The notes below the pieces were generated by a model, which searched no databases, had not been told where the DNA came from, and worked only from the letters and a program-made list of their open reading frames with translations. Positions 1 through 20,000 of a DNA stretch of 20,000 nucleotides are shown in pieces. This DNA is from Moniliella sp. 'wahieum'. Lineage: Eukaryota. The DNA lies in the NCBI GenBank assembly GCA_003971905.1, contig RSEE01000162.1, positions 57,666 to 77,665 of the forward strand, written 5' to 3'. A program made the translations under genes and the position numbers. How positions within the stretch are numbered: the stretch's first letter is position 1; the number at the start of each line of letters is the position of its first letter.

Positions 1-54
1 TCCTCTCACCCATTATACGCGCGGCGGAACGGGGTATTGCCGTTGGCCTCCTAC

Positions 55-1532
55 CTCGTGCGGACGAAGCGCATCGGCATGCTGCCGGACTGGCTGTAAC
101 TGGGGTTGCTGCTGCTGCCATTGTACTTGGTACTGATGACCCTGATATGCTGATGGTCTTGGTACTGATGACTCTGATATTGCTGGTGGTCTTGGTACTG
201 ATGACCCTGATACTGGTGGTCTTCGTACCGGTGGTCTGCTGGAACCGGTGGTCTTGGAACCGGTGGTCTTGGAACCGGTGGTCTTGAAACCGGTGGTCTT
301 GATACTGTGGTCTTGATACTGGTGATCTTGGTACTGGTGGTCTTGGTACCTGTGGTCTTGGTACCGGTAATCTTGGAGCTGGTGATCCTGGTATTGCTGT
401 GCTTGCTGCGGTTGCGGTTGCGGTTGCGGTTGCGGTTGCTGCTGGGGGGTTGGTGGTTGCCCTTGCGGTTGCTGGTTGAATTGCTGTGGCTGTGGCTGTT
501 GCTGCTGTTGCTGCTGCTGCTGTTGCTGTTGCCAGTGGGCCTGCTGTGATGAAGGCGGATGGAGCACGCGGGTGCGCGTTCTGCGCTCCAACTCCTCTCT
601 AGGAGGAAGTGTGGCAATGGGCAACCGTGCGTACTCTAGTATATCCTCCCCGCCATCGGCCAATACTGGTTGGGCGGGAGTGGTACTAGGCTCTGTGCTA
701 GGGTCCGTACTAAATTCCGTACTAGGTTCCGTGCTAGGCACCGCCTCGGGCTCACGAGGGGTTCGGTGCGGCACAAATGCGGGGCCTACCAACGGACGAA
801 GCGGAGGCGGATGAATGGGTGGGATATCGAGCTCCTCGTCATCGTCGTGGTTCAAGGTGAGCAACATGCTAATGTGAGCGTGCCAGATTCCACCAGCTCG
901 GCGACAGGGTGAGAAAGGAGTGTCGAAGTGGCTTGCATGAGGGAAACCAAAAGGAGGGTTAGGTTCCGGTCTCGTCCCTTCTAAGTGCCTGGGTGTGCTG
1001 GACCGGAAAACGGTATAGGAATCAGGACGTACCGTAGGTCTACCATCTCGTCCGTCGCAGCATGGTAAATTCGCAGGCGGACAATGGTAGTGGAGACAAG
1101 GGACGTCGGTCCTGATTTGAACCAATAGGAAGAGGAGAAAGGCAGGGTTAGTGGAGGTGACGGATGCTACCCGCGAGGGCGGTATTTGACTGTCTGTTGC
1201 AGTGCAACAGGGAAGAGGGAGAAAGGGATCCACTTACCTTGTCACCATGTGCTGCGATCCGTCCCCGCAGCGGGATTGCTCAAGAATAATCTCGTACGCG
1301 CTTTTCCAAAGAAAAACCCATGCACACCACACCTAACCGTTAGACACCGACCGAGCATACACCCACCCGAACCAAGAAACGCGCCACAGCACTACCCAGA
1401 ATACTCACAAGCCTAAATGCGTTCCTTGAGCGCGTCCCTCGGGCAGAACATCGCGACCGCCTCTTGCCAGAGCGACGGTGGCGTGCTGATCGCCGGAGTG
1501 ATTATCAGGAGGAGTTGGGCGCGGGCGTCCAT
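55..1532 (-). CDS. velB: Velvet-domain transcriptional regulator, VelB-like split domain (5' part; gene continues beyond the window start)
   Basis: After removing introns 1301-1408, 1112-1237 and 932-1032 and allowing a few 1-bp indels, the translation reads ...GFAYEIILEQSPLRGRIAAHGDKDRRPLSPLPIVRLRIYHAATDEMVDLRHFDTPF. This matches the velvet N-terminal motif Y-x-L-x-V-x-QQP-x-RARMCGFGDKDRRP-x-x-PPP-x-V-x-L. A long Q/P-rich insert follows, then MRFVRTR and a GTAGGA donor at 54, where the TRNLIG half of the domain is expected. ATG 1532 is in an AAAATG context. The symbol is tentative because velvet subfamily assignment needs a phylogeny. Confidence 0.8.
127..396 (-). repeat. Coding 15-bp tandem repeat, about 18 units, encoding (D/G/S)H(Q/R)(Y/F)Q
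   Basis: Plus-strand units resembling GGTGGTCTTGGTACT and GGTGGTCTTGGAACC; minus-strand translation DHQYQ/DHRYQ/DHRFQ/GHQYQ. Confidence 0.9.
405..532 (-). repeat. (GGTTGC)n and (CTG/TTG)n tracts encoding QP repeats and polyQ
   Basis: Directly visible; encodes QPQPQP and a run of Q in the velvet insert. Confidence 0.9.
932..1032 (-). other. Spliceosomal intron 3 of the velvet gene
   Basis: GTACGT donor at 1032, CCTAAC branch at 963-958, first downstream AG (AAG) ending at 932; the join is in frame with the downstream ORF. Confidence 0.7.
1112..1237 (-). other. Spliceosomal intron 2 of the velvet gene
   Basis: GTAAGT donor at 1237, ACTAAC branch at 1152-1147, pyrimidine tract, CAG acceptor ending at 1112; splicing joins GDK|DRRP to rebuild the velvet motif. 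Confidence 0.85.
1301..1408 (-). other. Spliceosomal intron 1 of the velvet gene
   Basis: GTGAGT donor at 1408, CTAAC branch at 1343-1339, AAG acceptor ending at 1301; splicing keeps the frame (GGC TT|C GCG TAC). Confidence 0.7.
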
Positions 1533-2760
1533 TTTATCCGGAGAGCAAGTGGAGGATCCGTGATGGTGGTGACAAGCGTGCGACCAGGAGCGGGGTCGCA
1601 GGAACAGACGAGGGGGACGAGTGCAGACCGAGGGGAAGAAGAGCGAGGGGACAGCCAACAAGCGAGCGCCAGCGTGCGTTTTTCTTCCGTCGTCGCTGGG
1701 TCGCGGGGGCAGGGTGGTGGTGGTGGCGGTGGTGGGGGCGGCCGGAGTGGGGAGGGGCGGTGGGGGACACAGCAGCGTCCAGCGCCCAGCGGCTGCGTGG
1801 ACGTGCTGTGGGGCGCAGCAACGTGCCAGCGACCCAGAAGACCGGTAAGACCGTCGTGGCCACTGGCGGGTGCAGCTCCGTCGCATAAAAACTTCTCTGC
1901 CCGCGCCGGCGATTAGAGGAGCGCGTCGGCGGCGGCGTGGGCTCCCAGCAGCTGGTGCGCATCCCTCGCGCGCCAATGGGATGGATCGAGCGCGCGTCGG
2001 GGGGCTGCCCGGTGCCTCTGGCGGTGATGGCGACGGTCGCTGGGTGCGAGCCGGTGTGGCTGGCTTTCTTGACAGCAGGCCCATAGTGCGCGGGGCAGGA
2101 GAGCGCACAGGAGGCTGTCTATGGCCGATTCATGTGACCCGAGTCGAATTGGCAACTGATTTTCAATTTGGGGTGCCGGTTCCTAAGCGGCTGAAGCTCT
2201 GGAGCTTCAAGTGAAGCTTCTCCTATGCCGCCTCCTGCCTCCTCCTGCCTTGCCTGGCGTGTTGCCCAGCTGGAAGCAGCCGCGCGCAGGTCACCAGGTC
2301 ACGGGGGGCGTCGCTCGTACCGACGACTGGCCAGTGGCCTTCTTGCGTTGGACATTCGTTTGAATTTTGCCGGCACCGATCCGAAATCGACGCCATGGCA
2401 TAGAGCGCCACAGCCAAAGCCGATGATCGATGAAGCTCGCCCCCACCCCCAACCGACACATGCAACGGTAAGTAGCAGACAAGCCAGTACGGCAAGGTAA
2501 CCATAGTAGCCAAGCCAAACCGCCGTCTGGCGCCGTCGCATTCCGACCCGCTCGCATGGGTCTCTGGCCTCGTGCCCGACCTACTCAGTACTCAGGGCCC
2601 ACCTGCACCGCTCCCCCGGTCCCTCCCCGAGCACTCTCGGCAAATGCACCACCGCACACGCCCAGGGCCAAGCCTGTGCCACATGCCCGTGCGTATTTGG
2701 CTGTGGCCATGCTGTTGCGCGTTGCGCACGCCTTACGTATCGCCCATGCTTGCCTGGGGT

Positions 2761-2918
2761 TGACGTTGACGCGTTGACGTTGAAAGAGACAGCCTATGTA
2801 GATCAGGCTTCAAGCTTCAAGCTTCAGCTTCAGCGCCTCTTCAGCGCCTCAGGCTGAGCGCTGAGGCTTAGCGCTAAGGCTTAGCCCTGAGGTTCTCAGA
2901 CTGAGATCTCAGATCTCA
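2761..2918. repeat. TNA/short-palindrome array, left cluster
   Basis: TCA GGCT TCA AGCT TCA AGCT TCA GCT TCA ... TGA GCGC TGA GGC TTA GCGC TAA GGC TTA GCCC TGA ... TGA GATC TCA GATC TCA. Confidence 0.85.
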
Positions 2919-3420
2919 CCGGCACCCCACGCCACTGCGTCACCGGCCACCTGCTCCCCGTTCCCCCAACAGTCTTATATATAGGCCTTACCTGCTTTTT
3001 GGCTCTCGTTACACGTTACTAGTTACTAGTACTCACCCTCTTATTCTCGCCAGCGCCATGCCCACGCATGGCCAAGCATGACGCCGTCTGTGGCCTGGCA
3101 CCTAATCCCCTACAGTGACCCATAGTGACCCGCCAGTGACCCTACGACAGGAGGATCGATGAACGTGATAAACGCGCAGGCGCTCAGAGGCTCAGATGAA
3201 CGATGAAGCTCATCGATTTAACCTACCGTATAATATTCAACGAATTCTTTATTCCTCTTCGGTTCCTCGCTCTTTCCGACGTCGCTCCTCTCCTCTTCTC
3301 TTCTCTCCCCTCCTCTCCCTCCAAGCTCCACCCCGCGCCGCTCAGGAACAATGAAGAAGTAAAACACCGTTGTCGGCTATATACCAGGTATACTATAGTA
3401 GCTACGACAGCTTCTAACTC

Positions 3421-3675
3421 CTGAGACCCTAAGGCCTAAGGCTTAGGGCCTGAGCCCTGAGCGCCTGAGCAGCCCCCAGGCTGAGCGGCCTGGGAGAGCG
3501 CTTCAAGAACACAGCGGAAATGCTCCAACAATTTGAAGCATGAAGCTTGAAGCTTGAAGGTCAGCGCTCGCGAGCGCTGAACGTGCTGAACGTTGAACGT
3601 ACGCTGAACGTACGCTGAAAACGTACCCTGATGCCTGAACGTACACTGATTCAACGTTGAATGTTACGTTGAACG
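3421..3675. repeat. TNA/short-palindrome array, right cluster, roughly inverted relative to 2761-2918
   Basis: TAA GGCC TAA GGC TTA ... TGA AGCT TGA AGCT TGA ... TGA ACGT TGA. Bases 3541-3559 are the exact reverse complement of 2808-2826, and 3561-3580 is a perfect 20-bp palindrome. Confidence 0.85.
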
Positions 3676-3744
3676 AACCGCACCAATTCACACGCACTAC
3701 ACGCCCGAGATGTCTGTGCTGTGGCCTTCTGCATACCTGCCCCC

Positions 3745-3826
3745 CTCTCCTCGATCTCTCTGCTCTCTCTGCCTCTCTCTGTCTCTCCTGCAGCTCTCTG
3801 CCTCTCTCTGCCTCTCTATGCCTCTG
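3745..3826 (+). repeat. CT-rich low-complexity microsatellite
   Basis: Repeated CTCTCTCTG / CCTCTCTCTG units. Confidence 0.8.
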
Positions 3827-5049
3827 TCGATGTGCTTTGCACCAGTGTTGCACCCCCCCTTAGGCCTTAGTGGCCTTAGTACCTTTCACTTAAAGTCTAT
3901 TAACGCGTAACGTCTATGGAATATCGCGACCCACACACCGCTGTGTATCTCCTCTGGCAGCACCCTGGCTCAATTGATTTCCCGGCAGAGGGGTGCAACA
4001 GCTCAGCTATCAGGCTCAGACGTGTGTGGGAAGTCACGTTATTTGTAGCTAATAGCTAGAAGTATAGTAGCAGACCAAAGTGCAGCGGTACTACAAAGTA
4101 AGACCATAGGTAGACTACGTTGTAACGCTTAACGCGCAACGTACAACGGAACGGAGGCGGGTAAAAGTATGAAAAGTAAGTACAAAGTAGTGAAACGGCA
4201 TTTTCTCAGACAGTATCCTCATCGGCCTCATCGGTCACTCGGTACAGTACTCACACTCGTACTCAGCAACTCAGTACTCGTATTCATACTCAGTCCTCAG
4301 TACCTCAGTACGCTCAGCCGGAGGACTCAGACTGATATTCATCGTGTACGAAGAGTTGCACCTCCACAACTGTTACCCTTGGTGGCCACCAGCAACCAAC
4401 GTGATAATCTCCACCCCCTTTCTCTACCATTCACCATCTACTTCGCCTCATCGCAGTGTCACCAGCTACGCGTATGACTCGTTGTTGGCAACTGACCCAA
4501 GAGCGTCGAAAGATGCGTTGTGCATCTGAGCATCGGTGTCGCTGAGGCTTAGTGAAAGGTGAGAAAATTGAACTCAAAAGGCTGAGGCTGTGACATGCGA
4601 ACGTTGAACCAAGGAGCAGACGGGGTGTGCGCTGCTGAAATGGACTGTCAAGTACGGTGAGAGGATGGAGATCATGAGATCTAAGAGGCCGTGACACAAC
4701 CTATGCTGCGGGACACCAGCTCCCGTAGCACCCTCAGTACGTTTCCGGACACCGTGCTCGGTACGAGCCCAATGGAGGAAAAAATACCCTAGAGAAAGAC
4801 CCACACCGATGGGTCTCTACCTAGAGAAAAAGAATCAACACTGACGGTCCCCCACTCCGTACCCTGTGCCGTTCCTCACGCAGCAACAGAGGACCAAGTA
4901 GGGGTTTGATGTTCTCGCTTGAGCATATTTGGGCTTGCACCAGTCCAAGTTTGGCGCATTGCATTGCCTGAGGCTGTGCGGGTTCCGATGCTCAAGTTTG
5001 TGCGCTCCATCCCGGACTCCCACATCCACAACGAGCTGACAGGGGAGGA

Positions 5050-5105
5050 GAGAAGGAGAAGGAGAAGGAGAAGGAGAAGGAGAAGAGAAGGAGAAGGAGA
5101 AGGAG
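5050..5105 (+). repeat. (GAGAAG)n hexanucleotide microsatellite
   Basis: About 9 near-perfect GAGAAG units. Confidence 0.9.
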
Positions 5106-6963
5106 CGTGGGCGGAAGGCGAGGTGCAGACCACCAAATGAAAGTGATGAGATCTGAGAGCATTCGGATGATCTGGAATGAGGTGGACCATACTTTGCGGG
5201 GTCCAAGTCCAAAGCAAGCGATGGATTGAACGTGGAAGGTGTTGTACACGATGGAGCCACAACTCGTTTGGAACGCCACGGGAGAAGACTGTTTCCTATA
5301 ACAACGAATGCGACAAAAATACCAAGTACTAGGGGGCGCACTCAAGAACTTTTCTTTTCCCTCTTTTGTCTTGATATGACGACGCGAGAGGATACGGGCA
5401 CCAAGACGGCGAGCAAGATGTTTTAGACACTGGAAAGAATTGGCTGATGTGTCTCCTTGGAGATGGTTCGCCGCTCACATGCCTACTATCCACGCGTGCT
5501 ATCCATTCATTTTGGAAGCGAATGGTGGGCGCCAAAGGTCCTGACCTGCTGGCGACTCGCCTTGTTTTCTAATTGATTTAGCACGAATACGCCATGATAC
5601 ACCGGATGAGCGAGCGGGATAGGCTCACCAGCCTTTCTTTGTCCCTGCCTACGCTCCATTTCCCAAGCAAACGTATGTACGCACAAGGATACGAAATGGG
5701 AAACGCTCCCCCCCAAGCCCGCCCATGCAGCGTGTGCTGTCATCTCGTGCCAAAACCCATTCGTGGATCCACAACCGACACGGCGTTGCCTACAGCAGGT
5801 CAACACCCCTCTGTGATCAGTTTTCTTCATTCCGATCCAAACATCGAATGTGGCGCGAGTCGGGTGTGTGGATACGAAGAACGGGGCGGAGAAGGGTGCG
5901 CAGAACGTAACCGTAAACGTTAAAAACCCTTCTCCGACTCCTCGGCAAGTTTCTTCTTCCAGTGCCCAACATCTTTTTGGCACTCTCGGCACCGTGGTAT
6001 CTGCGTGTCGTGGTGGCCAGAAGGAACAATGAGTGTTGCGTGGGCCCCCGCTACGGGAACGTGGCATACGGGGCTCCCCGTTTGCCTACTGGAGGCGTTC
6101 AAATGCATCAGCTCCTGATTCGCCCGCATCTCACATGCGTAATAGGGGAGGTATTCTGTGTGCCACCTTCGAAAGCAACTTTGGCCTCTTCCCTGGTCCC
6201 TAAGTCCCAAGGTGTAGTCTACCCCCAGTACCCTGATCCATGCAATAACTCTATCCTTTGCAAGCCCCATCCGCGGGCGTAGTGCGTGTGCCTGGTCTTC
6301 CTCCACCGCCGCGTGCAACTACTGTGTTCGTACCTATGGCATATGGAAAAGAGAGGAGAGCAGCCTCCGGCGTGCACAGCGCGTAGTCCTTGTCTCTCTT
6401 CCCTGGCGCCTTTCCTCTGTTACTCTAACATCGTACTTGGAATCGGGCCATTCCGGGCCACCCCGCCGACCATGCGCTTCTCCCGGCCAAAGTACCTTCT
6501 TGATACGCGTTCTCCCTACTTCCCAATCTAATACCTACCTTCTCTTCCAGGCTGTCTCCGACCTCATCATCATCTGTTTGCCCCCGTCCTCTCCCTTGTC
6601 ATACATGGTATCTTTTTCTTTCGTATGCCTCTCCTCTTGGTACGCCTTTCACTGAGCGTGCTCGGGTCGGGTCATCTTCATCCTCCCAGCATCGTCCCCC
6701 GTATCAAGACTCTCCTCTCCATTTTGGACTTCATCTATACCGTGGCCTTCTTTTGAAGAAGTGCATTGCATCAGCATTGGCCTTTGTTGCCGGCGCTTAT
6801 TCTCGCCCGATCCGTTCAGACCTCTAGGTACCTGGCCGGCTATGCTTCTCGGCCAGAAGCGGCTCTACATGGAACGGGGGACTGTGATCGAAAGGTGGAC
6901 CAAGGAGCAACCGATATTGATTATCGATTATCTCTCTCGACGCGGTTCAATAAATGCAAACAG

Positions 6964-7026
6964 CTTGATGGGCAAAGTAAAACACTTGATGGGCAAGATA
7001 AAACGCTTGATGAGTAAAGTAAACCC
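6964..7026 (+). repeat. 21-bp tandem repeat, 3 copies
   Basis: CTTGATGGGCAAAGTAAAACA / CTTGATGGGCAAGATAAAACG / CTTGATGAGTAAAGTAAACCC starting at 6964, 6985 and 7006. Confidence 0.85.
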
Positions 7027-8443
7027 CCGGTGTGCTCTAAATCCTATCATGAATCACTATGTAAACCCAGTATACAGCGAGGAGGATCCGATCGCACTTG
7101 CCATATCCCACGTCCAAAAATGCACCCCTCTCCGTTCCTCTGTATTATGCACGTGCCACATACCCATTTGGGAACCGAGCGTGGCGGGAGGGCCGCGGTT
7201 CAGCGGCTCAGCGCGCTCAGCCGCGGCGCTCAGCGCTGAACAAGGCGACCTGGAAGCGAACGTCTCATTGAGAGTATCGGATCGGAAGAGGGAGCCGCGA
7301 ACCAAGCATCCGCTGTTGGGAGTGTGCGCTATGCGATCCCCATCCCCCGCATACGTATGGGCTAAAAGACATGCTATACCAAACGTATCCTCGGTGCCGG
7401 TGAGCGGTGACTAGGACTATACACCCTATTGTCCCTTGTTTGGCTTATGTGCTTAGCGCTTAGCGCTTATCCCTGTTTTGACATGATTTGACACCTCCGA
7501 AGCCTTAATAGGATACGTGGGTTGGTGTATACACCCGTGGCTTGTTCGAACCCCTGTCTCTACGACCGGTAGGACCTGACGGGCCTGAGGCCAGAGGGCT
7601 TGTGTCATGTGTTGGAATAAGCGTGGGCCTATAAATATTCAATGCCCTAAAAACGTTCTAAAATTCACCCCCCCCCAGCCACATCCCCGCGACCTGGTAT
7701 CGCTTTCTTTCGTACTTTTTACTAGGCTCCTCTCCACAATCATTAATCAACGTGCCTTGGGGGGTGCTTCCGCTCTTCTCGATTATCGAAGTTACTGCTC
7801 GTAGTAGCGGCGGTGAAGCTTCAAGTTATTCAAGCTTCAAGCCTCAAGCCTCAATGTCCAATGTCAAGGGTGCGAGAGTTGTTGGTGAGGGCGAGCCAGT
7901 GGTGAGCCGATGAATGAAGAGCGAAGAGTGTCTTGTCTAGTGAAGCTCATCTCGAAGGCGTGTTGGAACTGCTAGTACGACTGATGCATTCACAGGATTT
8001 ACTCGAATTGTGAAGATGCAGAGTGAAAGGAATCCAATTGCTGCCAGTGCGTGTATCTCCTGCATGTGCATGAGCGCTGAGCGGCTCAGCTCTTACAGTT
8101 GCTCCACCCCCTCTCCAACCTGCTCTTTACTCCTACCTTGGATACATATCCTACCTGCCAACAGTCTACACCCGCACAACGAGCAAGCATTTAAAAGAAA
8201 GAAACCATGGATCCATAGAAAAGGCAGGACGAGAGGCAGACGCGCTCATCATGCCAAAGAGGATCATGAAAGACAAGTTCACATCAAAAGACGGGGGCAC
8301 AGAAAAGGTGCCTTTCCCTAGGGATCATCGATCAACTTGATCCAACGAAGAAAGTAACAGACAGAGAAATCGAGGAAGCCGCCAGACAGCTGGGGGGGCT
8401 TGTGGCTAGCTTCACGTTGGGGTAAGCACCACAACAAGGGCGC

Positions 8444-10094
8444 TTACCAAGTACGCGTCTCAAGCAGCAAGTCGCTCTCGGGTGCGAGGCCAATGCAAGC
8501 GCGGAGGAAGTTGGTCACGGCAGCACGCTGGCGTGCGAGGGAGTTGACCACGTCCGTGCCGGGCTTGACCAGCGGGGCTTTGAGCGAGTACGACAAGAGC
8601 GAGAGCACCGAGTACAAGTCTTGGAATTGGGCGGTATCGTCTGTGCCTTCGGCATAGGTGATGCGCGTGCTGAGTTCAGCCAAGATGGCAAGATCAATCA
8701 GCAGAGGCGAGGCCAGCAACGAGTCTTCGCAAATGTTGGTGATGTACAAATGGTTCCGTCCGCCCAACATCAACTCGGAAGTGTAGTCGTCCATGGCGAC
8801 CTTGTCATCGCCAACGGCAGGAATGTACTTGATGACGATCGAGTGGTCTGGCGACTCGCCCTTGACACCCGCCTTGCCCGATGGCTTGTACAGCAAATGG
8901 TTCGCCGCCGTACAGTCGTCCACAACGGACGACTTGCTGATTTCCTTGGACCGGAACTGCCGAGCGGAGGAAAGGTTGTAGCCATCGTTGTTGCCCAAGT
9001 GGTGTAGGAGACAACGGCACGCGGCTTGATGCCAGCGTTGGTGAGGTAGTCAAACAGGACACTCTTCACCTTGGTCTGGCCAGTCTTGAGGTCGTCACCG
9101 GCAATAAATGCGCGGTGGCGCTCGGCCACTGGATCGCACCGGGCACAAAGGTGTTTTGCGAGCGCCATTGATGACGGTACGCCTTCCAAGATCGAGGCCA
9201 CAGCAAAGATGGTCGACGGCGACACTTCGCTGTGCGACGTTTCAATCGAATGCAGTAGCGCATCGGCCGTGTCGTTAACACCAATAATGTCCGAGTAACG
9301 TTCGGTGTTGGCGGTCCAAACAACAATCACTTGGTCCAAGCCATTGTCCGCCTTGAACTTACGAATGTCGTTACGCACATGCTCGACGTGCGCCTTCTTG
9401 TCCGTGCCGGGGATCACATTGTCGCGCGCGCCTCCTGTTGGCAGCGATAAAGTCGGGGTAGTACACCGACGGCAACGGCTTCTGCCCCGCCATGTAGGGC
9501 GCAACTTGACGCTGCAAGTCCCACTCGAGCACCTTGGCACGGTGCATCGAGTCAGCCAGGTTGAGCGACGAGATGTCCCATCCGCCCACAACAAAGTCGT
9601 TGGGGTGCACCATGGGCAGCATGGAGGCAAACGGGACATTGACATCTTTGCCATTCTCGTCCGTGCCCAAACGGATGGTAGAGGCACGAACGAGGGAGCC
9701 GTAGTAGTTGGGGTGCTGCAGACCTTCCTTGGTGTGGAAGGAAATGTTGTGCTTGTTGGCCAAGATGGCGGCCGTGATCGTGGTGCCGTTGTTGCCTCCC
9801 CATCCGATGAGCATGAGACCCGTCTTGGGCACCTTGCGTTCGGTGCGGAACTGGTAGCTAGCCTTAGCAGGCGTGGCCTTGAGTGTGGTCTTGCCATCAG
9901 GGGCGACGGTCTTGGTGACATGGGTGGTGAGGTAGTCGTACTTGGACGTGATGTGCGCGTCGGGTGTACTTGACATTGGGCGAGTCGACCTCGATCGACT
10001 CGACCTCCTCGTGACGCACGGCGGTGGGGTCGATAACCGCCGGCTCGGCAGCCGACGGAACAACAGAGCAGGCAGTGGTAGCAATGGGGGCCAT
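8444..10094 (-). CDS. INO1: myo-inositol-1-phosphate synthase (apparent frameshifts, likely sequencing errors)
   Basis: Hallmark motifs across successive frames: [72 protein letters not shown] at 10094, TAA at 8444-8446. No coding intron needed. Confidence 0.97.
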
Positions 10095-10202
10095 GGTGCT
10101 ACGGTGAAAAAGGAAAAATCAAAAAGGGTAGGTGAGGGGGAGGGGCGACTTAATGTGATAAAGGGGAAGGGCAGGTGTGCTTGCTGCCCCGGTGGGAGTT
10201 AT

Positions 10203-10280
10203 CTGTGGCAGATGAGGCGAGAAGGATGGTGAGCCATGGAACAGACAGAAACACGAGAAGGAACGAGGAAGAAAACGTAC
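10203..10280 (-). other. Probable 5'UTR intron of INO1
   Basis: GTACGT donor at 10280, pyrimidine-rich body, GCTCAC branch-like site, CAG acceptor ending at 10203. An alternative or second acceptor TAG ends at 10099, just before CACCATG. Confidence 0.6.
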
Positions 10281-10492
10281 GGCAACTGCACAGTTGGTTG
10301 GAGAAAATGGTGGGCGACGACCAGAAGGGAGGGGAGCCACTTGGTAGCCAGTGGATCCGATCCAGAAATCGGCAGGGGTTGGGGGTTGGAGAAGGAGAAG
10401 AGGATGAAGAAGGCGTCGACGAGCGGGTGGGGCTTGACGAAGCGGAGGCGGTGGGGGTGGGGAGGCGGGAGGGCGCGGAGGTTGGGGGCTGC

Positions 10493-10499
10493 TTTTATA
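10493..10499 (-). promoter_or_regulatory. TATA box of INO1
   Basis: TATAAAA on the minus strand within very GC-rich sequence, followed by a pyrimidine-rich putative 5'UTR. Confidence 0.55.
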
Positions 10500-10794
10500 G
10501 GAATCAGCAGCTGCCTCCGAGGGCAACTGGGGTGGCTTTGGCCTTGGCTTTGGCGTGCGCGTGCCGCCGGCTTGCCAAGGAAAGAAGATGGATACGAATA
10601 CCACTCGGGCTGGGCACGAGCAGCACCACCAGCAGCAGCTGCCGTGCTGCGATCGGCGCTGCACACGGCGAGTGTGGGCGACGCGCGCGCGGGGACTGGC
10701 GCTGTGCCTGGTGCGCATTCCGCGGGGCACGCGCAGGCACGCGCGGGGTGGCGCGTGGTGGTGTGTGATCCCGACGGGTGAGCAGGCCGATTGA

Positions 10795-10804
10795 CATGTG
10801 AAAT
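10795..10804 (+). promoter_or_regulatory. UAS-INO/ICRE-like bHLH site CATGTGAAAT
   Basis: Exact 10/10 match to the S. cerevisiae Ino2/Ino4 consensus, ~300 bp upstream of the INO1 TATA box. Confidence 0.5.
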
Positions 10805-11499
10805 CGGGCGGCGGGGCGGGCGGCGGCGCTGTTGGGGCAGGGGGCACGGCAGCGCAGGTGCGCGCACGCGGCCGCCCGGAAGCGTTCGTGCCGGCTGGCC
10901 CGTCCGCAGCCCAGGCACAGGGGCGCTGTGGGGAGGCGTCGGCCGGGCGGACGGCGACGGAGATAGCGGGGTGGTGCACCACTAACACTTGCAATCCAAT
11001 TAGTCCCCCCATCGCGCCCCCAACCCAACCTCCACCAGCGCACCAGCGCCCACCAGCCCACACCTCCCCCTGTCCGCCTGGGCGTGGGCAGCAGGCACTC
11101 GGCCAGTCCCTCGGCCCTCCCCACCGGCGGGGCTGGCTTGGGGCGGGTGGTCTGGCCCAGCCGCTGCCTGCGATCGCACCTCCCTCGCCCTTCCGTGGGC
11201 AAGACACCAGCCAAGGCAGCGCCCGCCGCAGCCCAGCCCATGCGTGTTGAAAGCCACGTCGCCAAACTGCGCTCCAGCACGCCGTCACATTCACAGCCCA
11301 TGGAATGCAGCCCAACAGCAATAGCCAACCTGCCCCCCAGCACGCCATCTCTCCTCCCCGCCCACTTTCAGATCTCAGATCTAATCCATCTAACGGAGTA
11401 CACTCATCGTACTCAATGTACTGACCCAACCAGCCAACAACCACGCGGTTCGTCACGTTCAGCTGCGGCGTTCTCCCAACCAGTCCCCGCTTCAACTTT

Positions 11500-12828
11500 C
11501 CCGCTTTGAGGTTTGTCCCATTGATATCTGTCTGCCGCGCCCATTGGCGCTCATCGACATCCACAGTAGTCGTAATGTGAACAGAATCTGTGGTATAAAT
11601 ATGGTGCGGCACTGCCAACACATATCCGGCCTCCCATCTCAACGACAGCCGCCAAAAGGTCCCGGTCAACGTTCAACGTTCAACGTGATCGTTCAAGCAA
11701 CCAAACGCCACCGTTTCGACCCAACCAGAAGGAGCCTAGCGGGGCAGCTCCTAATAGAGCCATTGGTGTCATAATTAATGCTCAAGCGTACCCACGTGCC
11801 CTTCTGCAGAGAAGCCCTTGGGGCTGGCGAGTGGGAATGATACTGCGGAATGTGAAATTTATCAACGATGCTCAGTCCCACAGAATCGCAAAAACAACAA
11901 AACGAGAGACTGGCAGAGATGCCGTCAGTACTCAGTTCCATTGACCCAACAGCAACCGCTTGATCAGCTTGATCTCCATAAACATGTCGGGCATGTTGCT
12001 ATCTTTTTGGATACCGTTCGACCCCAGTTGGACATTCCGATATGTCATTACCTTACCAACAAAACAAGAGGGGGGGAAAGAGGCAAAGGGGAAGGAACGT
12101 ACCTCGGCCGGCTTCTCCGCTCAGCTGAGCGCTGAGCTCAGCGCTCAGTAAGCTCGGTCAATGTCCCGCTTCCTGTGCGTCACCTGACGTTTCTTGTGTT
12201 TGGTCTTGAGCGGCCCGAAGACAAAATAGCGGCACACGCAGGAAAGTCAGTCATGTTCGATGTTCGCACCGAGGAAAGGAGAGGCGCTAGCATCGAGTAC
12301 TTCATCGCCATCCGACCAGGTCGCATGCTACTCTCATCCCCCTCGAAGCCAGCGAAGGCAGCTCGAGCGGCCGCTGCTGCCCCCCGTACCGACTGTGGTC
12401 GTATCGAGAAACACATCAACGTTGAATCCCGATGGACACTTGATCGAGTGCGCCAAAGTCGGACCAATCTACGCTACCTATGCTACCGGAAAGACCACCC
12501 AGCCCACTACGGGTTCTGACGGAGCTTTGACGTTCAAGTACAGATCGTTGGATTTGGTCAAAAGAGGGAGCGGGGAACGAGTTCAAGTCAGCAGATTGGC
12601 CTTCGCCCGTGTGCCTACAGGGACCATGGAAATCATCAGAGGGTGGGAAGGGTAGGAGAGGGACGATGACTAGCGACTGGGCTTGCGCCAGAGCGGTAGG
12701 GAGAGTTCTGACGGTCTGCGGTAGCCTGAGCGGATGGCGCGCTTCTCTTCCGCGCGTGGTTCGGACCGGAGGTGAATGAGGGCACGTGCCGATACCTGGG
12801 AAGGGACTGCCCGCGTACGCACATCCAT
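11500..12828 (-). pseudogene. NSE4: Decayed NSE4-like (SMC5/6 kleisin subunit) gene
   Basis: Collinear motifs resembling fungal Nse4: EEKRAIRSGYRR; LLTKSNDLYLNVKAPSE; IGPTLAHSIK..GFNVDVFL; GRMAMKYS; FGPLKTKHKKRQVTHRKR; EKPAE followed by a GTACGT donor at 12102; IQKDSN..IKLIKRLL; DSVGLSIVDKFHI; VDVDERQW. In-frame stops: TGA 12583-12585, TAG 12478-12480, TAG 12469-12471. The 3' boundary is approximate. Confidence 0.7.
12125..12148. repeat. Perfect 24-bp palindrome CTGAGCGCTGAGCTCAGCGCTCAG
   Basis: Self-complementary, built from TNA-GCGC/GC units, and lying inside a former NSE4 exon. Confidence 0.95.
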
Positions 12829-12968
12829 GCTGGGTGTGGGACAGATGGGGGCGGCCGTGGTGGCGGAGCAGCAGACCAGCAGCAGACCCGACGCGGCGCG
12901 CCCACGACAAGCCAACAGACGAAACGCGCACCGCGTTGGGACTCAATGAAGCAATTAACACCTTGTTA

Positions 12969-15137
12969 ATGGCACACCAGGGCCTATGGAGCCGATTACC
13001 TAAGATGCGCCGCCCGTTCCCGGCGGCGTCGGCAACTGAATCGGAAGAGGCATTGTGCATTGGCATCCAATTCGTCCGCACTCGTCCCTCTGCCGGTCGG
13101 GGCTGCACGCAGCACCACCCCTTGGCGTTGGAATGCTGCGGTCGTCGCTGCTTGGGCGCGCACGCGCTGCTGCCCACCGCCCATGTCTACCGTCTTGCTC
13201 GTCTCTCCCGTGCTCGCCATCCGAGCCAACTCCTCCGCCGCGCACGACGATCGCCACCCCCCACGCGCCCACGCCGCCCACGCCGCCCGTCCCACCAGTG
13301 CGTGCGCAACCGGGGCAGGCGGCGCGCGACCTGGCCCCCACCTCGCTTGAACTGGAGATGCACGAACCAGGCAGGGGGGCGAACGTGGCGCAGCTCAAAG
13401 CATGGCAAGAACAGTACTTCCTCCCCAGTCGTCCTGGTCAACGCCCGGCCGCCTCGTCCGGCGGCTTCGGTTGGTACCTGCTGCGCTTGGTTGGCCGCGT
13501 CGTCCTGGTCGGGGTGGTGATTTGGACGGGAGACCAAGTGTACCGAGGTGGCTGGATAGCCTATTCTGAGTTGGTTGGCATTCCTCATCTGACTGCCGAA
13601 CCGCGTAGGCTGGTACGGCAGCACAACGACCCGTATGGATGGAACGAAGAGTATCTACTTGACCATGCGTTTGCCGCGCCTGGGTGAAGGGTACCCCATC
13701 TTCCTGGCCATGGTGGGCGCGACGTGACCTCGGCCACGCATGGTACAGTCTCGTACACGGTGGTACGGTCCCGAAGGACATCCTTGCTGCTGCGCCGCCG
13801 CCGCCCGACCCACCTTCGCCCGCTGCGATGCAACAGTACCGATCGGACAAGGAGCGGTACGCTGCCTACGTCACTACCTTGGCCCACGACCAGGGTATCC
13901 GCGATGCCGAGGAAACCATCAGTGCTACTCTAGCAGCGATGGATGCGTACCCTGGCTCGGTGTACCAGCTTCCCACCGCAGAAAGTTTGCAACACGCCTT
14001 CCCCGATGCACATGCCATGGCAGCAACAGTGGTGGATGCCAATGCGGTGGCGGTACGAACGCACGTGAGTTACCTCCGTACCCAACTGGCTACCCCGAGT
14101 GCGCTCAAGAGTATCGTCCAGGACGACAGCAAGTTGGTGGAGACGCTTGCGTTTGTCGGGCCCGAGGGACAGCGGCACTTGAAGCTGGCCCCACAACAAG
14201 TTGCTCTTCTTGCCAACCGCGTGGGGGCAGCTTATGTCGACTTGAGAAGGCCAGATGAATCGGTCGAGTGGTACTTGAAAGCGTTGGCTTCCCTGCCCTC
14301 GTCTTCGTCTTCCTCTTCCTCTTCCTCTTCCTCTTCGTCTTCGTCGGACCCCTCCCCGCTCCCACCTGCCCGCTGACACGGGCGATGATCACGTCTCTCC
14401 TGGGACTGGCCACGTCGTACGCCTCGCCGCCGAATCCGGATTCTAGCAGCGTTCCCCGCAAGGCAAGAGAACAGCAGCTGCAGCAGTCTCTTTGGTATCA
14501 GGGCCTGGCACTGCGCGTCATTCGTACCGAACTGGCCCGCTTGGCGAACCGAACCATCGAAGCCACTGGGACCGATGAGCATGTACGTCCTCAGCGCTGG
14601 AACATTCCTACCCCTTTCCCAGGTTGGGGGGAGATCAAGCACGCCTTACCTCCCACCCTGCTTTCCCGTCCTTTGCCTATGCATGATGACCCCCTCCCCC
14701 CCGCCTTGCCCCCGACGATGGACGAGGGGAAACAACTGTACGTTGCCTGGCTCCTAGCGCAAGACGCAAACAGCTACTATGCTCCTAGGCCAAACGACGT
14801 ATGCACTTACCAAAGTCCCTCGTCCGGGTTAGTAGGCTGGGCCTCGACGTGCTCGGGCTCGGCTCGTCGTCGTCTCGGACCGAGTCGGTCGCCTGGACAA
14901 AGCAAGCTGGCTTGGAGGCACGACGGGCCCTGGCGTTGCTTGGAGAAACTCGAGAAACACCTTCCGGGTCCGGGTCTGATCCGGATACCCTGCCGGTCGG
15001 AGCCGAGGGGACGTTGGCCGACCGGTGGGTGCGCAATCCCGTTTACAACCAGTGTTGCCAGGGAGTTGCTTGGTGTGGCGCAGACGCTGGAACAGAGTGC
15101 GCAGCGGTGGCTCACGTTCTTGCAGCCTTCCACGTGA
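12969..15137 (+). CDS. Hypothetical single-pass membrane protein with a helical/TPR-like C-terminal region (possibly mitochondrial, Mgr3-like)
   Basis: Consecutive overlapping ORFs chain by frameshifts: basic N-terminus MAHQGLWSRLPKMRRP, hydrophobic segment WYLLRLVGRVVLVGVVIW, then DPYGWNEE..KGTPSSWPWWARRDLGHAW, a TPR-like LANRVGAAYVDLRRPDESVEWYLKAL, polySer at 14301-14345, and TGA at 15135-15137. The start codon and function are inferred. Confidence 0.65.
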
Positions 15138-15691
15138 AACGTGAGAAGTGAGAATGGAGAGAGGAGACGCAGCAGCGCTCTCATCGCTTTCAGCACTAAG
15201 CTGCGTTGTCCCCATGCGATACCTGTACCCCTTGGGTGGGTTGCGTTCATCGATCATATACACAGAGCCGTACAAAGTACTATAACAGGTGGTGTGTGAC
15301 TTTGACCCTCCAGACCAAGAATCCGTATCATCCGGGGTATCCGATAGGCTTCTGGCCTGAGGCCTGAGGCGGGCTGAAGTCACTGTAGTAGTCAGGGTCA
15401 AGGGCCGGTCAAGGGCCACATCTCAGATCTCATATTTGTGGTTACCAACTGTGTTGAATATAAAACCCGGAAGCTATTTTGTGCTTTGGGCCGGGTGAGG
15501 CCGAAACCAAAGGCCTGGGATCTCCATTCCCAACTCAACTTGCGGTCTCCTCTCAGACGCTGCTATTATATGTCTCACTGCAGCACCCTCAGGTATCTCT
15601 AGCTCGCACGGCGGGTAGGTTCAATGGCTTTAGTTTGAATGTGGGTAGGCGGGGAGGGGGGGGGGGTTAATCCATGGGCCAATAGATGAAC

Positions 15692-17557
15692 CTAGAGCTT
15701 GGCAGTGACCACTGCCGAGCCCGGACCGCCAGGCACAGTAAACGTAGCAACGGGAGTGTCGTAAAACACCTCGTCGACATTGAGCTGTGGAGTGTCTGTG
15801 GATTCAGCGACAATGCACGCGAAGGGGGTGGCGACCTGGCCGCGCATCATAGGATGATGCCATACGCCCGGGGCGTACGTGATGGCCTGTGCGGGCGAAG
15901 CATGGAACGCAGCCAATGTGCTCAAGTCAGGTTTATCGTCTTCCCATTAAGTGCGACAATGACCAGGTAGCCTTCATGGCCCGCTTGTCCAGTGCTCATG
16001 GGGACAAACGTTTGGGCGGAAAGCGGTGGCGCTCCAGGACCTTGACGCCAAAGGGTAAAGCCAACGGGCACAGTTGTACGTGTGAATGTGGGTCTTGGAC
16101 TGAGCCGGGGAAGGGTAGAAGCCGTACACGGGGGATTGGTCCGGGTACTTTTCTGCTGTGCCTTGGTTGGCTGCGACCCATCCGCCGCCGTTACGGCCAG
16201 CGGGCGGGACGCCAACCACGTACCCGTACGGCTTGAACGCCTGTGCGGTCAAGTAGGGTGCTACACATGCCTGGACCTCGTCAGGGCTGGTGGGTAGCGG
16301 GACAGGTGGAACGTCCTGGACGCCTTGGATTGCATTGGCCCGTCGTCCGACCAAGCGCACGCGCTTCATTCCTCCATCGGGGTGCATGACCACTTTGACG
16401 TGCGTCACGGCGCCCGTCGTGGCCAGAGGCACAATGTGTCGTTTACCTGGTCCCATGGGCGTGCGCGCGGCCAACTGACGCCACACGATCCCCGCTTCTT
16501 CTCCCCCTTTTCCCCCGCGCCGGGCGCGACGGGCCAAGGTGTACCGGGAGGCAAGCTGGTCCCCAGCAACTCTACCGTCTGGGGAAAGTTACCAAGAAAG
16601 TGAAGTGTGTCAATTTCACTGTAGGACAGCACACCTGCTTCGCCCAGGGAAATGACAATAAAGTCCTTGTGACCGGGGGTGCGGGATCGCTTGGTCTCCC
16701 AACCGTCGCCCATATCTTTACCTCGACCCGGAAGAAGGACATTGGCACCCGCACCAAAGTGTTGGTCCGAAGTGTACACCACCCTACCTCCATTCAACAC
16801 GTGCGCCAAATCCAGCACGCCCAGCCGCGCATCCGAGCCAACTTGTTCCTCGTGCCCGAGCCCCGGCGCGCGGCGCAATCTGCCCATACACACGGAACCG
16901 CGCAATGCCACCGTCGGGAATCATGTCGAGACGGACGTGGGTGAAGGGGGTGGAGCTGGGCTGGGTGAGAACAAAGAGGTGCCGCTGCGAGGGTCCACAG
17001 GCTACCTTGGGCAAACCACTTGCCACTACATCCCCCCGATGCCAGCGCCGCCCAGCAGTCATCCAACAAGAGTTCGCATTCCGCATGGTTAGTTACCCAG
17101 GTCCAGACGGAGGGGGCGGGGGGGGAGGGGGAAGAGGCAAAAAACGAATGCACGTACCCGTGGATCATCTGCAGCAATCAGCTTGCCCGCCGCTTCCTCC
17201 TCAGCTGGCTGAGCTAGGGCAAACACCGCTGCGGCCGGCGCTTCGTTACCATTAAAGTTAGCCGTGTCAATGTCAAATCCGCTCAGGGTCGCGCCGGCCT
17301 GAGGGCCCAGCGTACAATGCCCAGTCTACCCGCGGTTGTGCCGGCGGGTCTCCCACCATCGAACAGGGCGCCCTTTGGTCCAAACTGGCCTTTGAGCGAC
17401 TGGGCAGGCCCAGGCTTGAGCAGATCGGACGCGGGCGCAAACCATTCGTCACTAGCGGCGAGGATGCGGCCACCGAGGGCGTTGGAAGAGACCTCGGTGG
17501 TAGTCTGGCCAAGTTCGGTGCTGAAGGCCGACTCGGGATGACACGGAAAGAGCTCAT
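15692..17557 (-). CDS. DAL2: Allantoicase fused to a C-terminal ureidoglycolate lyase domain (DAL2-DAL3 fusion)
   Basis: Two allantoicase repeats: GGRILAASDEWFAPA..DG(W)ETRRHN..GFDIDTANFNGNEAP..DGGIARFRVYG, and GGRVVYTSDQHFG..MGDGWETKRSR..EIDTLHFLGNFP..PDGGMKRVRLVG. Then AllA/Dal3 motifs LTAQAFKPYG, ANQGTA, LERH, QTFVP, ITYAPGVWHHPM. One intron at 17026-17157; TAG at 15692-15694. Confidence 0.92.
17026..17157 (-). other. Intron in the allantoicase gene
   Basis: GTACGT donor at 17157, ACTAAC branch at 17093-17088, first downstream AG (TAG) ending at 17026; joins DDPR|WQVV. Confidence 0.85.
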
Positions 17558-18364
17558 GGTGGTGGTGGGTGGTGGTGACGCGCCCGAGGGGAAACGAGAG
17601 GGGGGGGAAGGGAGCGGACGGGGTGGGAAGAAGCTGATACCAAGGCGCATGGGAAGACGCCTCATTTATCAGTGACTCGCAGCTGCAATTTCAACCGCGC
17701 CCGGCGCAGCCGGATGGCATTCCGGCCAGCGCAGCCGCTGCTCTGAAGCTGGCCCCGGTCAAATGGCCGATTGGGATGGGATTGGGATTCGTTGTGTTTC
17801 CTCCGTTCGCACGTCTGCCACCCACACAATCCTGGTGCTCGCAGCGCTGCCAGAGCCTGTGTGCGGCAGGGGTGGCATCATCGATACCCTGGCCCGCCCT
17901 CAGATCTCAGAGCGGAGTGGATAGATTCGTGCTTTGTGGAGCCTGCTGGCAATCAAACTTTCTAGCTTTATGGCCACCTTGCCTTTTGAGTGCCTGAGCC
18001 ACCATCAGCTTCTCCAGCTTCACCCGAGTCAACAGAGGCTTGCGGAGGAGAGGTATCTTCTTCTCTTCATCTTTCTCATCGTACCGTCCGTCCCCACAAG
18101 CTGGTACAACTAAGCACGCCTTTCCTTCCCATTATGGCCACGTCCTGCCACTTGCCGCTTGCCAGCATCCGACGTTGGGGCAGTATAGACTCTCCTATGT
18201 TCTCCGCTCCCGGCTCGCATCGGAGAAAAGAGGCCCGGCAGCAAACATTCTTCCGCTGAGAAGGAGCAACAAAGGGGGTATGATGATGGCATAGTGCAAG
18301 AGTAAAATACAGCATGTGGGGGCATGTGAGACGCGGCAGTAGTGACGCGGTGACGGCCGAGCGA

Positions 18365-19772
18365 TCAGGCTGATCCGAGAAAGTCCATCGCCCCCGCCGC
18401 CCCGTTTGACCAGCAGATCCAGGTCTTGCGTTACCCCGACGCACCTCCCAACCAATAAAACAAGGCCAGGGCGAGCACGAGGAAGAACCAAGGGAAGCGA
18501 ATGACGACTGCCGGTGGGCGGGTGGAGCCATTTGCCAACCAAGGTGGCCCAGGCGGAGGTGGACTGTCCATGCGCCACTGGGCCCAGGTACCTTTATCTG
18601 TGCCGCGGCGTAACCGGGCGAGGGGGACATTCCACTCGATCATCCGGCGTGAGGGGAGGTGGTAGATGGTCAGTGTGGGGGCAGCTGTGATGTTGAGCTT
18701 GTTGGCAAGGTGGATGCGACTAAAGGGACGAAGGTAAGCTTGGCCCGAGACGTCGGTCCGCGCCAAGGACGCATCAATGTCCACCTCGCCACCACAGAAA
18801 GTTCTCCCCATTGTGCCCGGCACAAGCGGGGTCGGTACCAGCAAGTTGCCCTGGGTGGCGCGGCGGCAGGAACCGCCTCCTCTCAGGGTACACGGCCATC
18901 TGTCGGTCGAGTTGGAACCGTCGTCCCATACCATGGAGACCAGGACGTGCCTCGCTGCCCGGCCTTGTACCACGCCTCGTCCACGTCAATGCTCACATAC
19001 ACGACCTTGACCGTCGGGTGGCGCTGGCTAAACTCGGAGATCATCTAAGCAGGGGGTTAGTATGCCACCTGTTAGGTGTGGGGGGGGGGGGGGGCGCACT
19101 GGTCGTACTGCTTGAGCGGCTGGCCGGCCACTCGGAGGAAAAGAAGAAGCCAACACACTTGACCTTGGGCCAAAGTGTGCGCGGAGCGAGACGGGGGTGC
19201 CCTGGGCATCGACGAGCGGAGGCGCGGAGAGGGTCGGAGTGCTGGAATGCTCGGAGGGCGGGAGGCGGCGGTAGAGGGGCGGTGGGCTTGAGGGCGCTGC
19301 GGAGGGGGGTGCCGGGACGAGGGGAGGGGGAGGGAGGCTCGTCCTCGTCGAGGTGGAAGGAGACGCTGCGCTGGACGCGCTTCGGCGGCGGGGGCTTGAG
19401 GCGGGGGGGTGGTTGGGGGGTCGGAGTCGGAGTCGGAGAGGGAGTCGGGGGCGAGGGCGGGGAGGGGAATGGCGATGGGCTCGGGGAGGCGGAGGGGGGG
19501 GGGGGGGACGTGCATGGTGGATGGGGGGTGGGGGTGGGGTGCTGGTGTGGGCGGATGCGGATGCGGAGTCTCTGTCGGCTGGGGGCGGGGGGGCCGGGAG
19601 CGCAGCCGGGAGTGCGCCAGTGGGCGGGGGATGCGCGGGGGGGCAGCGCCGCACGGCGCCAGCCCGGGCGCGTTCGATCGGGGCGAGGGTTAGCAGCGGG
19701 CGGCTGCTTCCTTTGCTGGGTGCTCTGCGCGGGTGCTTTGCTGCGGCGCCCTGCAGGGGGGTTTGCTCGCAT
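18365..19772 (-). CDS. Thioredoxin-like (nucleoredoxin-type fold) protein lacking CxxC, with a Pro-rich N-terminus and a C-terminal TM segment
   Basis: LVDAQGTPVSL..KCVGFFFSSEW, intron 19045-19099 (GTGCGC..ACTAAC..TAG), then MISEFSQRHPTVKVVYVSIDVDEAWY..SMVWDDGSN..RIHLANKLNITAAPTLTIY, and hydrophobic WFFLVLALALFYWL. The stop is uncertain (18431 or 18365) because of indels. Confidence 0.7.
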
Positions 19773-20000
19773 GGTCACGTGACGGGGCCTGCCGTCTAGC
19801 AGCGGCCATCACAGGCTCCCCCCGTGCAGGGGCGGCATGGCGCCAGTGCTGCGCCCTGGCCTGACGTGCGGGCGAGTACTGAGTTAGAGTGACGCTGGCG
19901 CGGTGCCTGGCGCATGCATGCGTGCTCGCAGGCCCAATCGCATGCAGGGGCCACCGCTGATGCAGCGCGCATGGATGACGCGCTGCGCTGATAGCACTTG

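Follow-up and report, generated by a model that had tools for sequence, protein, structure and literature searches.

Palindromic TNA arrays in the genome of Moniliella sp. 'wahieum' are probably excision scars of EnSpm-like transposons with a 7-bp target

Short arrays in which TNA triplets alternate with 4-bp palindromes are a genuine feature of this DNA, and their units are probably scars left at donor sites by cut-and-paste transposons. These would be of EnSpm/Tnp2 (CMCT) type and use xyTNAab, a 7-bp target of unusual kind. The window, the whole stretch of DNA analysed, comprises 20,000 nt of Moniliella sp. 'wahieum' (GCA_003971905.1, contig RSEE01000162.1, positions 57,666-77,665, forward strand). 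A strict unit is defined as T-N-A, a 4-bp palindrome and T-N-A, with a length of 10 bp; scars are classed as +7, +8 or +9.

Results

The pattern in the window is confirmed, as is the enrichment over a Markov background that the earlier note had anticipated. There are 42 strict units, compared with means of 1.8-5.7 and a maximum of 12 in 100 simulations at each of Markov orders 1-5. Palindromic spacers account for 42/75 of the TNA-N4-TNA sequences in the window, against 2/46 for the control triplet ANT, 6/116 for CNG and 6/148 for GNC. A strict unit is present at 18 of the 19 places where the note had listed arrays with recurring cores; at the GTAC place (4245-4315) there is a degenerate patch only, together with a +8 scar at 4295. 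All 16 possible cores are represented among the units. Genome-wide, a three-unit GATC pattern has 338 matches and its reversed control none, and an excess of approximately 330 units per 404 kb extrapolates to tens of thousands in the genome. At the INO1 loci of other eukaryotes (80 loci, 648 kb) 125 of 1,898 spacers are palindromic, which is the chance level. The literature titles and abstracts searched contained no description of the pattern or of a 7-bp EnSpm target-site duplication (TSD).

Units avoid coding DNA, as the note had judged by eye. No strict unit lies in the five apparently intact genes of the window (spans set by hand, 7,488 bp together) or in the 3,418 bp conserved with homologues, and across 310 kb of the genome long ORFs carry 0.9 units per 10 kb, compared with 13.9 per 10 kb in the remaining sequence. 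The assembly contains two haplotypes that are ~4% diverged; among 111 units compared between them, 51 overlap a gap and 39 are identical. The intergenic concentration would also suit protein-binding or chromatin motifs maintained by selection, a reading that we regard as remote given the full range of cores, the identity of only those 39 units between such close haplotypes and the presence of units within a pseudogene exon. An artefact of long-read sequencing or assembly is scarcely credible: the assembly does hold many 1-2 bp errors, with INO1 broken over three frames, and 805 of 1,444 clean haplotype indels are 1 bp in size, but the units avoid coding DNA, follow a flank-templated rule (see below) and in the 39 cases are identical in haplotype contigs assembled separately.

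Table 1. Scars and scar-bearing features of the window (positions are those of the window).
Position	Strand	Feature
2585..2594	.	Single +7 scar; period continued by left flank only
2765..2918	.	Densest patch: +8 scar (2765), then +7 arrays AGCT, GCGC, GATC
3016..3025	.	CTAG-core +7 unit
3430..3470	.	GGCC +7 unit; +8 scar (3456)
3541..3660	.	AGCT array; +9 scar (3576); ACGT units
3860..3910	.	GGCC unit; +9 scar (3865); CGCG unit
4217..4315	.	+9 scar (4217); degenerate GTAC patch; +8 scar (4295)
4675..4684	.	Single GATC +7 scar; right flank alone continues
5147..5156	.	GATC unit within decayed non-LTR retroelement; too loosely aligned with young copy to call an insertion
6921..6930	.	TCGA unit
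7206..7239	.	+9 scar (7206); GCGC unit
7453..7469	.	GCGC array
7814..7853	.	AGCT array
8071..8080	.	Single GCGC scar
8325..8334	.	Single TCGA scar
11368..11384	.	GATC array
11400..12800 (approximate)	-	NSE4-like pseudogene, scar-bearing; C5 orthologue matches Nse4_C
11666..11688	.	ACGT array, 3' end of NSE4-like pseudogene
11925..11974	.	GTAC unit and +9 scar (11959), exon of NSE4-like pseudogene
12121..12151	.	GCGC array in NSE4 exon
15247..15256	.	TCGA unit
15358..15432	.	GGCC unit; GATC unit
17900..17909	.	Single GATC scar

The NSE4-like pseudogene, in which the note had already seen arrays, holds six units. Its C5 orthologue matches Nse4_C (PF08743, E 4e-7) and has no counterpart of the GCGC array, which amounts to approximately 24 extra bases in the exon and, in the frame as read in this analysis, brings an in-frame stop. 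The unit at 12416 is one substitution away from the C5 orthologue and, judging from this alignment, is probably a chance unit.

The lengths of haplotype indels, counted over 145 kb and given a direction without an outgroup, peak at 7 bp (22, 28, 44 and 10 indels of 5, 6, 7 and 8 bp, respectively). In 13 of the 44 clean 7-bp indels xyTNAab has become a 5-bp duplication with two inverted bases, with no full prior unit at the site; nine of these lie at an exact TNA and four at a one-mismatch triplet. The +7 length polymorphism that the note had called for is thus present. If the two bases accompanying a 5-bp duplication were random, the TNA rule would be fitted in 0.5% of cases, and the analogous rule for lengths of 5, 6 and 8-11 bp fits 5/86 indels. 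A further 24 of the 44 fit no rule, and in six a complete unit has been added where the sequence was already symmetric or arrayed; slippage therefore probably extends arrays. The primary events differ from microsatellite growth by direct copying of a unit, in that the inverted flank is the only source of the two added bases. The joints carry inverted flank bases and keep the terminal flank base, as do footprints of the RAG/Transib type.

Among isolated units (n=152), exactly one flank continues the unit in 93, both in 18 and neither in 41, and the match falls off at the third base. Replication slippage or template switching on prior palindromic heptamers could make arrays with no nuclease involved, and the six whole-unit additions are of this kind. 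As the origin of the pattern it is most improbable, since it predicts that both flanks continue, whereas 93 of the 111 flank-matching units are one-sided; it is contradicted by the nine primary events at non-palindromic TNA sites; and it leaves the TNA, the sharp 7-bp limit and the match to element TSDs unexplained. In other fungi and eukaryotes the level is that of chance.

Whole NN-TNA-NN duplications mark the sister scars. In 404 kb of the genome their spacers are inverted copies of the flank in 30 of 34 cases (1 nt) and 34 of 45 (2 nt), compared with 0-1 in order-5 simulations; for 9-bp duplications the figures are 1/1 and 0/6. Left-type and right-type scars are equally numerous, which was given no weight because the two types swap under strand reversal.

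A family of elements with terminal inverted repeats (TIRs) duplicates the same kind of site. Its ends read CTCACTG..CAGTGAG, with inverted ends of 78-83 bp at ~90-94% identity, and a perfect 7-bp NN-TNA-NN TSD flanks five of six two-ended copies, the flanks of C11 being unequal; one allele of the C8 element has two extra bases. TNA-NN adjoins all six single ends, and at C20 the target is single-copy in the empty allele and in three paralogous repeats. The genome thus holds the TNA-targeting element foreseen in the note. Scars and TSDs agree in G/C at ±3 (104/128 and 22/24) and at the centre (106/128 and 12/12), and the scar cores that rank first to third in frequency, TGCA, ACGT and TCGA, are those expected from the three TSD arms seen most often. 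They differ at ±2, where A/T occurs in 22/24 TSD arms and in 58/128 for scars, and the sampled TSDs give little reason to expect GCGC, GATC and GGCC, which make up 19 of the 42 window cores. The target of the sampled family is narrower than that of the scars, part of which were probably written by other families or by earlier forms with a broader target.

TIR-end matches number at least 19, and the scars exceed the known copies by a factor of roughly a thousand or more. The contig of the window yielded no copy; 912 kb of scanned sequence yielded the same family and no second one, and a 527-kb scan yielded no TNA-TSD element. At three sites tried, no element in one allele was paired with a scar in the other: the partner allele was empty at C20 and rearranged at C23, and the flank at C66 was a repeat. 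Other leads were discarded. The pattern TNANNCACTG was too unspecific (6,126 matches against 4,097 for its control); none of 30 TNANNCTCACTG loci clustered at the motif, and an inverted partner was missing from 11 of 12 extended candidates; and the high-copy non-LTR element at 4846-5476 of the window, considered as the writer of the scars, shared no common TNA target at the 14 copy ends viewed.

The family carries a putative EnSpm/Tnp2-like coding remnant. No intact transposase was found, and nine ORF pieces gave no Pfam match. A search of 1.84 billion proteins with the ORF remnant gave one match, P0121 (E 3.5e-4), which aligns to the frame adjoining the PF02992 match of C34 (E 1e-16) and is similar to clusters of DUF4218, Transposase_21 and Plavaka (score 0.93, 11-20% of members). 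Tnp2-type DDE transposases (PF02992) carry C(2)C and H(3-4)H motifs; an H-x3-H is visible in the remnant, no full triad was seen, and the likeness to the CMCT clade runs through P0121 to the PF02992-positive protein. The family also has subterminal repeat arrays, a trait of CACTA elements.

The surplus of scars over elements raises the alternative that no element passes through these sites at all, and that a free or domesticated transposase-like nuclease makes a 7-nt staggered cut at xyTNAab, followed by fill-in and hairpin repair. The 51 units that overlap haplotype gaps at a divergence of only ~4% would suit such an enzyme, as would two TIR-less Tnp2-like genes in the genome (C17/C62 and C34). 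The pN/pS of the C17/C62 gene, however, is 0.8-1.7, while three host ORFs nearby have 0.04-0.26, and the gene is therefore without purifying selection; with no TIRs within 10 kb either, it was rejected as the writer, and no longer homologues of its 351-aa frame were found. With real elements of matching 7-bp TSD at hand, we consider this alternative unlikely.

The note had proposed serial transposon footprints made through hairpins, for which the TIR family, the haplotype indels and the +8 and +9 sister scars all argue, and had pointed to the 3-bp TSDs of PIF/Harbinger elements, a lead that is not supported. Such elements would supply the TNA core, and the Harbinger type makes 3-bp TSDs and tolerates several bases in the middle (PMC4561436). 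The duplicated unit, however, is the 7-bp NN-TNA-NN, whether in the elements or in the +8/+9 scars; excision in that group is described as generally precise (PMC4561436); and the genome gave no DDE_Tnp_4 candidates, in a search whose control matched in only 1 of 14 genomes. We therefore give PIF/Harbinger scars very little weight. An 8-bp hAT-type TSD with Ac-like repair was set aside in view of the 7 bp seen in elements and scars alike.

Discussion

As the TIR family duplicates the same kind of 7-base site, the scars most likely record its departures, and we infer the step from excision to scar as follows. Insertion at xyTNAab duplicates all 7 bp, as seen in the TIR family. On excision each flank would be closed into a hairpin that takes in the final duplicated base, in the manner of RAG, so that the centre of the palindrome is even. 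A host nuclease would open the hairpins ~2 nt past the tip, giving 4-nt 3' overhangs that read ab+b'a' at one flank and y'x'+xy at the opposite flank. The products suggest that end joining with fully overlapped overhangs would yield TNA-palindrome-TNA, a gain of 7 bp with a core from one flank only, while less overlap would keep both 7-bp copies with one or two inverted bases between them (+8 or +9). Each scar would contain a perfectly symmetric TNA heptamer, which may be hit again or extended by slippage into arrays, and selection would remove frameshifting scars from working genes. There is precedent for flank hairpins in hAT, Transib, RAG and MULE systems (PMC5499845) and for hairpin opening 1-4 nt 3' of the tip by Artemis (PMC2175297). 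A MITE has been described as gained and lost repeatedly at a single site (PMC1925063).

A bolder reading, which we put forward only tentatively, casts an EnSpm-like lineage not yet described, one whose ends begin CT and whose target is the 7-bp NN-TNA-NN, as a mutator of the whole genome. Its transposase would have written tens of thousands of self-seeding palindromic scars, either through very fast rounds of insertion and excision or by cleaving targets and leaving no element behind. If so, each scar would be a better target, tandem repeats would be born by a route with a starting point other than slippage, and the genome would hold a natural record of RAG-like cutting by CACTA-type enzymes. 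The donor-site reading links a genome-wide repeat grammar to one particular kind of mobile element, and the scars would be in vivo evidence that an EnSpm-like transposase leaves a flank hairpin with the last base kept; no biochemical demonstration of such cutting by CACTA enzymes is known to us. For the CMCT clade, the reported TSD range would widen from 2-5 bp to 7 bp. The thousands of scars would constitute a dataset on hairpin opening and end joining in fungi, illustrate one origin of short tandem repeats and serve as markers of DNA free of constraint, the NSE4 pseudogene being an example.

Among known systems, the CMCT clade (EnSpm/CACTA, Plavaka, ESTA and Transib) is described with TIRs, as here, and with TSDs of 2-5 bp and mostly 5'-CA..TG-3' termini (PMC12730594), in contrast to the 7-bp TSD, CT start and fixed TNA target centre of the TIR family, for which no complete transposase was seen. 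The ends of CNIRT6 of Cryptococcus neoformans, reported with CNEST (PMC12810828), share CACTG from the third base. RAG coding-joint P nucleotides and the excision products of Transib, hAT and MULE elements likewise carry 1-2 nt of inverted flank (PMC5499845, PMC2175297); the scars here, by contrast, are dominated by one length (+7), inherited and stacked in arrays across the genome. Ac/Ds footprints in Candida albicans, yeast and plants are also short palindromic insertions from hairpin repair, described as centred on a base complementary to the one that borders the element (PMC5873905), whereas the +7 and +9 scars keep the last TSD base and have an even centre, unlike a hAT footprint. Fungal hAT7 and Kyakuja share a 7-bp TSD with the TIR family (PMC12730594) and could write some of the scars. 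Kyakuja, as described there, has CA..TG ends and no TIRs, in contrast to the ~80-bp TIRs and CT ends found here, and a search of the genome for the hAT dimerisation domain gave no match, with a control that matched nowhere either. The host is a smut-related fungus, and the scattered '10-bp repeats' of Ustilago maydis, from a related fungal group, were suggested to be transposon footprints (cited in PMC4081816); the unit here is also 10 bp, a likeness drawn from their description rather than from the repeat sequence.

Distribution of TNA-palindrome units

The window contains 42 strict units (TNA, a 4-bp palindromic core and TNA; arrays repeat these at a 7-bp period) against an expectation of 2-6, in agreement with the enrichment proposed in the earlier note; among four self-complementary triplets compared, the excess is confined to TNA. 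Eighteen of the 19 array places listed in that note hold a strict unit, and the remaining one does not. Its observation that arrays are missing from intact coding sequences, and occur within the NSE4 pseudogene, is borne out by counts of zero units in five intact genes and six in the NSE4-like span. Across 310 kb of the genome, long ORFs carry 0.9 units per 10 kb and the remaining DNA 13.9. All 16 cores were seen in a 210-kb sample. At 80 INO1 loci of other eukaryotes (distant organisms, partly transcripts, serving as a background control rather than a survey of relatives), palindromic spacers stood at chance level (125/1,898). The units are a real, genome-wide and rule-bound mutational signature; no description of the TNA-palindrome-TNA pattern was found among the titles and abstracts that literature searches listed.

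Relative to the orthologue on contig C5, which matches Nse4_C, the GCGC array adds ~24 bases to an exon of the NSE4-like gene. Since this array brings an in-frame stop on our reading of the frame, the gene looks truly broken.

The window lies at the end of contig C162 in an assembly of 69.5 Mb and 223 contigs with numerous 1-2 bp errors, and among named organisms the best INO1 matches come from smut-related fungi (Tilletiaria, 74%; Ceraceosorus, 72%). The assembly includes close haplotype pairs (C17/C62 and C8/C23, ~4% substitutions) and more distant homologues of window genes (INO1, 85%; allantoicase, 74%). Comparison of the window with C5, C8 and C23 suggests that the assembly carries a pair of close haplotypes together with a third, more distant set of genes (allantoicase occurs on C162, C8 and C23), as in a hybrid, polyploid or mixed sample.

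Structure of the +7, +8 and +9 scars

Among 152 isolated units, the two-base continuation of the period was present on the left only in 50, the right only in 43, both sides in 18 and neither in 41, and the flank match drops to ~0.3 at the third base. Haplotype alignments covered 145 kb of columns, with some pairs overlapping, and yielded 1,444 clean, non-redundant gaps out of 2,212; the lengths of these clean indels peak at 7 bp. With direction taken from structure rather than an outgroup, in nine of the 44 seven-bp indels xyTNAab becomes xyTNA-ab-b'a'-TNAab (or the mirror image of this), in four the identical change occurs where the triplet differs from TNA by a single base, and a full unit was gained at a symmetric TNA site in six and at another site in one; 24 match no rule. 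A stricter pass gave six primary events out of 32, and the chance of a random fit to the conversion rule is 0.5%. The +7 length polymorphism that the earlier note proposed to look for is supported, here between haplotypes. When 111 units of one haplotype were compared with the other, 39 were identical, 51 overlapped a gap (part of these gaps being read errors) and 21 carried a substitution, which argues for fast turnover.

In a 404-kb sample, chosen in part around transposase or motif matches, NN-TNA-NN duplications one base apart enclosed the inverted flank base in 30/34 cases, and those two bases apart the inverted flank bases in 34/45. Control triplets with two-base spacers gave 3/7 (ANT), 3/38 (CNG) and 5/35 (GNC), eight order-5 simulations produced at most one duplication with an inverted spacer, and 9-bp duplications had no excess of inverted spacers. 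These sister scars, of which the window holds three +8 and five +9, fix the duplication length at 7 bp.

A TIR element family with a 7-bp TNA target

A copy on C11 was located by pattern search plus extension, and its end (CTCACTG..CAGTGAG type) used as a query gave 19 matches, a lower bound. Two-ended copies on C11, C23, C29, C34 and C35 are 4.9-5.0 kb long and 96-98% identical, and C20 holds a two-ended miniature of 378 bp. A perfect 7-bp NN-TNA-NN target duplication (TSD) flanks five of these six, and single element ends also adjoin TNA-NN, so that the genome does contain the TNA-targeting element sought. The unequal flanks of the C11 copy may reflect one-ended or alternative transposition, or misassembly. 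At the C20 site, the other allele and three paralogous repeats each hold one copy of the target, and ~11 bp are missing on one side of the insertion.

The element ORF remnant had no Pfam match and is linked weakly, via database protein P0121, to Tnp2/EnSpm-like proteins; searches found no intact transposase, and no element end in 40 kb of C162. G/C is common to targets and scars at ±3 and at the centre. The two differ at ±2, where the family favours A/T and the scars have no such preference. The family is a plausible source of the scars; cores such as GCGC, GATC and GGCC call for further families, or for a target that was once broader. A 7-bp duplication in both elements and scars does not support the PIF/Harbinger lead of the earlier note. 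The family resembles the CMCT clade but is not assigned to it here, since it lacks two traits given for that clade, CA..TG termini and a TSD of 2-5 bp (PMC12730594); TSD length is the only feature it is seen to share with hAT7 and Kyakuja.

Proposed excision mechanism

The earlier note envisaged possible serial transposon footprints, from repeated insertion and excision or from a nick/hairpin repair process. The data show that insertion duplicates 7 bp, and that +7, +8 and +9 products exist with the structures given above; the step from excision to scar is our inference. On excision each flank would close into a hairpin with its last base retained, which would open ~2 nt from the tip before joining. 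If the two 4-nt overhangs overlapped completely, the product would be exactly +7, with the core from one strand; with smaller overlap it would be +8 or +9. Because the scar holds a symmetric heptamer, re-insertion or slippage could then add perfect units. Published work describes flank hairpins for hAT, Transib, RAG and MULE (PMC5499845), opening by Artemis 1-4 nt from the tip (PMC2175297) and short P insertions left by Ds in a fungus (PMC5873905). We infer that the scar-writing process works like RAG/Transib-type hairpin excision.

None of three loci tried gave an allele pair with the element in one and a scar in the other. Extrapolated genome-wide, an excess of ~330 units per 404 kb corresponds to tens of thousands of scars, against at least 19 element-end matches. 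This surplus could fit a low-copy element moving often over a long time; it also leaves room for targets being cut directly, without insertion, although the one TIR-less Tnp2-like gene tested, the C17/C62 pair, evolves neutrally.

Coordinates of features in the window and on other contigs
Sequence	Position (strand)	Feature	Remark
Window	126-376; 394-532	15/30-bp and 6-bp coding tandem repeats	Gln/Pro-rich minus-strand ORF
Window	2828-2850; 15396-15417; 3590-3619	11-bp duplications around TNA	Hairpin rule fits only in part; may be stacked scars
Window	4846-5476	Decayed copy of a high-copy non-LTR retroelement, 3' part	~70% to young copies
Window	8444-10096 (-)	INO1, split over at least 3 frames by 1-bp indels	Frameshifts probably long-read errors; C5 copy 85% identical
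Window	11400-12800 (-)	NSE4-like gene	Loss of one copy of SMC5/6 subunit gene; orthologue on C5
Window	12121-12151	GCGC array	
C11 (L120, L128)	228241-233089	Full-length TIR copy	Flanks unequal, TNA in register on each
C8 (L131) vs C23 (L132)	L131:1490-1510	C8 allele: two extra bases separate the target from the element	Match the target's final two bases when inverted, but equally the element's first two
C17 (L044)	555595-559041	Tnp2-like transposase gene	No nearby inverted repeats; likewise C62 (L051), C34 (L045)
C17 vs C62	~601-623 kb	~21-25 kb inversion between haplotypes	

Young copies of the retroelement carry reverse-transcriptase-like motifs and, by eye, a putative restriction-like endonuclease region.
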